DNA of 64,000 nucleotides from Candidatus Altiarchaeota archaeon (GTDB lineage Archaea; Altiarchaeota; Altiarchaeia; IMC4; SCGC-AAA252-I15). A model generated the notes under the pieces. It ran no database searches. It had not been told where the DNA came from and saw nothing but the letters and a program-made list of their open reading frames with translations. Both the position numbers and the translations under genes were made by a program. Below are positions 1 to 64,000 of this stretch, piece by piece (the first letter of the stretch is position 1; each line of letters starts with the position of its first letter). The stretch covers positions 5,550-69,549 of the forward strand of contig JAZDMS010000040.1 of assembly GCA_043800705.1 (NCBI GenBank). Reading direction: 5' to 3'.

Positions 1-933
<933 letters not shown>

Positions 934-938
934 TCAAA

Positions 939-1487
939 GTGAAACTATCTAAGAATGATCTGGCTATATTGAAGCTGCTCATAGTGGACGGGCGCATCTC
1001 GGCATCGGAGATAGGCCGCCGCCTGAGCTTATCCTCCCAGGGCGCGGGCAAGATCATCCAAAGGCTTCAGAAGGAGGGAGTCATCAGGGGATTCTCAACC
1101 GACATAGATTACTCCGCCATCGGAATCACGGTATTCGCCGTGGCGCTCTTCAGGTTCAAGTCCGGCGCATGGAGCAGGCTGGAGAAGGAGGACATCCAGA
1201 AGAGGGTGAAAGGCCCGCACCTTATAAGGTTCTATCGCTTCTCCGAAGGGGACGTGACCCACATGGTCGTCTACGGCTTCCGGAGCCTGAAGGAGCTGGA
1301 CAACTACTTCCACGTCCTGCAGACAGAACGCGGCCACATATCCGAGCTGATGAAGCTGTATGTACTTTCCTCGGAGAGCGTGCTGAAAGACTCCCCCTCG
1401 GAACTCTACCTGGAGCTGATAAAGGAATACGGCTCCGAGAAGCTCGCGAGACCTGAGTCGCCGGCCAAGGAACACGAATACCCCTAG
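939..1487 (+). CDS. Lrp/AsnC-like transcriptional regulator with C-terminal extension (paralog 1)
   Basis: 182 aa ORF with a GTG start. It has an N-terminal HTH (LAILKLLIVDGRISASEIGRRLSLS) followed by a RAM-like domain. It is collinear with the next ORF, and an AT-rich promoter lies upstream. Confidence 0.75.
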   Translation: MKLSKNDLAILKLLIVDGRISASEIGRRLSLSSQGAGKIIQRLQKEGVIRGFSTDIDYSAIGITVFAVALFRFKSGAWSRLEKEDIQKRVKGPHLIRFYRFSEGDVTHMVVYGFRSLKELDNYFHVLQTERGHISELMKLYVLSSESVLKDSPSELYLELIKEYGSEKLARPESPAKEHEYP

Positions 1488-1584
1488 TCATGAAGAGAAT
1501 CTACCTATTTTTCTAGTATTTTTTTGATGTTTTTGGCAGGATTTTAAGATATTCTTAAATGTAAACTCATTATATTGTCTGCTT

Positions 1585-2136
1585 ATGAAACTTAGCCTTT
1601 CCGAGAACGAGAAGAGCGTCCTTGGGATGGTGATATCCGACGGGCGGCTGACCTGTACCGAGATGGGCAGGCGTATCGGCATCTCCTCCCAGGCGGTGGG
1701 AAAGATCGTGGACAAGCTGGAGTCTTCGGGCATCGTCACGGGATACACGGCCACCGTCGACTACGAGCGGCTGGGGGTCGAGGTGTTCGCGGTCGGATTC
1801 TTCCGGTTCAAATCCGGCTCGTGGGCGAGGCTGGAGGAGGCGGACATCAGGGAACGGCTGCGGGGGCCTCACCTCATACAGGTGATGCGTGTCGTAGAAG
1901 GCGACGCCACCCACATGATACTCTACGGTTTCAGGAGCATGAAGGAATTGGACAACTACTTCCACATACTGCAGCAGGAGCGGGGGCACATCTCGGAGCT
2001 GAGGAAACTGTACGTCCTGTCAGCGTCGAGCGTGCTTAAGGACTCCCCAAACGAACTCCTGCTGAAGGCTATATCGGAGCTCGGCGAGGAGGTCCTCGGG
2101 AGGCCGGAGCCTCCGAAGCCGCTTACCGAATCCTAG
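1585..2136 (+). CDS. Lrp/AsnC-like transcriptional regulator (paralog 2, tandem)
   Basis: 183 aa ORF alignable over its full length with the 939-1487 product (e.g. FRFKSG.W.RLE..DI..R..GPHLI, LKELDNYFH.LQ.ERGHISEL.KLYVLS). Confidence 0.75.
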   Translation: MKLSLSENEKSVLGMVISDGRLTCTEMGRRIGISSQAVGKIVDKLESSGIVTGYTATVDYERLGVEVFAVGFFRFKSGSWARLEEADIRERLRGPHLIQVMRVVEGDATHMILYGFRSMKELDNYFHILQQERGHISELRKLYVLSASSVLKDSPNELLLKAISELGEEVLGRPEPPKPLTES

Positions 2137-2543
2137 AACCTGAAGTCCTTGAAGTGGTAGGTCTCCTTGAACAGGCGGGGTATGAACTGCTTCACGACGT
2201 CCCTTGTGGTGAGTATCCCTATGACTTCGCCCTTTTCGACCACGGGCAGCCTCCTGAAGCTGTTCTCGTTGAAGACCCTGCATATCTCGTAGAGGTCTGT
2301 CGAGCCTTCGATGGTGGTGACCGGCGAAGTCATTATTTTCCCGGCCTGGACCTTTTTCGGGTCTTTCCCCTTCGCGACGACCTTGCTGGTGATGTCCCTC
2401 TCGGTGAGTATGCCAAGGCCCTTCTTCGACCTGATAAGGACCGAACCGATCCTCTTCCTGCTCATGAGCCCGGCGACGTCCGTCACCGGCATGTCAGCCT
2501 CGACGAACGTGTGCTGGTGCATTATCTTCCTGGCTTCGATCAT
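2133..2543 (-). CDS. CBS-domain pair protein
   Basis: 136 aa ORF with two CBS-like repeats (..IGSVLIRSKKGLGILTERDI.. and ..FRRLPVVEKGEVIGILTTRDVV..). Confidence 0.75.
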   Translation of the reverse strand: MIEARKIMHQHTFVEADMPVTDVAGLMSRKRIGSVLIRSKKGLGILTERDITSKVVAKGKDPKKVQAGKIMTSPVTTIEGSTDLYEICRVFNENSFRRLPVVEKGEVIGILTTRDVVKQFIPRLFKETYHFKDFRF

Positions 2544-2672
2544 TCATACACCTCGTCATATCCATTTGTCTCATTGTATATATAACGGCGCATGGAGTAA
2601 CGCATCATCAGTCCTCATATCATGTATGAACCTCCCCCTGCGTTTTTATTTCCCGGAGTGCAATACTGAGAA

Positions 2673-5000
2673 ATGGCCCTTTTCATCTTGTTCGGTCTCA
2701 CTGCGTTCGAACAGGCTGCAATACTCTCCGTCCTCGGCATCTCCCTCCTCGGCTTACTCTACGCCTACATCCTGCGCAGGCAGATAATGCGTGAGGACAC
2801 AGGCGACGACAAGATGCGGGAAGTCTGGGGCGCGATACGCGAAGGCGCGGAGGCATACCTTTGGAGGCAGCTGAAGGCGGTCCTCCCGCTCATACTGATT
2901 CTGACGGTCGCATTGTTCTTCTCGGTCTACGTCGTCCCCCCGTCTGAGGCGGCCGTGGAGCGCTTCAGCGAATACAGGGACCAGCCGGAGATGATCAGGC
3001 TCATCGTCGGATTGGGCAGGGCGATCGCTTTCGTCATGGGCGCGACGTTCTCGCTTCTTGTCGGCCAGCTCGGGATGCGTATCGCCATTCAGGGTAACAT
3101 CAGGGTCGCAGCGGCGTCGAGGAAATCGTTCGGCGATGCGCTCAGGATCGCATACAGGACGGGGACGGTCACAGGCATGCTCACCGACGGTCTCGGACTC
3201 TTCGGCGGAACAATCATCTTCCTCATATTCGGCGTCGCATCGCCTGACGCCCTGTTGGGCTTCGGGTTCGGCGGAACGCTCCTCGCCCTCTTCATGCGGG
3301 TGGGTGGGGGCATATACACTAAGGCCGCCGACGTCGGCGCGGACCTTGTCGGAAAGGTCGAGGCCGGCATACCCGAAGACGACCCCAGGAATCCGGCGGT
3401 CATAGCTGACCTCGTCGGCGACAACGTCGGCGACTGCGCCGGGATGGCGGCCGACATCTTCGAATCATACGAGGTCACCATAGTATCCTCTCTCATCCTC
3501 GGGCTGGCGCTGTATCAGATCAGCGGCCACATGGAATGGATAATCTATCCGCTCCTGGTGAGGGGGATAGGGGTCCTGTGCTCGATATTCGGCACATACA
3601 TGGTGAAGGCAGGCCCAGGCAAGAGCGGAGACGCGATGGCCGCGATATTCAAGGGCTACATGACATCAGCCCTTATCTCCATACTGCTCATCGGAGCCCT
3701 CGCATACCTCTACATGCAGGCAGTCCCCGGCGGATGGTGGAGGCCGTTCCTGGCGACTGTAGCCGGAATATTGCTGGCCATACTCATCGACCGCCTGACG
3801 GAGCATTTCACAGGCACCAACGGCGGCCCCGTCAACGAGATCAAAAAGGCCACAAGCAGCGGCCCCGCCACGACGATTCTCTCCGGTCTGGCCGTCGGCT
3901 ACGAGTCCGCGGTATGGGCGACGATAGTCATCGCAGCGACGATATTCTCGTCGGTCCTGATATTCGGGGGCATACCCGGCGTCGGCGCCTCCGACAACGT
4001 CACCTACATACTCTTCGGCGTCGCATTGACGGGCATCGGGATGCTCACATTGACGGGCAACAACGTCGCGATGGACACGTTCGGCCCCATCTCCGACAAC
4101 GCGAACGGGATAGGGGAGATGGCCTGGCACGACAAAAACGACGAGGAGACGAAGTCTGCAAGAAGGATCCTATCGGACCTGGACGGCGTCGGGAACACGA
4201 CTAAGGCGATCACGAAGGGTGTCGCGATCGGGTCTGCGGTCATCGCCGCGGTCTCGCTGTTCGGCTCATACATGGTCGACGTAAGCCAGGTGCAGGCTGT
4301 CATGGGCCTTCCTGCGGCCGAGCTTCTGAAGAACGTGGGCATAAGGGTTTCAATGCCCAACGTATTCATCGGCATGCTAATCGGGGGTGCGCTGCCCTGG
4401 CTGTTCTCGTGCTTTTCGATAATGGCAGTTAGCAGGGCCGCGTCGCTGATAGTCGAGGAGGTTAGGCGGCAGTTCCGCTCCGGCGTATTGGATGGGCGGG
4501 TCAAACCAGACTACCAGGCGGCTGTAAGCATATCCACTGCCGCGGCCCAGAAGGAACTGGTCAACCTAGCGCTCCTTGGCATCCTGTCCCCCATCCTCGT
4601 CGGGCTCCTTTTCGGAGTCGAGGCGCTTGGCGGATTCCTCGCGGGAACCATCGTCTCAGGGCAGCTTTTAGCGGTCTTCATGTCCAATGCGGGGGGCGCA
4701 TGGGACAACACGAAAAAGGTCATCGAGGACGAGCCGTCAGACATCCTGAAGAACACAGGAAAAGGCTCGGACCGCCACAAGGCGAGCGTCGTCGGAGACA
4801 CCGTCGGAGACCCGCTGAAGGACACGGCCGGGCCGGCCTTGAACCCCATGATAAAGGTCGTCAACCTTGTCTCCGTGATAATCGCGCCGATCATCGTCCA
4901 ATACGAAAGAAGCGGGGTAGTATACTGGGCGATAGTGGCGGTACTGCTTGGCATATTGGCATGGGCTATTATGGCGAGCAAAAGGCCGGTGCCGGGTTGA
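2673..5000 (+). CDS. hppA: Membrane-bound proton-translocating inorganic pyrophosphatase
   Basis: 775 aa polytopic ORF with the hallmark GGGIYTKAADVGADLVGKVEAGIPEDDPRNPAVIADLVGDNVGDCAGMAADIFESY and a C-terminal VGDTVGDPLKDTAGPALNPMIKV. Confidence 0.92.
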   Translation: MALFILFGLTAFEQAAILSVLGISLLGLLYAYILRRQIMREDTGDDKMREVWGAIREGAEAYLWRQLKAVLPLILILTVALFFSVYVVPPSEAAVERFSEYRDQPEMIRLIVGLGRAIAFVMGATFSLLVGQLGMRIAIQGNIRVAAASRKSFGDALRIAYRTGTVTGMLTDGLGLFGGTIIFLIFGVASPDALLGFGFGGTLLALFMRVGGGIYTKAADVGADLVGKVEAGIPEDDPRNPAVIADLVGDNVGDCAGMAADIFESYEVTIVSSLILGLALYQISGHMEWIIYPLLVRGIGVLCSIFGTYMVKAGPGKSGDAMAAIFKGYMTSALISILLIGALAYLYMQAVPGGWWRPFLATVAGILLAILIDRLTEHFTGTNGGPVNEIKKATSSGPATTILSGLAVGYESAVWATIVIAATIFSSVLIFGGIPGVGASDNVTYILFGVALTGIGMLTLTGNNVAMDTFGPISDNANGIGEMAWHDKNDEETKSARRILSDLDGVGNTTKAITKGVAIGSAVIAAVSLFGSYMVDVSQVQAVMGLPAAELLKNVGIRVSMPNVFIGMLIGGALPWLFSCFSIMAVSRAASLIVEEVRRQFRSGVLDGRVKPDYQAAVSISTAAAQKELVNLALLGILSPILVGLLFGVEALGGFLAGTIVSGQLLAVFMSNAGGAWDNTKKVIEDEPSDILKNTGKGSDRHKASVVGDTVGDPLKDTAGPALNPMIKVVNLVSVIIAPIIVQYERSGVVYWAIVAVLLGILAWAIMASKRPVPG

Positions 5001-5049
5001 ATCCGGTCTTTCAACATTTATCTTCGGGTGCTTCCTTTCTCATTATGCC

Positions 5050-5490
5050 ATGAATCAGCGAACTATGGACAAGGTCAGGCGGTTCGACCCTGGCATAATA
5101 GAGGCCAGTCCGAAGGCCGCCGAAGTCGTGGCGATCGCAATCGACCACGGATTCCAGCTGATTGAACCCAAGGGGTTGGGCGATTTCTCCAGGCTTGTCC
5201 CCCACCCGTTCGGTGAGAAAACGCCTGAACATAAGCGCGCCAAGTTCGTCTTTGCCATGAACGGCAGGGGCAAATCACTGGGCCTATCGCTCGAAGACCT
5301 CGAAGCAGTGCCCTGGCATCGGATCGACTTCACAGATGCTGACGGCCTGAGATTAAAAGAGCGCGTCGGAGCCCAGATAACTCCAGTGGCTGGCCTGGAT
5401 AACGGGCCTGGCGGCCCTAGAAATCGGATCGGCAAATTATCCACCCGGGACCATGAGATGCTGAAAACAGGACAATCTAGGACGATTTAG
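5050..5490 (+). CDS. Hypothetical protein
   Basis: I chose the ATG at 5050 inside the 4948-5490 track ORF, because the upstream part overlaps the hppA 3' end. No recognisable motifs. Confidence 0.4.
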   Translation: MNQRTMDKVRRFDPGIIEASPKAAEVVAIAIDHGFQLIEPKGLGDFSRLVPHPFGEKTPEHKRAKFVFAMNGRGKSLGLSLEDLEAVPWHRIDFTDADGLRLKERVGAQITPVAGLDNGPGGPRNRIGKLSTRDHEMLKTGQSRTI

Positions 5491-5497
5491 GTTCGTC

Positions 5498-6442
5498 TCA
5501 TCCCCAGTAGGGGTTCTTTACGTATTTGAACGCGTTGAGTCCCGCTAGCCCGCCTTCTCCGACTGCCTGCGGTATCCTTATCCATTTTCCGACGATGTCT
5601 CCTGCGGCGAATATTCCCGGGAGGTTCGTGCGCTGGTCGGCGTTGACTGTGACACGGCCCCTGTCGTCGGTTTTGACGCCTATCCTTTTGAGGAATTCGG
5701 TGTTTGCTTCCGTGCCGAGGCTGAACAGGATGACGTCGGCGTCCCAGACGTTCTCTGTGTTGTCCTTGTTGTTGAAGAGGCGTGCCCTCTCGACCTTCCC
5801 CATGCCTTCGATTTTCTTGATTTCGGTGTTCCAGAGCACGTTGACGCATTCGTCCTTTACGCATGCGACGTTCTTGTCGGTGGCTCTGAAGGTGTCCTTC
5901 CTGTGGACGATGACGACTTCGGTGCCTTTCTTCTTCATCTCGACTGCGCATTCGACTGCGGTGTCGCCGCCGCCGACTACAATCGCCTTCTTGCCCCTGT
6001 ATTTGCCGGGGTCCGGCAGGCAGTAGACGACGTTGTCGAGGGTCTCGCCGCCGACCCCCAGCTTCCTTGGCGCCCCCAGGCCGCATGCGAGGACAACAGC
6101 CTTCGCGGAGTATCTGCCCTTGTTGGTTGTGACAATGAGGTGTTCCTTGCTGTCGTCGGGGTTCGCTTCCCTCCTGACGTCGGTGACGGTCTCGTTCTCC
6201 CTGATCTTGACCCCCTCGTTTAGGGCGTGGTCGGTCATGAGTTTCGCGGCTTCCGCGCCAGTCTTCTCGTATACGCCGAGGTAGTTGTCGACGTGCTTCC
6301 ACGGGTACTGGTTGACGGGAGCCCCGCCTGAGTAAGCGGATTCTATGACCAGCGCCGAGACCTTGTAGTATGCCGCCGTTATCGCAGCCGACAAACCAGC
6401 CGGCCCTGCTCCGACCACGACGACGTCGTATTGCTCCTCCAT
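5498..6442 (-). CDS. Thioredoxin-reductase-like FAD/NAD(P) oxidoreductase lacking the CxxC redox centre
   Basis: N-terminal DVVVVGAGPAGLSAA, a second Rossmann motif KKAIVVGGGDTAVECA, and C-terminal GIFAAGD. The position of the TrxB CATCDG motif reads VVYCLPDPG, with a single Cys. Start chosen at MEEQYDVVVV; an alternative start lies at 6454. Confidence 0.75.
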   Translation of the reverse strand: MEEQYDVVVVGAGPAGLSAAITAAYYKVSALVIESAYSGGAPVNQYPWKHVDNYLGVYEKTGAEAAKLMTDHALNEGVKIRENETVTDVRREANPDDSKEHLIVTTNKGRYSAKAVVLACGLGAPRKLGVGGETLDNVVYCLPDPGKYRGKKAIVVGGGDTAVECAVEMKKKGTEVVIVHRKDTFRATDKNVACVKDECVNVLWNTEIKKIEGMGKVERARLFNNKDNTENVWDADVILFSLGTEANTEFLKRIGVKTDDRGRVTVNADQRTNLPGIFAAGDIVGKWIRIPQAVGEGGLAGLNAFKYVKNPYWG

Positions 6443-6502
6443 CTTAAGATACATCTACAACGGGGTTTAAATTTGGCGGGAAACAATATCTTCTCCGATC
6501 AA

Positions 6503-9109
6503 ATGGCTGGATACGAGCGTAAATGGCACGGCCTTGAGGCCTCCGACGCGTTGAGGGAGCTTGGCGGCTCCGAGTCGGGGCTGTCCGATGCGGAGGCAGT
6601 GAAGCGGCTGGTGCAATACGGCCGCAACGAGCTTGAGGAGAAGGGGGGCCGCAGCATGTTCGGCGTATTCCTCGGCCAGTTTAAGGACATACTCGTCCTC
6701 CTGCTGATAGTTTCCGCGGTGTTCGCGTTGGCAGCGGGGGAGATGGTTGACGGCTCCCTAATCCTCGGGATAGTCGTTTTGAACGGCGTCTTCGGATTTA
6801 TCCAGGACTACAAGGCCGAGCGGAACATGGACGAGCTGAAGAAGCTCAGCAAGCCGAAGGCGATCGTAATCCGTAACGGACGCGAGCTGGAGATACGGAG
6901 CGGCGAGCTCGTGCCCGGAGACATACTCCTCCTGATAGAGGGCGACAGCGTCCAGGCAGACGGCAGGGTCATCGAGTCCGTCAACCTAAACGTCGACGAA
7001 TCATCACTGACCGGTGAGAGCGTCCCCGTCCAGAAGGACGTGGCGAAGATCCCGGATGGCGCGCCTTTGGCCGAGCGCTACTGCATGGTGTACCAGGGCA
7101 CGAGCGTCGTCTCGGGCCGCGGCAGGATTGCCGTCGCTTCGACGGGTATGTCCACCGAGCTCGGGAAGATCGCGAAAGACCTCGATGCGATAGAGGACGA
7201 GCGCACCCCGTTCCAGAAGCACATGGACGAGCTAGGCGGAAAGATCGCCGTTGCGATATTGGGCCTGTGCTTCGTAGTCGGCCTGGTCATCCTCACGACC
7301 ACGGACACCCCATTTCTGAAGGTTCTACTGATTGCCATCGCCCTCGGCGTGGCGGCTATCCCGGAGGGCCTGCCCGCCGTCATCACGCTCTCGCTCGCCC
7401 TCGGCTCGAAGCGGATGATGCAGAAGCATGCGCTCCTTCGAAAGCTGCCAGTCGCCGAAGGCCTCGGCTCCGTTGACATCATCTGCACCGACAAGACCGG
7501 GACCCTCACCGAGAACCGGATGACCGTCCGGAGGCTGTACTTCGGCGGAAGGGTCATCGACGTGTCGGGGGCTGGCTACAGCCTCGACGGCGGGTTTTTC
7601 TCGCATGGCGTGGAGGTTCCCTTGGAGGAGCTGAAGCCCCTCCTTTATGCGGGGATGCACAACAACAACGCCCGCCACCTGGACGACGGCACCTTCAGCG
7701 GCGACCCCACGGAGATAGCGCTGCTCGTCTGCGGTATGAAGGCCGGCCTGAGGCCTAAATACCGGCGGGTCGACGAGATAGCGTTCTCGTCAGTGAGGAA
7801 GATGATGACGACCGTCCACGAGACGAAGAACGGGATCCTGTCTAATACTAAGGGCGCCCCGGAATTCATCATCGAACGCTGCGACCGGCTCCTTGAGTCG
7901 GGGAAGGTCAGGAAGATGTCTGCCGACGACCGTGCCAGGATCCTGAAGATGAACGAGGAGCTTGCGTCGCAGGCGCTGCGTGTGATAGGATTCGCATACG
8001 AGGAGGATACGGAGTCCCCCGAGGAGGGGATGATTTTCCTCGGCCTGCAGGGCATGCTCGACCCCCCTCGGAAGGAGGTGCCTGCCGCGATAGCCGACTG
8101 CAAGAGCGCTGGCATAAGGGTCATAATGATAACCGGCGACAGCAAGACCACCGCCCAGGCCATCGCCCGGGAGATCGGGTTGGATCCGAAGGCTCTCGAA
8201 GGCAGGGAGATAGACTCGATGTCGCAGGATCAGATCTACGAGGCCGCCAGGGACGTCTCCATATTCGCGCGGGTGTCGCCCGCCAACAAGCTTGCTATAC
8301 TCCTGGCCCTGAAGGCCCAGGGCCACATCGTCGCGATGACCGGCGACGGCGTCAACGACGCCCCCGCGATCAAGGCCGCGGACGTCGGCGTGTCGATGGG
8401 GATCCGCGGCACCGAGGTGGCGAAGCAGACGTCGGACATCGTCCTCCTGGACGACAACTTTGCGACGATCAAGGACGCGATCCTCGAGGGTAGGCGGATA
8501 TTCGACAACGTCAGGAAGTTCATCAACTACCTCTTCCCCTGCAACCTGGCGGAGGTCCTGGTCGTGTTCATCGCGGCGCTGCCTTTCATAGCGGGCACTC
8601 CCCTGGTCATACTCACCGCGGTCCAACTCCTTTGGATCAACATCGCAACGGACGGGCTGCCAGCCCTCGCATTGGGCGTCGACCCCCCGGCTGCGGGAAT
8701 AATGCGGCGCAAACCCCGCCCCAGGGGGGAGGGGATAATCAACCGCCGCATGGCATACCACATGGTCCTCATAGGCGTCGCGATGACCGCCGTCATCCTC
8801 GGCCTCTTCTACGCGTCCGGGCCGCTGGCAGACTTCCAGAGGGCGCAGACCATCGCATTCACCGCCATAGTCGTGTTCAAGATGGTGAGGGTCTACGAGA
8901 TACGCGTCGAGGACAGGCTCGGCCTCTTCTCCAACAAGTGGCTCCTCCTGGCCGTGTCAAGTTCGGTGGGGCTGCACCTGGCGCTCCTTTACTCCCCGGC
9001 AGCCTCCTACTTCAAGGTCGTCCCCCTCGGGCTCGAGGACTGGGGGATGGTATTGGCGGGTATGGCCGCGTTCGCGGCATTGTCGTATGCGATACGGAAA
9101 ATGGTGTAG
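6503..9109 (+). CDS. P-type cation-transporting ATPase (type II, Ca2+/cation family)
   Basis: Contains [14 protein letters not shown] (phosphorylation site), [22 protein letters not shown] and about 10 TM segments. Start chosen at [20 protein letters not shown]. Confidence 0.88.
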
Positions 9110-9239
9110 CCGGCATGGCCTATTCGGATTCGGCATAGAAGGCCTACAGGCTCCTGTTTATCTCCGTCGCCTTAGGGGCCGTCGCCCTGGCCCTGTCAGA
9201 GGTTGGCTCGAGGCTCCTCAGGACGTGGACATGAACTGT

Positions 9240-9370
9240 TAGCATGAGGTTTATATTCTATATAGCATATTTTTTTAATTTATTATTCATATAAGGGTCA
9301 AATTTTTATGCTATTATGGATATTTTGAAGCTTTTTATGCTTATGCGAATTTTACCTAATTTATTCCGGG
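9240..9370. promoter_or_regulatory. About 130 bp strongly AT-rich tract upstream of the SepCysS operon, a probable promoter region
   Basis: Runs of TATA-like sequence (tatattctatatagcatattttttt..) and a repeated TTTTATGCT(T)AT motif occur in an otherwise GC-rich genome. Confidence 0.4.
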
Positions 9371-9562
9371 ATGTCACATATCCTATGGATGACCGAAGAG
9401 ACCGAAGCCTGCTTCAGCGCGCTGTTCGCGCTGGAGGACGTCAGGGAGCTCCTGAGGGAGAGCGCACCTGAGCACAAGCTGAGCCCAGAGCAGAAGACGC
9501 GCCTTGCGGAGGCGCTGTTGAAGGCCAGAAACAATCTCTCCAGACTGGAGGCGAGGCTGTGA
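9371..9562 (+). CDS. Small helical protein translationally coupled to SepCysS (possible stand-alone SepCysSn/SepCysE-N-like helper)
   Basis: 63 aa ORF with a predicted helical, charged C-terminal half (LSPEQKTRLAEALLKARNNLSRLEARL). Its TGA overlaps the GTG start of the next gene (GTGA at 9559-9562). Confidence 0.45.
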   Translation: MSHILWMTEETEACFSALFALEDVRELLRESAPEHKLSPEQKTRLAEALLKARNNLSRLEARL

Positions 9563-10707
9563 ACGTCGGAGGCCTCGAACCCAGGGACAGGGAGGAGGAC
9601 TACATCAACGTCAACCCGTTGCAGACAGCGGGCAGGCCATATGCGGATGCGAGGAAGGCGGTACTATCCTACGTCGACGGGTACAGCGTCTGCGACTGGT
9701 GCAAGGGGGAGCTATGCGCGATGGAGAAGCCCCCCATCAAGGCGTTCCTCGACGACGCGTCGAAGTTCCTCGGCATGGATTCGACGATGCTCACCAACGG
9801 GGCGAGGGAGGCAAAGTTCGCGGTGCTGCATTCGATGACTGCCCCAGGCGACACGGTCGTCATGGACGGTAACAGGCACTACACGACCTACGTCGCCGCG
9901 GAGCTCGCAGGGCTTAAGATACGCGAGGTCCCGTCGTCGGGATCGCCAGAATACGTGATAGACCCGGACGGATACGCCGCCGCATTCGAACAGGTCAAGG
10001 CCGACACGGGAGCCCCGCCGAAGATGGCTGTCCTCACCCACGTCGACGGCAGCTACGGGAACCTCGTCGACGCTGAAAAGGTCGGGAAGATATGCAAACA
10101 GTACGACGTACCCCTCCTACTGAACACAGCCTACTCGTCAGGGCGGATGCCCGTCGACGGCAAAAGGCTGGGCGCCGATTTCATGGCATGCTCGGGCCAC
10201 AAAAGCTGGGCCGCAGGCGGCGGCAACATCGGCCTCCTTGCTGTCTGCGGCGAATGGGCCGGCAAGGTCTTCGCAAGGAGCGGGAAATACAAGGCGAAGC
10301 CGCTCGAGATACTCGGCTGCTCGTCAAGGGGTTCGGCTACGGTCGCGCTCATGGCCAGCTTCCCCCGTGTGATGGAGCGGGTTACGCGCTGGGACAAGGA
10401 AGTCGATAACGCCCGCTGGCTCGCATCAGAGCTGGAGAAGATGGGGCTCAAAGTCATCGGCGAGCGGCCAAGAGACCACGACATCCTATTCGTCGAATCC
10501 GACCTGCTGTTCCGGATATCCGAGACCCACAAGAAGAAGAACTACTACCTATACAGCGAACTGAAGGACAGGGGGGTAGTGGGGGTCAAGAGCGGCCTCA
10601 CGAAGAACTTCAAGCTCAGCGCCTACGGAAAGACGAGGCAGCAGGTCGAGCGCATAGCGTGGGCCTTCAGGGACATCATCGAAAAGTTCGGAGCCGAAAT
10701 GAGTTGA
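9559..10707 (+). CDS. pscS: O-phospho-L-seryl-tRNA:Cys-tRNA synthase (SepCysS)
   Basis: 382 aa PLP-enzyme fold with YINVNPLQTAGR, an N-terminal Cys cluster (SVCDWCKGELC), a PLP-lysine context ACSGHKSWAAGG, and LGCSSRG. This matches my memory of SepCysS sequences. Confidence 0.8.
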   Translation: MNVGGLEPRDREEDYINVNPLQTAGRPYADARKAVLSYVDGYSVCDWCKGELCAMEKPPIKAFLDDASKFLGMDSTMLTNGAREAKFAVLHSMTAPGDTVVMDGNRHYTTYVAAELAGLKIREVPSSGSPEYVIDPDGYAAAFEQVKADTGAPPKMAVLTHVDGSYGNLVDAEKVGKICKQYDVPLLLNTAYSSGRMPVDGKRLGADFMACSGHKSWAAGGGNIGLLAVCGEWAGKVFARSGKYKAKPLEILGCSSRGSATVALMASFPRVMERVTRWDKEVDNARWLASELEKMGLKVIGERPRDHDILFVESDLLFRISETHKKKNYYLYSELKDRGVVGVKSGLTKNFKLSAYGKTRQQVERIAWAFRDIIEKFGAEMS

Positions 10708-10759
10708 CGCCCGCTTTTACCTTCCACTAATTAATTAAACTGTGCTGCTTCATCTTACT

Positions 10760-11461
10760 ATGGCTAAAGAAGCTCCCGGCCCGAATCCTATCCGGGTGTC
10801 GAAAGAACAGGTCATGTCCTTCTATGAAGCCATCCGGGAGGCCGAGTACATAGTGGCCTCGAGGAAGCCGGACTTCATAGTGGCTCCTCTGCGCGGAGCA
10901 GAGCCATTAATCGAGTCAATGGCCGTTGTCGCCGACCTGGAGGGGCGCGATATGCCCGAAGTCGTGTACATAGAGACCGGGACCATCGGCTCAAGGATTG
11001 ACGGCAAGCCATTGCGGCCCCTCTTCCCGGAGGGAAAGGTCGCCCTGGTCTCGGAGAGGCTAGGCTCAAGATTTCGGGGAAAGGATGGGCGTCTGAGCAT
11101 CTGTCTGGTCGACGAAGTCGAATCCGGCGGCTCCATTGTGAAGAACTTCGACTACGTGAATGGGGCGATGCGTCTTTACTACCCGAAGGTTGATTTCGAT
11201 TTGTACGCCGTTGGCATATGCAGCAGATCACGTGAGAAATGCGGCAGGTTCGTGCAGCTATTGGGGATGGGCAAGATCACACCACTCTATGTGGATGACC
11301 TCTTCACAGTCGACCGCACCCGGTTTCTTTCGCCATTGGTCCGGAAGGACGACGACGTCCGCCGGCAAGGATTATACCCCGGCGATTCCAAAAATGAACT
11401 CTACAACAATATTGAGCGGATTCACAGGGAGCTTCAGGACAGACATGGCAGCAAAAAGTAG
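10760..11461 (+). CDS. Phosphoribosyltransferase-like domain protein
   Basis: Contains a PRPP-loop-like motif ICLVDEVESGGSIV. Start chosen at MAKEAPG. No closer assignment is possible. Confidence 0.45.
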   Translation: MAKEAPGPNPIRVSKEQVMSFYEAIREAEYIVASRKPDFIVAPLRGAEPLIESMAVVADLEGRDMPEVVYIETGTIGSRIDGKPLRPLFPEGKVALVSERLGSRFRGKDGRLSICLVDEVESGGSIVKNFDYVNGAMRLYYPKVDFDLYAVGICSRSREKCGRFVQLLGMGKITPLYVDDLFTVDRTRFLSPLVRKDDDVRRQGLYPGDSKNELYNNIERIHRELQDRHGSKK

Positions 11462-11462
11462 G

Positions 11463-12260
11463 ATGTTGTTAGATGCATACGGCATGCTTGAGCGGATACG
11501 CCTACGGAAGCCTCTCGTCCACCACATAACCAACTGGGTCACCATCTACGACTGCGCCAACATCACCCGCACATTCGGAGCCCTGCCAGTCATGGCCCAC
11601 GCCAGGGAAGAGGTCCAGGAGATGGTGGCCCTCGCCGGGGCCCTTGTGCTCAACATAGGCACCCTCACGCCAGAACTGATCGACACGATGGTCCTCGCAG
11701 GGAAGGCAGCCAACAAAAAAGGCATCCCCGTCGTACTGGACGCGGTCGGGGCAGGGGCGACACGGCTTCGGACAGACAGCGTCCTCAGGATGCTTAAGGC
11801 GTTCCGCATCGACGTATTGAAGGGCAACTTTGGCGAAGTCGGCGTTATCGCTGGCGCAAAGGCCGAAGTCAGAGGCGTCGAGTCGATGGGCCTTGACGGG
11901 GATCCCGTAAGGCTGGCTAAAGGCCTATCGTCGAAGCTGATGAACACGGTCGTGATGACCGGGAAGATGGACATCGTCTCAGGGGGCGGCAGGACATACC
12001 TCATAGACAACGGCACCGCTCAGATGGGCTCGATAGTAGGGACCGGCTGCATGGCAGCCTCCGTCATCGGCGCGTTCTGCGCCGTCGAAAAGGACTACCC
12101 GATGGCTTCAGCATCGGCATTGGCCTGCTACGGTATCGCAGGGGAACTGGCTGCGAAGGAGGCAAAGGGTCCGGGCTCGTTCAAAGAGGGATTCTACGAC
12201 GCGGTGGCGTCCCTGGACAGAAGGCATGTGGACTCAATGGCGAAGGTATCGGAAAAATAG
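11463..12260 (+). CDS. thiM: Hydroxyethylthiazole kinase
   Basis: MLLDAYGMLERIRLRKPLVHHITNWVTIYDCANITRTFGALPVMAH..VLNIGTL..PVVLDAVGAGAT.. is a typical ThiM pattern. The upstream part of the track ORF overlaps the previous gene. Confidence 0.85.
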   Translation: MLLDAYGMLERIRLRKPLVHHITNWVTIYDCANITRTFGALPVMAHAREEVQEMVALAGALVLNIGTLTPELIDTMVLAGKAANKKGIPVVLDAVGAGATRLRTDSVLRMLKAFRIDVLKGNFGEVGVIAGAKAEVRGVESMGLDGDPVRLAKGLSSKLMNTVVMTGKMDIVSGGGRTYLIDNGTAQMGSIVGTGCMAASVIGAFCAVEKDYPMASASALACYGIAGELAAKEAKGPGSFKEGFYDAVASLDRRHVDSMAKVSEK

Positions 12261-12378
12261 ATGTCTCACCTGCCAAAAACGCGTCCTATCCATATTTTGC
12301 CCCCATATTGGCACTGACTTTACCTCATCTTCTTGTATTGGGACATCCAAATGTAGTATAAGGAAAGGGTGAACTTAC

Positions 12379-12546
12379 ATGGACTCTGCAACCGCGCTTA
12401 CAGGCCTGGTATATATGGCGACCGCGTACATGATGGCGTATATTTTTTACCTCCTTTCAAGGGAGGCCGGGACCACCGGCATACTGGGTTTCCCGACTCA
12501 GCCTTACGACTCCAATCGCGTAATCCTCAGAAGAAGGTATATCTGA
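12379..12546 (+). CDS. Possible 55-aa small membrane protein
   Basis: My own translation gives MDSATALTGLVYMATAYMMAYIFYLLSREAGTTGILGFPTQPYDSNRVILRRRYI, with one hydrophobic helix. It is below the ORF-track size cut-off. Confidence 0.3.
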   Translation: MDSATALTGLVYMATAYMMAYIFYLLSREAGTTGILGFPTQPYDSNRVILRRRYI

Positions 12547-12573
12547 CTTAACCGCCCAAATGAAGCCGAATAA

Positions 12574-12602
12574 GGGGGCATGAGCGCCCACATCATGCCC
12601 CC
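12574..12602. terminator. Perfect 10-bp stem hairpin between convergent genes
   Basis: GGGGGCATGA-gcgcccaca-TCATGCCCCC, flanked by an A5/T5 run, lies between the stops at 12546 (+) and 12625 (-). Confidence 0.4.
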
Positions 12603-12624
12603 AAAAATCCGGTTTAATGGCCCC

Positions 12625-13533
12625 TTAAACGCACTCCACGTCGGCCTTGCAGCCATTCACCCCAGGGGACCTGACCATGACGCATTTTCCGCCGACGCAT
12701 TCGTTGTGCCTGCAGGACGAATCAGTCGTGCATCCGTCAATGCCCTTGCCATCAACCTTCCTGCAAAGCCCCCCCGAACATTCCGTGTGGTATTGATGTG
12801 CTGTTGTCGTCGGGGATCCGCGGCCGCTTTCTGCGAACTGCGTATCGTTAATCTTCGCCCCCGGGGTCGTCTTAATGGTCGACGAGTTCAGCACCAGCTG
12901 CCTGATGCATGCGCATGCCTGCGGGCTTCCCCTCCCATGGCAGCCCGAGCACCCTCCAAGATCGTATCCCCCCATGACTGCGACCTGGGTGTCCCATTCG
13001 CAGGTCGTGTTGTACAGGCACACCGCAAGCCTCCAGGCGGTTGGCGAGATCGAACAGACGCCGTCGGCTTTCGGGCAAATCCCGCCGATGTCGCATTCCT
13101 CTCCCTCATCCAGGATGCCGTTGCCGCATGGCAGGGTCGACGTCGTGGTAGTAGACGTCACCTGCAGCGTGGTCGAAACCGCGGCAGGCAGGGCCGTAGC
13201 CTCCTCCGGGGGCAGGATATGGGACATGTTGAGTTTGCCATAACAGTACCTCACCCATGTCATGTTCCCCATCCTGTCGCACAATGAAAGGTCGGAAGCG
13301 TCTATGGCGAGATTGGTGAGGCACGCAAACCTGAACTCGTCATCGTATTCCCCCTCGCATTGGCGGATCCTGGCATTATAACCCAACGTCGTCGACACAA
13401 CCCCCCGGCTCATGCATTCCTCTGGCCCCTGCGCCTGCCTGCCGTCCGGGCATGTGTAAGTTTCAGTCCCGCCAAGGCAGCCGCACATAACGGCCAAGGC
13501 GACAATCAAGGGCAGATGGGCCGGTTGGCGCAT
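12625..13533 (-). CDS. Secreted/lipoprotein-like Cys-rich protein with Thr/Ser linker
   Basis: Start chosen at MRQPAHLPLIVALAVMCGC (signal plus lipobox-like sequence). The upstream part of the track ORF overlaps thiE. The protein has more than 30 Cys, a TSTTTTST linker, and two C-terminal ECxGGxC modules (ECSGGLC, ECVGGKC). Confidence 0.6.
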   Translation of the reverse strand: MRQPAHLPLIVALAVMCGCLGGTETYTCPDGRQAQGPEECMSRGVVSTTLGYNARIRQCEGEYDDEFRFACLTNLAIDASDLSLCDRMGNMTWVRYCYGKLNMSHILPPEEATALPAAVSTTLQVTSTTTTSTLPCGNGILDEGEECDIGGICPKADGVCSISPTAWRLAVCLYNTTCEWDTQVAVMGGYDLGGCSGCHGRGSPQACACIRQLVLNSSTIKTTPGAKINDTQFAESGRGSPTTTAHQYHTECSGGLCRKVDGKGIDGCTTDSSCRHNECVGGKCVMVRSPGVNGCKADVECV

Positions 13534-13584
13534 ACTAAATATTATCCCCGCCAACATAAATACTAGCACTTCGTGTCTTATCAT

Positions 13585-14193
13585 ATGCGCGGATTCTACT
13601 ACATTACCGACTCGAAGATGTGCAGAAAACCCGAGCAGGACGCGGTCAGGGCGGCGATCGAAGGCGGCGCCGCAGTCGTCCAATACCGTGAGAAGGAGCT
13701 GCCGGTCGAGGAAAGGATCCCCATTGCAAGGAAGCTGAGGCTCCTTTGCAGCGGCAGGGCCATATTCATAGTCAACGACGAAGTCGAAGTAGCCCAGGCA
13801 TGCGACGCCGATGGTGTACACCTCGGACAAGATGATATGAGCGTCAAGACCGCACGCTACCTCCTTGGAAAAGACCGGCTGATAGGCGTAACGGTGCATA
13901 ACGTGCAAGAGGCAGTCGCAGCCGACCAGGCCGGCGCCGACTACGTCACAGTCTCGCCCGTGTTCGCCACCTCGACAAAGGCCGACGCCGGGCAGCCCGT
14001 CGGAATCCAGATGATAAAGGACGTAAAGGCCAAGGTGTTGATGCCGGTTGCCGCCATCGGCGGAATAGACGAAAATAACATAGACTCCGTCATCGCGGCA
14101 GGGGCCGACATGGCCTGCGCCATATCCGCCACCGTCTGCAAAGACGATATAAAGGCCGCAGTCAAATATTTCTCCACGAAATGGAAAAGATAG
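13585..14193 (+). CDS. thiE: Thiamine-phosphate synthase
   Basis: MRGFYYITD....VQYREK......IVNDEVEVA....DGVHLGQDD......GVTVHN..EA......ADYVTVSPVF.T.TK.... is a typical ThiE pattern. Confidence 0.85.
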   Translation: MRGFYYITDSKMCRKPEQDAVRAAIEGGAAVVQYREKELPVEERIPIARKLRLLCSGRAIFIVNDEVEVAQACDADGVHLGQDDMSVKTARYLLGKDRLIGVTVHNVQEAVAADQAGADYVTVSPVFATSTKADAGQPVGIQMIKDVKAKVLMPVAAIGGIDENNIDSVIAAGADMACAISATVCKDDIKAAVKYFSTKWKR

Positions 14194-15704
14194 TCGTCCT
14201 CGACTTCGGAGGCCAGTACTGCCACCTCATAGCACGGAGGATAAGGGAGCTTGGAGTCTACTCCGAGGTCATGGCCTCCGACACGTCCGCAAAGGAACTC
14301 AAGGCAACGGGCGGCCTCAAGGGTGTCATCCTCTCCGGCGGAGCCGCATCCGTCTACGACGCAGGCAGCCCGAAATACTCCCCTGACCTACTCGAAGCCG
14401 GAGTCCCGATACTCGGCATCTGCTACGGCCACCAGCTGATAGCGCACATTGCGGGCGGATCCGTCGAAGGCGGGAAGGCCGGAGAATACGGGCTCACGGA
14501 GCTCGCAGTCATGAAGGCGGAAGGCATCCTGAAGGGGGTCAACGGCCGCACGCCGGTCTGGATGAACCACCGCGACGTAGTGACCAAACTCCCGCCCGCG
14601 TACAAGGTCCTGGCCACAACCGCGAACACGCCTGTTGCGGCGTTCGGCAACCCTAAACAGAACATTCACGGCGTCCAATTCCACCCCGAGGTGACCCACA
14701 CCCGCGAGGGGATGAGCATACTCGAGAACTTCGTCGAGATATGCGGCGCAAGCCGCGACTGGAGCATGAAGGACTTCACCGTCAACTCCGTAGAGGAGGC
14801 GAAGTCGGTCATCGGCGGAAGGAGGGCGATCATCGGCCTGTCCGGCGGAGTCGACTCGTCGGCCGCTGCGGTCCTCCTGTCACGGGCCATCGGCGACAGG
14901 CTCACGGCGGTCTACGTCGACACCGGCCTCATGCGCTACCGAGAGACCGAGTTCATGGAAGAGACCTTCTCGGGCAGGGAGATGGACTTCAGGATCGTCA
15001 GGGCCGCCGACAGGTTCTTCGCGGCATTGAAGGGCGTCACCGACCCCGAGCAGAAGAGGAAGATTATCGGGGGCCTGTTCGTAGACATATTCGAGGAGGA
15101 AGCCGTGAAAGTCGGCGCCGAAGTCCTCGTCCAAGGCACGATATACTCGGACCGGATAGAGTCCGGGGTCACCAAGCACTCGGACAACATCAAAAGCCAC
15201 CACAACGTCGGCGGACTCAAGGAGAAGATGAAGCTGGAAGTCTACGAGCCGCTCCGGGACCTGTACAAGGACGAGGTCCGCGAGATCGCAAGGCAGCTGA
15301 AGCTCCCGGAGAAGATAATCACAAGGCACGTGTTCCCCGGCCCCGGCCTCGCCATAAGGATCATCGGAGAAGTCAACCCGAAGACGGCGGACATATGCAG
15401 GAAGGCGGGCAACATCGTCGAGGAGGAGCTGAAGAAGGCGGGAATCTACGAAAAATACTGGATGGGGTTCGCGGTCCTTCTGCCGATAAAGAGCGTCGGC
15501 ATCCAGGGCGACTGCCGAAGCTACAAGCACCCCGTCGTCGTGCGCATAATCGAGTCGAAGGACGCCATGACCGCCAACTTCAGCAAGGTCCCCTACGAGG
15601 TGTTGGAGTCCATATCGACGAGGATAACGAACGAGATAGCCGACATCAACAGGGTCGTCTACGACATAACCAACAAGCCCCCAGCGACCATGGAATGGGA
15701 GTGA
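14181..15704 (+). CDS. guaA: GMP synthase (glutamine-hydrolysing), fused GATase plus ATP-PPase
   Basis: 507 aa with GICYGHQL and HPE (GATase), the GLSGGVDSSAAA P-loop, and the C-terminal ...NRVVYDITNKPPATMEWE. Confidence 0.92.
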   Translation: MEKIVVLDFGGQYCHLIARRIRELGVYSEVMASDTSAKELKATGGLKGVILSGGAASVYDAGSPKYSPDLLEAGVPILGICYGHQLIAHIAGGSVEGGKAGEYGLTELAVMKAEGILKGVNGRTPVWMNHRDVVTKLPPAYKVLATTANTPVAAFGNPKQNIHGVQFHPEVTHTREGMSILENFVEICGASRDWSMKDFTVNSVEEAKSVIGGRRAIIGLSGGVDSSAAAVLLSRAIGDRLTAVYVDTGLMRYRETEFMEETFSGREMDFRIVRAADRFFAALKGVTDPEQKRKIIGGLFVDIFEEEAVKVGAEVLVQGTIYSDRIESGVTKHSDNIKSHHNVGGLKEKMKLEVYEPLRDLYKDEVREIARQLKLPEKIITRHVFPGPGLAIRIIGEVNPKTADICRKAGNIVEEELKKAGIYEKYWMGFAVLLPIKSVGIQGDCRSYKHPVVVRIIESKDAMTANFSKVPYEVLESISTRITNEIADINRVVYDITNKPPATMEWE

Positions 15705-15717
15705 CGGCGGTCCAAAC

Positions 15718-16458
15718 CTACAATACGACACTCTCTTGGCCGCTGACCCATCTGGCTATCTCCTGCGGGCTCGCATGTTCTATCTGGTGCATCCTGACGT
15801 CCGCCGCCGACTTGAGAAGCTGGAACAGGATTAGAAGCAGGGTCGGGCCTGCCATGCTCAGATAGTCCGCCGTGCTCCCCAGTCCAACGAGATACAAGCC
15901 CATGGACAGAAAGATCCCGCCGACGTAGATAAAACCCGAGGCGATTATGGTCAGGTGCATGGGCAAAATCCTGGCGAACGGGATTGCAGCCACGACCCCT
16001 ATGTTCAACCTTTTTGAGCTATCCTCCCTGACATTGTGTATGTAGGAGAATCCGTGGTTGACGAGGAATATTGCCACGGCCAGGAGCATCCACGGAATCT
16101 CCCCCGACAGGATCCGGTATCCCATATCACTCAAGGCAAAGAGCAGGAATACGGCGTAGGCGGCATGGAAAAATCCGAATCCGATAATAAAAATGACGGT
16201 CACCCAGGCTTTCACGGCCGATGAAGGGGTCAACGGCAGGCCGTTTATCTCCACCCCTTCGGTGGAATAATCCCCGAGGCTGAGCATCCTAAGTAGGCTG
16301 AATAGCCCGATGATGAGGCTCTGGCACCAGTAAACCCACAGGACCGTCATCAGGTTCCAACCCTCCAAGACAGCCAGCAGAATCACGAACAGATTAGAGG
16401 CTGCAAGCGACACTGCCGAAGGATCAGACCATGCACTCTTCGCCGCCGCCTCAGGCAT
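15718..16458 (-). CDS. Polytopic membrane protein (DUF6498-like)
   Basis: 246 aa with 6-7 hydrophobic segments. The family call is from memory only. Confidence 0.5.
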   Translation of the reverse strand: MPEAAAKSAWSDPSAVSLAASNLFVILLAVLEGWNLMTVLWVYWCQSLIIGLFSLLRMLSLGDYSTEGVEINGLPLTPSSAVKAWVTVIFIIGFGFFHAAYAVFLLFALSDMGYRILSGEIPWMLLAVAIFLVNHGFSYIHNVREDSSKRLNIGVVAAIPFARILPMHLTIIASGFIYVGGIFLSMGLYLVGLGSTADYLSMAGPTLLLILFQLLKSAADVRMHQIEHASPQEIARWVSGQESVVL

Positions 16459-16510
16459 AGCCTATATCTGACTGCAGTGATAATAAACCCTCAAACAAAG
16501 TAACTATGCT

Positions 16511-16606
16511 ATGAGAATCCGCGACATCGGCGGCGAATTCACGCTAATCAACCGACTCGTATACGACATAACCAATAAACCCCCCGCGACCATGGGGTGG
16601 GCGTGA
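16511..16606 (+). pseudogene. Chimeric relic ORF: thiL 5' end fused to guaA 3' end
   Basis: MRIRDIGGEFTLINR|LVYDITNKPPATMGWA*. The first half parallels thiL (MKIKDIGGEFALINRV at 20148) and the second half parallels the guaA end (NRVVYDITNKPPATMEWE* at 15704). Confidence 0.75.
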
Positions 16607-16609
16607 ACG

Positions 16610-17803
16610 TCAAAGCCCGGTTATTCTGTATCTGATATTCTTTCCGGCAGTTCCGTAACCCGCTTCGAATTCCAGCCTAGCCTCTTTATCCAGGTATCTG
16701 CCGGATATAATCCCTTTATCCTGCCATTGCGTGCCATTACCCTCAGCATCGAAGGAGACCGCGTAGTCATACTCTCCCCCCTTTACCCCACCGCAGCCGG
16801 GCCCTGAAGCCATCCCGTTCAACTGGAATACCATAGTCTTTGTGAACCTGACTACGGGCTTCTCGGCGAGATCCTGGTCCAGGAAAGTTCCCTCAGGCAT
16901 CATATCCCCGTAGCCCCTACCGCCAGTAATCCCCTGGTTCTGGGGCGGGTCCATGTCGACCCCATCCATCATCAAATTAGTTATCCTGCAATCGACTCCG
17001 TTCTTTGAGATTTTAAGGGTTGACCCGTCCAACTCCCCCTCTTCCCCCCCAAACACCAGGGTGAATACCGATTTGTCCGGCTCCGATGAGCCGAAGAAGG
17101 AAATGGGCGCGATAGCCAGCCTATCGAAACCGTCGACCCTTACGACCTCCGTCGGATTCAGGGGGCTGAGACCCGTCACGGATGAAAAAGCGAGCAGGAA
17201 AAAGATTGATGCCCCAAACAGCATCCCCCCCGGAATCAGCCAACATAGGACAGCCTTAATAGCGCTCATCCTGCAGGTCTGACGAAGGATAAGCGTCAGC
17301 AGATAGAATGAAAAAATATGCGGGATATAGCTTACGACGATAGCCCCCATTCCAAAGACCGGCGATATGACCCTCTCCAAAATCCCCTGGATCAACGGCT
17401 GCACAACAGCGGCGATGAGGATATAAACCGGGAAATAAACCGACGCCATCATATAATAGAGCTCAGTGAACGTGCATCTTCCGCCAAGGATCCGTGCGAC
17501 AAGATACTCCCCTCCTGCAAAAATGAACGAGGCAATGAGGCCCATGATGGGATACCCGACCAGGCAGAAGATGAACATGAGGCCTACGATCACAAGGGGG
17601 CTCCCGGTTGCCAGCATCATGAGGGGCAGGGCAAACGCAGCAAACAATGACGCAATAAGGACGACTTCCACGCCTCTCGTCATGGATGCCCGAGGCAGCT
17701 GCCTGGAAATCAGGGCGGAGGGGTTTTTAAACAAAAGAACGGCTTTTTCGCGGAACCTCAATTCCACGCTCAAATCATTTGCAGAAACCGGCTCACCTTC
17801 CAC
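16610..17803 (-). CDS. Membrane protein (Yip1-like N-terminal TM domain plus C-terminal extracytoplasmic domain)
   Basis: 397 aa with 5 TM helices in the first ~215 aa, then a soluble beta-rich region. GC looks lower than the flanks by eye. Confidence 0.5.
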   Translation of the reverse strand: MEGEPVSANDLSVELRFREKAVLLFKNPSALISRQLPRASMTRGVEVVLIASLFAAFALPLMMLATGSPLVIVGLMFIFCLVGYPIMGLIASFIFAGGEYLVARILGGRCTFTELYYMMASVYFPVYILIAAVVQPLIQGILERVISPVFGMGAIVVSYIPHIFSFYLLTLILRQTCRMSAIKAVLCWLIPGGMLFGASIFFLLAFSSVTGLSPLNPTEVVRVDGFDRLAIAPISFFGSSEPDKSVFTLVFGGEEGELDGSTLKISKNGVDCRITNLMMDGVDMDPPQNQGITGGRGYGDMMPEGTFLDQDLAEKPVVRFTKTMVFQLNGMASGPGCGGVKGGEYDYAVSFDAEGNGTQWQDKGIISGRYLDKEARLEFEAGYGTAGKNIRYRITGL

Positions 17804-17906
17804 TGAATAATCTATCTGCGGGAATCCCTTAAATAATCCCTATATCATCCGATCCGTCAGAACAAGGATCAGCAAAGTCCGGTACGAAGTGTTGGCGTCC
17901 CTCACA

Positions 17907-18581
17907 TTATTCCGATCGCCTGCAGTATCCGGTCACACAATACAGGTTGCCTATCTTTTTGACTTCATGACTGGGGAAGCCGCTTTCCGCCATCAACGAA
18001 TCCACGCGGCTTCTACTGTAGAAATATACTTCACACCCTCCCAGCATCAGCCTCGTCTTTCTGATAGGTGCCCTCCAGGTCATCAGCCTGGGAAAAGATA
18101 AAACGACCACGTCCCCTGTCGCATCCCGCATCTTCTTGAGTAATGGCAGAGGCTCCTTAACGTAGTCGAATAATCCCATGCCTATGCACGCATCGAATTT
18201 CTCTGCGCCAACGTAGGCGTCTAGGCTCGAATGTATGAAACTGCATCTGTCATCAACGCCGTTTTCCCGGGCGTTTCTCCTGGAAAGCCTTACCATGTTT
18301 TCCGATATGTCCAGGCCGACCACGCGCAGGGCTCCGTGTCTTGCGGCTTCCACGCTGTACTTCCCGCTTCCGCATCCCACGTCAAGAACAGTTTTCCCCT
18401 CCAATGGCCGGATCTTTCCCATCGCATACTCGAATCGCCCGTACATGTCTGCCCTGAAGATGCGGTCGATCAGGTTCGACAACGCCGACTTATCGTGAGA
18501 ATAAATCTTCTGGAACGACTCCGACTCGCTATTCCAATATTCCCTTTGGGTTTTCACAGCTCTAGACCCTCCCTTATGCAA
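17907..18581 (-). CDS. Class I SAM-dependent methyltransferase
   Basis: Contains the VLDVGCGSGKYS motif I and GLDISENM. Confidence 0.75.
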   Translation of the reverse strand: MHKGGSRAVKTQREYWNSESESFQKIYSHDKSALSNLIDRIFRADMYGRFEYAMGKIRPLEGKTVLDVGCGSGKYSVEAARHGALRVVGLDISENMVRLSRRNARENGVDDRCSFIHSSLDAYVGAEKFDACIGMGLFDYVKEPLPLLKKMRDATGDVVVLSFPRLMTWRAPIRKTRLMLGGCEVYFYSRSRVDSLMAESGFPSHEVKKIGNLYCVTGYCRRSE

Positions 18582-19375
18582 GTGAACCTGAAATCATCTA
18601 AAAGGCGCTCAAGCCGCCCGCGAGTCCCCCCGAGATTGCGGTAATGCCTGAACCTCTTGGTTAAGGGCAGTTCCACGCGAGGCTGCCCGGGATCGAGCTC
18701 CCAGGGATGTATATAAAAGACTACTGGCCGGCCATTATTATTGCAATTCCTGATACAGTACCTTGTATAGGCATACGGGAATATGCGGAAGTAGCCGCCG
18801 CCGCTGCAAGGCAGCCGCATGCCGAAAAACTCCGCGCAGGAGAGCGGGAATTCGGTTATTCCGGCGGATATCTTGTACGGCTTAAGCGGCGCATCGGGCA
18901 CGCCATAATCCGGATGGAAAGAGATAGGAAAAACTGACGAGTCATACTTGAGCCCATATTCCTCCAACACCTCCAACGCCCAAAAAGTCTCCGGTTTTAG
19001 CGTGAATGAGGGAGCCCGGTACCCCAGGATTTTCTGTTTAACGCCGCAGTCCCTGACGCAGTCCAAGGCCTTCCCGACGTCTATCCTAAATTCTTCCTTA
19101 TCCATCTGGCTCAACAGTGAATGGCCGTATCCGTGAATCCCTATCTCATGGCCGGCCTCGTCTATCTTCCGGATCAGATCAGGTACACGCTCCGCAATCC
19201 ATCCCAAAACGAAGAAAGTGGCCTTAACCTTGTGGATTTCGAGCAGATCAAGTATCTGGTTTAACCCAATCCCGACTCTCAACTCGCATGAGTCCCAATT
19301 GCGTCTGTCGATGACCCGGCTGAGATTGCTGACGCAAAACCAATCCTCCACATCCACGGAAAAATAATTCAACAT
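18554..19375 (-). CDS. Polysaccharide deacetylase family protein (DUF3473-type)
   Basis: N-terminal FSVDVEDWF and HEIGIHGYGH motifs, with an FR.TCI tail typical of the exopolysaccharide-locus deacetylase subfamily. Confidence 0.75.
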   Translation of the reverse strand: MLNYFSVDVEDWFCVSNLSRVIDRRNWDSCELRVGIGLNQILDLLEIHKVKATFFVLGWIAERVPDLIRKIDEAGHEIGIHGYGHSLLSQMDKEEFRIDVGKALDCVRDCGVKQKILGYRAPSFTLKPETFWALEVLEEYGLKYDSSVFPISFHPDYGVPDAPLKPYKISAGITEFPLSCAEFFGMRLPCSGGGYFRIFPYAYTRYCIRNCNNNGRPVVFYIHPWELDPGQPRVELPLTKRFRHYRNLGGTRGRLERLLDDFRFTCIREGLEL

Positions 19376-19511
19376 ATGCCGGTATAGTATTACCCCGCAG
19401 GATAAAAAATCTCCAGCTTAAAAACCGCCCTCAAACGGGGGATTGATGCGTCGGATCCTTAGGCGACGACGCTCTTGACACATATGAAGCCAACGGAATA
19501 CGATAGAACGA

Positions 19512-20108
19512 TCAGGCATCCTTCTCGATGCCGTCGGCTATATCGCATAATACGTTGATCATCTCAGCCATCCTCTTTGGCTCGTAGATTATCCTCCGGC
19601 TCTTGAATAAAATCTCCCCCTGTTCTGTCGATACCTCATCCCTGCTGTGAATCATCAATCTTTTCAGCCTGGATTCCACCGAATCGGTAAACACTCTGGC
19701 AGCTTTTGACTTGTCGGGCGCATAAATGTTCAATTCCCCGTTTTTCCCCTCGCCTCTTTTTACGAGAAAATTGTCGCTCTCACCCTCGTATGCCGCATAT
19801 ACCCATGTCGCATACCTCTCGATCAATCCTTTCCTTTCGAGTCGCACCCCCGCTTGTCTCCCCCTCACCTCGAAATCCACGCATGTTCCCGGATTCCATC
19901 CATCTGGTATTTCGCACCCCAGTTCCTCTGAAAGCTCCCTCAGCACCCTCTGAAACCTTGGTTTGGTGCTGATCTCATACCACATATACGGTTGGCTGCC
20001 GCTCAGCAGTATCATGCCCCCCTTCGGGCCGATCAAACGGGCGACTAACAGCATAAAGGCTGCGAAAGCTAACAGGATAATGGACGCCAGAGAAGAACTA
20101 ATCTCCAT
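19512..20108 (-). CDS. Hypothetical N-terminally anchored protein
   Basis: 198 aa with a single N-terminal TM segment (SSLASIILLAFAAFMLLVARLIG). No other motifs. Confidence 0.45.
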   Translation of the reverse strand: MEISSSLASIILLAFAAFMLLVARLIGPKGGMILLSGSQPYMWYEISTKPRFQRVLRELSEELGCEIPDGWNPGTCVDFEVRGRQAGVRLERKGLIERYATWVYAAYEGESDNFLVKRGEGKNGELNIYAPDKSKAARVFTDSVESRLKRLMIHSRDEVSTEQGEILFKSRRIIYEPKRMAEMINVLCDIADGIEKDA

Positions 20109-20147
20109 GGTGTTTTATTCATCTCAGTACAATAAATGCAAGATAAC

Positions 20148-21092
20148 ATGAAAATCAAGGACATAGGCGGCGAGTTCGCCCTCATCAACAGGGTTGCTCG
20201 GCCTGGCGGGGCGGTCGTCGGAGTAGGCGACGACGCGGCGGTCCTGAAGTATACGAAGGAGCGGTATCAGCTTTTCACGACCGACATGCTCTGCGACGGC
20301 GATCATTTCCGCCGCGACTGGGCCAGCCCCGAACAGATAGGGATGAAGGCGATGGAGGTCAACGTCTCAGACATCGCAGCAATGGGCGGCCTCCCCACAT
20401 ACGCTGTCATCTCAATATCACTGACACATGACACGTCGGTCGAGTTCATGGACCGCCTCTACAAAGGCTTGTACCACGTCGCCGACAAATACGACCTCAA
20501 CATCGTCGGCGGAGACACCACGCACGCGGACATGATGGTCATAAACGTCTCAATGCTCGGAGAAGTGGAAAAGGACAGATTATGCCTGCGCTCAGACGCG
20601 AAGGTCGGCGACCTCATATGCGTCACAGGCGACCTCGGAAAAAGCGCCGCAGGCCTCGAACTTTTGAAGGGGGGAATGCGCGGCGAGCTCACAGCGTATC
20701 TGGAGCCGAAATGCAGGCTAAAGGAGGCCAGGAAAATCTCACACTATGCAAACGCGATGATAGACGTCTCCGACGGCCTGGCAAGCGAAGTCAACCACAT
20801 CTGCCATATGAGCAAGGTCGGGGGCCTCGTGAGAAAGGAGGACATACCCATATCCAAATCCACTATCGAATCCGCGCATAAGGTCGGCAAAGACCCGTAC
20901 GATTACGCATTGAACGGGGGGGAAGACTTCGAGCTCGTGTTCACCGTCCCTCAAGCGTACCTGGGGAAGGTGGCGCACATAGATTGCCCGGTCACTGTCG
21001 TCGGAGAGATAGTGGAGAAAAGGCAGGGTTTGACGATTGAGTCGTGCGGCAGGAAAAAGCCCCTGAAGGGAGGATACGACCACTTCAAGTAG
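20148..21092 (+). CDS. thiL: Thiamine-monophosphate kinase
   Basis: MKIKDIGGEFALINRV..GDDAAVL.....TTDML..G.HF... has the AIR-synthase-like fold pattern. Start chosen at the second ATG, supported by the relic copy at 16511. Confidence 0.85.
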   Translation: MKIKDIGGEFALINRVARPGGAVVGVGDDAAVLKYTKERYQLFTTDMLCDGDHFRRDWASPEQIGMKAMEVNVSDIAAMGGLPTYAVISISLTHDTSVEFMDRLYKGLYHVADKYDLNIVGGDTTHADMMVINVSMLGEVEKDRLCLRSDAKVGDLICVTGDLGKSAAGLELLKGGMRGELTAYLEPKCRLKEARKISHYANAMIDVSDGLASEVNHICHMSKVGGLVRKEDIPISKSTIESAHKVGKDPYDYALNGGEDFELVFTVPQAYLGKVAHIDCPVTVVGEIVEKRQGLTIESCGRKKPLKGGYDHFK

Positions 21093-22674
21093 GTGTTTGG
21101 TTGAAGCGGAAAACCGCCATGGCCGGATATTCTCCCATTTCCACGCGCTCGTATTCGACGCTGTCCTTCATCATTTTCTCCAGTGTGGCGATGTCGACCT
21201 GATTTTTCGGAGCTAAACCGGATTCTAACGACACGTAAGCCGGATCATACGATCTTAACAGAGCCAGTCCGCCCTCAGGTTTCCACTCCCAATTCCTCAG
21301 GATGATTTGATCGCATTTTGCGCCATTTCGGAACCGGAAAAGGGCTGAATAATACTTTGCCTCCTGAGCCCGATAATCGTATCCGAAGATCTCGACAATC
21401 CTCATAGTACCGTTCGCCTGAAGGCCGCAGGCTTTCTCCATGAATCCCATAAGCTGCTCTTTATCGCTGTCGTGCGTCTGCAGCCCATTGAGGAAGGCTG
21501 TCCCGTCAGGTTTCCCCGCCAAACTGAAAGCCCACGAATCCACAAGGAGCAACTGTAATGTTAGGAGCGCTAAGGCGGCAAGCGCGAAAGTTCTCGCATA
21601 CTTGTCTGCCCGGCTTAAAATCCAACAGGAAACGACTGCGAAATATGGAAGTAGTGGGAGTAGGAATCTCGGGAACTCGTTGGTGGAAAAGGAAAAGACC
21701 AGATAAAACAGGATTATCTGAAAAATCGAGGCCATCAAATATATGTCCCACGATTTGAATCCCTTTTTCACCGTGATCCATGCGAGAGCAAAAGGGGCGA
21801 AGATGAACATTGCGATCGTGAAGCCTGTTGTCAGGTTCACCCCCGATATCCCGGCCAATATCTGGAGCTTGCTGATGACATCCGCCCTATGCCCCCATCG
21901 GGGGGATGTTGCGGAAGAAACCGCGTGGCCCCAGGCCGGGCCGATGTGTAAATAGAACCAGGCGGACGCCGACGCCGCCAAAACCAAGGCTGCGAACGCC
22001 AAGAGCGGGTTCAACTTCGCGAAGCCAAAGCCTTTCCCTCGGATTCTGGCCAACACTAGGGCCGCGGGCCCGATGCAGTAAAGGGGGGAGGACAGTTTCG
22101 AGAGGGCTCCTATGGATGCGGCTGCCAAAATGCTTGCAAGGATCGTTGCCTTGTCCATGGAGGCTGCACGGACCATAATCCTCATGAACAGGGTCACCGA
22201 CAGGAGGACGAAGACGTCAGAGTAATACTGCCCCGACATTGCGACGAATATCGGCGCGGCAGCGATAACGGCGCAGCCCGCAAGGGAGATGAGACGGTTG
22301 AAGTACATGGACTTCAGCGTTCCAAACATGATCCCAAGGGTCAGAACCTGCACAAGGAAGACCGGCAGCCGAAGGCCGAACTCCATCGATTTCGTCAACA
22401 ATCCAAGCGGGACGAAAAACTGCCCGACCCAAATCATCAAAGGCGGCTTATATGGGGATATTTGAAAAACCAAAGACAGCCAATTTTTGGGGTTGCTTTT
22501 TAGCTCCGAATAGAGCCTCAAAGACTCTTCGGCGTAGTCGAGGCAGTCGCCACTCGGAAGTTTGGCGTCTAGGGCTATCCACACCAGACTCGGAGCCGCA
22601 AGAAGCAGGATGAAAAGGACAGCATATGTGTCCCCTCCTGCACGGAGACTTTTCAGCCGAGATTCCGGCAGCAT
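21085..22674 (-). CDS. Dolichyl-phosphate-dependent glycosyltransferase (ArnT/PMT-like, GT-C fold)
   Basis: About 12 TM helices plus a C-terminal soluble domain. Start moved to MLPESRLKSL so that the AT-rich tract at 22680-22720 is intergenic. The start is uncertain (alternatives at 22728 or 22878). Confidence 0.55.
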   Translation of the reverse strand: MLPESRLKSLRAGGDTYAVLFILLLAAPSLVWIALDAKLPSGDCLDYAEESLRLYSELKSNPKNWLSLVFQISPYKPPLMIWVGQFFVPLGLLTKSMEFGLRLPVFLVQVLTLGIMFGTLKSMYFNRLISLAGCAVIAAAPIFVAMSGQYYSDVFVLLSVTLFMRIMVRAASMDKATILASILAAASIGALSKLSSPLYCIGPAALVLARIRGKGFGFAKLNPLLAFAALVLAASASAWFYLHIGPAWGHAVSSATSPRWGHRADVISKLQILAGISGVNLTTGFTIAMFIFAPFALAWITVKKGFKSWDIYLMASIFQIILFYLVFSFSTNEFPRFLLPLLPYFAVVSCWILSRADKYARTFALAALALLTLQLLLVDSWAFSLAGKPDGTAFLNGLQTHDSDKEQLMGFMEKACGLQANGTMRIVEIFGYDYRAQEAKYYSALFRFRNGAKCDQIILRNWEWKPEGGLALLRSYDPAYVSLESGLAPKNQVDIATLEKMMKDSVEYERVEMGEYPAMAVFRFNQTPT

Positions 22675-22771
22675 CCAAGGTAATCTATTTTCGATGAATA
22701 ATAATCGTTTTAAAAATGCCAGCCTCATGGCAATTCCACCGATTATATACTCCTTCGACAAATATCCCTTT

Positions 22772-23497
22772 ATGGTAGTGAACATCGTCGTGACCGGCAA
22801 GGTCCCTGACAATCCAACCATCATCGAAGCGTTCCCGAGCAGGGGATACGTCAGCACCATAGCAGGCAACCACCTCATCCGCCAGGAGAAGATGGAACAG
22901 ATCGGCTACATAGAGTCCGACAAGCTCGACGCCATCGCAGTCGTCCACGACGGCAAGCCCATGCACCCCATACGGATATACTCGAAGGGCGACCTGGTCG
23001 TCCTGTTCTCCGAGCTGATAATCCCCCTCAACCTCACACACGAGTTCAGCACCGAAGTCATAAACTGGTTCAAGAAGATCAAGCCGAAGAAGGCGATCCT
23101 CCTGGCAAGCATCCCCGGGGTCGAGACCAGCAAGGAGCATGAGATATTGGCCGTGTCCACCGACGGGCAGATGATCGAGAAGATCAAGGCGTTGAAGATC
23201 AAGCAGATGAACGAGGGCGTCCTCACCGGGATGAGCTCGAGCCTGATGATAAAATGCTGCTGCTTAGAAATACCAGTCACGTCTCTGATGGTGGAGACGA
23301 CCTACATACCCGACGTGCTCGCGGCGGCGAGCCTCATGAAGATGCTAAGCGACATCCTCGGCCTTACCGTCAGCATAGAGGAGCTAACGAAGGCGGGCCA
23401 CGACATCGAGGAGAAGTTCCGCGAAAACCTCGAACAGATGAAGATCGGCCAGGAAAACTTCAAAGAGATGCACCAACAATTGCCAATGTACAGATAG
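22772..23497 (+). CDS. PAC2-family (proteasome assembly chaperone-like) protein
   Basis: ..IIEAFPSRGYVSTIAGNHLI....IGYIES......V.V..G....PIRIY...DLVVLFSE..IP... is a typical PAC2/COG1938 layout. The start is uncertain (22727 or 22772). Confidence 0.65.
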   Translation: MVVNIVVTGKVPDNPTIIEAFPSRGYVSTIAGNHLIRQEKMEQIGYIESDKLDAIAVVHDGKPMHPIRIYSKGDLVVLFSELIIPLNLTHEFSTEVINWFKKIKPKKAILLASIPGVETSKEHEILAVSTDGQMIEKIKALKIKQMNEGVLTGMSSSLMIKCCCLEIPVTSLMVETTYIPDVLAAASLMKMLSDILGLTVSIEELTKAGHDIEEKFRENLEQMKIGQENFKEMHQQLPMYR

Positions 23498-23637
23498 CGG
23501 TCTTCCGTCTATCGCCCTGGCAAACGGTCCCGTCTTGGGCCTTGTTTGCGGCATGGGCTTGTTGCGGCGTCAGCCATCCATCAGAGAGACTGAGGCCTGA
23601 GGCCGAATGTCTCTCATTCGCCGGCCTTAGAAGGCCG

Positions 23638-23685
23638 CAGGAGAACTTCAAGGAAATGCACCAGCAGCTGCCGATGTACCGCTGA
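23638..23685 (+). pseudogene. Relic second copy of the last 15 codons plus stop of the PAC2-family gene
   Basis: QENFKEMHQQLPMYR* is encoded again 143 bp downstream of the live stop. There are 11 nt differences, all synonymous or stop-for-stop. Confidence 0.7.
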
Positions 23686-23742
23686 CCCCATGAACCGGCC
23701 GGGGCGCTGTCTTTATTTTCCTGTCCTCGTCGAATATGTATT

Positions 23743-24624
23743 ATGGCCTCCGAAGACAACCAACAAAAACTTACCCCCTTGCGGGAAACATCATCCCCCG
23801 CCTTGCCGCTGACAATGGGGCCCCTTGAGGCGACAAGCCTGTATTTCCGGGATGTCATGATGCGGATTGACTCCCTAAAGCTTAGGCATGAGGTTCTGAA
23901 GCTCGGTGAAGTCACCCACTCCCACAAGACCTACCCCCTGTATGCGATAAAATCTGGAAGCCGTATGCCGGATGCCCCGAATGTCATAATCTGCGCGGGC
24001 ATCCACGGGGATGAAAAGGCAGGGGTGCAGGCGGCGCTGGACTTCATGGAACAACACCATTCCCCATACTCCGGCAGGCTCAATTTCACCGTCATCCCCT
24101 GCATGAACCCATCGGGCTTCGAGGCAACGACCCGGGCATCAGCGTCTGGCACCGACATAAACCGCGACTTTGGCGAATCAAGCAGAACCCAGGAGGCCAC
24201 ATTGGTTCGCAGGTTCATAGAGGGAGAAAGCGCGAAATTCGTCCTCGGATGCACCCTGCATGAGGATAACAGCGAACTATCAGCCGGAGGCCGCCCATTG
24301 ACCGACAACCCCGATGGATTCTACCTGTACGAGTACCGGTCTAACGCATCAGGGAGCCTTGGCAGGGGAATTCTCGCGGATCTGGAGGGAAAAGGGGTCA
24401 GCGTCTACAAGAAGCCGATGATATACTCGGAAAAAAATGACCACGGCATGGTCCTCGAGGTAGGGCCCATGGACCCCAAGAGGCCGGATTCAGCCTCATT
24501 TGAGAACTTTCTCCGAAGGTGCGCAGCCTGTGTCATAAACACCGAGACACCAACCTCGTGGTCATGGGACTCAAGGGTCAAAGCGCAAATCCTCGGGATA
24601 AAGTCGGCCTTAGACCGACAATAG
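23743..24624 (+). CDS. M14-type zinc carboxypeptidase / succinylglutamate desuccinylase-aspartoacylase family protein
   Basis: ICAGIHGDEKAG (HxxE zinc site), ..NPSGF.., LH.D. Confidence 0.6.
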   Translation: MASEDNQQKLTPLRETSSPALPLTMGPLEATSLYFRDVMMRIDSLKLRHEVLKLGEVTHSHKTYPLYAIKSGSRMPDAPNVIICAGIHGDEKAGVQAALDFMEQHHSPYSGRLNFTVIPCMNPSGFEATTRASASGTDINRDFGESSRTQEATLVRRFIEGESAKFVLGCTLHEDNSELSAGGRPLTDNPDGFYLYEYRSNASGSLGRGILADLEGKGVSVYKKPMIYSEKNDHGMVLEVGPMDPKRPDSASFENFLRRCAACVINTETPTSWSWDSRVKAQILGIKSALDRQ

Positions 24625-24684
24625 GGGCGCCTATACGCAGAATGAGCCTTTAATAAGAGCGTCCGCCCTAATAGGTTGGGTAAA

Positions 24685-24852
24685 ATGCCATCTTTGAAGA
24701 AGGTTAAAAGGGACGGCCTTGCAGGCGGCGCGGGCCTCATCAGGTACTTCGACGTCGACGAGGGAGGGCCCAAGCTCGACCCGAAGATGTTCCTTGGCGC
24801 GGTAGTCGCCATAATATTGTTGGAGATACTCTCGAAGATAATCCTCTCCTGA
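24685..24852 (+). CDS. Preprotein translocase subunit Sec61beta
   Basis: 55-aa ORF found by hand: MPSLKKVKRDGLAGGAGLIRYFDVDEGGPKLDPKMFLGAVVAIILLEILSKIILS. It shows the archaeal Sec61beta pattern (AGLIRY.D, ...P, C-terminal TM). Confidence 0.8.
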   Translation: MPSLKKVKRDGLAGGAGLIRYFDVDEGGPKLDPKMFLGAVVAIILLEILSKIILS

Positions 24853-24896
24853 GGATTCTAGGCCGCCGGAAAGACGGCGGCGACGGTGATACTATT

Positions 24897-25631
24897 ATGG
24901 CTTCCGGGGGCCTTGGCGGCAAACGGGTCTGCGTAAACTGCGGCGAGATCGTCGAAGGGCAGGGCAACTGCCCGAAATGCGGATTCGAACCGAAGACTGT
25001 AAAGACATTCGAACGGACCAAGACAGCAGCCCCGAAACCCCCAGAAATCGAGGGGCCAATAGAGGGGCAAAAAACCGAAACCGCCCCTGCACTCTCGCCG
25101 GAGGAGGCGATCATGCAGGCCTCGAAGGAGGCGAGCGAATACCGCCAGACGCCGAAGCCTGCCAGCAAACCCGACATCAGGGTCGTAGCATTGGCGGGCA
25201 GCCTCGTAATCCTGCTGGCGCTCATCGGCCTCGTGTTCATGACATTCTCGGGAGGACTGAACCTAGACCTTTTAGGAACTACTACTACGACTACGGCGTC
25301 ATCAACCTCCACTACGTCGACGTCCTCGACTTCCACGACCACTTCCTCAACCACGTCGACGACCACATCGTCGACGACCACGTCGACGACCACTACGATG
25401 ATGTCCTTCCCCTGCTCCGTCAACATGGACTGCGGCAACGTGACCGAGGAGAGGATATGCCACCAGGGCGATGTCTACCTGAACCGGAGGACTCCGATAT
25501 GCCAGCACCCCGCGACTCCGTACGCGGTCTGCATAGAGAAGAACACGCTCGCCCGCTCGCCTGTTCAGGCGTGCAACAACGGATGCAAGGACGGGGAATG
25601 CCTGTCTATGTGGGTGAAACCTGGAGTTTAG
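24897..25631 (+). CDS. Zinc-ribbon / TM / Thr-Ser stalk / Cys-rich ectodomain protein
   Basis: CVNCG..(11)..CPKCG ribbon, TM helix VVALAGSLVILLALIGLVFM, about 50 aa of T/S only, then an 8-Cys domain (..CNNGCKDGEC..). Confidence 0.6.
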   Translation: MASGGLGGKRVCVNCGEIVEGQGNCPKCGFEPKTVKTFERTKTAAPKPPEIEGPIEGQKTETAPALSPEEAIMQASKEASEYRQTPKPASKPDIRVVALAGSLVILLALIGLVFMTFSGGLNLDLLGTTTTTTASSTSTTSTSSTSTTTSSTTSTTTSSTTTSTTTTMMSFPCSVNMDCGNVTEERICHQGDVYLNRRTPICQHPATPYAVCIEKNTLARSPVQACNNGCKDGECLSMWVKPGV

Positions 25632-25831
25632 GTGGCGGACATCCGGAAGTGGCTTCTTGGATCGACGCGCAGGTGGCTCCGGCGCGGTTCTCGCCCCCGC
25701 ACCCCCACAAGCACAGTCCACTGAAGTTATGGCTGCTGCCTTCCGGCCCTGACCAGATTCCTAAAATAGACCATCCAGTGAGACGAAGGCTCACGGTTCC
25801 GCACCGGACCCGCACGGCAACCCAAGACTCG

Positions 25832-25901
25832 CCTCCCGGCATTCAGCCCCGCCTAAGACGATTTGCGGCAACAGGCTACGCCTACCAGCCCGGCCTAGTC
25901 C
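25832..25901 (+). repeat. 70-bp direct repeat, copy 1
   Basis: CCTCCCGGCATTCAGCCCCGCCTAAGACGATTTGCGGCAACAGGCTACGCCTACCAGCCCGGCCTAGTCC matches 65/70 positions of the copy at 27402. Confidence 0.85.
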
Positions 25902-25979
25902 ACCGGTCAATGTATACGCAAAATCAGATTAAAAAACCAACCTCTCTCGCTCTTATACCTGGAAAATAATTTTTGTATT

Positions 25980-27374
25980 ATGTCCCCCATTATTCGTGTT
26001 CTCTTCGGCAAATCGAAAGGAAGATTTTTTCTGTTCATGCTATCCCTGCTGTCTGCTTTTATCGTTGTCGGCCAAGCGTCAGCCACCGAAGTCATTGTTG
26101 TCGGCAGGGAGCCGGCCACCAAGGTCATTCTTGTCGGCGGGGCGTCAGACAGGGAGCTTAAGGACTGCTGGGATAGCGGATACGCGCCCGAAAGGGTCTC
26201 ATGCTATGCGAGGTATGCTTTCGAAATGGACGATCCCGGAATATGCGATCAAAGCCCCTATCATAGGTTTGACCGGGATCCATGTTTTAAGCTCTTAACA
26301 ACGTCCTTGAAAAACAACACTCCGTGCGCAAGCATGAGGCGCGGGAATTCCCAAGCATTGTGCTATCGGATCATGTCCGTCTCAGACGACGGCGCACTCG
26401 CAGCATCGGTCCTCGGCAATTTCTCGGCCCCTGAAGACTGCGGTGTAGATTGCATGTCCCGCATCGCCGTTTTGATGCAAATGCCGGAAATCTGCAATAC
26501 GATGATGTTCAGTCGCGATTCCTGTTTTGCTGAAGTCGCGATTAGGCTAAACGATTCTGGCGTGTGCGAAAGGATGCTAGGAAACAGGGGTCGTTGCTAT
26601 TCCGCGATGGCTATGAGGCTCGGTAACATTTCATTCTGCGACAAGATTGAAACGCCTGACCTAAGGCTCGGCTGCCAGATTGAAATGGCTGTGTGGGCCG
26701 GTGACGCGTCAATCTGCCCTAAGGTCGCTGGCATTAACGTCTCCCGCGGCGACGAATGCTTCATGAAGCTTGCATTGGGGCTGGGGGACGCCTCCTTATG
26801 CGGTAACATATCCTTACATCCCGGGGGAAAATTCCTTAAGAATGATGCTAGCAGGGACAACTGCTTCGAGGAGGTTGCCTTGAGGCTGAGGAACGAATCC
26901 GTCTGCAAGAACATCGAAGGCGAGAAAGATTGGTGCATTGCAAGAATAGCAAAGGACTATGCCATGTGCGAGAATTTAGAGGGCCCATGCCAGGTATACG
27001 TCTGCATGTCCCGTTTGGATGGGGTGAAAATATCCAATCCGGCTCCCAGCGATTGCGAGATCTATCGCACCCCCCGGGCCATAGTCACCGTAACCTACAA
27101 CATCAGGATTTTATTACTGGTCATAAGCATATTCGTAGCGGCTCTATATTGTCTTGCACAAACCGCGAAAGAGTTGATTTCGTCCCGGAAGGCGGATAGA
27201 AGACCGGATATCAAAGCCTTGGCAAAGAAAATGATCCTGTTCGTCCTGATTTTGGCGGCATTAAACATCCTCGCCTATGCCTACGTATCCATCTATCTCG
27301 CATATGAGCCTCCGACGACCGCCGCCGCAAAATTCAGCGAAATGAAATTTTTTATGGAGGGAGGAGCAATTTGA
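25980..27374 (+). CDS. Secreted, C-terminally anchored protein built of about 10 tandem Cys-pair modules
   Basis: Signal/TM at the N-terminus and two TM helices at the C-terminus. The modules look like C[FY]xxhAhxLxDxShCxxh (e.g. CFAEVAIRLNDSGVCERM, CFEEVALRLRNESVCKNI, CFMKLALGLGDASLCGNI). Confidence 0.6.
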   Translation: MSPIIRVLFGKSKGRFFLFMLSLLSAFIVVGQASATEVIVVGREPATKVILVGGASDRELKDCWDSGYAPERVSCYARYAFEMDDPGICDQSPYHRFDRDPCFKLLTTSLKNNTPCASMRRGNSQALCYRIMSVSDDGALAASVLGNFSAPEDCGVDCMSRIAVLMQMPEICNTMMFSRDSCFAEVAIRLNDSGVCERMLGNRGRCYSAMAMRLGNISFCDKIETPDLRLGCQIEMAVWAGDASICPKVAGINVSRGDECFMKLALGLGDASLCGNISLHPGGKFLKNDASRDNCFEEVALRLRNESVCKNIEGEKDWCIARIAKDYAMCENLEGPCQVYVCMSRLDGVKISNPAPSDCEIYRTPRAIVTVTYNIRILLLVISIFVAALYCLAQTAKELISSRKADRRPDIKALAKKMILFVLILAALNILAYAYVSIYLAYEPPTTAAAKFSEMKFFMEGGAI

Positions 27375-27401
27375 CTGATACCACGGACGAGACAAAGCGT
27401 C

Positions 27402-27471
27402 CTCCCGGCACTCAGCCCCGCCTAAGACGATTTGCGGCGGCAGGCTGCGCCTGCCAGCCCGGCCTAGTCCG
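27402..27471 (+). repeat. 70-bp direct repeat, copy 2
   Basis: It has five transition differences from copy 1 and lies exactly 1570 bp downstream. It contains a perfect hairpin GGCAGGC-TGC-GCCTGCC that copy 1 lacks. Confidence 0.85.
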
Positions 27472-27492
27472 CTCAGAAAATATGCTGGGCTT

Positions 27493-28011
27493 CTATTTCA
27501 GGGCTTCGAAGGCTTCCTTCACCCTCGGGCTGTTGGACAGCCTCACTATGGCCGACTGTCCCTCCATATCCTTCTTGGGATCGTAAGGATCGATGTAGCC
27601 GTTCATCAAGCCCTCATCCCCGTTACCGATCATGAACTTGACCAAAAGGGACCGGGCCCTCATATACCCTGTTCCGCTCCTTTGCCCCCTTAGCGTATCA
27701 AGGGTGGCCGCATCTTCTGAGGTGGCTTTCATCCTTCTGTTTAACTCGTCAACCTCATTCCTGGCAGCAAGATATCGCGCCTTATCCTCTGCCGAAACCT
27801 CAGGAGCGATGTTCCGATCAAGTATGACGGCCTTCGCCTCCTCGGCCCGCCCCCCCAAAACAAGGCAAATTGCTTTGACCATCCTGGCCTCGTCACCCCT
27901 GAATGCCGGCTTCTGTGCTGACTTCGCATCAGAGGCTTGAAGAAGCTCGTCAACTTGCGGAATCATCGGGATAACTTTCCGCTCAGGCCCTCTCTGTAAT
28001 TCTCCCATCAT
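27493..28011 (-). CDS. Hypothetical protein
   Basis: 172 aa ORF with plausible codon usage and no recognisable motif. Confidence 0.45.
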   Translation of the reverse strand: MMGELQRGPERKVIPMIPQVDELLQASDAKSAQKPAFRGDEARMVKAICLVLGGRAEEAKAVILDRNIAPEVSAEDKARYLAARNEVDELNRRMKATSEDAATLDTLRGQRSGTGYMRARSLLVKFMIGNGDEGLMNGYIDPYDPKKDMEGQSAIVRLSNSPRVKEAFEALK

Positions 28012-28166
28012 ATTATACTACTAGGCGTACCCTTTTTTAATACGCTGTAGAGTGGCTGTGTCTCTTACGTTTATTGCTGGAACCAGAGTCTTGCCAGCAG
28101 ACTTCTGAAGATTCTTCCCTTATGACGTTGGATTTAAAAGGCCCCACACAATAGGTTACGGACATC

Positions 28167-29246
28167 ATGGATTCTATCGTTAATGCTGGCATCGAGCACG
28201 GCGTCCTGGAGAAGCGTCTCTATGACGAATTCGAGGATGCGGACCACCTCAGGATCGTCGTCTGCGGCGTCGGCGGCGGGGGGAACAACACAGTCAACCG
28301 TCTCAAACGCATCGGCATCGGCGGAGCCGACCTGGTAGCGGTCAACACAGACAAGCAGGACCTCCAAAAACTCAACCCGGAAATCACAAAGATACTGATA
28401 GGCGCGAAGCTGATGCGGGGCCTCGGCGCAGGCGGATTCCCGGAACTGGGGGCCAAAGCCGCGGAATCAAGCAAAGCCGAGCTCACGGACGTCCTGGCAG
28501 GCACGCACCTCATGTTCGTCGTCGCCGGCATGGGCGGAGGCACAGGGACCGGAGCGGCTCCGATAATCGCGGAGATAGGGAAGGGCATCGGAGCGATCGT
28601 GGTCGCGATAGTCACCTTCCCATTCAAGCTCGAGAGGGCCAGGCTCATAAAGGCGCGAGAGGGGATCGATGCGCTCAGGAAGGTCGCGGACACCGTCATC
28701 GTCGTCGACAACAACAAGCTCGTCGAATACGTCCCGAACCTGCCCTTGGACAAGGCGTTCAGCGTCGCAGACGAGATAGTCGCAAGGGCGGTGAAGGGCG
28801 TGACCGAGGCGATAATGGAGCCGAGCCTCATAAACATAGACTTCGCAGACCTCAAATCCATCATGGTAGGCGGGTCCGTGGCGGTCATAAGCGTCGGAGA
28901 GGCCGAAGGCGGGCAGGACAAGGTCGAGGCCGCTGTGAGAAACACCCTAGAGCATCCGCTATTGGACGTCGACTCCCGCGGGGCCACCGGCGCCCTCATA
29001 CACGTCACCGGCGGCGAGGGGCTCACCCTCGGCGAAGCCAACAAGGTCGGCGAGCTTCTGACGAAGGAGTTCGACCCGAAGGCAACCGTCATATGGGGCG
29101 CGAGGGTGGACCCGAAGATGGGGGAGAAGATAGAGGTCATAGCCATCGTCACCGGGGTGCACAGCCCCAACTTGGTCGGCCAGAACGCGACATCGGAATT
29201 CAGCACCCCGGAGGAGCCGATAAACTGGGAAGTAAAAGACGGGTGA
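28167..29246 (+). CDS. ftsZ: Cell division GTPase FtsZ
   Basis: VCGVGGGGNNTVNRL, the tubulin signature AGMGGGTGTGAAPIIA, and NTD.Q.L. Confidence 0.92.
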   Translation: MDSIVNAGIEHGVLEKRLYDEFEDADHLRIVVCGVGGGGNNTVNRLKRIGIGGADLVAVNTDKQDLQKLNPEITKILIGAKLMRGLGAGGFPELGAKAAESSKAELTDVLAGTHLMFVVAGMGGGTGTGAAPIIAEIGKGIGAIVVAIVTFPFKLERARLIKAREGIDALRKVADTVIVVDNNKLVEYVPNLPLDKAFSVADEIVARAVKGVTEAIMEPSLINIDFADLKSIMVGGSVAVISVGEAEGGQDKVEAAVRNTLEHPLLDVDSRGATGALIHVTGGEGLTLGEANKVGELLTKEFDPKATVIWGARVDPKMGEKIEVIAIVTGVHSPNLVGQNATSEFSTPEEPINWEVKDG

Positions 29247-29249
29247 GGG

Positions 29250-30458
29250 TCAATCCCCCCTCAATAGCCCCATGAGCCTGTACGATTCGACGGCCTTCTT
29301 CGGGCTCCTCTTCCTGATCTCCCGCTCCGTGAACGCGCAAGCGCCCACAGATTCCTTCGTCGAATCATATATCGCGTAGGGTATCGGCTCCTTAGTGTGC
29401 GTCCTGATTTCGATGGGTGTGGCGTGGTCCGGCAAAAGGAGCATCCTGAAGTCGCAGCCCATCCTGCCGAGGATCTCGCCCACGACATTCCTGTCGATGT
29501 CCTCGATGGCCCTGATCTTGTGCTCTATGCTGCCTTCATGGCCCGCCTCGTCGGTGCTCTCGATATGTACATATGTGAAGTCCACCCTTTTCAGGCTGTC
29601 CAAGGCGGCGTCGGCCTTGCCGATATAATTAGTGTCAATATAGCCTGTCGCTCCTTTGACGTCCAGCACATCCAAGCCGATGGTCTTGCCAATCCCCTTC
29701 AAGAGGTCGACGGCGGAGACAAGCGAGCCTTTCATCCCGAATTTCTCCTCAAAAGACGGAAGGTCGGGCCTGGTACCCGCGCCCCAGAACCAGACGCTGT
29801 TGGCGACGTTCTTGCCACGCGCCTTCCTCCCCCCATTCACGGGATGATCCTCAAGGACGGAAGCCGAATCGACGATGAGCCTGTTCAGGAGCCTTGCAGT
29901 CTCCTCACCCCTCTTCGAAGTCGCCTTGACCATGTTCCTTGAAACCAGGCCTCCGACGATGTCGTGGGGGGGCTTCGTGGAGATCCTATCCGAAGGCCTC
30001 AGGCGCTTCCTTATGACAAGGAGGTTCCTGTAGCTGACGCCTGGATAGAACTCCAAACCCGCGACCCCAAGCCTCTCCTTCAATGCCTCGATAAGCTCCG
30101 AACCCTCCTGCCTGGATATGTGCCCCGCGGTGAAATCCTTGATCCTGCCATCCGCTACGGTTATCAGGTTGCACCTGAGCGCCAGGTCCCCGTCCTCCAA
30201 GACGACTCCCAAGTTCGCTGCCTCGAGCGGTGATCGGCCTGTGAAGTATTTTCTCGGATCGTAGCCGAGTATCCCCATGTTCGCGATGCTCGAGTCATAC
30301 GGCAGCCCGGAATAGAAGGTCTTGGCCATGCCGCATGCGCCGCCCCTGGCGACTGCGTCCATGTTCGGGGTCTTTGCAGCCTCAAGGGGCGTCCTGCCGC
30401 CAAGCTCCTTCAGGGGCCTGTCTGCCATCCCGTCCGGAACAACGATCACATACTTCAT
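29250..30458 (-). CDS. apgM: 2,3-bisphosphoglycerate-independent phosphoglycerate mutase, archaeal type
   Basis: MKYVIVVPDGMADRP...LGGRTPLE.A.TPNMD... and ..ESTDEAGHEG.. metalloenzyme motifs. Confidence 0.85.
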   Translation of the reverse strand: MKYVIVVPDGMADRPLKELGGRTPLEAAKTPNMDAVARGGACGMAKTFYSGLPYDSSIANMGILGYDPRKYFTGRSPLEAANLGVVLEDGDLALRCNLITVADGRIKDFTAGHISRQEGSELIEALKERLGVAGLEFYPGVSYRNLLVIRKRLRPSDRISTKPPHDIVGGLVSRNMVKATSKRGEETARLLNRLIVDSASVLEDHPVNGGRKARGKNVANSVWFWGAGTRPDLPSFEEKFGMKGSLVSAVDLLKGIGKTIGLDVLDVKGATGYIDTNYIGKADAALDSLKRVDFTYVHIESTDEAGHEGSIEHKIRAIEDIDRNVVGEILGRMGCDFRMLLLPDHATPIEIRTHTKEPIPYAIYDSTKESVGACAFTEREIRKRSPKKAVESYRLMGLLRGD

Positions 30459-30497
30459 GCATCTGTGTTATTATCCGCTGCGTAAATAAATTATGCC

Positions 30498-30953
30498 ATG
30501 GCATTCACGGTCAGAGCCTACGAGCACAGGGACGCAGACGGAATACTGCGGCTCTACCGGCTCGCAGGCTCATGGTTCGAAGACGTGGAAGTCACCAGAG
30601 ACTTCATAGTAGCCTCCTCGGAGAGGCCTGATTTCAGGTTTCAGGTCGCGGAAGACGGGAAAAGCATGGTCGGCTTCATCGGCGCCCTATACTTCAAGGC
30701 AGTCGGAAGGGCGGAACTGGGGCCGATCGCGGTCGATGAATCCATACGGTGCATAGGCGTCGGCTCGGCGCTCGTGGCTTCGATGATGCGGTTCCTTTCG
30801 GTGGAGGGGATACGGCGCGTAACCGTCAAGGTCAAGTCCGAAAACAAGGCGGCTATCGGTTTTTTCATCGGCAAGGGGTTCAGCCATGACGCGTATCTGC
30901 GCAGGTATACGCTCAAAGGCGAGGATGTTGTGGAGTTGACCGCATCCCTCTGA
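30498..30953 (+). CDS. GNAT family N-acetyltransferase
   Basis: IAVDESIRCIGVGSALV (R/Q-x-x-G-x-G/A motif A); 151 aa. Confidence 0.75.
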   Translation: MAFTVRAYEHRDADGILRLYRLAGSWFEDVEVTRDFIVASSERPDFRFQVAEDGKSMVGFIGALYFKAVGRAELGPIAVDESIRCIGVGSALVASMMRFLSVEGIRRVTVKVKSENKAAIGFFIGKGFSHDAYLRRYTLKGEDVVELTASL

Positions 30954-31062
30954 TTGGGGGAACCACCTGCTCCAGGGTGGTCGTTTATATATTCCCCCGC
31001 CTTATAGTCAAATGGGGCGGCTGACTGGTGTCATATCAAAAGCAAAATACGACGAAAAGCGG

Positions 31063-33168
31063 ATGATGATGGACAACAAAGCCAAGATAACCCTCCTATT
31101 GCTGGCATTTTCGTTCATGTGCCCCCTTGCGGGCGCGGTCGAGATAACCAGCATCAAAATCTCGGAAGACCCCGTATCCTATCTCGGTAAATTCGACGTC
31201 ACAGCCCGGCTCAGCGGGTTGTCCGGCACCGAATGCAACCTGATCGCGGAATTCTACGTCGACGACTTCCGCTTCGACACCCTCAACATCCCCTGCGGCG
31301 CAAACGAGATAGAGGGCAGATTCGACCTCTCAGCCGATGACTGGGTTGCGAAGAACGTCCAATGCGGCGTACGCCAGGCGAGGGTCGAGCTCCACAGGCC
31401 CATCGGAAACGCCCTAGTCACCAATAAAACCGTCGAAATAAACATCGGTAACGTCCCCAACGTCGAATTGAACCCCTCCCAACCAACCGCTGAGAAGGAG
31501 GTCCGGGTCATTCTGACAGACAAGGATACAGGAGACCCCCTCCAAGGCGTCGACGTCAGGGTCAAGGACATCTATGGCGGGGAAGACATATCACGTAGGA
31601 CTATACAGGACGGCTCGTTCATGTTCACCCCCAAGGTCGCAGGCGAATATCACCTGACCATGTCCAACCGGCTTATCTGCGGCGAAATGGTCATATACGC
31701 GAAGCGGCCGCTCATGATAGACGGCCCAAGGCCGGATAATCCAGTCATCAACGAGATGGTCATGGTGGCTGTCCCATCCGGCGCCAGCGTCGGCGTCAAG
31801 ATACTCGACGCCAAAGGGAATCTGTTCAGGATAGTTCCAGTAACATTCAACGGCGGCGCCAACTTCTCGATCAGCCAGCCCGGGACATACACCCTAGTAG
31901 TAGGCGACCAGAGCACAAAATACTGGCCCCTAAACCGGACATTCGTCGTCTCAGACCGCCTCATCCCGGAGGTGAAGATCGCACCCGAACAGCCGGTCGT
32001 CGGAAAAACCGCCACCATAACCGTGACCTCGAGGGGTGAACCGCTGTCCGGAGCCGTCGTGACCGTGAAGCGCCCCGACGGGGTCGACAGGGACTATACC
32101 ACGTCCGACTACGGAACCATCAACTACGAAAACGTCCCCTCCACCGGGACCTACCCCATGAAGGTCACGAAGGACAGGTTCGGAGTAGGCTCCGCCTCCT
32201 TCGAGGCGAAACATGCATTAAACGTCAAATTCGAACCCCTGAGCCCGACAGTCAAAGACACCATAACGATCATAGTCAATGACCAGAACGACAAGCCAGT
32301 CAGCGACGTCCTCGTGGAGATACCCGACACCGGATTCAAACGCATCACTGACATGGCAGGCAAGGTCAGCTTCAACCTCCAGGAGGCGAGGGAATACCGG
32401 ATAAAGCTGACGAAGGACCTCTTCTGGGACTATACGGCTCAGCTGACCCCGTACGGGCTGCTCACCTTCGGGCAGTGCCTGAGCGAATTCGAACTCGGCA
32501 ACAGCGTCGAGCTCAAGGTCTTCGACACCTTCAACAATCCCGCGTCCGCAGAATTGACCGTCCGAGACCCGGACGGCATAATCAAACCATACAGCGGCTC
32601 CAGCCAAACACTGACGCCCGACAAACCCGGCCAATACCTGGTCACAGCCAGCAAGACGAACTACATAAACTCGAACCTCACCTTCACCGTGACCCCCCAC
32701 CCGCTCGATATAAACACTACTATGGCAAAGGGGCAGCTCACCGTACAGGTAAAGAGCAAAGGCCAGCCGGTGTCTCAGATGGCAGTGTCCGTGATAAAGG
32801 GGCAGGAGACATTCAACGGCACCACGAACGAGGCGGGAGCCGCGGTATTCAGCATAAACCGCGAAGGAAACGTCTCCATCACGGCGAACCTGGGAAAATT
32901 AAACCGGAACTATGGGGAACTAACCGTGCGGCAGATCATCGTCAGGTCATACGACCTCATACTGCTGACCACACCCCTCATCATCATATTCGCGATAACC
33001 CTCATGACCATCATCGCCATACAGCTCGGCCGCATGTACCTCGGCAGCGAATGGAAGATGCCCTCTTTCGGCTCAGGCGGCGTCGGATCGCACAAGGGCC
33101 GGACGAAACACGATTCCACCCTCCTTGGCGACAAGAAGCCCCACAAGTCCCGGCTCTCGAAGATGTGA
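31063..33168 (+). CDS. Large surface protein with repeated Ig-like/carboxypeptidase-regulatory-like beta domains and a C-terminal TM anchor
   Basis: Signal peptide MMMDNKAKITLLLLAFSFMCPLAGA. Repeated ~85-aa units (..V.V.D..G.P..GA.V.V....G....T...G...F...), a C-terminal TM LILLTTPLIIIFAITLMTIIAIQL, and a basic tail. Confidence 0.6.
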   Translation: MMMDNKAKITLLLLAFSFMCPLAGAVEITSIKISEDPVSYLGKFDVTARLSGLSGTECNLIAEFYVDDFRFDTLNIPCGANEIEGRFDLSADDWVAKNVQCGVRQARVELHRPIGNALVTNKTVEINIGNVPNVELNPSQPTAEKEVRVILTDKDTGDPLQGVDVRVKDIYGGEDISRRTIQDGSFMFTPKVAGEYHLTMSNRLICGEMVIYAKRPLMIDGPRPDNPVINEMVMVAVPSGASVGVKILDAKGNLFRIVPVTFNGGANFSISQPGTYTLVVGDQSTKYWPLNRTFVVSDRLIPEVKIAPEQPVVGKTATITVTSRGEPLSGAVVTVKRPDGVDRDYTTSDYGTINYENVPSTGTYPMKVTKDRFGVGSASFEAKHALNVKFEPLSPTVKDTITIIVNDQNDKPVSDVLVEIPDTGFKRITDMAGKVSFNLQEAREYRIKLTKDLFWDYTAQLTPYGLLTFGQCLSEFELGNSVELKVFDTFNNPASAELTVRDPDGIIKPYSGSSQTLTPDKPGQYLVTASKTNYINSNLTFTVTPHPLDINTTMAKGQLTVQVKSKGQPVSQMAVSVIKGQETFNGTTNEAGAAVFSINREGNVSITANLGKLNRNYGELTVRQIIVRSYDLILLTTPLIIIFAITLMTIIAIQLGRMYLGSEWKMPSFGSGGVGSHKGRTKHDSTLLGDKKPHKSRLSKM

Positions 33169-33232
33169 TGTTTTTTAAGGCCCATAATCAATATATATCG
33201 GGGAACGGTTGGCTAAAGTAGGTGTTCCCAAT

Positions 33233-35389
33233 ATGAAGTACAGCATGGATTATTCAAGGATTTTATCAGCCATATTTTTTGTTGCCGTCCTCTTGACCGC
33301 CATACCCCCGGCTAGCGCAGCCACCGGCATAGACGACATGGAAGTCAGCGTGCCCAATTCGATTGACACAGGCGGTAACTTCGACGTCTTCGTCAAATTC
33401 ACGGCCGCAGACGACGAGAACAACGCCGACGTCGACGTCGGAATAACAGTCGACGGAGTCCTCGTGCATCAGAAGGTCAGGTCCATCGACCTTGTCGACG
33501 GGCGCAGCTACAACTTCACAATCAACTCGAACGACTTCGAGCTGGAAGAGGACGACCTCGGCAGGGTCTGGTCCGAGAACCTCATGAACTACAGATGCGG
33601 TGACAACCTGGATGTCGAAGTGACCCTCTCCGGAGACATTGAAGACACGGTCGAATCAGACAAAATCGACATCAACGGCGACGACGGAGAATTGTCAGTG
33701 TCCCTCGACCCAGAGCTGCCAGCAATCGACGAGAAGTTCATCGTGGCGGTCATAGACGAGGACGACGACGAACTGAACGGCGCATCCGTCAAACTTACCT
33801 GGACGGACTACAACAGCGGGATAGACGACGCCACATGGGACGTCGACGACAAATCCAAGATCAAGACGACGGACTCCGACGGAGAGGCCGACTTCAAGAT
33901 ATCGAATGACATGGGCAAGAGCGCATACGGCAACTACCAGATAGACGTCACAAAGGCCGACTACTGCAAAGAGACCCTGACTATGTCGGTCCTCAACGGC
34001 CTCAACATGAGCGGCCCGACGCCGGCCAACCCGAAGGCGGGCGAGCAGTTCAGGGTCAACGTCACCTCCCTCTCGGGGAAGGCTGCAATAGGCCTCATCG
34101 TGACCCTCACGCCAGGAAACGTGAAGAGCCAGGTCCTTCAGGACGGGACAGCCCCGTTCACGATAGCATCGCCCGGGTCATACACGCTCATAGTCGGCGG
34201 CGGAACCACCGGGTATGACGAGGTGATGAAGACCGTCCAGGTCTCGACGAAGTCACAGCTGACGATCGACTTCTCCTCCGCGATGCCGCCTGTCGGCAAG
34301 GAGATGACCCTAACGGTCACGGCAAATGACGCCCCCGTTGAAGGCGCGACGGTCAAGGTCACTCCGCAGGGCGGCACCGAGCAGACCGTGGGGACGACCT
34401 CAAAGGACGGCACCGTAAAATACACCCCCGCCACATCTGTAAGCTACACGGTGAAGGCCTCAAAGACCACATACGACGAGGCTACCGACACGTTCACCTC
34501 AAAGGGGACCTTCCAGATAGAGCTCCCCCCGGCATCCGACCTCAAGAAGGGCAGCCAGGTGACGGTGACAGTCAAGGACGCATCAGGCAACCCCGTCCCG
34601 GCAGCCACGGTCTACGCAGGCCCAGGGATCACAGGACCCACGGACACGTCCGGCAAATACACGTTCACGCTGCCTGACGTCGGAACATACACGATCTCCG
34701 TCACAAAGGCCGGATACTCGGACGGAACGGCGACCCTCAGCACCACCGGCCAGCTGTCCGTCAAAGTCGACAAGAAGGAGATAGCCCTCGGAGACTCGGT
34801 AAAGATAACCGTCATGAATTCTAACGGGCAGCCTGTCGAATCATCCCTGGATATAACCGGCCCGTCCGTAGGCGACACGAAAACCGCATCGGAATACTCC
34901 TACACCCCGACCAAAGCCGGAGACTACCAGGTGCGGGCGTCCAAGGCCAGCTACGGCTCATCATCCGACACCTTCAAGGTATTGTCCAAGACGGTCACAG
35001 TGACCTACATGTTCCAGGAGGACAAACTATACGTCAACGTGACAAGCGGCGGCAGGCCCCAACAGGGCGTACCCCTGACTGTCACCCTAGGTAACGCATC
35101 ACTGAAGGCGTCGACTGACTCCACAGGCATGGCGAGCGTGCCGGCGAACGAGACAGGCGAATACGTTATCGCAGTCGCAGGCCCCGACTATACGGGAGCC
35201 CCGGTGACGGCGCTGAAATCAACGACGGCGATAATCTCCGATCTGTGGGTGCCAGTCCTCATAGTGCTGGTCGTACTCGTGCTGATCGGCATATTCGCAG
35301 TCGTCGCAATCAGCCTGATGCAGCGGCGCGGAGGCGGCTCGAAGCCCACATTCAAACGCCGCTCCGACGGGACCCACCTGGGACGTTAG
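33233..35389 (+). CDS. Large acidic surface protein with repeated Ig-like beta domains and a C-terminal TM anchor
   Basis: Signal MKYSMDYSRILSAIFFVAVLLTAIPPASA. Repeated units (..V.V....G.P..GATV......T..DG...YT....G.Y...A.K..Y..), a C-terminal TM plus RRGGGSK tail. Same architecture as the upstream gene. Confidence 0.6.
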   Translation: MKYSMDYSRILSAIFFVAVLLTAIPPASAATGIDDMEVSVPNSIDTGGNFDVFVKFTAADDENNADVDVGITVDGVLVHQKVRSIDLVDGRSYNFTINSNDFELEEDDLGRVWSENLMNYRCGDNLDVEVTLSGDIEDTVESDKIDINGDDGELSVSLDPELPAIDEKFIVAVIDEDDDELNGASVKLTWTDYNSGIDDATWDVDDKSKIKTTDSDGEADFKISNDMGKSAYGNYQIDVTKADYCKETLTMSVLNGLNMSGPTPANPKAGEQFRVNVTSLSGKAAIGLIVTLTPGNVKSQVLQDGTAPFTIASPGSYTLIVGGGTTGYDEVMKTVQVSTKSQLTIDFSSAMPPVGKEMTLTVTANDAPVEGATVKVTPQGGTEQTVGTTSKDGTVKYTPATSVSYTVKASKTTYDEATDTFTSKGTFQIELPPASDLKKGSQVTVTVKDASGNPVPAATVYAGPGITGPTDTSGKYTFTLPDVGTYTISVTKAGYSDGTATLSTTGQLSVKVDKKEIALGDSVKITVMNSNGQPVESSLDITGPSVGDTKTASEYSYTPTKAGDYQVRASKASYGSSSDTFKVLSKTVTVTYMFQEDKLYVNVTSGGRPQQGVPLTVTLGNASLKASTDSTGMASVPANETGEYVIAVAGPDYTGAPVTALKSTTAIISDLWVPVLIVLVVLVLIGIFAVVAISLMQRRGGGSKPTFKRRSDGTHLGR

Positions 35390-35487
35390 CGGTCTTCGGT
35401 TCTCGGTTCTCGGTTTTCCGTCAAGACTGAAAACTGAGAACTGAAAACTGAAAACTGAAAACTGCAGACAGGAAACCGCAGACCGTG
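35390..35487 (+). repeat. Heptad-periodic long hairpin element, copy 1 (possible 3'UTR/terminator structure)
   Basis: (CGGTTCT)2 CGGTTTT CCG-tcaaga-CT GAAAACT GAGAACT (GAAAACT)3 starts 1 nt after the TAG stop. The arms pair with one G-T (G-U) per heptad. Confidence 0.7.
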
Positions 35488-35548
35488 GGCTGAAGGCCGT
35501 GGACCTCCTATTTTAAGCCTTATTCTCCTATTCTTTCTGGATACCATC

Positions 35549-36625
35549 ATGCACCTTGTCACAAACGTACTCGGATCCTTCGTCATAAAGAACGGGAATA
35601 TAATCCTGCAGGCCCTTTTCCCGCAGGATGCGATACAGGTCGCAGAAAGGCTGCGCAAGACGGAGAGATCCTTCTGCCTGGAGGAGGCAAAGCTGATAAG
35701 GGAGCTGGTCGCGACCGGGAACAGGAAGGTCGAAGTCAACAATCCCCCAAGGTTCTCGGGATCCGGGCTCAACATGGCATTCGTCAACGAGGCCGAAAGG
35801 ATCTCGGTATACAAGATAGCGACGGACCTCTACCTCGACCGCAGGGACGTCGATTCCATGGTCCGGAAGGTCAACCGCCTCCTGGTCCGCGAACGAATGA
35901 AGGAAGTCGACAAAGACCAGATCCTCATGCAGGCCGTCGACAGCCTCAACGACATAGACGAGGCCGTGAACCGCCTCGTCGAACGCCTCAGGGAATGGTA
36001 CTCACTGCACTTCCCCGAACTGGACTACATGGTCGCCGCACACGACACATACGCCCGTCTCGTCGCCGAAGTCGGGGAAAGAGGCAACTTCGCATCAGCC
36101 AAGCTCAACTTCGAGCCGAAGCTGACCGACAGGATAATCAAATCCACCGGGGACTCGATGGGGGTCGCATTCGACGAAAAAGACATCAAAGCGGTACAAA
36201 CCCTGGCCAAACCGATACTCCACCTGTACCAGACCCAGAAGGAGGTCGAGGACTACATAGGGGAACTCATGCAGGATGTGGCGCCCAACATCAGCGCCCT
36301 CGCGGGAGCCGTCCTCGGGGCAAGGCTCATATCGCTCGCACACGGCCTCCAAAGGCTAGCGACCCTCCCCGCCGGCACCATACAGCTCCTCGGCGCAGAG
36401 GACGCATTCTTCAGGTTCCTCAAGACCGGGAAGAAGCCTCCGAAGCACGGCATCATATTCCAGCTGCCTGCGATTAGGGGGGCCAGCCGCAACACAAGAG
36501 GGAAGATATCTCGCACATTCGCCGCCAAACTCGCGATAGCGGCCAAAGTAGACGCCTTTAAAGGCCAATTCATAGGCGACAAACTGAAAGCCGACCTAGA
36601 AAAGAGGATAGCATCCCTGAAATAG
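35549..36625 (+). CDS. nop5: C/D box snoRNP core protein Nop5 (Nop56/58)
   Basis: 358 aa with the coiled-coil middle and a NOSIC/Nop domain (..LREWYSLHFPEL....PNISALAGAVLGARLISLAHGLQRLATLPAGTIQLLGAE.A.FR.....KPPKHG.IFQ.P). Confidence 0.88.
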   Translation: MHLVTNVLGSFVIKNGNIILQALFPQDAIQVAERLRKTERSFCLEEAKLIRELVATGNRKVEVNNPPRFSGSGLNMAFVNEAERISVYKIATDLYLDRRDVDSMVRKVNRLLVRERMKEVDKDQILMQAVDSLNDIDEAVNRLVERLREWYSLHFPELDYMVAAHDTYARLVAEVGERGNFASAKLNFEPKLTDRIIKSTGDSMGVAFDEKDIKAVQTLAKPILHLYQTQKEVEDYIGELMQDVAPNISALAGAVLGARLISLAHGLQRLATLPAGTIQLLGAEDAFFRFLKTGKKPPKHGIIFQLPAIRGASRNTRGKISRTFAAKLAIAAKVDAFKGQFIGDKLKADLEKRIASLK

Positions 36626-36631
36626 GCCCCC

Positions 36632-37279
36632 TCAGAGGCCTCTGAGAAGCCTCATACCAGCAATGCTAGTCCATCCTGCCAGTATCAACGCCTCTATGAA
36701 CTCTGGCACTGCGAAACCGACGCCCAGCATGTCGTCGACGCGAAACCAATACGCCGAACCTATCACTGCCAGAGCCGACAATCCGGCTCCTATGGAAAGA
36801 TAGCCGGTACCCGCCTCCCTCAAACGCAGGAGGCCGACCCCTGCAGACACCATCCCAAGGGGGTAGGCTATGAAATATACCGCAGAGACCAGGATGTGGG
36901 CGTTCAATGACTCCTCGGTGTATACTCCGACAAGGGCGAGGCCGACAGCCCCGGACAATAGCAGGACTGCAGTGGGCCTGATGAGCCCGCTCCTGCGATG
37001 CCTATGGACGAAGCCCAGTATGAAAAGGCAGCTCAAGATCCCAGCTATGATGAGGCAGCCGTTGAAGATCCACCCATGGCCGGTGACTCCCAGGTCGCTC
37101 AAAGCATTGGACCTCCAGCTGAAACCCCCGTCATCTCCCCGGGCTATCCACACGTTAACCCGGTATGGGACGGTTTCCGAACAACCCGGCCCGCAGGCCG
37201 CGACCGCTGCCAAGACGCCGAACACCCCGATCAAAGAGGCAATCACGCCACACAAACCAGCCAATCGGAGCATTTCCAC
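36632..37279 (-). CDS. DUF998-like membrane protein
   Basis: 215 aa with 6 TM helices and the SNALSDLG motif after the first loop. Confidence 0.55.
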   Translation of the reverse strand: MEMLRLAGLCGVIASLIGVFGVLAAVAACGPGCSETVPYRVNVWIARGDDGGFSWRSNALSDLGVTGHGWIFNGCLIIAGILSCLFILGFVHRHRRSGLIRPTAVLLLSGAVGLALVGVYTEESLNAHILVSAVYFIAYPLGMVSAGVGLLRLREAGTGYLSIGAGLSALAVIGSAYWFRVDDMLGVGFAVPEFIEALILAGWTSIAGMRLLRGL

Positions 37280-37400
37280 AGATAGGATATGGGAATAAGG
37301 ATATTATACCGTCCATCCGAGCTCAGCCCTTTCTTGCGAAGAATCCGGAAAGCTGCGCTTTCTGTCGCCGCGGAACTGCGTTCCGCGTAATCGCTAGCGG

Positions 37401-37457
37401 AAAGAAACATATTCGGTTGATATGTGCATGTTTGTCCATCAGCAGCTACCCTTGTCG
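37401..37457. repeat. 57-bp direct repeat, copy 1 (period 90 bp)
   Basis: AAAGAAACATATTCGGTTGATATGTGCATGTTTGTCCATCAGCAGCTACCCTTGTCG matches 54/57 positions of the copy at 37491. Confidence 0.9.
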
Positions 37458-37486
37458 CAAACTTTTCTTTTGTAAAGAAAAGTTTG
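37458..37486. other. Perfect 13-bp AT-rich hairpin between the two 57-bp repeats
   Basis: CAAACTTTTCTTT-tgt-AAAGAAAAGTTTG. Confidence 0.85.
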
Positions 37487-37490
37487 ACCA

Positions 37491-37547
37491 AAAGAAACAT
37501 ATTCGGTTGATATATGCATATCTGTCCATCAGCAGCTACCCTTGTCG
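37491..37547. repeat. 57-bp direct repeat, copy 2
   Basis: It has three substitutions relative to copy 1 and overlaps the 3' half of the C/D sRNA candidate on the minus strand. Confidence 0.9.
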
Positions 37548-37584
37548 TCACTGGTCGGACTACTTCGCTGTCATCACATGAACA
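37523..37584 (-). ncRNA. Candidate C/D box sRNA
   Basis: The minus strand reads uguucau-GUGAUGA(C)-cagcgaaguagu(12)-CCGA(D')-cca-GUGACGA(C')-caaggguagcug(12)-CUGA(D)-uggaca. It has the canonical 12-nt spacers and a possible 6-bp terminal stem (UGUUCA/UGGACA with one G-U). It is intergenic. Confidence 0.5.
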
Positions 37585-37778
37585 ATTATACTAAGCATAC
37601 TGGCTATATATCCGGAACAGTGGCCTCATTTTGCCCCAGTGCTAACCTTCCCCTCCTCCTTGAACATTATCCGAACGCTTCGCCGCTTTTATACTATTCC
37701 TCCAATAACTAAACCTATTCAGGAGGGGGGGTGAATAACACTACCTCTCTGATAAGTCAAATTGAGGTGAAAAGAAAA

Positions 37779-37985
37779 ATGGCTGACATATGGGGAGAAG
37801 TTGGAACATCCGCTGGAAAGCTATGGACCGCATTGAACAATGGAAAGCCCGCAACCTTGGCTGAAGTCAAGAAAAAAACAGGGCTCGACGACAACATGAT
37901 GGCTATGGCCATCGGATGGCTGGCCCGCGAAGAAAAAGTAATCATCGACCGCAAAGGCGCAGTAGTCTCGGTCAAGCTAAAATAG
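37779..37985 (+). CDS. Small winged-helix protein (DUF2582-like)
   Basis: MADIWGEVGTSAGKLWTALNNGKPATLAEVKKKTGLDDNMMAMAIGWLAREEKVIIDRKG. GAGGTGA lies 8 nt upstream of the ATG. Confidence 0.6.
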   Translation: MADIWGEVGTSAGKLWTALNNGKPATLAEVKKKTGLDDNMMAMAIGWLAREEKVIIDRKGAVVSVKLK

Positions 37986-38019
37986 GGATAAAAATACTCA
38001 TCTAGGGGGGTGAGGGGTA

Positions 38020-39186
38020 ATGCGCATAGCAGTATTCTCATGGGAGACGCTAAATTCCATACCTGTGGGGGGAGTAGCAGCCGTAGTCACGCAGCTGTCA
38101 GAGGCCCTTGCCGCAGGCGGTGACGAAGTCCACGTCTTCACGCGGATGTCGGAAGGCAAACAGGAGCATGAGCGGATAAACGGCGTCTGGGAACACCGCT
38201 GCCTCTGCCCCGCATGCGACGACTTCATCGAATACATGGACCACATGTGCGACAGCCTCGTCTCATGCTTCCACTGGGCAGAAGAGAAATACGGCAGATT
38301 CGACGCCGTACACGGCCACGACTGGCACGTCGTCAACGCCCTCGCGAACATAAAGGCGAACAAGGGCTACACGAACGTCGTCTGGACCGCCCACAGCACA
38401 GAATACGGCAGAAACGGCAACAACTACGCAGACAACTGGTTCTCGGCAAGGATCCGCCACAGGGAATGGCTCGGCGGCTACATATCCTGCAAAGTAACGA
38501 CAGTATCCCACATCATGCGAAACGAGCTCGGCCGCGAATACCAGATACCAGAGAACAAGGTCACAGTCATCTACAACGGCACCAACGTCAAAAAGTTCGA
38601 GGGCACCGTCGACGCAGGGCGGATAAAGGAAAGATACGGCTTCCACCCCCTCGACCCGCTGATACTCTTCTTCGGCCGCGTAGCCTACCAGAAAGGCCCC
38701 GACCTCCTATTGGAGGCGATGCCCGACGTCATACGCGAGTACTACAACGCAAGGCTCATCTTCGCAGGCTCGGGCGACATGATAGAACACCTCAAAGGCA
38801 GGGCAGCGTACCTCGGCGTGGGGGATAAGATGCGGGTCCTCGGCTACGTCAACGAGAAGACGAAGCTCGAGCTCTTCAAGTCATGCGACCTCGTCTGCGT
38901 CCCATCAAGGAACGAACCCTTCGGCATAATCACCCTCGAAGCCTGGGCCTGCGGCAAACCCGTCGTCGCATGCGACGTCGGAGGCCCATCCGAGATAATC
39001 GACAACTTCAGGACCGGAGTGAAGGTCAACATTACGCCGGAGAGCATCGCGTGGGGGATAAAATACCTCCTCGGCGACCGAAGCGGCCAAAGCCTGATGA
39101 AGATGGGCGCAGCCTGCCGCAAAGAGGCCGAAAAATACGACTGGAGAGAGCTCGCAAAACAATACCAGGCAGTATACCGGGCATAG
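38020..39186 (+). CDS. glgA: Glycogen synthase-like glycosyltransferase (GT-B, archaeal GlgA/GT5-GT4 type)
   Basis: MRIAVFSWETLNSIPVGGVAAVVTQLSEALAAGGDEVHVFT (K/N-x-GG motif), and C-terminal ..PSRNEPFGIITLEAWACGKPVVA..VGG.... Confidence 0.65.
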   Translation: MRIAVFSWETLNSIPVGGVAAVVTQLSEALAAGGDEVHVFTRMSEGKQEHERINGVWEHRCLCPACDDFIEYMDHMCDSLVSCFHWAEEKYGRFDAVHGHDWHVVNALANIKANKGYTNVVWTAHSTEYGRNGNNYADNWFSARIRHREWLGGYISCKVTTVSHIMRNELGREYQIPENKVTVIYNGTNVKKFEGTVDAGRIKERYGFHPLDPLILFFGRVAYQKGPDLLLEAMPDVIREYYNARLIFAGSGDMIEHLKGRAAYLGVGDKMRVLGYVNEKTKLELFKSCDLVCVPSRNEPFGIITLEAWACGKPVVACDVGGPSEIIDNFRTGVKVNITPESIAWGIKYLLGDRSGQSLMKMGAACRKEAEKYDWRELAKQYQAVYRA

Positions 39187-39226
39187 GAGTGGATAAACTA
39201 TAATGACCGCCTTCTTTTTGCCGAAT

Positions 39227-39844
39227 TTATGCCTTCAATATCCCCAAAAGATGCTGTTTAACGGCATCTATGTCCCTTTTTAGATGTCCCTTAGCCTTCA
39301 GGGACTCCAGATCTTCGATGACTGATTCGAGTTTTTCCCGAAGATCATGCTGGGTGACTCTTCTCTTGAAGTACTCGTAGTCAAACCTCCCGAGGTGAGT
39401 CTGGGAAAGAATCACTGACATGCTGCCTATTTCATCCGATTCGGAACCTTTGATCGCGAGTTTGGACGCCGCTAAATCCTCAGCTGAGATGAAATTCACA
39501 GCGACGCCTTCAAACTCCTCAGTTTGTCTGCGTCTCCATGCCTCATCGTCGAATTCGAACCCGTCCACCTTTACCCAGAAACCCGCCTCCCCTGCATCAG
39601 ACCTGAAAACAGTGTAGGAGTTACCCAGGAATTCCCTGAAGGATTTGCCCTCGACCTGCGAGAAACCCGCATCTTCAAGGGATTAAAAAAGGGAATCCTT
39701 TACCGTAGATCTGTCCAATGCGACCTCCAAGTCGAACGTCGCCATTGGCGTCCCATATTTTACGCTTGCCAAGCCGCCGATGACGAGATATCTAACGCAC
39801 TCTTCCTCTAAGAGCCGACCTAAGCTCCGAAGCAAACTCCCCAT
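39227..39844 (-). pseudogene. Nucleotidyltransferase-fold protein interrupted by an in-frame TAA
   Basis: My translation from the ATG at 39844 gives MGSLLRSLGRLLEEECVRYLVIGGLASVKYGTPMATFDLEVALDRSTVKDSLF*SLEDAGF...VDGFEFDDEAW.., continuing in frame into the 113-aa track ORF. The stop at 39683-39685 abuts a T6/A6 run. Confidence 0.55.
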
Positions 39845-39982
39845 CCTGGCCATCTTCCCTCAGCCTGTCGAACTCGGCGAGCCTCCTGCGCCAATCACAT
39901 CTTCCTGCCATCTCAAGGCATCGAAGAAGCCGCATCCGCCGACGATCCATAAGATAATACCTGCCTAAACCGAAATAAAAAG

Positions 39983-41254
39983 TCAAACCCCATTTTTCGG
40001 TTTTTTCACGGTCTTTTCGGCCTTTTTCCCGGATCCTCCGTTTTCGAGGTTGTATCTGACCACCTTCTCCTTGAAATCCATTATCGCCGCGTGGTAGTTG
40101 AGGCCCGCGTCGAACGGGTTGCCGTGGTGGCTGAAGTACTCGTGGACGGAGCCGTCGCCCATCCCCTTCGTGCACATGTAGTAATAGTGGTCGCTTATCT
40201 GGAACATCTTCCACACCTTCATCATCTCCGGGTTCTTGGAGGCCCTCACGTCGTTTTCCATCTCCTTCAGCCTGGAGAAGTTCAAATGCTGCATGTGGTT
40301 GCCGAGCCATGCGCTGGCGTCCCGCTCCATGTCAGCCCAGCTGACTGTCTCATACCAGGGGACCGTGATCTCCCCCCTCGGATAATACCTGTCCGCGACC
40401 TCGCTCGGCGTGTTGAACTCCAGGTTCTGCTTCTCCAGTATCTTATGCGGCATCGCATCCAGGAAGTGGAATATGCCAGTGTCCTCCCACTGGTGTTCGC
40501 CGAAGGTCTCATAGTCCATGAAGATGTTGATCGTGTCCTCGGCCGACCAGCTCAGCCAGTCCGCATACTTCTCCGCGGAAAGCGGCCAACCCGGCCACCA
40601 CTTCGCGCTGAAACGGTATCCGACGTCGTCGGAGAGCTTGTAATTCCTCAAAAGGACCTTCAGCTTCCCCCCCTTCCTCGTATAGACGAAATTAGGGCTT
40701 CTCCACCCGTCCAAGACCCTCTCGATCCCCTCGGTGAGTATGGCCTTGAACCCCATCTCCTCAGCCTCCTTCGCGATCGTGTCGTGGTACAGGAGCTCCG
40801 TGTTCCTGAACACCTTCGGCTTCTGGCCGAGGTAGTCCTTCACCATCTGCTGGTGCTCCAATACCTGCTCCCTGAACTCCTCCCTCTGCTCGAAGAGGCT
40901 CGCCAAGGAATGGTACCTGGTCTCGTTGATGAACTCGCAGCAGCCGGACTTCCCCAACTGCCTGAAAAGGTCCAAAAGGTCCGGCTCCCACCTCTCCATC
41001 TGCTCTAAAATGGAACCGGAAAGCGAATACGAGACCTTGAACTTCCTGTTCTGGCCTTTGAGGCGGTCGATGTTGGCCATGATGTTCTTCGTCGCAGGCC
41101 AATAACACTTCTTCGCCACCTTATGCAAAGTCCACTCATTGAGGCCGTTGTCGAAATAATAGTCCTCTAGGCCGTTCTTCGGGACCCCATTCGGCCAGAA
41201 CCACTTCAGACGAAACGGCTGGTGGACTTGAAAATATAAGCAGACGGATGTCAT
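39983..41254 (-). CDS. Glycoside hydrolase family 57 protein (alpha-amylase/glucanotransferase type)
   Basis: N-terminal MTSVCLYFQVHQPFRLKWF.., ..FMDYETFGEHQWE.. (catalytic region pattern), ..W.GN..Q. Confidence 0.8.
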   Translation of the reverse strand: MTSVCLYFQVHQPFRLKWFWPNGVPKNGLEDYYFDNGLNEWTLHKVAKKCYWPATKNIMANIDRLKGQNRKFKVSYSLSGSILEQMERWEPDLLDLFRQLGKSGCCEFINETRYHSLASLFEQREEFREQVLEHQQMVKDYLGQKPKVFRNTELLYHDTIAKEAEEMGFKAILTEGIERVLDGWRSPNFVYTRKGGKLKVLLRNYKLSDDVGYRFSAKWWPGWPLSAEKYADWLSWSAEDTINIFMDYETFGEHQWEDTGIFHFLDAMPHKILEKQNLEFNTPSEVADRYYPRGEITVPWYETVSWADMERDASAWLGNHMQHLNFSRLKEMENDVRASKNPEMMKVWKMFQISDHYYYMCTKGMGDGSVHEYFSHHGNPFDAGLNYHAAIMDFKEKVVRYNLENGGSGKKAEKTVKKPKNGV

Positions 41255-41394
41255 ATCACTCCCCCCGCTTTATTCGGCCCCTCTTTCTTTTTCGCCAGCG
41301 TTTTTCTTTCTGGGAGAGAAAGAAAAAGGCTGGGCTTGAACCACTTCAACCTGAACGGCTGATGGACTTGAAAGTATAGGCAGACTGAAGTCAT
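41251..41394 (-). CDS. 47-codon upstream ORF whose first 19 codons duplicate the GH57 N-terminus; its stop overlaps the GH57 start
   Basis: MTSVCLYFQVHQPFRLKWFKPSLFLSLPERKTLAKKKEGPNKAGGVI*. The TGA overlaps the ATG at 41254 (ATGA). It contains a perfect 10-bp hairpin at 41301-41327. Confidence 0.4.
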   Translation of the reverse strand: MTSVCLYFQVHQPFRLKWFKPSLFLSLPERKTLAKKKEGPNKAGGVI

Positions 41395-41559
41395 AACACA
41401 ACCCCCTCACGGCCTAGATGACAGATGCTGAACGAATATATCACCAATACACCCCCTAAAAATTCCCCCTAAAAACGACTGTAGAATCATTAGGCGGACG
41501 GATATAAAAGGAGAAGATTGCTTTTCGGCAGTTTTACGCCTATTGGGCCTTGTAGGCTT

Positions 41560-42885
41560 TTAAAATACGTATCCGAGCGATTTGAGCGCATCCAGTTCGT
41601 TGGGGTTCGCGGCCGTTTCGTGTTGCGTCATGTTCGAGTGGCGCGTTAGGGCGTCCGCCAGAGCCTTTTCCACTGCGGGATATTTGCCTATGAGGTCGTT
41701 TTTTTCTTCGGGGCCGTCTTTGAGGTCGTAGAGGTGGTTTTTGTCGGATTTGGTGTGGACGTATAGGTATCTGCCGTCAGTTATGCCCGCTACGGCATCG
41801 TTTGTGGTGCCGTATCCTTCGATGATCTCATATCTCCGGCGGTCATGGAAGATGTCGCCTCCTTGATAGCCTTCAGGGACGGTTATGTTCAGCATCGTAA
41901 GGACGGTGGGTGCCAGGTCGATCAGCCCGACGGGCTCCTGCACCCTGCGCCCCCGGCCGTTGAGGGGGTCGTAGATTATTAGGGGTATGCGGAAGACGCT
42001 TTGGGTTATCCTCGAATGGCCTATGTGGTTGTGTTCTCCGAGGGATTCGCCGTGGTCTGCGGTGACGACAATAATTGTCCTGTCCATGATCCCTTCGTCC
42101 TCCAGGGTCTTGACTATGGCGCCGACCTGTTCGTCGCCGAATCGCACGCCCATATCATATGCGTCATCCACCTCTTCGAGGTCTTCCTTGGCGTATTCCC
42201 GGTCCGGCCATTCGCTTAAGCTCATGTTGAGGCTGCCGTTGATCCCCCTATCGAACATGGATTTGTATTTGGGGTCCTGGGCGTACGGCGCATGCGTCGC
42301 GAGATAGTGGGCGTATATGAAGAATTTGCGGCCTTTTTTCCTTTCGATCATGCTTTTTGCGTGCTCTGTCAGGTTCCGGTCGTTGTTCAACTTCGTCGAG
42401 AGGATCATACGCACGTACTCCTGGAATCCCTGGCCGTAGTTGAGCGGCGCGCTTATGAATCCGTTCGAGAAGAAGCCGCCGGTCGCGTAGCCCTCGTAGC
42501 TTAGGCTTTCCGCGAACGTTGTCTCCTGGTCAGGCAGCCTGTTGTCGGCGATGTCGGGGGATCCGTTTAACGAGTAGGCATATGTCCTGTGAACGGAGGG
42601 ATATTTGGAGGTGAAGATGGTGGCGACAGACGGCTTCGTCCATACCCCCTGGGTGAAAGCCCTGTCGTAGACGATCCCTTTTTCGCAGAGCCTGTCTATG
42701 TTAGGGCTCGTGTTCCTGTAATACCCGTAGCATCCGAGGTGGTCGGGCCTGAGGGCGTCGATGACTATTACCACCACATTCATCCCAGCATTCCTCCCCG
42801 GGGCGGGCTCTTCCGCCCGCTGGCCTAGGGCATATGCGGCGATCAGAATCGCAGCCGCAATAAAGGCGAATATCCCCCTGCGCAT
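41560..42885 (-). CDS. Sulfatase-like hydrolase/transferase (alkaline-phosphatase superfamily), secreted
   Basis: N-terminal TM/signal, VVIVIDALRPDHLGCYGY, ..VTADHGE..GEH. The position of the Cys/Ser-x-P-x-R formylglycine motif reads WTKPSVATIFTSKYP, with Thr at the nucleophile position. Confidence 0.7.
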   Translation of the reverse strand: MRRGIFAFIAAAILIAAYALGQRAEEPAPGRNAGMNVVVIVIDALRPDHLGCYGYYRNTSPNIDRLCEKGIVYDRAFTQGVWTKPSVATIFTSKYPSVHRTYAYSLNGSPDIADNRLPDQETTFAESLSYEGYATGGFFSNGFISAPLNYGQGFQEYVRMILSTKLNNDRNLTEHAKSMIERKKGRKFFIYAHYLATHAPYAQDPKYKSMFDRGINGSLNMSLSEWPDREYAKEDLEEVDDAYDMGVRFGDEQVGAIVKTLEDEGIMDRTIIVVTADHGESLGEHNHIGHSRITQSVFRIPLIIYDPLNGRGRRVQEPVGLIDLAPTVLTMLNITVPEGYQGGDIFHDRRRYEIIEGYGTTNDAVAGITDGRYLYVHTKSDKNHLYDLKDGPEEKNDLIGKYPAVEKALADALTRHSNMTQHETAANPNELDALKSLGYVF

Positions 42886-43003
42886 GCTACCTTATGCTTT
42901 TGTCCTATTATATCTTGTATTTTATCCCGGATTCCAAATAATTGTCATGGTTGCCTCGGACCGATTGGGCGCTTTGAGCTATACTTGTGTGAAGCCGTCT
43001 GAG

Positions 43004-44842
43004 ATGGGTTTGGAGGCCGCCAAGCAGTATGAGTGGCTTTTGCCCAACAGGCTCGGTGGGTATTCGAGCTCGAGCGTATTGGGCCTTAATACGCGGAAGT
43101 ATCACGGTCTTTTGGTGGCTTCGAGGGGGAATCTTGAGGCCAGGCGGGTGGTTTTGGAGAGTTTGACGGAGGAGCTGGTCGCAGGCAACGATGTGTACCC
43201 GCTCGGCGTCACGGAGTATTCGGACACCGTCGATTCCAGGGGCGTCCAGCGGCTGAAGAGGTTCACGAGGGGCGTGGAACATGTGAAGTTCGAGTACGAC
43301 GTCAACGGGACCACTTTGGTGAAGATAATCTACTCGGTGCCGGGGATGAATGCGCTCATAGTCTCGTACGGGGTCAGGAACAACTTCGGCCAGACCGTCA
43401 CGTTGAATGTCCGCCCGCTCGTCAATTCGAGGGCCATCCACGAGTTGAATCCTCCGGGGAGGGATTTCAAGAGCGTCATCTACGATGGGAAGATCCTGGG
43501 CTCCGGCTGCAACGGCGACAATCTGATGTTCGTCAGCGACGACATGGCTCCGCGCTCCGAGGGCGTATGGTACAAGAACGTCAGGTATTCAATGGAGGTG
43601 GAAAGGGGGGAGGCATCGGACGAGGACGTCTACTGTCCCGGCATACTTGAACTCAGGGTCGCTTCCTTCAGCACGCGGGAGGCGGAGCTGTTCGTCCTGT
43701 TGGCGGACGGGGAAGTCGATCCTGTCAAGACGTTCGCGGGGATACATGAGCCGCAGTTTCAGAAGTTCCAGCCGGACCCGGTGCATATCCTTGAGTCGGC
43801 AGCGGAGTCGTTCATAATCGACATCGCAGACATGAAGAGCGTTATCGCGGGTTATCATTGGTTCGCGGACTGGGGCAGGGACACGATGATATCCCTCCCA
43901 GGACTCACCTTGGTGAACAGGAACTTCCGGGATGCGGAGGAGATATTCGCAAGGTGGATAGACAATATCGACGGGGGACGGATTCCGACGAAGTTTACCG
44001 TCAACGGCCCGGAATACTACGACTTCGACGGCACCCTTTGGATGCTGGACCGTTTGGGCGATTATTGCAGGCGCGTCGGCCCCGACCGGGCGGCGAGGTT
44101 CCTCGCGCCGAGGTGGCATCTTCTGAAGAGCATAGTCCCGTACTACCTGGGCCTTCTGGAGAACGGCCTCATAAAACACAAGGCTGGGACGTGGATGGAC
44201 ACCCTGGAGCGGAGCAATGCTGTGGAGGTCCAGGCCCTGTGGTATAATGCGATCTTCGTCCTGGAGGACGTCTCCAGGATGGTCGGCGACCCGTTGGACG
44301 GGGAGAAGCTGAAGGCGGACTTCGAAGCCTCATTCATGGACAAATACTGGAACGGGAATTACCTGAGGGACTGCCTCGAAGACGATTCGATCAGGCCCAA
44401 TCAGGTCATCGCAATCTCACTTGGCCACAGTCCCGTCCCTGACAGGGACGCCAAGGAGGTGCTGAAGATAGCGAGGGAGGAGCTTCTGAGTCCGTGCGGC
44501 CTCAGGACCCTTGACAAAAACGACCCGAAATACTGTCCGAAATACGCGGGCGGGGTCTCGGAGCGGGCTAAGGCGTACCATAACGGGACCGTGTGGCCGT
44601 GGCTCATCGGGCCGTATGCGAAGGCCTGCACGAATCTATACGGTGAAAAGGGGAGGAAACTCGCGTTCGAAGCAGTGAAGCCGGTCCTTTCTAGGCTGAC
44701 CGACGGGTGCATTTGCACGTTGGCGGAAATATACGATGCCGAGCCGCCTCATGCTGCGAGGGGTGCCGCGAGCCAGGCGTGGAGCGTCGCTGAGGTGTTG
44801 AGGGCGTGTTTGGAGGATGCGAAGGTCGACAGGGTGGAGTAG
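43004..44842 (+). CDS. Glycogen debranching enzyme (amylo-alpha-1,6-glucosidase, archaeal GDE type)
   Basis: Start chosen at MGLEAAKQYEWLLPNRLGGYSSSSVLGLNTRKYHGLLVA. Also has ..AGYHWFADWGRDTMISLPGL.., ..EVQALWYNA.., ..AYHNGTVWPWLIGPY... Confidence 0.8.
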   Translation: MGLEAAKQYEWLLPNRLGGYSSSSVLGLNTRKYHGLLVASRGNLEARRVVLESLTEELVAGNDVYPLGVTEYSDTVDSRGVQRLKRFTRGVEHVKFEYDVNGTTLVKIIYSVPGMNALIVSYGVRNNFGQTVTLNVRPLVNSRAIHELNPPGRDFKSVIYDGKILGSGCNGDNLMFVSDDMAPRSEGVWYKNVRYSMEVERGEASDEDVYCPGILELRVASFSTREAELFVLLADGEVDPVKTFAGIHEPQFQKFQPDPVHILESAAESFIIDIADMKSVIAGYHWFADWGRDTMISLPGLTLVNRNFRDAEEIFARWIDNIDGGRIPTKFTVNGPEYYDFDGTLWMLDRLGDYCRRVGPDRAARFLAPRWHLLKSIVPYYLGLLENGLIKHKAGTWMDTLERSNAVEVQALWYNAIFVLEDVSRMVGDPLDGEKLKADFEASFMDKYWNGNYLRDCLEDDSIRPNQVIAISLGHSPVPDRDAKEVLKIAREELLSPCGLRTLDKNDPKYCPKYAGGVSERAKAYHNGTVWPWLIGPYAKACTNLYGEKGRKLAFEAVKPVLSRLTDGCICTLAEIYDAEPPHAARGAASQAWSVAEVLRACLEDAKVDRVE

Positions 44843-44843
44843 T

Positions 44844-46694
44844 CTAGCACCTGACGTTCCTGACGGCGAGCTGGTGCGCTTTTACGTAGTTCTTGATGAG
44901 CATCTTCCAGTCGGCGAGGCCTGCGAGCTCCTTCGCGTTCATCCTTCGGCGTGTGAGTTCCTTCTTCTCCAGGCCTATTATATCGTACATCTTGTTGTAG
45001 AGTTCGTCTACTACTTTGTCGTATTCTATGCCGTCGAGCTTGAGGACCTGGATTCCGTCTCCTTTGCCGTCGATGAACTGGCCGAATCCTGCGAGGTCGG
45101 TCGTGATGGCGAGCGTCCCCTGCGCCGCGGTCTCAAGGGGAGTGTATCCCCATGGCTCGTAGTAGGATGGGAATACGCCGACGTCGCATGTGAGGGTGCC
45201 GGGGTTGTAGTCCAGGGATATGAGCCTGTCCGCCGACGAGAGGTAGGCGGGGTAGAATATGACCTTGACCTTGTCTTCCTCCCTGTTAAGAAGCTCGTTG
45301 CGGCGGAATGCCTGGATTATGCTGTCGCTGTCCAGGCTGTAGTTGAGTTCGAACGCGCACAGGGGCGCGCTCCCCCCCTTCTTCTCCGCGAAGTGGGCGG
45401 TCAGCTTCCTTATCAGCGTCAGGAATTCCTCGCTGAAGACGTTGCCGTCGGGCTTCTGCCCCTTGATGATAAGCTCCAGCAGGTTGTCCTTTATCTCGGG
45501 GAGGCTTCCGTCGATCTGGTCGTGGATCTCCTCATAGAGGGCCTTGTTCTTCAGGACCTGCATTTCCTCGCCCCTGGTGTCGGTGGGGACGAATATGAAC
45601 GCTACTACGTGCTTCTTGGAGTTTTCGGCCTTCAGTTTCTTGTTCAGCTTGCCAAGGGCGTCTATGTAGACGTCGATGCCCTTGTTGTGGTACTCGTATC
45701 TGCCTGAGAGGAACATGCTGCGGATGTTCATCAGGTCCATGTAGTAGTATCTGCAGAAGTACGAGATGAGGAATTCCCTCATCCTGATCCTGTATTTGTG
45801 CCTCATGACGGCGAGCTCCTCCATCTCCGGGAACTTGCTCGTGTCCAGGCCGTTGAAAAGGAGGACTTCGGGCTTCTTGCCGAGGATGTAGGCTGCCTCC
45901 CTGCCCGTTATCTCGCTGACTGTGGTGAAGACGTCTGCGCTCTTGACGCAGGCGACCTCTGTCGAGTGCTTGTCCTCGCACCTGTACTGCCTTGCAAGCT
46001 CGATCGTTGCGGATTCCTTCTTCCTCAGCCCTTCGTTGACCATCCCGTAAAGGTCGTGGCCGGAGCCGCTTATGTTTCTGCCGAGCATGGTGGCGTGGGT
46101 CGTGAACACGGTCCCGACCGGAATCTTGTTCTTGTGTATGTGGAGTATCGCGAAGCCGGAGAGCCACTCGTGGAAATGGCCCACGACGCCGCTGCCCTTG
46201 TATGGGGCCTCCTTCATCAGCTCCTCGATGAGCCTGCCGACGGCGGTCGACCAGAGAAGGGGGTCGTTGAACCATGCGTCGCTGCGTATGGAGTCGATCT
46301 CGTAATCTTCCCAGAGGTGCTTCTTGAGGTCGTTGACGTTGGCCTGATATCCGCGGACGTCGAGCAATATCACATGCGGCCTGCCGGCGGTCAGCCAGGT
46401 CCCAAAATGGCATTTGATGCCTTCGGATTCAAGCCTCTTAAAGGCCTTGGCGAGGCCTGCCGGCGGCTGGGATTCGTCGAATTCCAGCCTTGATTTGGCT
46501 AGGTCGTAGTATCCGACGGCACAGTATCCTTCGCCGTACTCTTCGACCATGCGTGCGGCCTTCGACTTTATGACGGTGTATATTCCCCCTACTTTGTTGC
46601 AGACTTCGTAGGAGGCCTCGAAGACGTAATCTACCCCCTTCATAGGATATAGCATTACCTCGTGGAGCTTATATACTAGCTTTTTTATATTCAT
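44844..46694 (-). CDS. Glycogen(starch) synthase of the eukaryote-like GT3 family
   Basis: FEASYEVCNKVGGIYTVIKSKA.. and ..GHFHEWLSG.., ..FTTHATMLGR.., ..CDVGVFPSYYEPWGYTPLE.. match my memory of GT3 glycogen synthase motifs. Confidence 0.75.
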   Translation of the reverse strand: MNIKKLVYKLHEVMLYPMKGVDYVFEASYEVCNKVGGIYTVIKSKAARMVEEYGEGYCAVGYYDLAKSRLEFDESQPPAGLAKAFKRLESEGIKCHFGTWLTAGRPHVILLDVRGYQANVNDLKKHLWEDYEIDSIRSDAWFNDPLLWSTAVGRLIEELMKEAPYKGSGVVGHFHEWLSGFAILHIHKNKIPVGTVFTTHATMLGRNISGSGHDLYGMVNEGLRKKESATIELARQYRCEDKHSTEVACVKSADVFTTVSEITGREAAYILGKKPEVLLFNGLDTSKFPEMEELAVMRHKYRIRMREFLISYFCRYYYMDLMNIRSMFLSGRYEYHNKGIDVYIDALGKLNKKLKAENSKKHVVAFIFVPTDTRGEEMQVLKNKALYEEIHDQIDGSLPEIKDNLLELIIKGQKPDGNVFSEEFLTLIRKLTAHFAEKKGGSAPLCAFELNYSLDSDSIIQAFRRNELLNREEDKVKVIFYPAYLSSADRLISLDYNPGTLTCDVGVFPSYYEPWGYTPLETAAQGTLAITTDLAGFGQFIDGKGDGIQVLKLDGIEYDKVVDELYNKMYDIIGLEKKELTRRRMNAKELAGLADWKMLIKNYVKAHQLAVRNVRC

Positions 46695-46702
46695 TCTTTG
46701 TC

Positions 46703-47311
46703 ATGGACGACTTCATGAAGAGGAACCGCAGGTTCAGGGACGGATTCGAGGATTTCATGGGCGACGACTTCTTCGCCGAGTTCGAGGGGGAGTTCCGGAG
46801 GATGCAGGATCACATGAGCCACCTCTTCGACGAGGCGCTGAGGAACAACGAGACGGACCATGTCAGGAGGTACGTCTACGGCTTCACGATGCATACCGGC
46901 CCCGACGGGAAGCCGGTCCTGGAGGAGTTCGGCAACGTCCCCAGGCACGGCGAGGACCAGATACCCGGCGAGAGGGAGCCGATGGTCGACGTCATAGACG
47001 GCAGGGACGAGGTCACCGTCATCGCGGAGCTGCCCGGAGTCGACAAGAAGAACATAGACCTTAAGTCGGACGAGACGTCGCTGACGATATCAGTCCGCGA
47101 CCACGCCCGAAGGTACCACAAGGTCCTGGATATGCCGGGGGAGGTCGACCCCGAATCAATAAAGGCCCAGTACAAGAACGGCATACTCGAAGTCAAGCTG
47201 AAGAAGGCCAGGAAGAAGAACGGATCCAAGAGGATAAAGAACGGCATACTCGAAGTCAAGCTGAAGAAGGCCAGGAAGAAGAACGGAACCAAGAGGATAA
47301 AGGTCGAATAG
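46703..47311 (+). CDS. hsp20: Hsp20/alpha-crystallin small heat-shock protein with duplicated C-terminal strand
   Basis: ACD pattern: VDVIDGRDEVTVIAELPGVDKKNIDLKSDETSLTISV......Y.KVLDMPGEVDPESIKAQYKNGILEVKL. Confidence 0.85.
   Translation: MDDFMKRNRRFRDGFEDFMGDDFFAEFEGEFRRMQDHMSHLFDEALRNNETDHVRRYVYGFTMHTGPDGKPVLEEFGNVPRHGEDQIPGEREPMVDVIDGRDEVTVIAELPGVDKKNIDLKSDETSLTISVRDHARRYHKVLDMPGEVDPESIKAQYKNGILEVKLKKARKKNGSKRIKNGILEVKLKKARKKNGTKRIKVE
47177..47302 (+). repeat. Perfect-frame 63-bp tandem duplication inside hsp20 (2 x 21 codons)
   Basis: NGILEVKLKKARKKNG(S/T)KRIK is encoded twice. There is one nt difference (TCC/ACC) in 63. Confidence 0.95.
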
Positions 47312-47341
47312 GGTTTAAAGCCCCGTTGTGTATATTGTTCC

Positions 47342-47772
47342 ATGTCCAAGCTGACGGGAACCGTCGAGGACAAAGGCGGCGGGGCCTGGGTCTGGGTCGC
47401 GGCAGCGGCCGCAGTATCGTTAATTTTCCTGGTGTCAGGGGGGGTAGTGGCTGCGTGGTATCTTGTTTCCACGAGCACCACGACCACGTCCTCGAGCACA
47501 ACGACCTCCTCCTCCGCGTCGACGTCGTCCACGACGTCACGACCTGGTCGACCACCACCACCTCAGTGACGACAACGTCGACCAGCACCACGTTGGCGCC
47601 GATAGAACTGGCTACAACGTCGACCATCTCCCTGAAGTGCGGCGGCCTCTATCAGCGGGCCTGCCAGGGCGGAAAATGCAGCCACGGGCTCGCCCCCGGC
47701 GCCAACAACCTCTGCAGACCCTCTAAAAGCGCATCAAAAGGGCCTAACCCGTTCCTGGACAAGTGGACGTAA
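47342..47772 (+). pseudogene. TM / Thr-Ser stalk / Cys-rich domain protein split by a 1-nt frameshift in the stalk
   Basis: The frame starting at 47342 gives MSKLTGTVEDKGGGAWVWVAAAAAVSLIFLVSGGVVAAWYLVSTSTTTTSSS.. and stops at 47569. The frame ending at 47772 continues ..TTWSTTTTSVTTTSTSTTLAPIE..LKCGGLYQRACQGGKCSHG..NNLC. The switch lies near 47537-47541. Confidence 0.5.
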
Positions 47773-47810
47773 TTGCAGTCACCTGTCTACGGTCTTGGGT
47801 CATGTTGGGT

Positions 47811-47890
47811 GTCTTCGGTTTTCGGTTTTCGGTTTTCCGTTTTCCGTCAAGACTGGAAACTGAGAACTGGAAACTGGGGACTGCGGACCG
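47811..47890 (+). repeat. Heptad-periodic long hairpin element, copy 2
   Basis: CTT (CGGTTTT)3 CCGTTTT CCG-tcaaga-CTG GAAACTG AGAACTG GAAACTG GGGACTG. It shares the core GGTTTTCCGTCAAGACTG.AAACTGAGAACTG with copy 1 and lies between convergent gene ends. Confidence 0.7.
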
Positions 47891-47894
47891 GGGA

Positions 47895-48614
47895 CTATTT
47901 TAGTTTCCGCGCTACGGTCAGGAATCCCGTATGTCCGAGCATTCGCGTGTCAGGGGACATCTTGTCTGCCTTCCAGTCCCTTAGCATGGTCTCAAAGGTC
48001 TCATGGAGCCAGGTGGTGCCCAGCACCTCCACCAGTTGCCTGTTCTGGTTGATGCTCGGCGAGTATGATACGAGTATCCCCCCGACTTTCAGGGCCCCCT
48101 CCAGTTTAGGCACTACGCGCCATGGTTCCGTCAGGTCCAAAAACACGGCGTCGAGGCCCTTCTCGTCTATCCCGTTGTATGTGTCCCTCAGCTCGAGACG
48201 GACGTTCTTGGCGCCGAACCTCTCGAAGTTCTTCTTCGCTATCTGCGCGAAGTCCTCCCTCAACTCGTAGGTGACTACTGTTTCAGGATGCACGATGTGG
48301 CTCAGATAAAGCGTGAAGAGGCCGGAGCCGGTTCCGGACTCGAAGACCCTGCTGCCTGAGCGGATGCCGGAATAGGCGACTGCGAGGCCCATGTCCTTCA
48401 GGGTCATCGCCTGCGGGCCGCGTCGGGCTTTGGAGATGTAATCTAGGATGTTCGGCTCCAGGACCGCGAATTTTATCCCAGTATTAGATTCCAGCACCGC
48501 CCCCGGCTGGGCGGCTGCGATGGCGTCAGCCTTCACGACCCCGTATTTGGTATGGAGGTCGTTTCCGTCGTTGACCAGGTACCTGTCGCCTTTGGAGTCT
48601 ATGAGCAGACGCAT
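47895..48614 (-). CDS. trmI: tRNA (adenine-N1-)-methyltransferase TrmI/Gcd14 family
   Basis: MRLLIDSKGDRYLV.. N-terminal beta domain, FESGTGSGLFTLYL SAM motif, D.VFLDL..PW. Start chosen so that the AT-rich tract at 48615-48678 is intergenic. Confidence 0.75.
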   Translation of the reverse strand: MRLLIDSKGDRYLVNDGNDLHTKYGVVKADAIAAAQPGAVLESNTGIKFAVLEPNILDYISKARRGPQAMTLKDMGLAVAYSGIRSGSRVFESGTGSGLFTLYLSHIVHPETVVTYELREDFAQIAKKNFERFGAKNVRLELRDTYNGIDEKGLDAVFLDLTEPWRVVPKLEGALKVGGILVSYSPSINQNRQLVEVLGTTWLHETFETMLRDWKADKMSPDTRMLGHTGFLTVARKLK

Positions 48615-48678
48615 AGTGAGTATTAGCGTACCTGTTATTTTAAAGCTTTTTTTAACGTAGGTCGCACGATATATTATC

Positions 48679-49623
48679 ATGAGCAGTCAAATGCAGCCTG
48701 TAAGCGGCAATGTCCCCCAGCTTTTTGGTACGCAAGATGTCGATGTCTTCGAGATTTCACAGGGTTCAGCCAAGGCCAGACTCGATCCTCATGGTGCCCT
48801 ATTGAAAAGCTGGGCCGTCGATGGCAGGGAACTGCTCTTTTCGAGTTCGATTCCCACCCACAGGCTTCGCGCCACCCATCCGATCGGCCCCATCTGCGGG
48901 AGGGCTTTCGACCCGGTCACAAGGGTTATAGACGACATTGTCACACTCGAAGGACTGCAGGTCAAACTGCCCCTGCACGGCGGCCTAAGGGAGGCCAATT
49001 GGGAGAGGATCGGAGGGGATAAGGAAGGCAGCGCCGCCCTGGCTCTAGACTATGAAGCGGGCAAACTCGACAACACGCAATATCCGTATGGGAGCAGATG
49101 GAATCAGGTGGTAAGCCTAGACGGGAATAAGCTGACCTGGAGCCTTTCCTTCACCAGCCTTGCCCAAGGCGTCATAGCCCCGGCAGACATGGGTTGCCAC
49201 CTCTATCTTCCTCATAGCGAAGGATTGAAGATACACGGCTTGGACGGCCTGCCCTATAAGAACCTCACCGTCTGGGATGCGCCGGCCGAAGGGACAATCC
49301 GCGGGCCTGGCGCCTTCAGCGATAACGTGAACCGTGACTGGCAGATACGGTTGAAGCCTGAGACGGGAGACCCTGTCAGGGCGGTCGAGATCGAATATCC
49401 CCGGGAAAAATACGGCATAAAGATGAGGCTATTGTCCCCCCGGGCAGACAACATGATCGTATGGTCCAACCCGACATTGGCGACCCAGATCGGGGGCCCG
49501 TTCATCTGCCCCGAGTTCTGGCTTGCAGAACGTAACTCCATCACAAATGGCACAGCGGCTAAAGTCGGATCTAATCAGACCGAAACGCTGGCTTTCGAGA
49601 TGGAATACCTGCCGAAAAAATAA
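48679..49623 (+). CDS. Aldose 1-epimerase-like (galactose mutarotase fold) protein
   Basis: 314 aa and beta-rich. The assignment rests on weak pattern similarity (..HG..R...W........, ..H.Y....) and proximity to the glycogen cluster. Confidence 0.45.
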   Translation: MSSQMQPVSGNVPQLFGTQDVDVFEISQGSAKARLDPHGALLKSWAVDGRELLFSSSIPTHRLRATHPIGPICGRAFDPVTRVIDDIVTLEGLQVKLPLHGGLREANWERIGGDKEGSAALALDYEAGKLDNTQYPYGSRWNQVVSLDGNKLTWSLSFTSLAQGVIAPADMGCHLYLPHSEGLKIHGLDGLPYKNLTVWDAPAEGTIRGPGAFSDNVNRDWQIRLKPETGDPVRAVEIEYPREKYGIKMRLLSPRADNMIVWSNPTLATQIGGPFICPEFWLAERNSITNGTAAKVGSNQTETLAFEMEYLPKK

Positions 49624-49678
49624 AAGACTGTAAGCAGCGCACGATGTTCGTCCATTGTTCCGCGAACGGAATTAATAA

Positions 49679-51916
49679 ATGCGCGGCCTTAATAACTACC
49701 CAATGACCGAAGAATCGTCAGACTATAGCCATTTTGGCGCATATCATAGCAGGGCCGGCCCCCGGGCGGACGCTTTCCTGCTCACCGGAATCGCTATCAT
49801 ATTCGCGGTCTTTGCGTCTTCTGCGTCGGCGGCGTCGACGAATTCCTCGGGATCGAACAGCCTCTTCATACAGATGTGGTCCACCGACCTCGGCGGCGAG
49901 ATCAACGACCTTAAGCTCGTAGACCTCAACAGCGACGGCTCGGGAGAGGTAGTCGCGTCCAGCCTCTACACCTCCTCCTTCGGCAAGAGCGGGACCATAT
50001 TCGGATTGGACGGCCGCGGTCAGCAGGTCTGGAAGTTCCTCGCCGGACTCCTGGAGGATTCATATACTACCGAGCGGGGTTACACCGTCGTGGGTTCCGG
50101 CCCCTACCTCGAGTTCATAGGTCCGAGCGGGCAGGAGGCTTGGAAGCGGGCGACGAGGGTATCTGCTGCGCAGAGCATTACCGCCCAGAAGGTTTATGCG
50201 GCGGACGTCAACGGCGACGGCAAAGACGACGCCCTCGTAGGGACCAGCATGGGGACGAAGGGGGCATCGCTGACCGTCTGGGACAGCGCAGGCGGCGAAT
50301 TGGCGACGATTCCCTTTAAAAACCTGGACACTCCGTCCGCCATCGACGTGGCCGACCTCAGCGGCGACGGCAGGAAGGAGATAATGGTCGGCACCGTCAA
50401 ATACGCCCCTAACACCATCGGTGGCGTGTATCAGGCCGCGCATTCGAAGCCTACAGTATTCTCGGTGTTCACCTCTACGGGTGCGCTCCTCTGGTCGGAC
50501 AACTTCCCGGCATCGGTCACTGCCGTCAAGGCGTGCGACCTGGACGCCGACGGCAACCTGGAAGTCCTTGCGGGAAGCCAGGGTAAATTATCCGCTTACT
50601 CGGTGCAGGGGAAGAGGATGTGGGATGCGAAGATCGACGGGCAGGCCTACTCCATCGACTGCGGAAGCCTTGAAGGCAACAAGACCATGGACGTCGTCGT
50701 GGGGGCTGGCAACGTTTACGCATTCAACGGCGCGACCGGGAAGCAGCTTTGGATGTACGGGTCTGGGACCGCGTTAGCGGTCAAGGTCTACGACTTCGGG
50801 CAGACAGGGACGGCGGATGTCGTAATAGGCACAAGCAGCGTCCGGGTGGTGGACTCCGCAGGCCAGATGGTCTACCGCTCCGAGGCCATGGGCCAGGTGA
50901 CGTCCCTCGGCATCGGAAAGATGGGCAGCCTCCTCGCGATAGTGGCCGGCTCCAAAGACCACCGGGTAAGGGCCATAGACGCATCCGACTATGCGCAGAT
51001 AAAGTCGGCAGACTACTACTACAAGCTCGCGGAGGCGGCCTACAAGGGCAGCGAATACAACCTGACAAGCTATTTCGGGCTACAGGCCAAGGACTACTAC
51101 GAGCTCGGAGGCAAGGCCGAAGGCAAGGTCAAGGCCGCCGCATTGGTCGACAAGGCCATGAAATACTCCAACGGCGACACCTACCGCAACTTCACGTTCT
51201 ATTACTTCGGCATCGGGGACTATGCACAGGCCATCTCATACGCGGACAAGGCGACGGAGGAATACAAGAGGGTGGGGGAGACCAGGAAACTCGACGAGCT
51301 GGCGGATGTGAAGAAGAAGGCCCAGCTGATCCCGAACGCCGAGCTTTACATCAACCAGTCCAGGCGGTTCTTCGATGACGGGATGTACGCAAATGCGAGC
51401 GCATCCGCCGCATCCGCGAAGACCGCATACGTCGCCCTCGGAAACGACGCCCTCGCAAGGGAGGCCTCCGGGATCGCGGAAAAGTCGGCGATCTACATCG
51501 AATTCTACCGGCAGCTGGACGCGGCGTTCCGGTATGCAGAAGCCAACGACCACGGCAACTCCACGCATCACCTCATCCTCGCAAAGGCCGAATACGACAA
51601 GCTCAACGACACGTATCTCCTGCCGCAGTACGAGAACGCGTCGACGATGGCGGGCTTGATAAAGCGCGACAAGGACGTCGTCGTATACGGCGGAATAGGG
51701 GTCGTGGCCCTCATCGTCCTGCTCATAGCCGTGGCCGCCGTCCTCATGATAGTGTACTTCTTCCAGAAGGGCGGGTTTTCCGCGTTCGGGAAAATGCTGG
51801 AAGGCAAGGGCCCCAGGGAAAACAAGTACTCAAGCAGCCCGCAGGACGGTTCGGGAGGCCTCCGGGAGCTGAGGGGCAAACGCGGGGAAAGCATCGGGGA
51901 CTCGTTCAAGCGCTAA
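49679..51916 (+). CDS. FG-GAP/VCBS-like beta-propeller surface protein with helical-repeat region and C-terminal TM anchor
   Basis: Six to seven D.(N/D).DG...(E/D)hhhG motifs (DLNSDGSGEVVAS, DVNGDGKDDALVGT, DLSGDGRKEIMVGT, DLDADGNLEVLAGS..), then TPR-like Y/A-rich helices, then TM VVYGGIGVVALIVLLIAVAAVLMIVYFF. Confidence 0.6.
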   Translation: MRGLNNYPMTEESSDYSHFGAYHSRAGPRADAFLLTGIAIIFAVFASSASAASTNSSGSNSLFIQMWSTDLGGEINDLKLVDLNSDGSGEVVASSLYTSSFGKSGTIFGLDGRGQQVWKFLAGLLEDSYTTERGYTVVGSGPYLEFIGPSGQEAWKRATRVSAAQSITAQKVYAADVNGDGKDDALVGTSMGTKGASLTVWDSAGGELATIPFKNLDTPSAIDVADLSGDGRKEIMVGTVKYAPNTIGGVYQAAHSKPTVFSVFTSTGALLWSDNFPASVTAVKACDLDADGNLEVLAGSQGKLSAYSVQGKRMWDAKIDGQAYSIDCGSLEGNKTMDVVVGAGNVYAFNGATGKQLWMYGSGTALAVKVYDFGQTGTADVVIGTSSVRVVDSAGQMVYRSEAMGQVTSLGIGKMGSLLAIVAGSKDHRVRAIDASDYAQIKSADYYYKLAEAAYKGSEYNLTSYFGLQAKDYYELGGKAEGKVKAAALVDKAMKYSNGDTYRNFTFYYFGIGDYAQAISYADKATEEYKRVGETRKLDELADVKKKAQLIPNAELYINQSRRFFDDGMYANASASAASAKTAYVALGNDALAREASGIAEKSAIYIEFYRQLDAAFRYAEANDHGNSTHHLILAKAEYDKLNDTYLLPQYENASTMAGLIKRDKDVVVYGGIGVVALIVLLIAVAAVLMIVYFFQKGGFSAFGKMLEGKGPRENKYSSSPQDGSGGLRELRGKRGESIGDSFKR

Positions 51917-51950
51917 TATAACCCTAATCCAATTAGCTTAAGGTGATCGT

Positions 51951-52379
51951 ATGGCTCTGAAGGTAAAACGTGCAGCGAAACAAAAAAAGAAATATTTGAA
52001 ATCCAAAGCCAAGCTCAAGAAGCCCCCGAAGAAGGCCCGGATAAGCAAGTCCGACTCCGAGCTGTCCCGCATCGGCCGCGAGCTGAGGCGGGATTCCAGG
52101 CCCGCCATGTTCCGCTCCGGGGGCTCAGAGGACAGCACGTCGAAGCTTGTCAAGCTCGACGCCGAGGCGAGGACCGACAGCATGATGTCATACTACAGGG
52201 ACATGATGTTCCGCTGCGTCAAATGCGACGGGAAATTCGACCACAAGGCGAGCCTTCCCCCGCTTGAGTACGAGCTCAAATGCCCCCACTGCAGCGAAGT
52301 GCACGTGTTGAAGTTCACGCCCGCATCAAACCTTTTCACCGTCCAGTCGAAGACCGTCGACGTCATGGAAAATGTATAA
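51951..52379 (+). CDS. Lys-rich N-terminus plus C-terminal zinc-ribbon protein
   Basis: KRAAKQKKKYLKSKAKLKKPPKKAR.. then CVKCDG..(19)..CPHC. Confidence 0.5.
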   Translation: MALKVKRAAKQKKKYLKSKAKLKKPPKKARISKSDSELSRIGRELRRDSRPAMFRSGGSEDSTSKLVKLDAEARTDSMMSYYRDMMFRCVKCDGKFDHKASLPPLEYELKCPHCSEVHVLKFTPASNLFTVQSKTVDVMENV

Positions 52380-52651
52380 TTAATGTGTGTGGTGTGGGTT
52401 GACCTATTGGAAATCATGTGACTGAAGGGCTTCTTTTTCCTGGTCTTTTTCGGGGGCGGCCTTGCGGTCGGCCTTTTGCAGAAGGTCTATCGCAGGTTGG
52501 CATTCGGGGTGATCTTCCTGGTAATCGCCTATTACCTGGAGGAGATCGCATACGGCCTGTTTTTCCTGGTGAGCACGTTCTTCTCATCCGAGCTCAAGGA
52601 AGTATTCGCCCAGCGGAAGATTACGCTTGATGGCCGCAAAAGGATCCGCAT

Positions 52652-53230
52652 CTAGCCGCCACCGGTCGCCAGTATCCTGCCGCGGCTGACCTGCAGGTCA
52701 GGTCCGTTTTCGGATTCGATCGCGTATCGCGTGACGATATCGTAGGCCACGCCCGCTCCTATGAGTTTGGTCGTGTCGCATCCAGATGCGCTGAGGGATA
52801 TGACCCTGCCGTTGTCGTATCCGATCCTCGCGCATTTTCTCCCAGTCTCGTTGTTTATGACCTCGATGCCTTCGATGGATATCTCCGTCTCGATAACTTT
52901 CAGGAACCTTACCTCCAGCGTCCCCCGGTCGATGTCGGCTTCGGTCCCGATCGGCTGCAGTACGTTGAATCCGCTGGCCTTCGTCCCGGAGCGTCCTGCG
53001 GAGTCGATTGTTGGGGGCGGTTCTACGTAAATGGTGGTGGTTGTCGGGGCTGCGGGGATCGGAGCCATCTGATTCTTGGCCGCGAAGCCGGTGGGCGGGT
53101 CGATGGGGGATGCCACTTGGATGCCCAGTGCGTATGCGAGGATGAACATGATGGCGAAATAGGACAATGTGAACCTGTACGGGACTCTAAGGTTGGAATA
53201 GTACGGGAACTTCGGATTCCTTGCAGGCAT
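52652..53230 (-). CDS. Hypothetical N-terminally anchored extracytoplasmic protein
   Basis: TM FTLSYFAIMFILAYALGI followed by a Pro/Thr linker and a beta-rich domain. Confidence 0.45.
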   Translation of the reverse strand: MPARNPKFPYYSNLRVPYRFTLSYFAIMFILAYALGIQVASPIDPPTGFAAKNQMAPIPAAPTTTTIYVEPPPTIDSAGRSGTKASGFNVLQPIGTEADIDRGTLEVRFLKVIETEISIEGIEVINNETGRKCARIGYDNGRVISLSASGCDTTKLIGAGVAYDIVTRYAIESENGPDLQVSRGRILATGGG

Positions 53231-53318
53231 AAGTTATCCCTGGAAAGACAGACATATATACTGTACAATGTTCATTTTGTCTAGGTATCAAAATAGAGTT
53301 TCGCGTTTTTTATGAGGC

Positions 53319-53445
53319 CAAATTCGCCGCATCGAATTTGACATACTGCGGCTTTGAAGCCGCAGCCGATATACTTTTCGAAATATAATGCCAAAATCGC
53401 GCGTAACGCATTTTGATGTTACCGAATTCGTCTGGGACGAATTCG
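53319..53445. other. Cluster of four consecutive Watson-Crick hairpins in a 244-bp intergenic region
   Basis: CAAATTCG-ccgcat-CGAATTTG (53319-53340), CTGCGGC-tttgaa-GCCGCAG (53346-53365), CAAAAT(c)GCG-cgtaa-CGCATTTTG (53392-53415), and CGAATTCGTC-tgg-GACGAATTCG (53423-53445). Confidence 0.8.
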
Positions 53446-53474
53446 TCATATCGCACCCTTCAGTGTGTGATATT

Positions 53475-53927
53475 TTATTCAATGAGGGGTCTGGCTGCGC
53501 ACCTTCTCCACGTAGGCGGATTCTCGAATACTGCGGTGAATCTGCTGCTCTCCCCCGGTCCAAGGCTTTCCTTCTCTATGAGCCTCATCCCGCCTGCAAC
53601 CATCGTCCCTGTCTCATCCTGCAATTGGACTGCCAGATAGAACTGTCCGGAGGAGCCGTTGCCCCTATTGGTCACGTATCCTGCGACCATCGTGTTGTTG
53701 TAGTCGTCTTCGTCGCAGCCGGCTATGAAAAGTGTCAGGTCGCGGGCGCCGGCGTGCGCTGTAATATTCGCAGGCTGGCTCGCATCAGGTAATTTGGTGT
53801 CGGCTGTTGTGGATGTCGATGTCGAGGGGAGGGGGGGCAATCCCGGGGCGGTATTCTGCCCGACCTCGCTGCCCATGCAGCCTGCGATCATCAGGAATGC
53901 CAAGAGACACATCGGCATTTTTTCCAT
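53475..53927 (-). CDS. Lipoprotein-like secreted protein (FxLYD-type beta domain)
   Basis: MEKMPMCLLAFLMIAGC lipobox-like sequence, S/T/P linker, ..GYVTNRGNGSSGQFYLAVQLQDETGT..... Confidence 0.5.
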   Translation of the reverse strand: MEKMPMCLLAFLMIAGCMGSEVGQNTAPGLPPLPSTSTSTTADTKLPDASQPANITAHAGARDLTLFIAGCDEDDYNNTMVAGYVTNRGNGSSGQFYLAVQLQDETGTMVAGGMRLIEKESLGPGESSRFTAVFENPPTWRRCAARPLIE

Positions 53928-53957
53928 GATTATTACATTTCCCAGCGGATTTATTAA

Positions 53958-55454
53958 TTGTCATTCATAATCATTTCAATGCTTCTGGAGGTCACGGCAT
54001 TCGTCTGTGGGATGGCTATCATGGTCATCGAGCTGCTCGGAGCAAGGATGATTTCCCCGTTTTTCGGCAATTCCTTCTACATATGGACCGGCGTCATCGG
54101 GGTCGTGCTTGTATCAATGACCCTCGGATACTGGCGCGGGGGCATTCTCGCAGACCGGTCCAAGGGCCTGCGGAGCCTCTCGGAAAAGATCTTCATCGCT
54201 GGCGTGACCACCATAATACTGCCTCTGCTCGTCACATTCTTCGGCGGGCTAGGGTTCTTCTTTGGCATGCAGTGGGGCGCGGTCATAACTTCCGTATTCA
54301 GCCTCTCGATCCCGTGCTACTTCCTGGCCATGGTCTCCCCCTATTGTATCCGTCTCTCACCCAAGGATCATGAGAACATTGGGGCAGTCAGCGGAAGGCT
54401 GTATTCCATATCGACCCTTGGCAGCATATTCGGGGTCTTCATGTCCGGGTTCATACTGCTGCCCTATTTCAAGGTGAGGGTGACCCTCTACATACTCGGC
54501 GTAGCACTCGTTCTATTGTCCGTAGGCCTATATCTCAAGGGATCCGCGCATTCCAAGCTGGACGTCGCCCAAGTGGCCGTGATGTCGGTGTCGTCGCTGG
54601 CATTCATCATCCTCCAACTCGTGTATCTTCCGCCGTTCATCCCCGACCTGCGCGGCACCAACCAGACGATCCTGAGGACGGACGAGACGAAATACAACTC
54701 CATCGCCGTAGTCGAGACGAGCATAGGCTCCGAGAGGTACCGGCTTATGTCGTTGGGCAGCCTGGTCCAGGGTGGGATAGAGGTCTCCTCGAACACCAGC
54801 TACTACCGGTATGCCGACTACCTGGAATACATGTGGGCCGTGAACCCCGACATACACGATGTGCTCATCATGGGCAACGGCGCCGCTGTCCTTGTAGGGA
54901 AGATCAGGGCGGAGCACCCGGAAGTCATGGTGGATGTAGTGGACATTGACCCGGTGGTGTTCGAATACGCTTCCGAGTACTTCGGGGAGCGCGAGGACTC
55001 GCACACCCGGTTCATCGTCGATGACGCCAGGATGTACCTCAAGGGCACGAATAAGAAATACGACCTCATAGTCATGGACATATTTGGCGCCACCCATGTC
55101 ATCCCGTTCCACATAGCCACGGTCGAGATGCTGGACAGCGTATCCAGCCACCTGAATCCGAAGGGGGCCTATTTCCTGAACCTCGTGTCGAGCATCGAAG
55201 GGCCGAGGTCCATCCTGTTCAAGAGCGAGTTGAAAACATTCGGGGAGGTATTCCCCCAGAACTATGTCGTGCAGGTGAAGGGGAAGGACGCGGTCGACAC
55301 GGTCCTGCTCATATCCGGGGGACAGGACTATCCCGGGGAGCGGCTGAGATCGATCGACAACCTGACCGGCCGGCTGTTCGAGTCATCCCACTATGACCTT
55401 TCCGATGGCATTATACTGACGGACGAATACGCCCCTGTTGAAGCGATGCTCTAG
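53958..55454 (+). CDS. Membrane-fused spermidine synthase-like (polyamine aminopropyltransferase family) protein
   Basis: About 7 N-terminal TM helices, then a methyltransferase fold (VLIMGNGAAV, VDVVDIDP.V, YDLIVMDIF). The start is TTG at 53958 or ATG at 53979. Confidence 0.65.
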   Translation: MSFIIISMLLEVTAFVCGMAIMVIELLGARMISPFFGNSFYIWTGVIGVVLVSMTLGYWRGGILADRSKGLRSLSEKIFIAGVTTIILPLLVTFFGGLGFFFGMQWGAVITSVFSLSIPCYFLAMVSPYCIRLSPKDHENIGAVSGRLYSISTLGSIFGVFMSGFILLPYFKVRVTLYILGVALVLLSVGLYLKGSAHSKLDVAQVAVMSVSSLAFIILQLVYLPPFIPDLRGTNQTILRTDETKYNSIAVVETSIGSERYRLMSLGSLVQGGIEVSSNTSYYRYADYLEYMWAVNPDIHDVLIMGNGAAVLVGKIRAEHPEVMVDVVDIDPVVFEYASEYFGEREDSHTRFIVDDARMYLKGTNKKYDLIVMDIFGATHVIPFHIATVEMLDSVSSHLNPKGAYFLNLVSSIEGPRSILFKSELKTFGEVFPQNYVVQVKGKDAVDTVLLISGGQDYPGERLRSIDNLTGRLFESSHYDLSDGIILTDEYAPVEAML

Positions 55455-56836
55455 TACGTCTTGGCAACGTGGATTCCGTGCCCCTTCTTCCCGCAGACGA
55501 CGCAGGTCCCGTCATCTTCGGAGACAGACAGTATCGTCCCCTCCTCCTCTATCGGTTTTGCGCATTCTTTGTTCCCGCACCAGCCGACCTTGACTATCCC
55601 CCCCCCGACTAGGTCCTTGAACTTCGGCAGCGTGTCGGCCTCGCAGATCCTCTCGTCAAATCTCTTCTGCGCCTTGGACCGCATGTTGGACTCTATGTCC
55701 GAGAACACGGCCTGCAGGTCGAGATCCTTCACTGGAACGCCTCTCTTTTCGCCAGTGTCCCTTCTTACAAGCATCACCTTGCCTTCTTTGATGTCCCTGG
55801 GGCCGACCTCGATACGAAGAGGGACGCCTTTCTGCTCCCACTTGAAGAATTTTGCTCCCGGGCGCTCATCGCCTGCGTCGACCTTGACCCTGTAACCCCC
55901 CGACTTCAGCGTTTTCTCAAGCTCTTCGACGTGGGCCATGACATCGGCCTTGTCGGCGTCCTTGAACACTATCGGTATTATCACCGCCTGTACCGGCGCG
56001 ACCCTTGGGGGCAGTATCATCCCCTTTTCGTCCCCGTGGACCGAAACGACTGCGGCAAGGAGCCTGCCGAATCCGGGCCCGTATGACGTCTGCCAGACGT
56101 GCTTTTTCTGCCCCTTCTCGTCGTCATACTCTATCCCGAAGACCTTGCTGAAGTGCTGGCCGAGGTTGTGGACAGTCGCGACCTGCAGCGTCCTTCCGTC
56201 CGGCATCATCGTGTCGAAAGCGACCGTGAACTCGGCTCCCGGGAACTTGTCCCAGTCGGGCCTCTGGTTCACCATGACCGGCAGGCACAGTAGGCCGTTT
56301 ATCATCTGGCTATATATGCCCTTAACGGTCTTCACGTTCTCCAGGGCCTCCTGCCTCGTCGCGAAGGCGGTGTGGCCCTCGTTCCAGTAGAATTCCCTGC
56401 TTCTGATGAGCGGCCTCGTCTGCTTCGTCTCGCAGCGGTAGACCGTCACCGTCTGGTGGACCTTTATCGGCAGGTCTTGGTGGGTCCTGGTCCATAGGGC
56501 GAACATCGGATACATGCACGTCTCGCTCGTCGGGCGCAGGGCAAGCCTCCGCTCCAGCGGCGTCTTCCCGCCGTGGGTGACCCAGTAGACCTGGTCCTCG
56601 AAGCCTGCTATGTGTTCTGCCTCCTTCATGAGGAGGTTCTCGGGTATAAGCAAGGGGAACAGTGTCGGTTCGTGGCCGTCCTTCTCGAGTTCGGCCTCAA
56701 GGAACCTTGACATCTCCCTAATGATCCGCATCCCGTCGCCGCGGTAGACGAGCATCCCCTTGACGTCGTATCTGTCGTCGACGAGTTTGTTCTCCGAGAG
56801 CATCCGCCGGTACCATTCCCCAAAATCCTCTTCCAT
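55451..56836 (-). CDS. proS: Prolyl-tRNA synthetase, archaeal/eukaryotic type
   Basis: 461 aa with class II motifs (..LRPTSET.., ..VYRCE.., ..GPGFGRLL..) and a C-terminal zinc-binding tail (CGNKEC...C.VCG). Confidence 0.88.
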   Translation of the reverse strand: MEEDFGEWYRRMLSENKLVDDRYDVKGMLVYRGDGMRIIREMSRFLEAELEKDGHEPTLFPLLIPENLLMKEAEHIAGFEDQVYWVTHGGKTPLERRLALRPTSETCMYPMFALWTRTHQDLPIKVHQTVTVYRCETKQTRPLIRSREFYWNEGHTAFATRQEALENVKTVKGIYSQMINGLLCLPVMVNQRPDWDKFPGAEFTVAFDTMMPDGRTLQVATVHNLGQHFSKVFGIEYDDEKGQKKHVWQTSYGPGFGRLLAAVVSVHGDEKGMILPPRVAPVQAVIIPIVFKDADKADVMAHVEELEKTLKSGGYRVKVDAGDERPGAKFFKWEQKGVPLRIEVGPRDIKEGKVMLVRRDTGEKRGVPVKDLDLQAVFSDIESNMRSKAQKRFDERICEADTLPKFKDLVGGGIVKVGWCGNKECAKPIEEEGTILSVSEDDGTCVVCGKKGHGIHVAKTY

Positions 56837-56940
56837 TACAAGGAGATATTAGAACCTGTGCGATAAAAACAAGCGGACGGCCCGCCTGCATGCACTCCTT
56901 TCCAGCCTTTAAATACCGTCGCGTGGATAGTTTATATCCT

Positions 56941-57930
56941 ATGGATATCCGGCAGCTCATGAAGGAGAAATCGTCCGCGGTCGAACCCTATCTGCGGGAA
57001 TATGCGAAGATGGGGGACAGCAAGATCCAGGAGATGATCCTCCACCCGATCGAAGCCGGCGGAAAACGCATACGGCCCTTCCTGACCCTCTTGGCATGCG
57101 AGGCCGTAGGCGGCGACCCTAAACTGGCGCTCCCCGCAGCGGCGTCGGTGGAGCTTCTGCACACGTTCACCCTCGTACACGACGACCTCATGGACCACGA
57201 CCTTGAACGTCGCGGGAGGCCTACCGTCCACAGCATATGGGGGGAGGAGATGGGCATCATAGTCGGCGACACACTCTATTCAAGCTCGTTCAAGGCTCTG
57301 GTCGACACGCGGAAGAAGGGCGTGCCTGCCGACAGGGTGCTCGATGCCGTCGACGTCCTGGTAGCGGCTAACGGAGACCTTCAGGAGGGGCAGATCATGG
57401 ACATGCTCTTCGAAGACAGGGGGACCGTCGGCGAGGACGAATACATGGAGATGGTGCGCAAGAAGACCGGAGTCCTCATAGAGGCCGCTGTCAAGATCGG
57501 CTGCATAGTCGGCGGCGGCTCGCCCACGGAGCTTCAGGCCCTTTCGGTATATGGAAACAACATCGGCGTCTCGTTCCAGATAAAGGACGACGTACTCGAC
57601 CTCACGGCAAACCAGAAGGAGCTTGGCAAGCCTATCGGCTCGGACATCAGGAAAGGCAAGAAGACCCTGGTAATCGTCCACGCCCTGGAGCATGGGGGGC
57701 GGAAAGACAAAAAAACCATCCTAAAGACGCTCGGCAAGGAGAAAGCGAAGGCCGCCGACGTGAAGAAGGTCATAGAGGCCCTTAAGAGGACCGGCTCCAT
57801 CGACTACGCAGAGCGGAAGGTCCAGGAGCTTATAGACGAGTCGAAGAATGCCCTGAACGTATTGCCGGACTCCGAGGCAAGGAAGGCGCTTGCCCTGCTC
57901 GCGGACTATCTCATCGAAAGGAGGATGTAA
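56941..57930 (+). CDS. idsA: Geranylgeranyl diphosphate synthase (short-chain trans-prenyltransferase)
   Basis: Contains the two aspartate-rich motifs LVHDDLMD (first) and QIKDDVLD (second). Start chosen at MDIRQLMKEK. Confidence 0.85.
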   Translation: MDIRQLMKEKSSAVEPYLREYAKMGDSKIQEMILHPIEAGGKRIRPFLTLLACEAVGGDPKLALPAAASVELLHTFTLVHDDLMDHDLERRGRPTVHSIWGEEMGIIVGDTLYSSSFKALVDTRKKGVPADRVLDAVDVLVAANGDLQEGQIMDMLFEDRGTVGEDEYMEMVRKKTGVLIEAAVKIGCIVGGGSPTELQALSVYGNNIGVSFQIKDDVLDLTANQKELGKPIGSDIRKGKKTLVIVHALEHGGRKDKKTILKTLGKEKAKAADVKKVIEALKRTGSIDYAERKVQELIDESKNALNVLPDSEARKALALLADYLIERRM

Positions 57931-58919
57931 TGATGAAGGCACGAAAGACCGATCACCTCAGGATCTCGGCAAAGGAGGACGTGGAAGCCGGCGACAGCGG
58001 ACTTGGGCGGATACGCCTCCAGCACAAGGCGTCGCCTCAGATGAGGTTCGCCGACGTCGACACGACGGTCAGGTTCCTCGGGAAAGACATGGCATTCCCC
58101 CTCATATTCGAAGCGATAACGGGCGGCACCCCCGAAGCCGGAAAGATCAACAGGACGCTCGCGAAAGTCGCCCAAAAACACGGCCTCGGGATGGGAGTCG
58201 GCAGCCAGAGGGCTGCGATAGAGGATCCGAAGCTCGCATCGACGTACCAGGTGCGCGAGCTGGCCCCCGACATACTCCTCCTAGGCAACCTGGGAGCAGT
58301 CCAACTCAACTACGGCTACGGCCTGGAGGAATGCAAGGCCGCCGTCGAAATGCTTCAGGCAGACGCGCTCGCCCTCCACCTGAATCCCCTGCAGGAGGCG
58401 GTGCAGCCCGAAGGCGACACCGACTTCCGGGGCATCATAGGGAAGATCAACAAGGCGGCAGCTGGCATGCGCACTCCGGTAATCGCGAAGGAAGTGGGAT
58501 GCGGGCTCGACTACGACACCGCCAAGGCGCTGAAGGTCGCCGCCTACGACTGCGGAGGCCTGGGCGGCACCTCATGGAGCCTCGTCGAAAGCTACCGGAA
58601 CCCGAGCCTCATGGGAGAAGTCGGGGCCCTATACTCTGACTGGGGCATACCCACTGCCGAGGCGGTCGCCGAACTTTCCCGGCTGAAGAAGCCTCTCATA
58701 GCATCCGGCGGGGTTAGAACCGGCCTCGACGGCGCAAAATGCGTCGCATTGGGGGCGAACGTCGTCGGCGTCGCGCTCCCCGTCCTCCGGGCATATTACT
58801 CAGGCGGGCAGAAGGCCGTGGACAGGTTCGCTGAGAGATTCATAGCCGAGTTCAAGACGGCGATGTTCCTGACCGGCTCATCAAAGGTGTCAGATCTGAC
58901 CGGCAGGGTGCGCCGATGA
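57930..58919 (+). CDS. fni: Isopentenyl-diphosphate delta-isomerase, type 2 (FMN-dependent)
   Basis: MMKARKTDHLRIS.., ..MGVGSQRAA.., ..KEVGCGL.., ..GGLGGTSW.. TIM-barrel pattern. The start overlaps the idsA stop (TAATG). Confidence 0.85.
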   Translation: MMKARKTDHLRISAKEDVEAGDSGLGRIRLQHKASPQMRFADVDTTVRFLGKDMAFPLIFEAITGGTPEAGKINRTLAKVAQKHGLGMGVGSQRAAIEDPKLASTYQVRELAPDILLLGNLGAVQLNYGYGLEECKAAVEMLQADALALHLNPLQEAVQPEGDTDFRGIIGKINKAAAGMRTPVIAKEVGCGLDYDTAKALKVAAYDCGGLGGTSWSLVESYRNPSLMGEVGALYSDWGIPTAEAVAELSRLKKPLIASGGVRTGLDGAKCVALGANVVGVALPVLRAYYSGGQKAVDRFAERFIAEFKTAMFLTGSSKVSDLTGRVRR

Positions 58920-59137
58920 AAGACATAGTCATGGTCAGGGTCGGAAAGAACGGCGTAACCCCAGCCCTGATCGAGGAGATAATATCGGTCTTGAAGAAGC
59001 ACAAGAAAATCAAGATCAAGATGCTGAAGTCCTCCCTCGAAGGCGCCGACAAGCACGAACAGGCAGAAGACATCAGAAGGATGTGCAAAGCCAAGAGGGC
59101 GAGCCTACTCGGGCACACGATAACGCTGGAACAGTGA
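58916..59137 (+). CDS. YhbY/CRS1-type RNA-binding domain protein
   Basis: 73 aa: VRVGKNGVTPALIEEIISVLKKHKKIKIKML... It overlaps the fni stop (ATGA). Confidence 0.7.
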   Translation: MKDIVMVRVGKNGVTPALIEEIISVLKKHKKIKIKMLKSSLEGADKHEQAEDIRRMCKAKRASLLGHTITLEQ

Positions 59138-59139
59138 CG

Positions 59140-60144
59140 TCACCTGTCCTCTTTAGCCAATTCCCTGTTTGGCTTGACCTCGCGCGGATCTGATATGGTG
59201 AACGTGAACATCCTCGGTTTACCCGTCTTGGGGTCAATCGCCTCGATGCGGTGGTACTTCCCCATGTCGTCGAACGGCTGATGTTTGCCTCCCTTGGCGA
59301 ACCTGCGAAACTCCTCCTCACTCTCCTGTGCAAAGCCGAATCCGGCATTGGCCCATGGGCTAGTCTCATCCGTCGCCTCGGACTCGTATCCCAGCCTCTT
59401 GAATATCACCCCAAACTGCGCGAGGCCGACAAATATGTGCGGCTCCCCTGGCGGATGCCTGGCCCTCTGCTTCCGCTCGGTCTTCGAGACCATCTTCAGC
59501 GACAGGCCGTATCCCCTATACTCATGGTCCGCAATAGCCATATGGCCGAGGTCGTCGGTTCTGTAGAAAAATGAGTTCACCTGGCTTTGTCCGCCTATAT
59601 CCTTCTCGACCCAGTACTCTTCATGGACGGATTTCGGCCTTTCATTGCCGACCTGTTCCCTCCGGGTCGTCTTGAATCTCTCAAGGCGGAAAAGCTCAAG
59701 CTGGTCCGGCCCCCATCTGCTCTTCGGCCAGGTCCTGGCCACAACGTAGCCTTTGCCTGGGATCTTGTATACCCCCTGTAATGCCTGGAAATCCCCATTC
59801 TCGCAGCGTGAGGAAAGAAGCAGAGGCAGTTCGATGACTGTGTCGCCGTCTCGGAAGACCATTCGCCCCCGCTTAATGGCTTCCTGCCTCTCATCAAGGC
59901 TTCCGATGCGGATCGGCTGGGCCTTCGGTTTGACCCAATCCCTTCCCGCCATCAGCTGTTCCCGCATCAGCTGCTTCTTAATCTGCTCTTTTTCCCATCT
60001 GGTCTGGACGCCTTGGAACTGCTCTTTTCGGGCCTGCACGAGGAGATATGGGATGCCGCGAAATTTATATTGCCTGTAAGGCCATGGCGTCGCTGGGCGG
60101 GCGATATAAAGGCGCCAACCCAATTCTTTAATGATGGCGCTCAA
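59140..60144 (-). CDS. Hypothetical protein
   Basis: 334-aa ORF rich in W/K/R/E. It may carry a GNAT-like motif (HEYRGYGLSLKMV). The TTG start is uncertain, and GC looks lower by eye. Confidence 0.35.
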   Translation of the reverse strand: MSAIIKELGWRLYIARPATPWPYRQYKFRGIPYLLVQARKEQFQGVQTRWEKEQIKKQLMREQLMAGRDWVKPKAQPIRIGSLDERQEAIKRGRMVFRDGDTVIELPLLLSSRCENGDFQALQGVYKIPGKGYVVARTWPKSRWGPDQLELFRLERFKTTRREQVGNERPKSVHEEYWVEKDIGGQSQVNSFFYRTDDLGHMAIADHEYRGYGLSLKMVSKTERKQRARHPPGEPHIFVGLAQFGVIFKRLGYESEATDETSPWANAGFGFAQESEEEFRRFAKGGKHQPFDDMGKYHRIEAIDPKTGKPRMFTFTISDPREVKPNRELAKEDR

Positions 60145-61051
60145 GCGGATTCCCGCCAGGCAGGTGTCTGCGGACCATAGGCTATTGGATCAGTTGGAGG
60201 ATAACAGGGTCTATTCGGACAGCATAAATGTTGGTGGAGCCGATGTCAGATTCTTGGGGGTTTTGCACGGCACTTCGAAAAACAACATGGGCAATAACAC
60301 CGAAAAGGCAGTCGATTACATAGCGAGGGCGAATGATGGACTTTTGTTTGTCGAAAGCTCGGTACTTGAGACTTCCGGACTATTTCGCAAACACATGGCA
60401 CGGATAGTCCCAATAGACCGGGTGGATTCGATCTTTTCCCTGACCTTCGATGAGACGCGGACTGTGAAGCGGTTGCCTACGTATCGCCGGCTTGACCCCG
60501 ACGAGATCGTGCAGAGGGTCAACAAGCTCCCTTTCGACCCTGCTGAAGGGGGCGTGGCCGTCGTCGAAGGGAGGTATCCTTCGCGCAGATACGGAAAATC
60601 CGCGACCCTGGCGAGGGAATGGGAGAGTATTAATGCGGAGAACAAGGCACGGTTGTCATCCAACGGTCGGAGACAGCTGGATGATGAGGACTTTTTCCAG
60701 GGCATCAAGCTAGACGACCGGGGAAGGAGCCTCCTCATGGCTGCGGAGGTCCTCTGCGGATTGGAAGAAAAGAATCCTACTGAGGCGCTGGTTGTTCAGG
60801 GCATGTACCACATGTCCGACACCATGCACTTCATCGAGTGCCCCGAGGTTGCTGTGAGGTACATTGACCTGATGCAGCGAGGATTTGAGCGAATCATTGG
60901 CGATGAAATCCCAGAATCCAGCAAGCCCAGTTTCTACGCTGACAAGGATGATTTTGAAAAGGAGGATTATAAGAGGCGGGTTGTGGGATTCCTAAAAGAC
61001 CTCGAGAAGGCAAGGGCGGCGTTCGAGAGGCGGATAAAAGACACGCCCTAG
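60131..61051 (+). CDS. Hypothetical protein (weak TraB/GumN-like N-terminal pattern)
   Basis: 306 aa. The pattern VRFLGVLHGTSKNN...LLFVESSV faintly resembles the GTAHVS...VAVEL pattern. The 5' end overlaps the divergent ORF by 14 nt as called. Confidence 0.35.
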   Translation: MMALKRIPARQVSADHRLLDQLEDNRVYSDSINVGGADVRFLGVLHGTSKNNMGNNTEKAVDYIARANDGLLFVESSVLETSGLFRKHMARIVPIDRVDSIFSLTFDETRTVKRLPTYRRLDPDEIVQRVNKLPFDPAEGGVAVVEGRYPSRRYGKSATLAREWESINAENKARLSSNGRRQLDDEDFFQGIKLDDRGRSLLMAAEVLCGLEEKNPTEALVVQGMYHMSDTMHFIECPEVAVRYIDLMQRGFERIIGDEIPESSKPSFYADKDDFEKEDYKRRVVGFLKDLEKARAAFERRIKDTP

Positions 61052-62025
61052 AGCCTGTCCGCAATCTCCAGTATGTCTCCGAGTATCGCGCTCGAGGTCT
61101 CCTTCGGCCCCGCCCCGGCTCCTATGAGTGTTATGTCTCCCGCGGTGTCGGCCTCTACGAGGACCGCGTTCAGGTTGCCCGGGACGTTCAGGGGGTGCTC
61201 TACGGGAATCATCCTGGGGCTCACTTCTGCTGCCGCGACGTCTCCGACGAGCTTGATCGCATACCCGTAGTCTTTGGCCAGCTCTAACGCCTCCGGGGTG
61301 ACTCCTTCGATGCCCGTCACCTTAAGGTCCTTGAGCTTCAAGTCCCTGCCCATGATAGAGTTGGCGAGTATTATCACCTTCGCGGCGGTGTCTATCCCCT
61401 TGATGTCGTAGTCGGGGTTGGATTCGGCGAAGCCGAGGTTCTGCGCCTCCTTGAGCGCCGTCTTGAAGTCGACGCCTTCCTCGCTCATCTTCCAGAGTAT
61501 GAAGTTCGTCGTCCCATTGAATATGCCGTAGATGTTCCTGATGCCGTTGGCTTTGAGCTCGCTGGTGCAGGTGTTGATGACCGGTATGGCCCCCCCTACA
61601 GTTGCCTCGAACCTCAACTGGACTCCCATCTCCTTAGCCAGTGCCGCAAGCTCCCCATAGGCGATGATGAGCGGGCTCTTGTTGGATGTGGCAACATTCT
61701 TCCTGGCATTCAAAGCGGCCCTGATGTGGCTAAGGCCAGGTTCGCCGGTGTTCATATTCCCCGGCGTCAGCTCGACGACGATGTCTGCGTCGACGTCCCT
61801 TATCGCATCCAGTGTCTTCTTCTCCTCCCACTTCAGCCTCCCCTCTACAAGCTTTTTCAGGTCCAGTCCGCCATCGTCGATGGCGCACCCCTTGAGCTCG
61901 CAGACCGCGACCACCTTTATGTCGTAGCCTAGCGCCTTCAGGTGCTGGGCCTTGTCAAGAAGCGTCTGGGCCAGTCCCTTTCCGATGATGCCGAACCCGA
62001 CTATCATAATCCTTACGGCCTTCAT
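61048..62025 (-). CDS. hom: Homoserine dehydrogenase
   Basis: MKAVRIMIVGFGIIGKG NAD site, ..VATSNKSPL.., ..FEATVGGAIPVI.., ..GIFNGTTNFIL... Confidence 0.85.
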   Translation of the reverse strand: MKAVRIMIVGFGIIGKGLAQTLLDKAQHLKALGYDIKVVAVCELKGCAIDDGGLDLKKLVEGRLKWEEKKTLDAIRDVDADIVVELTPGNMNTGEPGLSHIRAALNARKNVATSNKSPLIIAYGELAALAKEMGVQLRFEATVGGAIPVINTCTSELKANGIRNIYGIFNGTTNFILWKMSEEGVDFKTALKEAQNLGFAESNPDYDIKGIDTAAKVIILANSIMGRDLKLKDLKVTGIEGVTPEALELAKDYGYAIKLVGDVAAAEVSPRMIPVEHPLNVPGNLNAVLVEADTAGDITLIGAGAGPKETSSAILGDILEIADRL

Positions 62026-62516
62026 CCTGCGACCCCCCTTATGAGCATGATCCTCTTCCTTTTGCAGACGTCCTGAAGCGTCTCGTTGAGTCTCCCCATC
62101 CTCCCCTCGTCGATGTTCACTGTCATGAGCACCGCGGACTCCTCGTCGGGGTTGGCCATCCGCACCTCGATGTTCCGCACCAGCCCTACCTTGTTGATCT
62201 GGTCTATTGTGTCCTGGAGGTCCTGGTCTATGACGTGGCCTACGAGTATGAAAGACAGCCTCTTCTTGCGGTTGTACCTGTGGCCTTCGACCTTCACTTC
62301 CCTGTATTCGACCTTCTCCTTCTTGAAGGCTTCGAGTATCCTGTTGAGGGTCTCGTCGTCCTTGGCCTTGAAGGAGACGTTGACGTCCACCAGGTCGCCC
62401 TTTCCGCGGCTGTGGAGAACGCTGACTATGTTGCCTCCATTAGCCGATACGGGCTCCAATGCCCTCACAAGGGCTCCAGGGACGTCTCTCAGCCCCAACA
62501 CCATCTCTACGAACAT
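62022..62516 (-). CDS. ACT-domain protein, co-transcribed with hom
   Basis: 164 aa with two ACT-like halves (DVPGALVRALEPVS..GGNIVSV). It has a 4-nt overlap with hom. Confidence 0.65.
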   Translation of the reverse strand: MFVEMVLGLRDVPGALVRALEPVSANGGNIVSVLHSRGKGDLVDVNVSFKAKDDETLNRILEAFKKEKVEYREVKVEGHRYNRKKRLSFILVGHVIDQDLQDTIDQINKVGLVRNIEVRMANPDEESAVLMTVNIDEGRMGRLNETLQDVCKRKRIMLIRGVAG

Positions 62517-62582
62517 GTTGCTCCCACTATTATTCCATTTTGTCGTTAAAACTGAGAAATAGGTTGCAGGAGGCCGTACAGT

Positions 62583-63482
62583 TCATTCTTTCAAGGCCGC
62601 CAAGAGCAGGTCCCTGCCTTCCTGGTATACCGGAACCCTTCCTGTGATGTCAAGGGTTTTGGTGCTGTGGTATGACAACGCCTCGTTCACGTTTGCCACG
62701 GTCAATCCCTCGAGCCGTATCCTCCTCGTCTCCGGGTTCATCCCCGCAAAGGTGCGGATCTCATCGTCGGATGCGGGTTGAAAGTCGTTGTCTCCCCTGT
62801 AGATTCTTCCCTCTATGAAACCGAGCCTGCTGTCGCCATTTGCCACTCCCCTTATCATGGAATGGATGAACATCTTTTGGACTGCCTGCCCGCCTGCTTC
62901 GGCCTGTCCTATCACTTCCCTGGCCTTGCTGGCCAGGCTTTCGACGACTTTAGGTTCTCTCACGATCCGTGCAGGCCTTTTCAGGAGCATTCTCCCCTCT
63001 GTGTCGGGAACGTTCATGGGAAACCTCTGCCAAGGCGCCGAAGCCAATGCCTTAGGGACGTCATTATCTAGGATCTCATTCGACACGTTTCCTGCCGCGT
63101 CCATCCCGATTCGCGTAAAAGTCGCGGGTATGTGGCTTTTTTCGTCATAGAAGCCGTCGGGGACAGAATAGGCCAAATCCTTGATTTTGCCGTCCCTGCC
63201 GTATGTCACTTTAACTCCGTCAAGCACCGGGTTGGCGACCGCTGCAGTCCTTCCTCCGTCAGCATTCTGCACGGGATTCACCTCCACGAGCGGCATGCCG
63301 CCTTTGACTGCCGCCCAGGCACTGGTCAGGAATTTTTTCCCGTCCGTCAGGGTCTGCCTGTCCGTCCACGCGCTAATCTGCATCCTCGTGAGGTCTTCCC
63401 TAATCCTATCCAACGGGTCAGCCTGTCCTCTCCTTTCTCCCGTAACCTCTATCGCCATGATATTTATCCGATGGATAAGCAT
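62583..63482 (-). CDS. Hypothetical protein
   Basis: 299-aa ORF with no recognisable motif. An alternative start lies at 63458 (MAIEVTG). Confidence 0.4.
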   Translation of the reverse strand: MLIHRINIMAIEVTGERRGQADPLDRIREDLTRMQISAWTDRQTLTDGKKFLTSAWAAVKGGMPLVEVNPVQNADGGRTAAVANPVLDGVKVTYGRDGKIKDLAYSVPDGFYDEKSHIPATFTRIGMDAAGNVSNEILDNDVPKALASAPWQRFPMNVPDTEGRMLLKRPARIVREPKVVESLASKAREVIGQAEAGGQAVQKMFIHSMIRGVANGDSRLGFIEGRIYRGDNDFQPASDDEIRTFAGMNPETRRIRLEGLTVANVNEALSYHSTKTLDITGRVPVYQEGRDLLLAALKE

Positions 63483-63518
63483 AAAAGGGCGCTATTATCC
63501 TCCCCATTCCTTTTATTT

Positions 63519-64000
63519 ATGATGCTATTGCGCAAGCGACAGCCCATTGACTCCCTAAAGGACGGAAACATGGTTGATGACGTCTTCGCCGTGAAGCTGA
63601 AGAAGGGCGTCCAGCCCTATGCGAAAGGCCACACGTTCCACCTACTGCTCACGGACTCCAGCGGCAGGAGCATCGACTACAAATACTGGGGCGGACCGGA
63701 CGCCGCCAAGGTGAAGGCATTGTACGACAGCATCCCCTCCGACGGCGTCGTCCATGTCCTGGGGAAGGTGACGACCTATCAGGACAAGCCGCAGATATCC
63801 ACCAACGAACCTGACACGGTCCGGTCATTGGCGGAAGGGGAATACGACAGTTCGGACTTCATCCCAGTCGCAAGGAGGGACGTCGAGGCCATGTGGGCGG
63901 AACTGGAAGGCCTCATCGGCGGCGTAAAGGACCCAGCGACAAGGGAACTCCTCGAAACGGTGTTCAACGACCCCCGGATACGGGAGAAATTCAAGAATCA
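63519..64000 (+). CDS. OB-fold nucleic-acid-binding protein, N-terminal part (likely OB plus HD nuclease; runs off the window end)
   Basis: My translation gives MMLLRKRQPIDSLKDGNMVDDVFAVKLKKGVQPYAKGHTFHLLLTDSSGRSIDYKYWGG....VHVLGKVTTYQDKPQIS.., an OB-fold pattern as in YhaM-like exonucleases. No stop falls within the window. Confidence 0.5.
   Translation, partial: MMLLRKRQPIDSLKDGNMVDDVFAVKLKKGVQPYAKGHTFHLLLTDSSGRSIDYKYWGGPDAAKVKALYDSIPSDGVVHVLGKVTTYQDKPQISTNEPDTVRSLAEGEYDSSDFIPVARRDVEAMWAELEGLIGGVKDPATRELLETVFNDPRIREKFKN

Follow-up and report, generated by a model that had tools for sequence, protein, structure and literature searches.

The 64,000-nucleotide stretch of DNA analyzed here (hereafter, the window) belongs to an Altiarchaeota-like archaeon and contains two long hairpins built of tandem heptanucleotides. 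The first hairpin (copy 1) is located between a surface-protein gene and nop5, and the second one (copy 2) lies between the HSP20 gene and the oppositely oriented trmI. The layout of the two loci is as follows (positions are those of the window).

33209-35389, + strand: surface-protein gene, 5' of copy 1, with the TAG stop at 35387-35389
35390-35505, + strand: copy 1 as a whole, (CGGTYYT)x4, CCGTCAAGA, (CTGARAA)x5 and six decayed heptads
35390-35417, + strand: left arm of copy 1, CGGTCTT, CGGTTCT, CGGTTCT, CGGTTTT, with the sole T4 tract of this arm at 35414-35417
35418-35426, + strand: centre of copy 1, CCGTCAAGA, the loop region of the hairpin, identical in copy 2
35427-35461, + strand: right arm of copy 1, CTGAAAA, CTGAGAA and three CTGAAAA, which reads as four CAGTTTT units on the - strand
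35462-35505 (end approximate), + strand: decayed, G/C-enriched right heptads of copy 1, read off the sequence as CTGCAGA, CAGGAAA, CCGCAGA, CCGTGGG, CTGAAGG, CCGTGGA
35508-35515, + strand: putative TATA-box-like 8-mer, CTATTTTA, about 35 nt upstream of the nop5 ATG
35549-36625, + strand: nop5 (aNOP56), the next gene 3' of copy 1
46703-47311, + strand: HSP20 gene, which converges directly on trmI in relatives
47312-47789: extra, lineage-specific DNA between the HSP20 gene and copy 2, holding an orphan 105-aa ORF (47455-47772, + strand)
47790-47897, + strand: copy 2 as a whole, with the same centre as copy 1
47790-47815, + strand: decayed left heptads of copy 2, CGGTCTT, GGGTCAT, GTTGGGT, GTCTT
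47816-47843, + strand: left arm of copy 2, three CGGTTTT and CCGTTTT, the pairing partner, along with the GTCTT lead-in, of the right arm
47844-47852, + strand: centre of copy 2, CCGTCAAGA, identical to that of copy 1
47853-47894, + strand: right arm of copy 2, CTGGAAA, CTGAGAA, CTGGAAA, CTGGGGA, CTGCGGA, CCGGGGA
47895-48614, - strand: trmI (tRNA m1A57/58 methyltransferase), with the stop codon at 47895-47897 touching the base of copy 2

The protein encoded upstream of copy 1 combines a signal peptide with Ig-like and CarboxypepD_reg domains and a transmembrane anchor at the C-terminus, and copy 1 sets in one nucleotide past the stop codon of its gene. The sequence, the predicted folds and the protein domains thus confirm the observation, made in the initial annotation of this DNA, of a long hairpin directly 3' of a true surface-protein gene. 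The accompanying claim that copy 2 follows a secreted-protein gene is not borne out: the preceding orphan ORF has no Pfam match, produced only a self-match in a search of 5.8 billion proteins, and encodes an N-terminus without likeness to a signal peptide. The other surface-protein gene (31012-33168) has a plain T6 tract at its end and no heptad hairpin. An autonomous transposon was rejected as an identity of the element given that Pfam scans of 48 ORFs in the window detected no transposase or integrase families. Of the features of a MITE, namely terminal inverted repeats plus a target-site duplication, the inverted arms are present, whereas inspection of the flanks revealed no convincing duplication and none common to both copies.

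Sequence, folding and relationship of the two copies

The hairpin and its heptads are real and exceed chance expectation: the heptad pattern produced 12 matches compared to 1.7 expected (a count reached in 0 of 100 shuffles), and the 18-mer core occurs twice in the window, where 0.03 occurrences are expected. The two copies align over 61 nt with 90% identity (E = 2e-15), share the identical centre and have 4-5 clean units per arm around a centre of 5-9 nt. Judged by this alignment, copies 1 and 2 descend from a common ancestor, so that the second homologous copy with the same core, reported in the initial annotation, stands. The 8-mer CTATTTTA also forms the end of copy 2; whether it is a part of the heptad element or a separate feature is not settled.

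In the gapless register, copy 1 forms 23 Watson-Crick pairs, 4 G-U pairs and 2 A-C mismatches, where a single mismatch had been reported initially; copy 2 forms 23 Watson-Crick and 9 G-U pairs, with 0 A-C mismatches and 1 other mismatch, and its right-arm G pairs with left-arm T as G-U on the + strand only. Predicted RNA folding of copy 1 yields -43.0 kcal/mol on the + strand (z -5.7 vs shuffles) and -35.8 on the - strand (z -3.7); for copy 2, the respective values are -42.3 (z -4.5) and -16.1 (z 0.08), that is, no fold on the - strand. DNA energy parameters left the strand ranking unchanged for both copies (z 0.3 for the - strand of copy 2). The earlier claim that the + strand is favored therefore holds up in both copies when both strands are folded, strongly so for copy 2, but the - strand of copy 1 folds as well. 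The repeated T4 tracts that had been described are present in copy 2 (five on the + strand, none on the - strand) but not in copy 1, where there is one on the + strand and four on the - strand. Compared to copy 1, copy 2 shows changes of A to G in the right arm, with the T4 tracts of the left arm intact. The lack of A-C mismatches next to 9 G-U pairs in copy 2 hints at a strand-specific constraint, which would be superfluous for a purely selfish element.

Searches for known RNA families produced no match to the element in the window at the gathering threshold of Rfam 15 and only generic hairpin (miRNA precursor) matches below it. Two specific identities were tried and rejected: a bacterial-type intrinsic terminator (a scan of 35000-36000 found no + strand site, and the stem of copy 1 is followed by CTGCAGACAGG, with no T run); and a C/D box sRNA, which would combine the C box RUGAUGA with the D box CUGA and was considered in view of the downstream nop5 and the recurring CUGA (no TGATGA in 35380-35549, and a match to sR17 of 11 bits vs the gathering score of 36).

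Empty sites in related archaea

We compared the two loci with those of syntenic relatives for which DNA or gene coordinates were readable, the closest of which come from JGI sample 3300075153. The spacer between the surface-protein gene and nop5, 159 nt in the window, consists of 28 nt in three relatives (L121, L122 and L123), 3 nt in another one (L124), and 28-29 nt on two further contigs (P0002 and P0003). The trmI-HSP20 spacer, 583 nt in the window, consists of 0 nt (L125), 5 nt (L243, with a trmI 87% identical to that of the window) and 22 nt (contig P0125). Given the spacers of 3-29 nt at the first site and 0-22 nt at the second one, both copies reside in lineage-specific extra DNA, and, in the genomes compared, both sites are empty; contrary to the initial proposal, the element is not conserved among relatives with the same gene order. 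On one more contig (P0122), from a close relative in which trmI is also 87% identical, the gene coordinates put the neighboring gene about 700 nt away from trmI, which weighs against the second site being empty throughout.

No heptad arrays were found in 108 kb of related archaeal DNA. The search for the core in genomes and relatives, suggested with the initial annotation, was run and yielded no further copies of the archaeal subfamily in genome, metagenome or viral collections beyond the two in the 64-kb window: the 72 matches of a 17-mer core in the genome collection were judged to be chance ones, and longer cores produced zero matches in metagenomes and zero in viral contigs. For the centre CCGTCAAGA, bacterial matches did not exceed chance.

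A family of heptad palindromes in bacteria

Palindromes of the form (CRGTTYT)n - loop - (RRAACYG)n are abundant in bacteria, mostly, among the matches listed, in Acidobacteriota; other holders include Verrucomicrobiota, Planctomycetota, Bacteroidota, Chloroflexota, Actinomycetota, Clostridia and some viral contigs. The gapped heptad pattern was detected at 47 genome loci vs about 0.06 by chance (calculated), and the symmetric pattern at at least 119 loci. We found no prior description of this palindrome family. Among the matches listed, the consensus is TTCTCAG / CTGAGAA, with variants CGG, CCG and GGAA, the most common layout is 4+4 units, the loops (median 22 nt) are lineage-specific, and the elements are separated from gene 3' ends by a median of 11 nt and from 5' ends by one of 21 nt. 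In species of Acidobacteriaceae, elements are kept at orthologous sites, including those inside the operons rpsM-rpsK and hslV-hslU, and another bacterial element lies between a tRNA gene and prs; these locations, along with the orphan ORF that precedes copy 2, contradict the proposed specificity of the element to envelope genes. Bacterial elements in 17 loci had no match in Rfam, and clustering of the flanking ORFs, examined for a common gene family that might act as a mobilizer, recovered orthologous housekeeping neighbors only.

Co-variation of paired positions is seen in the bacterial elements (odds ratios 3.5 to 17). In the 116 bacterial elements listed, G-U pairs are as frequent as A-C mismatches, and their orientation is random, with a maximum difference of 7, so that G-U bias is not a trait of the family; copy 2 (9 vs 0) is more one-sided than any of them. 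The more stable strand shows no correspondence to gene direction in the bacterial elements. The earlier reasoning from systematic G-U pairing to a + strand RNA thus survives in part: the + strand folds better at both archaeal loci, but the bacterial elements listed lack the bias on which that reasoning depended.

The archaeal copies share with the bacterial family the identical heptad (TTCT/AGAA and TTTT/AAAA variants), tandem 7-mer arms, inverted arrays around a short centre in the 4+4 layout, the intergenic location flush to ORF ends, and the CGG/CTG variants. The bacterial elements differ in their longer loops (the median of 22 nt vs 5-9 nt here), in the many conserved operon-internal sites, and in the balance of G-U and A-C. 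What is common to the archaeal and bacterial elements is the 7-mer and the architecture, for which either shared origin or convergence could account.

Comparison with known intergenic repeats

The REP and BIME elements of enterobacteria, short palindromes that occur in many copies in transcribed intergenic DNA, are often located after stop codons or inside operons and can stabilize the upstream mRNA against 3' exonucleases; REPs are not heptad-periodic, and they are characterized by a conserved GTAG motif and an association with Y1 (RAYT) transposases. The archaeal element is likewise a short intergenic palindrome after a stop codon, differing in its heptad periodicity and in the lack of transposase families among the Pfam matches in the window. 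Assignment to REP/RAYT was rejected: the element has no GTAG-type motif, and none of 48 ORFs scanned in the window matched a transposase family. Cyanobacterial STRR heptamers belong, with the TAACTGA repeats described below, to the CTGA-containing heptads.

The heptameric repeats (GGGAATC)n of Xanthomonas include, in each genome, 70-75 pairs in inverted orientation (Rehm et al. 2015, PMC4692102); their length varies between relatives, and both strands appear in transcripts (PMC4692102). Like the element described here, these are intergenic tandem 7-mers with about four units preferred, near or touching stop codons and rarer between divergent genes, often as two convergent arrays able to form a stem-loop; in contrast, their heptad is G-rich and has been read as G-quadruplex-forming, the hosts are bacteria, and 83% of the sites are common to several species, whereas the two sites in the window are empty in relatives. 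Geobacter metallireducens has three classes (1-3) of paired tandem-repeat sites, of which class 3 consists of five heptads MTYCTGA (Aklujkar et al. 2009, PMC2700814). These are also multicopy intergenic arrays of 7-9-mers paired on opposite strands, with the CTGA core shared by class 3, but the distance between the paired arrays is variable, the repeat sequences differ, and the IHF/HU reading was proposed there without a test. Direct repeats of TAACTGA occur in marine Beggiatoaceae, Cyanobacteria and Bacteroidetes (MacGregor 2015, PMC4679880); 169 direct sets were counted in a Beggiatoaceae genome, next to a single indirect one, most of the repeats immediately precede start codons, and they were suggested to act in translation (PMC4679880). 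Common features are the CTGA-containing heptads (CTGATAA vs CTGARAA here), the intergenic location adjoining ORF boundaries and the patchy spread across phyla; the TAACTGA arrays are nearly always direct, vs the inverted pairs here. More generally, no other long simple repeats are as over-represented in prokaryotes as the heptameric ones (Mrazek 2007, as quoted in PMC4679880). In Methanococcus maripaludis, both the efficient archaeal terminator and the site bound by aCPSF1 consist of two or more U4 tracts, located on the sense strand shortly before the transcript end (Li et al. 2021, PMC8716108). The element resembles such aCPSF1/FttA U-tract terminators in its location directly 3' of a stop codon and, in copy 2, in the five U4 tracts on the + strand; the differences are that these terminators need no hairpin and that the relevant strand of copy 1 offers just one U4.

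Origin and possible function

The element is best read as a recently acquired, REP-like heptameric-repeat inverted pair, as opposed to a conserved terminator dedicated to envelope genes. We place slightly better than even confidence in its being a palindromic heptad-repeat element, present in two homologous copies, that entered or expanded in one lineage and belongs to the class of intergenic heptameric-repeat inverted pairs. Under this scenario, an element of about 110-125 nt, with the structure (CGGTTYT)4-5, CCGTCAAGA, (CTGRRAA)4-6 and decayed outer heptads, would have entered, or expanded into, two normally very short spacers of one Altiarchaeota-like lineage, flush to stop codons; replication slippage and correction of one arm by the other would maintain the arrays and change their size, a heptad-recognizing factor possibly being involved. 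Starting one base past the stop codon, copy 1 would, as its position suggests, form the 3' terminal part of the surface-protein transcript and could fold there into a stem-loop of about 27-33 bp. Such a stem-loop might protect the 3' end, with the U4 tracts as candidates for partial termination or insulation, a predicted role in good agreement with copy 2 but in poor agreement with copy 1; termination or mRNA stabilization is a plausible candidate role. The insertion of copy 1 would part nop5 from the upstream gene and leave it with a TATA-like box of its own. Considering that inverted 4+4 arrays of CTGARAA adjoin gene ends in eight or more bacterial phyla, some viral contigs and this archaeon, and that both sequence and pairing are kept at orthologous sites in operons, one may further speculate, albeit as a doubtful extension, that an unrecognized trans-acting factor or mobilization mechanism reads these 7-nt repeats and that the archaeal copies are a recent cross-domain acquisition under adaptation as + strand 3'-end structures, as suggested by the 9 G-U pairs, the 0 A-C mismatches and the intact U4 tracts of copy 2.

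It is unlikely that the copies are instead a dedicated + strand RNA module, that is, a terminator or 3'-end stabilizer for highly expressed envelope genes, with the G-U pairs reflecting selection on the + transcript. The start of copy 1 right past the stop of a true surface-protein gene, the better + strand folds of both copies, the five U4 tracts of copy 2 (the efficient archaeal terminator consisting of two or more; PMC8716108) and the change of A to G opposite unchanged T4 tracts would all be compatible with such a module; but both orthologous sites are empty in all readable relatives, copy 1 has one U4 on the + strand vs four on the - strand and no T run after the stem, the orphan ORF before copy 2 is not evidently secreted, and the other surface-protein gene has the T6 tract instead. 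The pooled excess of 13 G-U pairs over 2 A-C mismatches (two-sided binomial p ~0.007) would also favor the module, but the positions lack independence, given the duplication of heptads and a CGG:CTG design passed on by descent, and the bacterial family lacks strand bias.

That absence of bias would be in keeping with a DNA-level array in which inverted tandem heptads bind a nucleoid-associated protein, a regulator or a recombinase and the hairpin is a by-product, a possibility that we consider rather unlikely. The heptad sequence itself is kept, beyond pairing, across many sites and phyla, four units per arm are preferred, as in Xanthomonas (PMC4692102), and binding of IHF/HU has been proposed for similar paired arrays in the Geobacter genome paper (PMC2700814). 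However, no candidate protein was found, the co-variation of the arms points to the importance of pairing or of copying from arm to arm, copy 2 makes a poor palindrome at the DNA level, as indicated by the lack of a - strand fold, and the centre is far shorter than the bacterial median.

Independent local slippage, whereby each site would have grown its own array and palindrome, with no mobility and no relationship to the bacterial family, appears highly improbable: the over-representation of heptanucleotide repeats in prokaryotes has been attributed to polymerase slippage (Mrazek 2007, via PMC4679880), and the outer heptads decay gradually, but the identical non-repetitive 9-nt centre and the 61 nt aligned at 90% identity rule against separate origins at the two sites. 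An error of assembly, or the joining of bacterial DNA to an archaeal contig, is hardly credible, even if the heptads are otherwise nearly confined to bacteria among the matches listed and the source is evidently a metagenome contig, given that both copies lie between intact archaeal genes in an order conserved in relatives and are short and mutually different.

If the element is indeed a recently acquired inverted heptad pair, it provides an archaeal instance in which the insertion is recent enough for comparison of filled and empty sites. The preference for four units and the closeness to stop codons, ascribed in Xanthomonas to G-quadruplexes, recur here in a heptad family that is not G-rich. 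With regard to annotation, a striking hairpin 3' of a gene does not by itself equal a terminator. The heptad hairpins persist within essential operons of Acidobacteriaceae (rpsM-rpsK and hslV-hslU), and the loci described here offer handles for testing action on mRNA ends, translational coupling or DNA.

Genomic setting and probable recent gain of the palindromes

The DNA of the window is archaeal, with an archaeal SRP RNA (25633-25905, - strand), Nop5 and TrmI proteins whose closest matches carry the name Candidatus Altiarchaeota, and a G+C content of 56%. The two palindromes and the genes around the first of them are as follows.

33209-35389, + strand: surface gene 2, with signal peptide, Ig-like and CarboxypepD_reg domains, C-terminal membrane anchor and basic tail
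35387-35389, + strand: TAG stop codon before copy 1
35390-35417, + strand: copy 1 left arm, CGGTCTT, CGGTTCT, CGGTTCT, CGGTTTT
35418-35426, + strand: copy 1 centre, CCGTCAAGA
35427-35461, + strand: copy 1 right arm, CTGAAAA, CTGAGAA, CTGAAAA x3
to ~35505, + strand: decayed heptads of copy 1, CTGCAGA, CAGGAAA, CCGCAGA, CCGTGGG, CTGAAGG, CCGTGGA, with period 7 kept
from 35549, + strand: nop5, the next gene after copy 1, on the same strand as surface gene 2
47790-47897, + strand: copy 2, with decayed heptads at both outer edges
within copy 2, + strand: core of CGGTTTT x3, CCGTTTT, CCGTCAAGA, CTGGAAA, CTGAGAA, CTGGAAA, CTGGGGA

The surface-protein gene before copy 1 is genuine, as the initial annotation had it. 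Copy 2, said to follow another secreted-protein gene, runs up against the trmI stop codon (47895-47897), trmI being convergent. An ORF of 148 codons, called as 105 aa (47455-47772), lies upstream of copy 2 on the + strand; it lacks a Pfam match and a hydrophobic N-terminus beginning with Met, and among 5.8 billion proteins it matches only itself. A secreted product at this place is therefore not supported. This orphan ORF is His/Thr/Cys-rich. The ~480 nt around it, from HSP20 to copy 2 (47312-47789), are specific to the lineage and contain short 9- and 21-nt repeats. The 3' end of HSP20 carries a near-perfect (98%) 63-bp tandem duplication (47174-47302) that doubles 21 residues (KNGILEVKLKKARKKNG[ST]KRI), single in relatives. 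Tandem repeats of 12, 15 and 39 nt (CGTCGACGACCAC...) also cluster, together with overlapping palindromes, at 25306-25398. The SRP RNA gene is a few hundred bases away, and the ORF that encloses it and the repeat cluster (24977-25969) is suspected to be spurious.

Relatives keep the gene order FtsZ, phosphoglycerate mutase, GNAT, surface gene 1, surface gene 2, nop5. The window has 159 nt from surface gene 2 to nop5; this distance is 28 nt in three related loci (L121, L122 and L123; Nop5 65% identical), 3 nt in a fourth (L124; 61%), and 28-29 nt in the contigs of two matched proteins (P0002, 71%; P0003, 69%). At the second site, the trmI-HSP20 spacer comprises 583 nt in the window; in relatives the genes converge closely, with 0 nt in L125 (trmI 79% identical), 5 nt in L243 (87%) and 22 nt in the P0125 contig (84%). 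The hairpin described initially as conserved is absent at both sites in these relatives, and the short spacers indicate that both copies lie in DNA gained by the lineage of the window. One exception is a contig with an 87%-identical trmI and, judged by spacer length only, ~700 nt at the copy 2 site; accordingly, the trmI-HSP20 spacer may be an insertion hot spot. Related archaeal DNA totalling 108 kb contained no heptad array, and Pfam scans of 48 window ORFs yielded no transposase or integrase family.

Heptad palindromes in bacteria and viruses

A gapped pattern of two CGGTTYT-type and two RRAACTG units retrieved 47 genome loci (~0.06 calculated for chance), nearly all bacterial and mostly from Acidobacteriota, with the remainder from Verrucomicrobiota, Planctomycetota, Bacteroidota, Chloroflexota, Deltaproteobacteria, Actinomycetota and Clostridia. 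A strand-symmetric pattern extended the set to at least 119 loci, several per genome. Heptad elements also occur on nine viral contigs; the hairpins on IMG/VR contigs imply that phage or prophage DNA hosts the family as well. On the IMG/VR contigs of loci L244, L246 and L247, two different heptad hairpins lie ~2 kb from one another, both placed between a stop codon and the start codon that follows.

Among the matches listed (L128-L242), the typical bacterial element has 4+4 heptads (the mode), a median loop length of 22 nt, and fills about half of a ~117-nt spacer. Again among the matches listed, its median gap measures 11 nt on the side of gene 3' ends (n = 92) and, for 5' ends, 21 nt (n = 93), so it shows no 3'-end preference; the gene contexts in this set are co-directional in 68%, convergent in 18% and divergent in 14%. 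Orthologous sites are occupied across different Acidobacteriaceae species in four contexts:

rpsM (S13)-rpsK (S11): L100, L101, L143, L226, L238
hslV-hslU: L118, L140, L204, L214
tRNA gene-prs: L076, L147, L178, L193, L212
beside a sensor kinase and sigma-54 response regulator pair

The element there extends from 0-5 nt past the stop to 2-8 nt ahead of the next ATG. In the first three contexts the hairpin takes up the entire intercistronic spacer, and the lack of space for a free ribosome-binding site points to enforced translational coupling or to mRNA processing. Being located inside operons such as rpsM-rpsK, the bacterial element cannot be an efficient terminator there. No Rfam family covers these elements.

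For the window, we favour, with moderate confidence, a REP-like palindromic heptad-repeat element recently acquired at two sites. The DNA palindrome would be maintained through slippage and arm-to-arm correction and, by its position, transcribed as a 3' stem-loop; plausible secondary effects would be to influence 3'-end stability, to cause some termination and to insulate nop5.

Strand asymmetry and termination

The initial annotation viewed the hairpin as a possible + strand terminator or mRNA-stability module dedicated to highly expressed envelope genes. This interpretation is partly supported, and its expectation of a better + strand fold was borne out: the predicted RNA energies are -43.0 (+; z -5.7) and -35.8 (-; z -3.7) kcal/mol for copy 1, and -42.3 (+; z -4.5) and -16.1 (-; z 0.08) kcal/mol for copy 2, which reaches -57 kcal/mol with the outer heptads included. 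DNA energy parameters give the same strand ranking.

Any transition mismatch read as G-U on one strand appears as A-C on its complement, such that only a consistent direction is informative. With the arms aligned without gaps, copy 1 shows 23 Watson-Crick, 4 G-U and 2 A-C pairs, and copy 2 has 23, 9 and 0, respectively. Pooled, this gives 13 G-U vs 2 A-C (two-sided binomial p ~0.007), a value drawn from few independent events because both copies inherited the CGG:CTG design and heptads duplicate. The 9:0 of copy 2 exceeds every one of 116 unbiased bacterial elements among the matches listed, where the largest difference is 7. Those 116 average 1.64 G-U vs 1.62 A-C per stem, their mismatch orientation resembles a coin toss (summed differences 154 observed vs 156 +/- 11 simulated), and the more stable strand in co-directional cases among the matches listed is sense in 24 and antisense in 27; therefore, G-U bias is not a trait of the heptad family. 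The asymmetry in the window is consistent with selection acting on a + strand RNA fold or preserving the U4 tracts of the left arm, and also with a strand-biased A-to-G mutation process.

The terminator signal in Methanococcus maripaludis consists of U4 tracts; with two or more of them efficiency is higher, and these make up the minimal site bound by aCPSF1 (PMC8716108). The repeated T4 tracts claimed for the left arm are present in copy 2, with five on the + strand, but not in copy 1, with one on + and four on -. Thus, copy 2 has enough U4 tracts, yet no convincing gene directly upstream, whereas copy 1 sits behind a real surface-protein gene but has a single U4, and the terminator scan detected no T run after its stem. 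The neighbouring surface-protein gene (31012-33168) ends in an ordinary T6 tract, and other window genes end in T5-T7 tracts. A dedicated terminator or stabiliser of envelope genes, although in line with the + strand hairpin and its position in copy 1, is unlikely, if the best placed of the alternatives.

Ordinary terminators are exemplified in the A+T-rich segment 880-1600, where the first of two adjacent paralogous winged-helix genes (HTH_24, Lrp/AsnC-like; 939-1487 and 1585-2136) is followed by a strong T5, T7, T5 series. Between the GH57 and sulfatase genes (41295-41333), a 17-bp hairpin (CCAGCGTTTTTCTTTCT / AGAAAGAAAAAGGCTGG, 5-nt loop) with T-rich and A-rich arms and no heptad periodicity looks like a bidirectional terminator.

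Known heptad repeats and the origin of the arrays

Elements of this kind are already known but poorly understood. Xanthomonas genomes contain 70-75 inverted pairs of GGGAATC arrays near stop codons, with four units preferred, a preference attributed to G-quadruplexes (PMC4692102); paired sites of tandem 7-9-mers, MTYCTGA x5 among them, are found in Geobacter metallireducens (PMC2700814); and TAACTGA direct repeats occur in Beggiatoaceae, Cyanobacteria and Bacteroidetes (PMC4679880). The Xanthomonas heptamers are G-rich, whereas the bacterial CTGAGAA elements lack G tracts and show the same four-unit preference; G-quadruplexes cannot explain it in this heptad, which argues against them as its general cause. 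Neither CTGARAA palindromes nor an archaeal example turned up in our literature search.

Bacterial loops diverge while the heptad sequence is kept, as might be expected of a protein-binding array at the DNA level; paired positions co-vary (odds ratios 3.5, 6.4 and 17; p 3e-3 to 1e-6, statistics that ignore shared descent), and we consider such an array doubtful, ranking next after the dedicated terminator.

The heptad arrays and the recurrence of their core are beyond chance, with 12 pattern matches in the window vs 1.7 expected and two occurrences of the 18-mer core vs 0.03. Tandem Repeats Finder picked up the period-7 arrays, and the sequence and second copy reported initially read as described at both sites. 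The copies are 90% identical across 61 nt (E = 2e-15), and an alignment search within the 64 kb found no third. Slippage independently at each site would account for the periodicity but is improbable: the non-repetitive centre common to both implies that one copy derives from the other or both from a common source. An assembly artefact is scarcely credible.

The 8-mer CTATTTTA marks the right boundary of both copies (35508-35515 and 47895-47902) and may be part of the element or a coincidence; at copy 1 its placement is TATA-box-like, ~35 nt ahead of the nop5 ATG, and in copy 2 it shares bases with the stop codon of trmI. Every right-arm heptad CTGARAA (35427-35461) includes TGA and, since 7 and 3 are coprime, a run of three units puts a stop in each + strand frame; the bacterial consensus CAGTTCT / AGAACTG gives three-frame closure on both strands.

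Follow-up and report, generated by a model that had tools for sequence, protein, structure and literature searches.

The window analysed here, a stretch of 64,000 nucleotides from a Candidatus Altiarchaeota contig, carries on its minus strand a gene for a glycoside hydrolase of the GH57 family, with a predicted short leader ORF (uORF) immediately upstream. Orthologues of the GH57 protein in Altiarchaeota MAGs share 74–86% identity, and an exact-protein look-up with the window protein returned no identical entry on record. The features of the locus, from upstream to downstream on the minus strand, are:

41501 to 41510, minus strand: TATA-like box, cTTTTATATc, read from the sequence.
41451 to 41470, minus strand: G-rich leader motif, AGGGGGAATTTTTAGGGGGT, the native 5' UTR/SD of the GH57 gene family, with the same motif in relatives.
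41391 to 41444, minus strand: first small ORF, 17 codons from the GTG at 41444, VIYSFSICHLGREGVVL, read from the sequence.
41333 to 41406, minus strand: upstream copy (copy A) of a 74-nt unit, with an SD-like GGGGG, the ATG at 41394, and codons 1–19 identical in protein to GH57, from sequence comparison.
41251 to 41394, minus strand: predicted leader ORF of 47 codons, MTSVCLYFQVHQPFRLKWFKPSLFLSLPERKTLAKKKEGPNKAGGVI, from the ATG at 41394 to the TGA at 41253–41251, inside the ATGA of the GH57 start.
41295 to 41333, minus strand: leader hairpin, from repeat search, folding and cross-lineage comparison.
41282 to 41293, minus strand: purine block R2, GAAAAAGAAAGA, the mirror image of the purine arm R1 of the hairpin, identical in the window and in the lineages L001 and L083.
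41193 to 41266, minus strand: downstream copy (copy B) of the 74-nt unit, with an SD G-run at 41266–41261, the ATG at 41254, and GH57 codons 1–22, from sequence comparison.
39983 to 41254, minus strand: GH57 family glycoside hydrolase gene, the main ORF, 423 amino acids (Pfam PF03065, E 1e-80).

The 74-nt unit, consisting of an SD-like G-run and the first 22 codons of GH57, is present twice, 140 nt apart. The two copies are 81% identical and each includes ∼12 nt 5' of the ATG with the G-run, and SD-like motifs are found ahead of both the upstream and the GH57 start. The original prediction had placed the start of a 47-codon uORF at 41394 and that of GH57 at 41254, and had counted nine nucleotide differences in eight of the first 19 codons; all of this was recovered exactly as listed. 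Every one of these differences is synonymous (9/9, with 0 replacements), and the formal test of silent against replacement changes that had been called for gives a probability of about 3e-6 or less for this outcome under random substitution. The claim of silent-only divergence holds for codons 1–19. It does not extend to codons 20–22, previously overlooked, which read KPS in copy A and WPN in copy B, and the replacements are confined to this 3' end, which overlaps an RNA helix. Both copies carry the uncommon combination of V4 and F14. At the level of the predicted peptides, MTSVCLYFQVHQPFR is common to the uORF and GH57 products, and LKWFKPSLFLSLPER is found only in that of the uORF.

Duplication of gene heads is not a general habit of this genome, since only one of the 84 window ORFs shows it. 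Searching with the 47-aa uORF peptide recovered no called uORF, the sole match being P0001, a GH57 fragment at a contig end; gene callers skip such ORFs or mis-start the gene. One entry considered as having a truncated N-terminus, P0015, proved to be an ordinary gene whose start had been mis-called.

Copy A lies behind the native TATA box and the G-rich SD leader in the window as well as in L001 and L083. The motif TAGGGGGGAAGAAGGGGTG is found immediately 5' of the sole start codon in L162, and in L001 and L083 it immediately precedes copy A. Boxes of the form (G)TTTATA(T/A)AG stand at a comparable distance 5' of the G-rich leader in L001, L083, L161, L162, L163, L167 and L002. The spacer between the two copies contains no TATA-like box at a suitable distance 5' of the main start, TATA-like boxes being found only upstream of copy A. 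Judging from its sequence, the box at 41501–41510 is likely to be the promoter of a single transcript covering the whole leader and GH57. Between this box and copy A, the TGA of the first small ORF overlaps the ATG of the upstream copy, forming a second ATGA junction; this ORF shows weak similarity (P about 0.04) to an insert in L161, a sister lineage, and its start, GTGATNTATT, is also that of a uORF in L171. The L171 uORF was considered as a decayed head and rejected, as the anchored comparison yields 11/36 matches (P 0.34), though it does share GTGATNTATT.

The head-spacer-head layout is present in three lineages, namely the window, L001 (JAZDIN010000032.1) and L083 (Ga0316628_100026820). 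The latter two show 83–86% amino-acid identity, and the three carriers are separated by a gene-wide dS of 1.0–1.4. Among the lineages compared, intact copies are confined to these three, all of them metagenome assemblies, and the stretches compared are 39–66 nt long. In a tblastn search the L083 match was placed at the upstream copy. A further sequence with 85% identity, P0003, was left out of the DNA-level comparison. The equivalent uORF has 36 codons in L001, where it overlaps the GH57 start in an ATGA, and 62 codons in L083, counted from its GTG. The start codons of the upstream copies are ATG (window), ATG (L001) and GTG (L083), the change in the last leaving a start codon in place.

Within each of the three genomes, copies A and B have diverged extensively at silent sites (pS 0.74–0.91) and show 0 amino-acid differences over 19 (window), 13 and 22 codons, for a nucleotide identity of 81–83% across carriers; under random substitution this has a probability of 2e-5 or less per genome. 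The upstream copies are also constrained when compared with each other: the three A-to-A comparisons between lineages give 5 nucleotide and 0 amino-acid differences, 11 and 2, and 6 and 1 (P between 2e-5 and 7e-3). Residues I4 and Y14 are common to both L083 copies, the amino acids co-varying between copies within a genome. These substitution patterns demonstrate purifying selection at the amino-acid level on the copied head (13–22 codons), and not on the tail of the uORF. The tails differ between lineages, and that of L001 is read in a different frame; therefore the spacer is conserved at the nucleotide level, and the head at the protein level.

The arrangement is also old. The window and L001 have in common a 51-nt deletion in the spacer, relative to L083 and to the outgroup L164, which fits the neighbour-joining (NJ) tree of the gene, and the window and L083 have their head-to-CTTTTT junction at an identical position. 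Both characters match the gene tree, which makes the upstream copies orthologous and argues for vertical inheritance.

Other relatives carry the arrangement in decayed or partial form. Recognisable relics of the head are found in L039 and L161, with 20/36 and 17/36 anchored matches respectively (P 2e-4 and 2e-3). Both have accumulated many replacements, as a neutral relic should; in L039 there are 8 amino-acid changes in 13 codons, which is consistent with neutrality (P 0.22). No such decay is seen in the window (codons 1–19), L001 or L083. Decaying duplicates in relatives had been named in advance as evidence against selection on the upstream copy, and they do exist; however, both L039 and L161 have lost the spacer hairpin as well, and this joint decay is better explained by a function that was lost than by one that never existed. 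In L164 the spacer is found alone, behind a TATA box and without a head copy. L164 and L165, which come from two separate data sources, carry the spacer independently as a leader. The arrangement must be dispensable, because L164 has the spacer without the head and many relatives lack the whole arrangement.

The original prediction had offered, alongside a leader peptide, the import of a diverged allele, and this is the reading to be weighed first. Here the upstream copy would be a non-functional relic: a diverged GH57 allele arrived with its own spacer leader, the resident promoter, leader and first ∼20 codons survived as an upstream remnant, and the silent-only differences would be the divergence between two functional orthologues before the event. 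The layout does resemble a fusion of a type-1 locus (leader-head, as in L162) with a type-2 locus (spacer-head, as in L164), the upstream synteny differs among the three carriers (sulfatase, TatA/C-like genes, GDE), and the L039 and L161 copies demonstrate that heads of this kind decay. The head peptide is moreover very conserved across lineages, such that a match of a foreign head in L001 and L083 could be due to chance. Against this, the shared junction and deletion date the arrangement to before the split of lineages now separated by dS > 1, an age that predicts change at about half of the sites, whereas 0 replacements are found at ∼120 non-synonymous sites in the three genomes. A relic should resemble the decayed L039 and L161 copies, and its A-to-A comparisons are not expected to be constrained; three independent recent imports would require the same junction every time; and the uncommon V4 and F14 are present in both window copies. 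With copies that are old yet undecayed, the imported relic is disfavoured, and I regard it as unlikely.

Concerted evolution, in which an untranslated upstream copy is overwritten repeatedly by gene conversion from the downstream copy, is improbable. It would account for the co-variation within genomes (V4/F14 in the window, I4/Y14 in L083), and silent states are swapped at sites 6, 16 and 33, with window copy A resembling L001 copy B. Gene conversion, however, homogenises silent and replacement sites alike, and cannot yield the observed pS without a single amino-acid difference. The identical runs around the co-varying codons extend over just 6–8 nt and have silent differences on their flanks, and copies under continued conversion are hard to reconcile with a nucleotide identity of only 81–83%.

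It is more improbable still that the copied head makes full-length enzyme, either because ribosomes bypass the spacer and second head, or because the intervening ∼107–187 nt are cut out, whether from the RNA (as a bulge-helix-bulge intron, for instance) or, in some members of the population, from the DNA. Such a route would directly explain the conservation of the amino acids and their co-variation with the downstream head, and the stable hairpin right after the copied head and the SD-like element before the second head are reminiscent of T4 gene 60. The matched codons, adjacent stop and ∼50 nt gap of T4 gene 60-type bypass are nevertheless missing here: the gap is 107–187 nt, far above that of known bypasses, no stop codon directly follows a candidate take-off codon, and candidate take-off and landing codons lack a consistent match (AGC and AAT at codon 22 in the window, CCA and CCT in L001). 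For a bulge-helix-bulge intron there is no conserved pairing, the GGCC segment with which L083 could form one being absent from the window and L001. A frameshift fusion is excluded in the window by a main-frame stop 18 nt upstream of the ATG, and a DNA deletion could not be undone, and would thus be unable to keep the copy under selection. Finally, the chance of an assembly artefact, in which the assembler placed two strain-level versions of the gene start one after the other, is close to nil even though every carrier is a metagenome-derived contig, given the same layout with lineage-specific sequence in three independent assemblies from different projects, copies that at 81% identity share no long exact k-mer for joining, and the independent use of the spacer as a leader in L164 and L165.

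The spacer is itself a conserved, structured leader, with helices backed by compensatory changes, a feature missed by the original prediction. That prediction did identify the perfect 10-bp hairpin at 41301–41327, which is real and unique in the window, and which extends to 17 bp with one mismatch (41295–41311 with 41317–41333). It consists of a pyrimidine arm Y1, CCTTTTTCTTTCT (41329–41317), a CTCCC loop (41316–41312), and the purine arm R1, AGAAAGAAAAACG (41311–41299), and is closed by a helix in which CAGC (41332–41329) pairs with GCTG (41299–41296), starting in the last copied codon. The purine block R2 could replace R1 as the partner of Y1; in fold predictions for the window, the MFE structure pairs Y1 with R2, and the centroid pairs Y1 with R1. 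The Y1, R1 and R2 blocks (38 nt) are exactly the same in the window and L001, despite a dS of 1.4. The closing helix occurs in four complementary versions in four lineages, CAGC/GCTG, CAAC/GTTG, GAAC/GTTC and GAGC/GCTC. Over these four sequences only, 22 pairs show 100% of cells paired, with double-sided changes at 7 of them; no shuffle out of 500 attains the covariation score of the real alignment, and in slid controls the paired fraction falls to 46–60%. Relative to shuffles, the long forms of the spacer are also much more stably folded (z −5.6 and −4.5).

A scan of the leader against Rfam 15 yielded best matches of 14–16 bits, against gathering thresholds of 50–96, and no family was reached. 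A scan of the leader for terminators found none, with a bacterial promoter/terminator model that is uninformative for an archaeon. The invariant U5 tract (41327–41323) is part of the 5' arm of the hairpin, rather than lying 3' of a stem. A mobile or MITE-type repeat was rejected as the origin of the spacer, whose blocks are single-copy in the 64-kb window and, across 172 loci, were found solely 5' of GH57. SD occlusion at the main start was also dropped as a claim: folding leaves the main SD and start region about 35–40% unpaired in all cases, and the window value is unchanged with the uORF held open.

The overlap of the uORF stop with the GH57 start in an ATGA, which had been read as the classic arrangement for termination-reinitiation coupling, is real (41254–41251), and the two ORFs are co-directional and adjacent in all three carriers, with an ATGA in the window and L001 and a TAA that ends 1 nt before the ATG in L083. 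When the window spacer is shuffled, 55% of trials still leave the uORF open as far as the GH57 start, and the ATGA ending is therefore weak evidence. The same null gives P 0.55 for the window, 0.33 and 0.18 for the other carriers, and 0.08 for L171; the product of the three carrier values is about 0.03, for carriers that are not independent. The TGA of ATGAC is intrinsic to a Met-Thr start, and any open +1 frame will thus end there; +1-frame ORFs ending on this TGA are common even in relatives without the duplication. Conservation of the open frame and of the ATGA was for this reason set aside as proof of coupling, the null being too permissive. Termination-reinitiation coupling of the uORF to GH57 is a plausible hypothesis.

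Since the head holds its protein sequence in three distantly related lineages against near-saturated silent change, the upstream copy most likely serves as a translated regulatory leader rather than persisting as a dead relic. The leader reading in the original prediction is supported in part: the layout recurs in two more lineages at dS > 1, with saturated silent sites, 0 amino-acid differences between copies and constrained A-to-A comparisons, while translation of the uORF, its coupling to the GH57 start and the direction in which regulation acts are matters that I infer. I put at slightly better than even (roughly 0.55) the specific proposal that an ancient partial 5' duplication has been kept as a translated leader ORF, which runs through the conserved hairpin and stops on the main start. 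The RBS and first ∼22 codons of GH57 would have been duplicated in the ancestor of this Altiarchaeota clade, with a short structured spacer between the copies, and the upstream copy, behind the native promoter and the G-rich leader, would have been retained as the start of the leader ORF. Ribosomes may load at the upstream start, translate the copied head, meet the pyrimidine/purine hairpin, and end on, or 1 nt before, the GH57 start codon. The leader would act in cis, its translation opening the hairpin domain and supplying the main start with ribosomes, or letting them initiate there, through either termination-reinitiation or an initiation that depends on upstream translation. It may also guard the transcript against premature termination at the U5 tract. 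The output of GH57 would in this way be tied to translation of the leader.

This proposed mechanism does not explain the strongest signal, the conserved peptide, because delivery of ribosomes needs no conserved peptide per se. One speculative extension, to which I give only a slim chance, is that the copied N-terminal peptide is a sensor, making the uORF product an autoregulatory leader peptide that mimics the protein it regulates. The nascent chain would emerge while the ribosome finishes the leader ORF on the main start codon, and could be bound by whatever binds the GH57 N-terminus, for which a chaperone, a targeting factor, and the folded enzyme or its partner subunit are candidates. How much of this factor is available would then tune enzyme translation. 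Such a reading would account for a head that is identical to, and co-varies with, that of the enzyme, and for a leader ORF that is free to vary elsewhere. A less likely variant has recoding join the upstream head to the body of the enzyme.

At this locus a partial duplicate of a gene's own translation start, joined to an RNA hairpin domain that covaries, has long been kept as a coding element. If the identity of the peptide matters, this may be a leader peptide mimicking the N-terminus of the protein under its control; otherwise, the locus would still define a new structured leader, in the 5' region of a gene for glycogen metabolism. Sister lineages with decayed copies provide a natural control for the recruitment of partial 5' duplications into regulation. 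Altiarchaeota are uncultivated, and regulatory leader ORFs are poorly known in archaea, with none known to be described for Altiarchaeota.

Several known systems are comparable in part. SecM and MifM are regulatory nascent peptides. The PKC-eta uORF encodes a pseudosubstrate-like peptide (PMC8501901). In the GH57 leader, too, a uORF peptide is under selection, implying that the product or the nascent chain matters. This leader peptide is not known to have a stalling motif or a trans activity, its conserved part is identical to the first beta-strand/HQP region of the downstream enzyme, and SecM, MifM and the PKC-eta uORF are an analogy only. Bacterial control by leader peptides and uORFs includes the interplay of uORFs and riboswitches in M. 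tuberculosis B12 leaders (PMC11260477), and upstream RBSs have been predicted in Sinorhizobium (PMC13285730). The GH57 leader resembles these in having a predicted short 5'-leader ORF through or beside a conserved RNA structure upstream of a gene, and a U-rich tract. It differs in being archaeal, and in that its peptide is derived from the regulated gene itself and is conserved N-terminally, rather than as a C-terminal stalling motif. Nor does it match a trp-type attenuator: the leader contains neither a canonical terminator/antiterminator pair, its U tract forming the hairpin's 5' arm, nor a run of regulatory codons; it begins with the GH57 N-terminus.

In origin, the upstream copies resemble pseudogenic 5' fragments, which likewise arise by partial duplication of an SD and head, and whose fate is seen in L039 and L161; those of the window, L001 and L083 differ in being undecayed at the protein level despite saturated silent sites. 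A further parallel is with coupled overlapping gene pairs (ATGA/TGATG), which have been tested in Haloferax volcanii and E. coli, and of which the ATGA-overlapping pairs are strictly translationally coupled in H. volcanii (Huber et al., 2019; PMC6728339). The GH57 locus has the same junction in the window and L001, a 1 nt gap in L083, and an SD-like motif within the 3' end of the uORF. Here the upstream ORF is not a gene of its own but a predicted short leader, with its first 13–22 codons a conserved paralogue of the downstream N-terminus and a conserved hairpin domain inside it.

The GH57 gene of the window, on the minus strand, is preceded by a leader ORF (uORF) that repeats the beginning of the gene itself. 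Codons 1–19 of both encode the same peptide, MTSVCLYFQVHQPFRLKWF, and sequence comparison agrees with the original prediction that the two 57-nt stretches differ at nine positions, in eight codons, all of them silent. The repeated unit begins ∼12 nt before each ATG, at a Shine-Dalgarno (SD)-like G-run, and extends through codon 22. Codons 20–22 of the upstream copy (hereafter copy A) read KPS, versus WPN in the GH57 gene (copy B), the replacements being confined to the 3' end of the copy. No upstream copy of its own head was found for any other of the 84 window ORFs of at least 150 aa. The features of the locus are as follows:

41254 (ATG) to 39983, minus: GH57 glycoside hydrolase gene, 423 aa (Pfam PF03065, E 1e-80)
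From ATG 41394, minus: leader uORF of 47 codons, starting 140 nt upstream of the GH57 start; its stop is the TGA in the ATGA of that start
41193–41266 and 41333–41406, minus: 74-nt repeat unit, 81% identity between copies
41295–41333, minus: hairpin between the copies, perfect over 10–11 bp, 17 bp with one mismatch
41282–41293, minus: purine block R2, mirror image of the hairpin 3' arm
41391–41444, minus: 17-codon GTG ORF, its own stop in an ATGA on the copy A start
41451–41470, minus: G-rich leader, upstream of both head copies
41501–41510, minus: TATA-like box, upstream of both head copies
41560–42885, minus: sulfatase-family gene (Pfam PF00884, E 6e-48), separating the debranching enzyme gene from the GH57 leader
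42761–44842, plus: glycogen debranching enzyme gene, beyond the sulfatase gene
39227–39568 and 39683–39853, minus: two small ORFs (113 and 56 aa) in the interval from GH57 to the glycogen synthase gene

As both the 17-codon ORF and the uORF end in ATGA, the window has a relay of ATGA-linked small ORFs before GH57. The native G-rich leader is directly followed by the 17-codon ORF, whose first 10 nt (GTGATATATT) look like the beginning of a 39-codon uORF in the relative L171 (GTGATTTATT); the segment is weakly similar to an insert in the sister lineage L161.

The nearest GH57 relatives are all from Altiarchaeota metagenome bins. There, GH57 usually stands between a GT4/GT5 glycogen synthase, which follows it, and a divergent glycogen debranching enzyme gene, from which a short intergenic region separates it. 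The debranching enzyme and GH57 genes are direct divergent neighbours in most relatives; the sulfatase gene intervenes in the window. The longest sulfatase and debranching enzyme ORFs overlap by ∼125 nt at their 5' ends, and one start is therefore probably mis-set. The 113-aa and 56-aa ORFs have no Pfam or NCBIfam match even at E <= 1; relatives have at the same position an unannotated opposite-strand ORF of 165–184 aa, together with a DUF2582 gene next to the synthase.

The same layout, namely copy A upstream of the real start with a homologous spacer between them, is present in two relatives, L001 and L083.

Head copies in the three carriers, with silent/replacement codon differences between A and B
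Window: copy A start ATG; 19 head codons kept (22 with KPS); A to B 140 nt; uORF ending in ATGA; 9/2 (replacements at codons 20 and 22 only)
L001 (86% aa): copy A start ATG; 13 head codons kept; A to B 107 nt; uORF ending in ATGA; 7/0
L083 (83% aa): copy A start GTG; 22 head codons kept; A to B 187 nt; uORF ending in TAA, 1 nt before the ATG; 10/0 (one of the 10 is the start codon)

In L083 (2501–3545), the tblastn match for GH57 starts at copy A (2501) versus the real start at 2688, and the L171 uORF (39 aa) has been annotated as a gene in its own right; automatic 5'-end annotation of these loci is therefore unreliable.

Silent divergence between A and B is near saturation (pS = 0.74–0.91, Nei-Gojobori; orthologous heads of different lineages, 0.50–0.88), and under random substitution the all-silent outcome has P <= 2e-5 in each genome. 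Gene-wide dS between lineages is 1.0–1.8. A neighbour-joining tree interleaves the three carriers with relatives lacking an intact copy, the clade being ((WIN, L161), L001, L162, (L163, L083)), where WIN is the window, with L164, L171 and L039 outside. Compared with L083 and L164, the window and L001 have an identical 51-nt deletion in the spacer, and the head-to-CTTTTT junction of the window coincides in position with that of L083; the head-less L164 keeps the last few junction nucleotides (CCCTGAGC versus GGCCGAAC, each followed by CTTTTT). On the simplest history, a single old duplication was inherited vertically and lost several times; direct-repeat recombination between A and B would remove the spacer and leave a single head, as in L162 and L163. 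Given the shared deletion and junction and a single old duplication, copies A are orthologous between lineages, and an A-to-A comparison therefore measures the evolution of copy A alone.

Copy A compared between lineages (P under random substitution)
L001 versus L083: 5 nt, 0 aa differences; P 2e-4 to 1e-3
Window versus L083: 11 nt, 2 aa differences; P 2e-5 to 1.5e-4
Window versus L001: 6 nt, 1 aa difference; P 1e-3 to 7e-3

V4 and F14 are found in both copies of the window, and I4 and Y14 in both copies of L083; identical nucleotide runs around codons 4 and 14 are only 6–8 nt. In these three intact carriers (window, L001 and L083), short sequences all from metagenomes, the evolutionary signal is clean and unexpected.

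Two explanations had been offered in the original prediction. That of a translated leader under selection is supported, copy A being constrained and hairpin-adjacent copies intact in three lineages. The other, an imported foreign head with the resident one left upstream as a relic, is disfavoured, as each lineage would need its own recent capture at one and the same junction. Gene conversion between the copies cannot yield saturated silent divergence with zero replacements, because it converts silent and replacement sites alike.

Decayed copies occur in L039 (80% aa) and in L161, sister to the window, where a start codon and head-derived sequence lie directly behind the native leader. Anchored matches to the head are 20/36 (P 2e-4) and 17/36 (P 2e-3) respectively, and both copies carry many replacements, the decay that had been proposed as counting against selection on the upstream copy. 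The L039 copy (MNSVSLCSQTHTC versus MTSICLYFQVHQP) shows 8 amino-acid changes per 16 nucleotide changes, compatible with neutrality (P 0.22). L039 has lost the hairpin and keeps an exact 12-mer of the spacer 3' part, GTTCACGAAAAA; L161 has lost the entire spacer. Decay is thus seen where the hairpin is gone, and 3/3 copies abutting an intact hairpin (window, L001, L083) are pristine, the pattern expected for a functional unit lost in some lineages.

Three blocks of the spacer (38 nt; CCTTTTTCTTTCT, AGAAAGAAAAACG and GAAAAAGAAAGA) are identical between the window and L001, flanking silent sites having diverged freely, and L083 differs at one position. These blocks are read in a different frame in L001 than in the window and L083 (PFSFLGRKKN versus LFLSLPERK); what is conserved is therefore the nucleic acid in the spacer and the protein in the head. 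L083 (2594–2640) and L164 (1925–1968) possess a long form with two additional hairpins (in L083, GGGAACC/GGTTCCC and GCGAACC/GGTTCGC), whose stems differ by compensatory changes, and against shuffles the long forms score much better in folding (z −5.6 and −4.5). The 4-bp closing helix exists in four versions, always complementary (CAGC/GCTG, CAAC/GTTG, GAAC/GTTC, GAGC/GCTC). Over the spacer helices 69/69 cells pair, with double-sided changes at 7/22 pairs; 0/500 shuffles reached the observed covariation score, and slid controls fall to 46–60% pairing. With only four sequences behind it, the covariation support for the predicted structure is good, though short of overwhelming. The final codon of the copied head doubles as the 5' strand of the closing helix, and N22S in the window (AAC to AGC) has its counterpart in a GTT to GCT change on the opposite strand, identifying this replacement as an RNA-level change.

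The spacer matches no Rfam family, and is single-copy across the window and the relatives' sequences searched. In L083 and L164 alike, the hairpin regions flank an identical 13-mer, GATTGCCGCGAAC, which might be the leader's binding core for a protein or ligand. The purine arm R1 (AGAAAGAAAAA) and R2 (AAAAAGAAAGA) form a perfect mirror repeat beside the pyrimidine arm Y1 (window 41282–41329, minus), which could allow a triplex (H-DNA-like or RNA triple helix) or a switch between Y1:R1 and Y1:R2; the predicted window fold has Y1:R2 in the MFE and Y1:R1 in the centroid. Between identical stems, the loop of the hairpin reads CTCCC in the window (41312–41316, minus) and TGGGA in L001 (2949–2953), with 0/5 identity; the L001 loop, roughly the reverse complement of the window's, may be a small loop inversion as at palindromes. 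The TATA box before the head-less spacer leader of L164 (1860–1900), CCTATATAAACC, resembles by eye head codons 5–8 (TGC CTA TAC TTC), and this promoter may derive from a decayed head copy.

Relatives that lack the arrangement have the gene's own start where copy A lies, with the same TATA-like box and G-rich leader in front. Copy A keeps a start codon and SD-like motif, evolves like coding sequence, and runs directly into the conserved hairpin. The uORF frame ends at the main start or 1 nt before it in 3/3 carriers; the statistic for a frame open to the main start is weak. For a translated leader, I propose that ribosomes translating the uORF would unwind the hairpin domain and stop at the main start, where they would reinitiate or permit fresh initiation. 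In another archaeon, Haloferax volcanii, the coupling of ATGA pairs is strict (PMC6728339). Archaeal termination efficiency is set by U-tracts and aCPSF1/FttA (PMC8716108), and, speculatively, the invariant U5 at the spacer start could be a termination signal whose use depends on the following ribosome. Occlusion of the SD is not supported by folding. No signals of bypassing, frameshift fusion or an intron were found at these loci.

The 13–22 N-terminal residues of copy A are held identical to the enzyme's own head. A role in ribosome delivery leaves this unexplained, because such a uORF needs an open frame and not a particular peptide. The least strained proposal would have the nascent N-terminal peptide recognised by a putative factor that also recognises the real GH57 N-terminus. 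The leader hypothesis is directly testable.

In a limited literature search, no uORF turned up that had been described as a conserved paralog of the N-terminus of its own main ORF. Among known systems, the locus falls outside the trp-type attenuators, and has the geometry of termination-reinitiation pairs. Closest to it in working is a translated leader ORF coupled to the main ORF across a structured leader.
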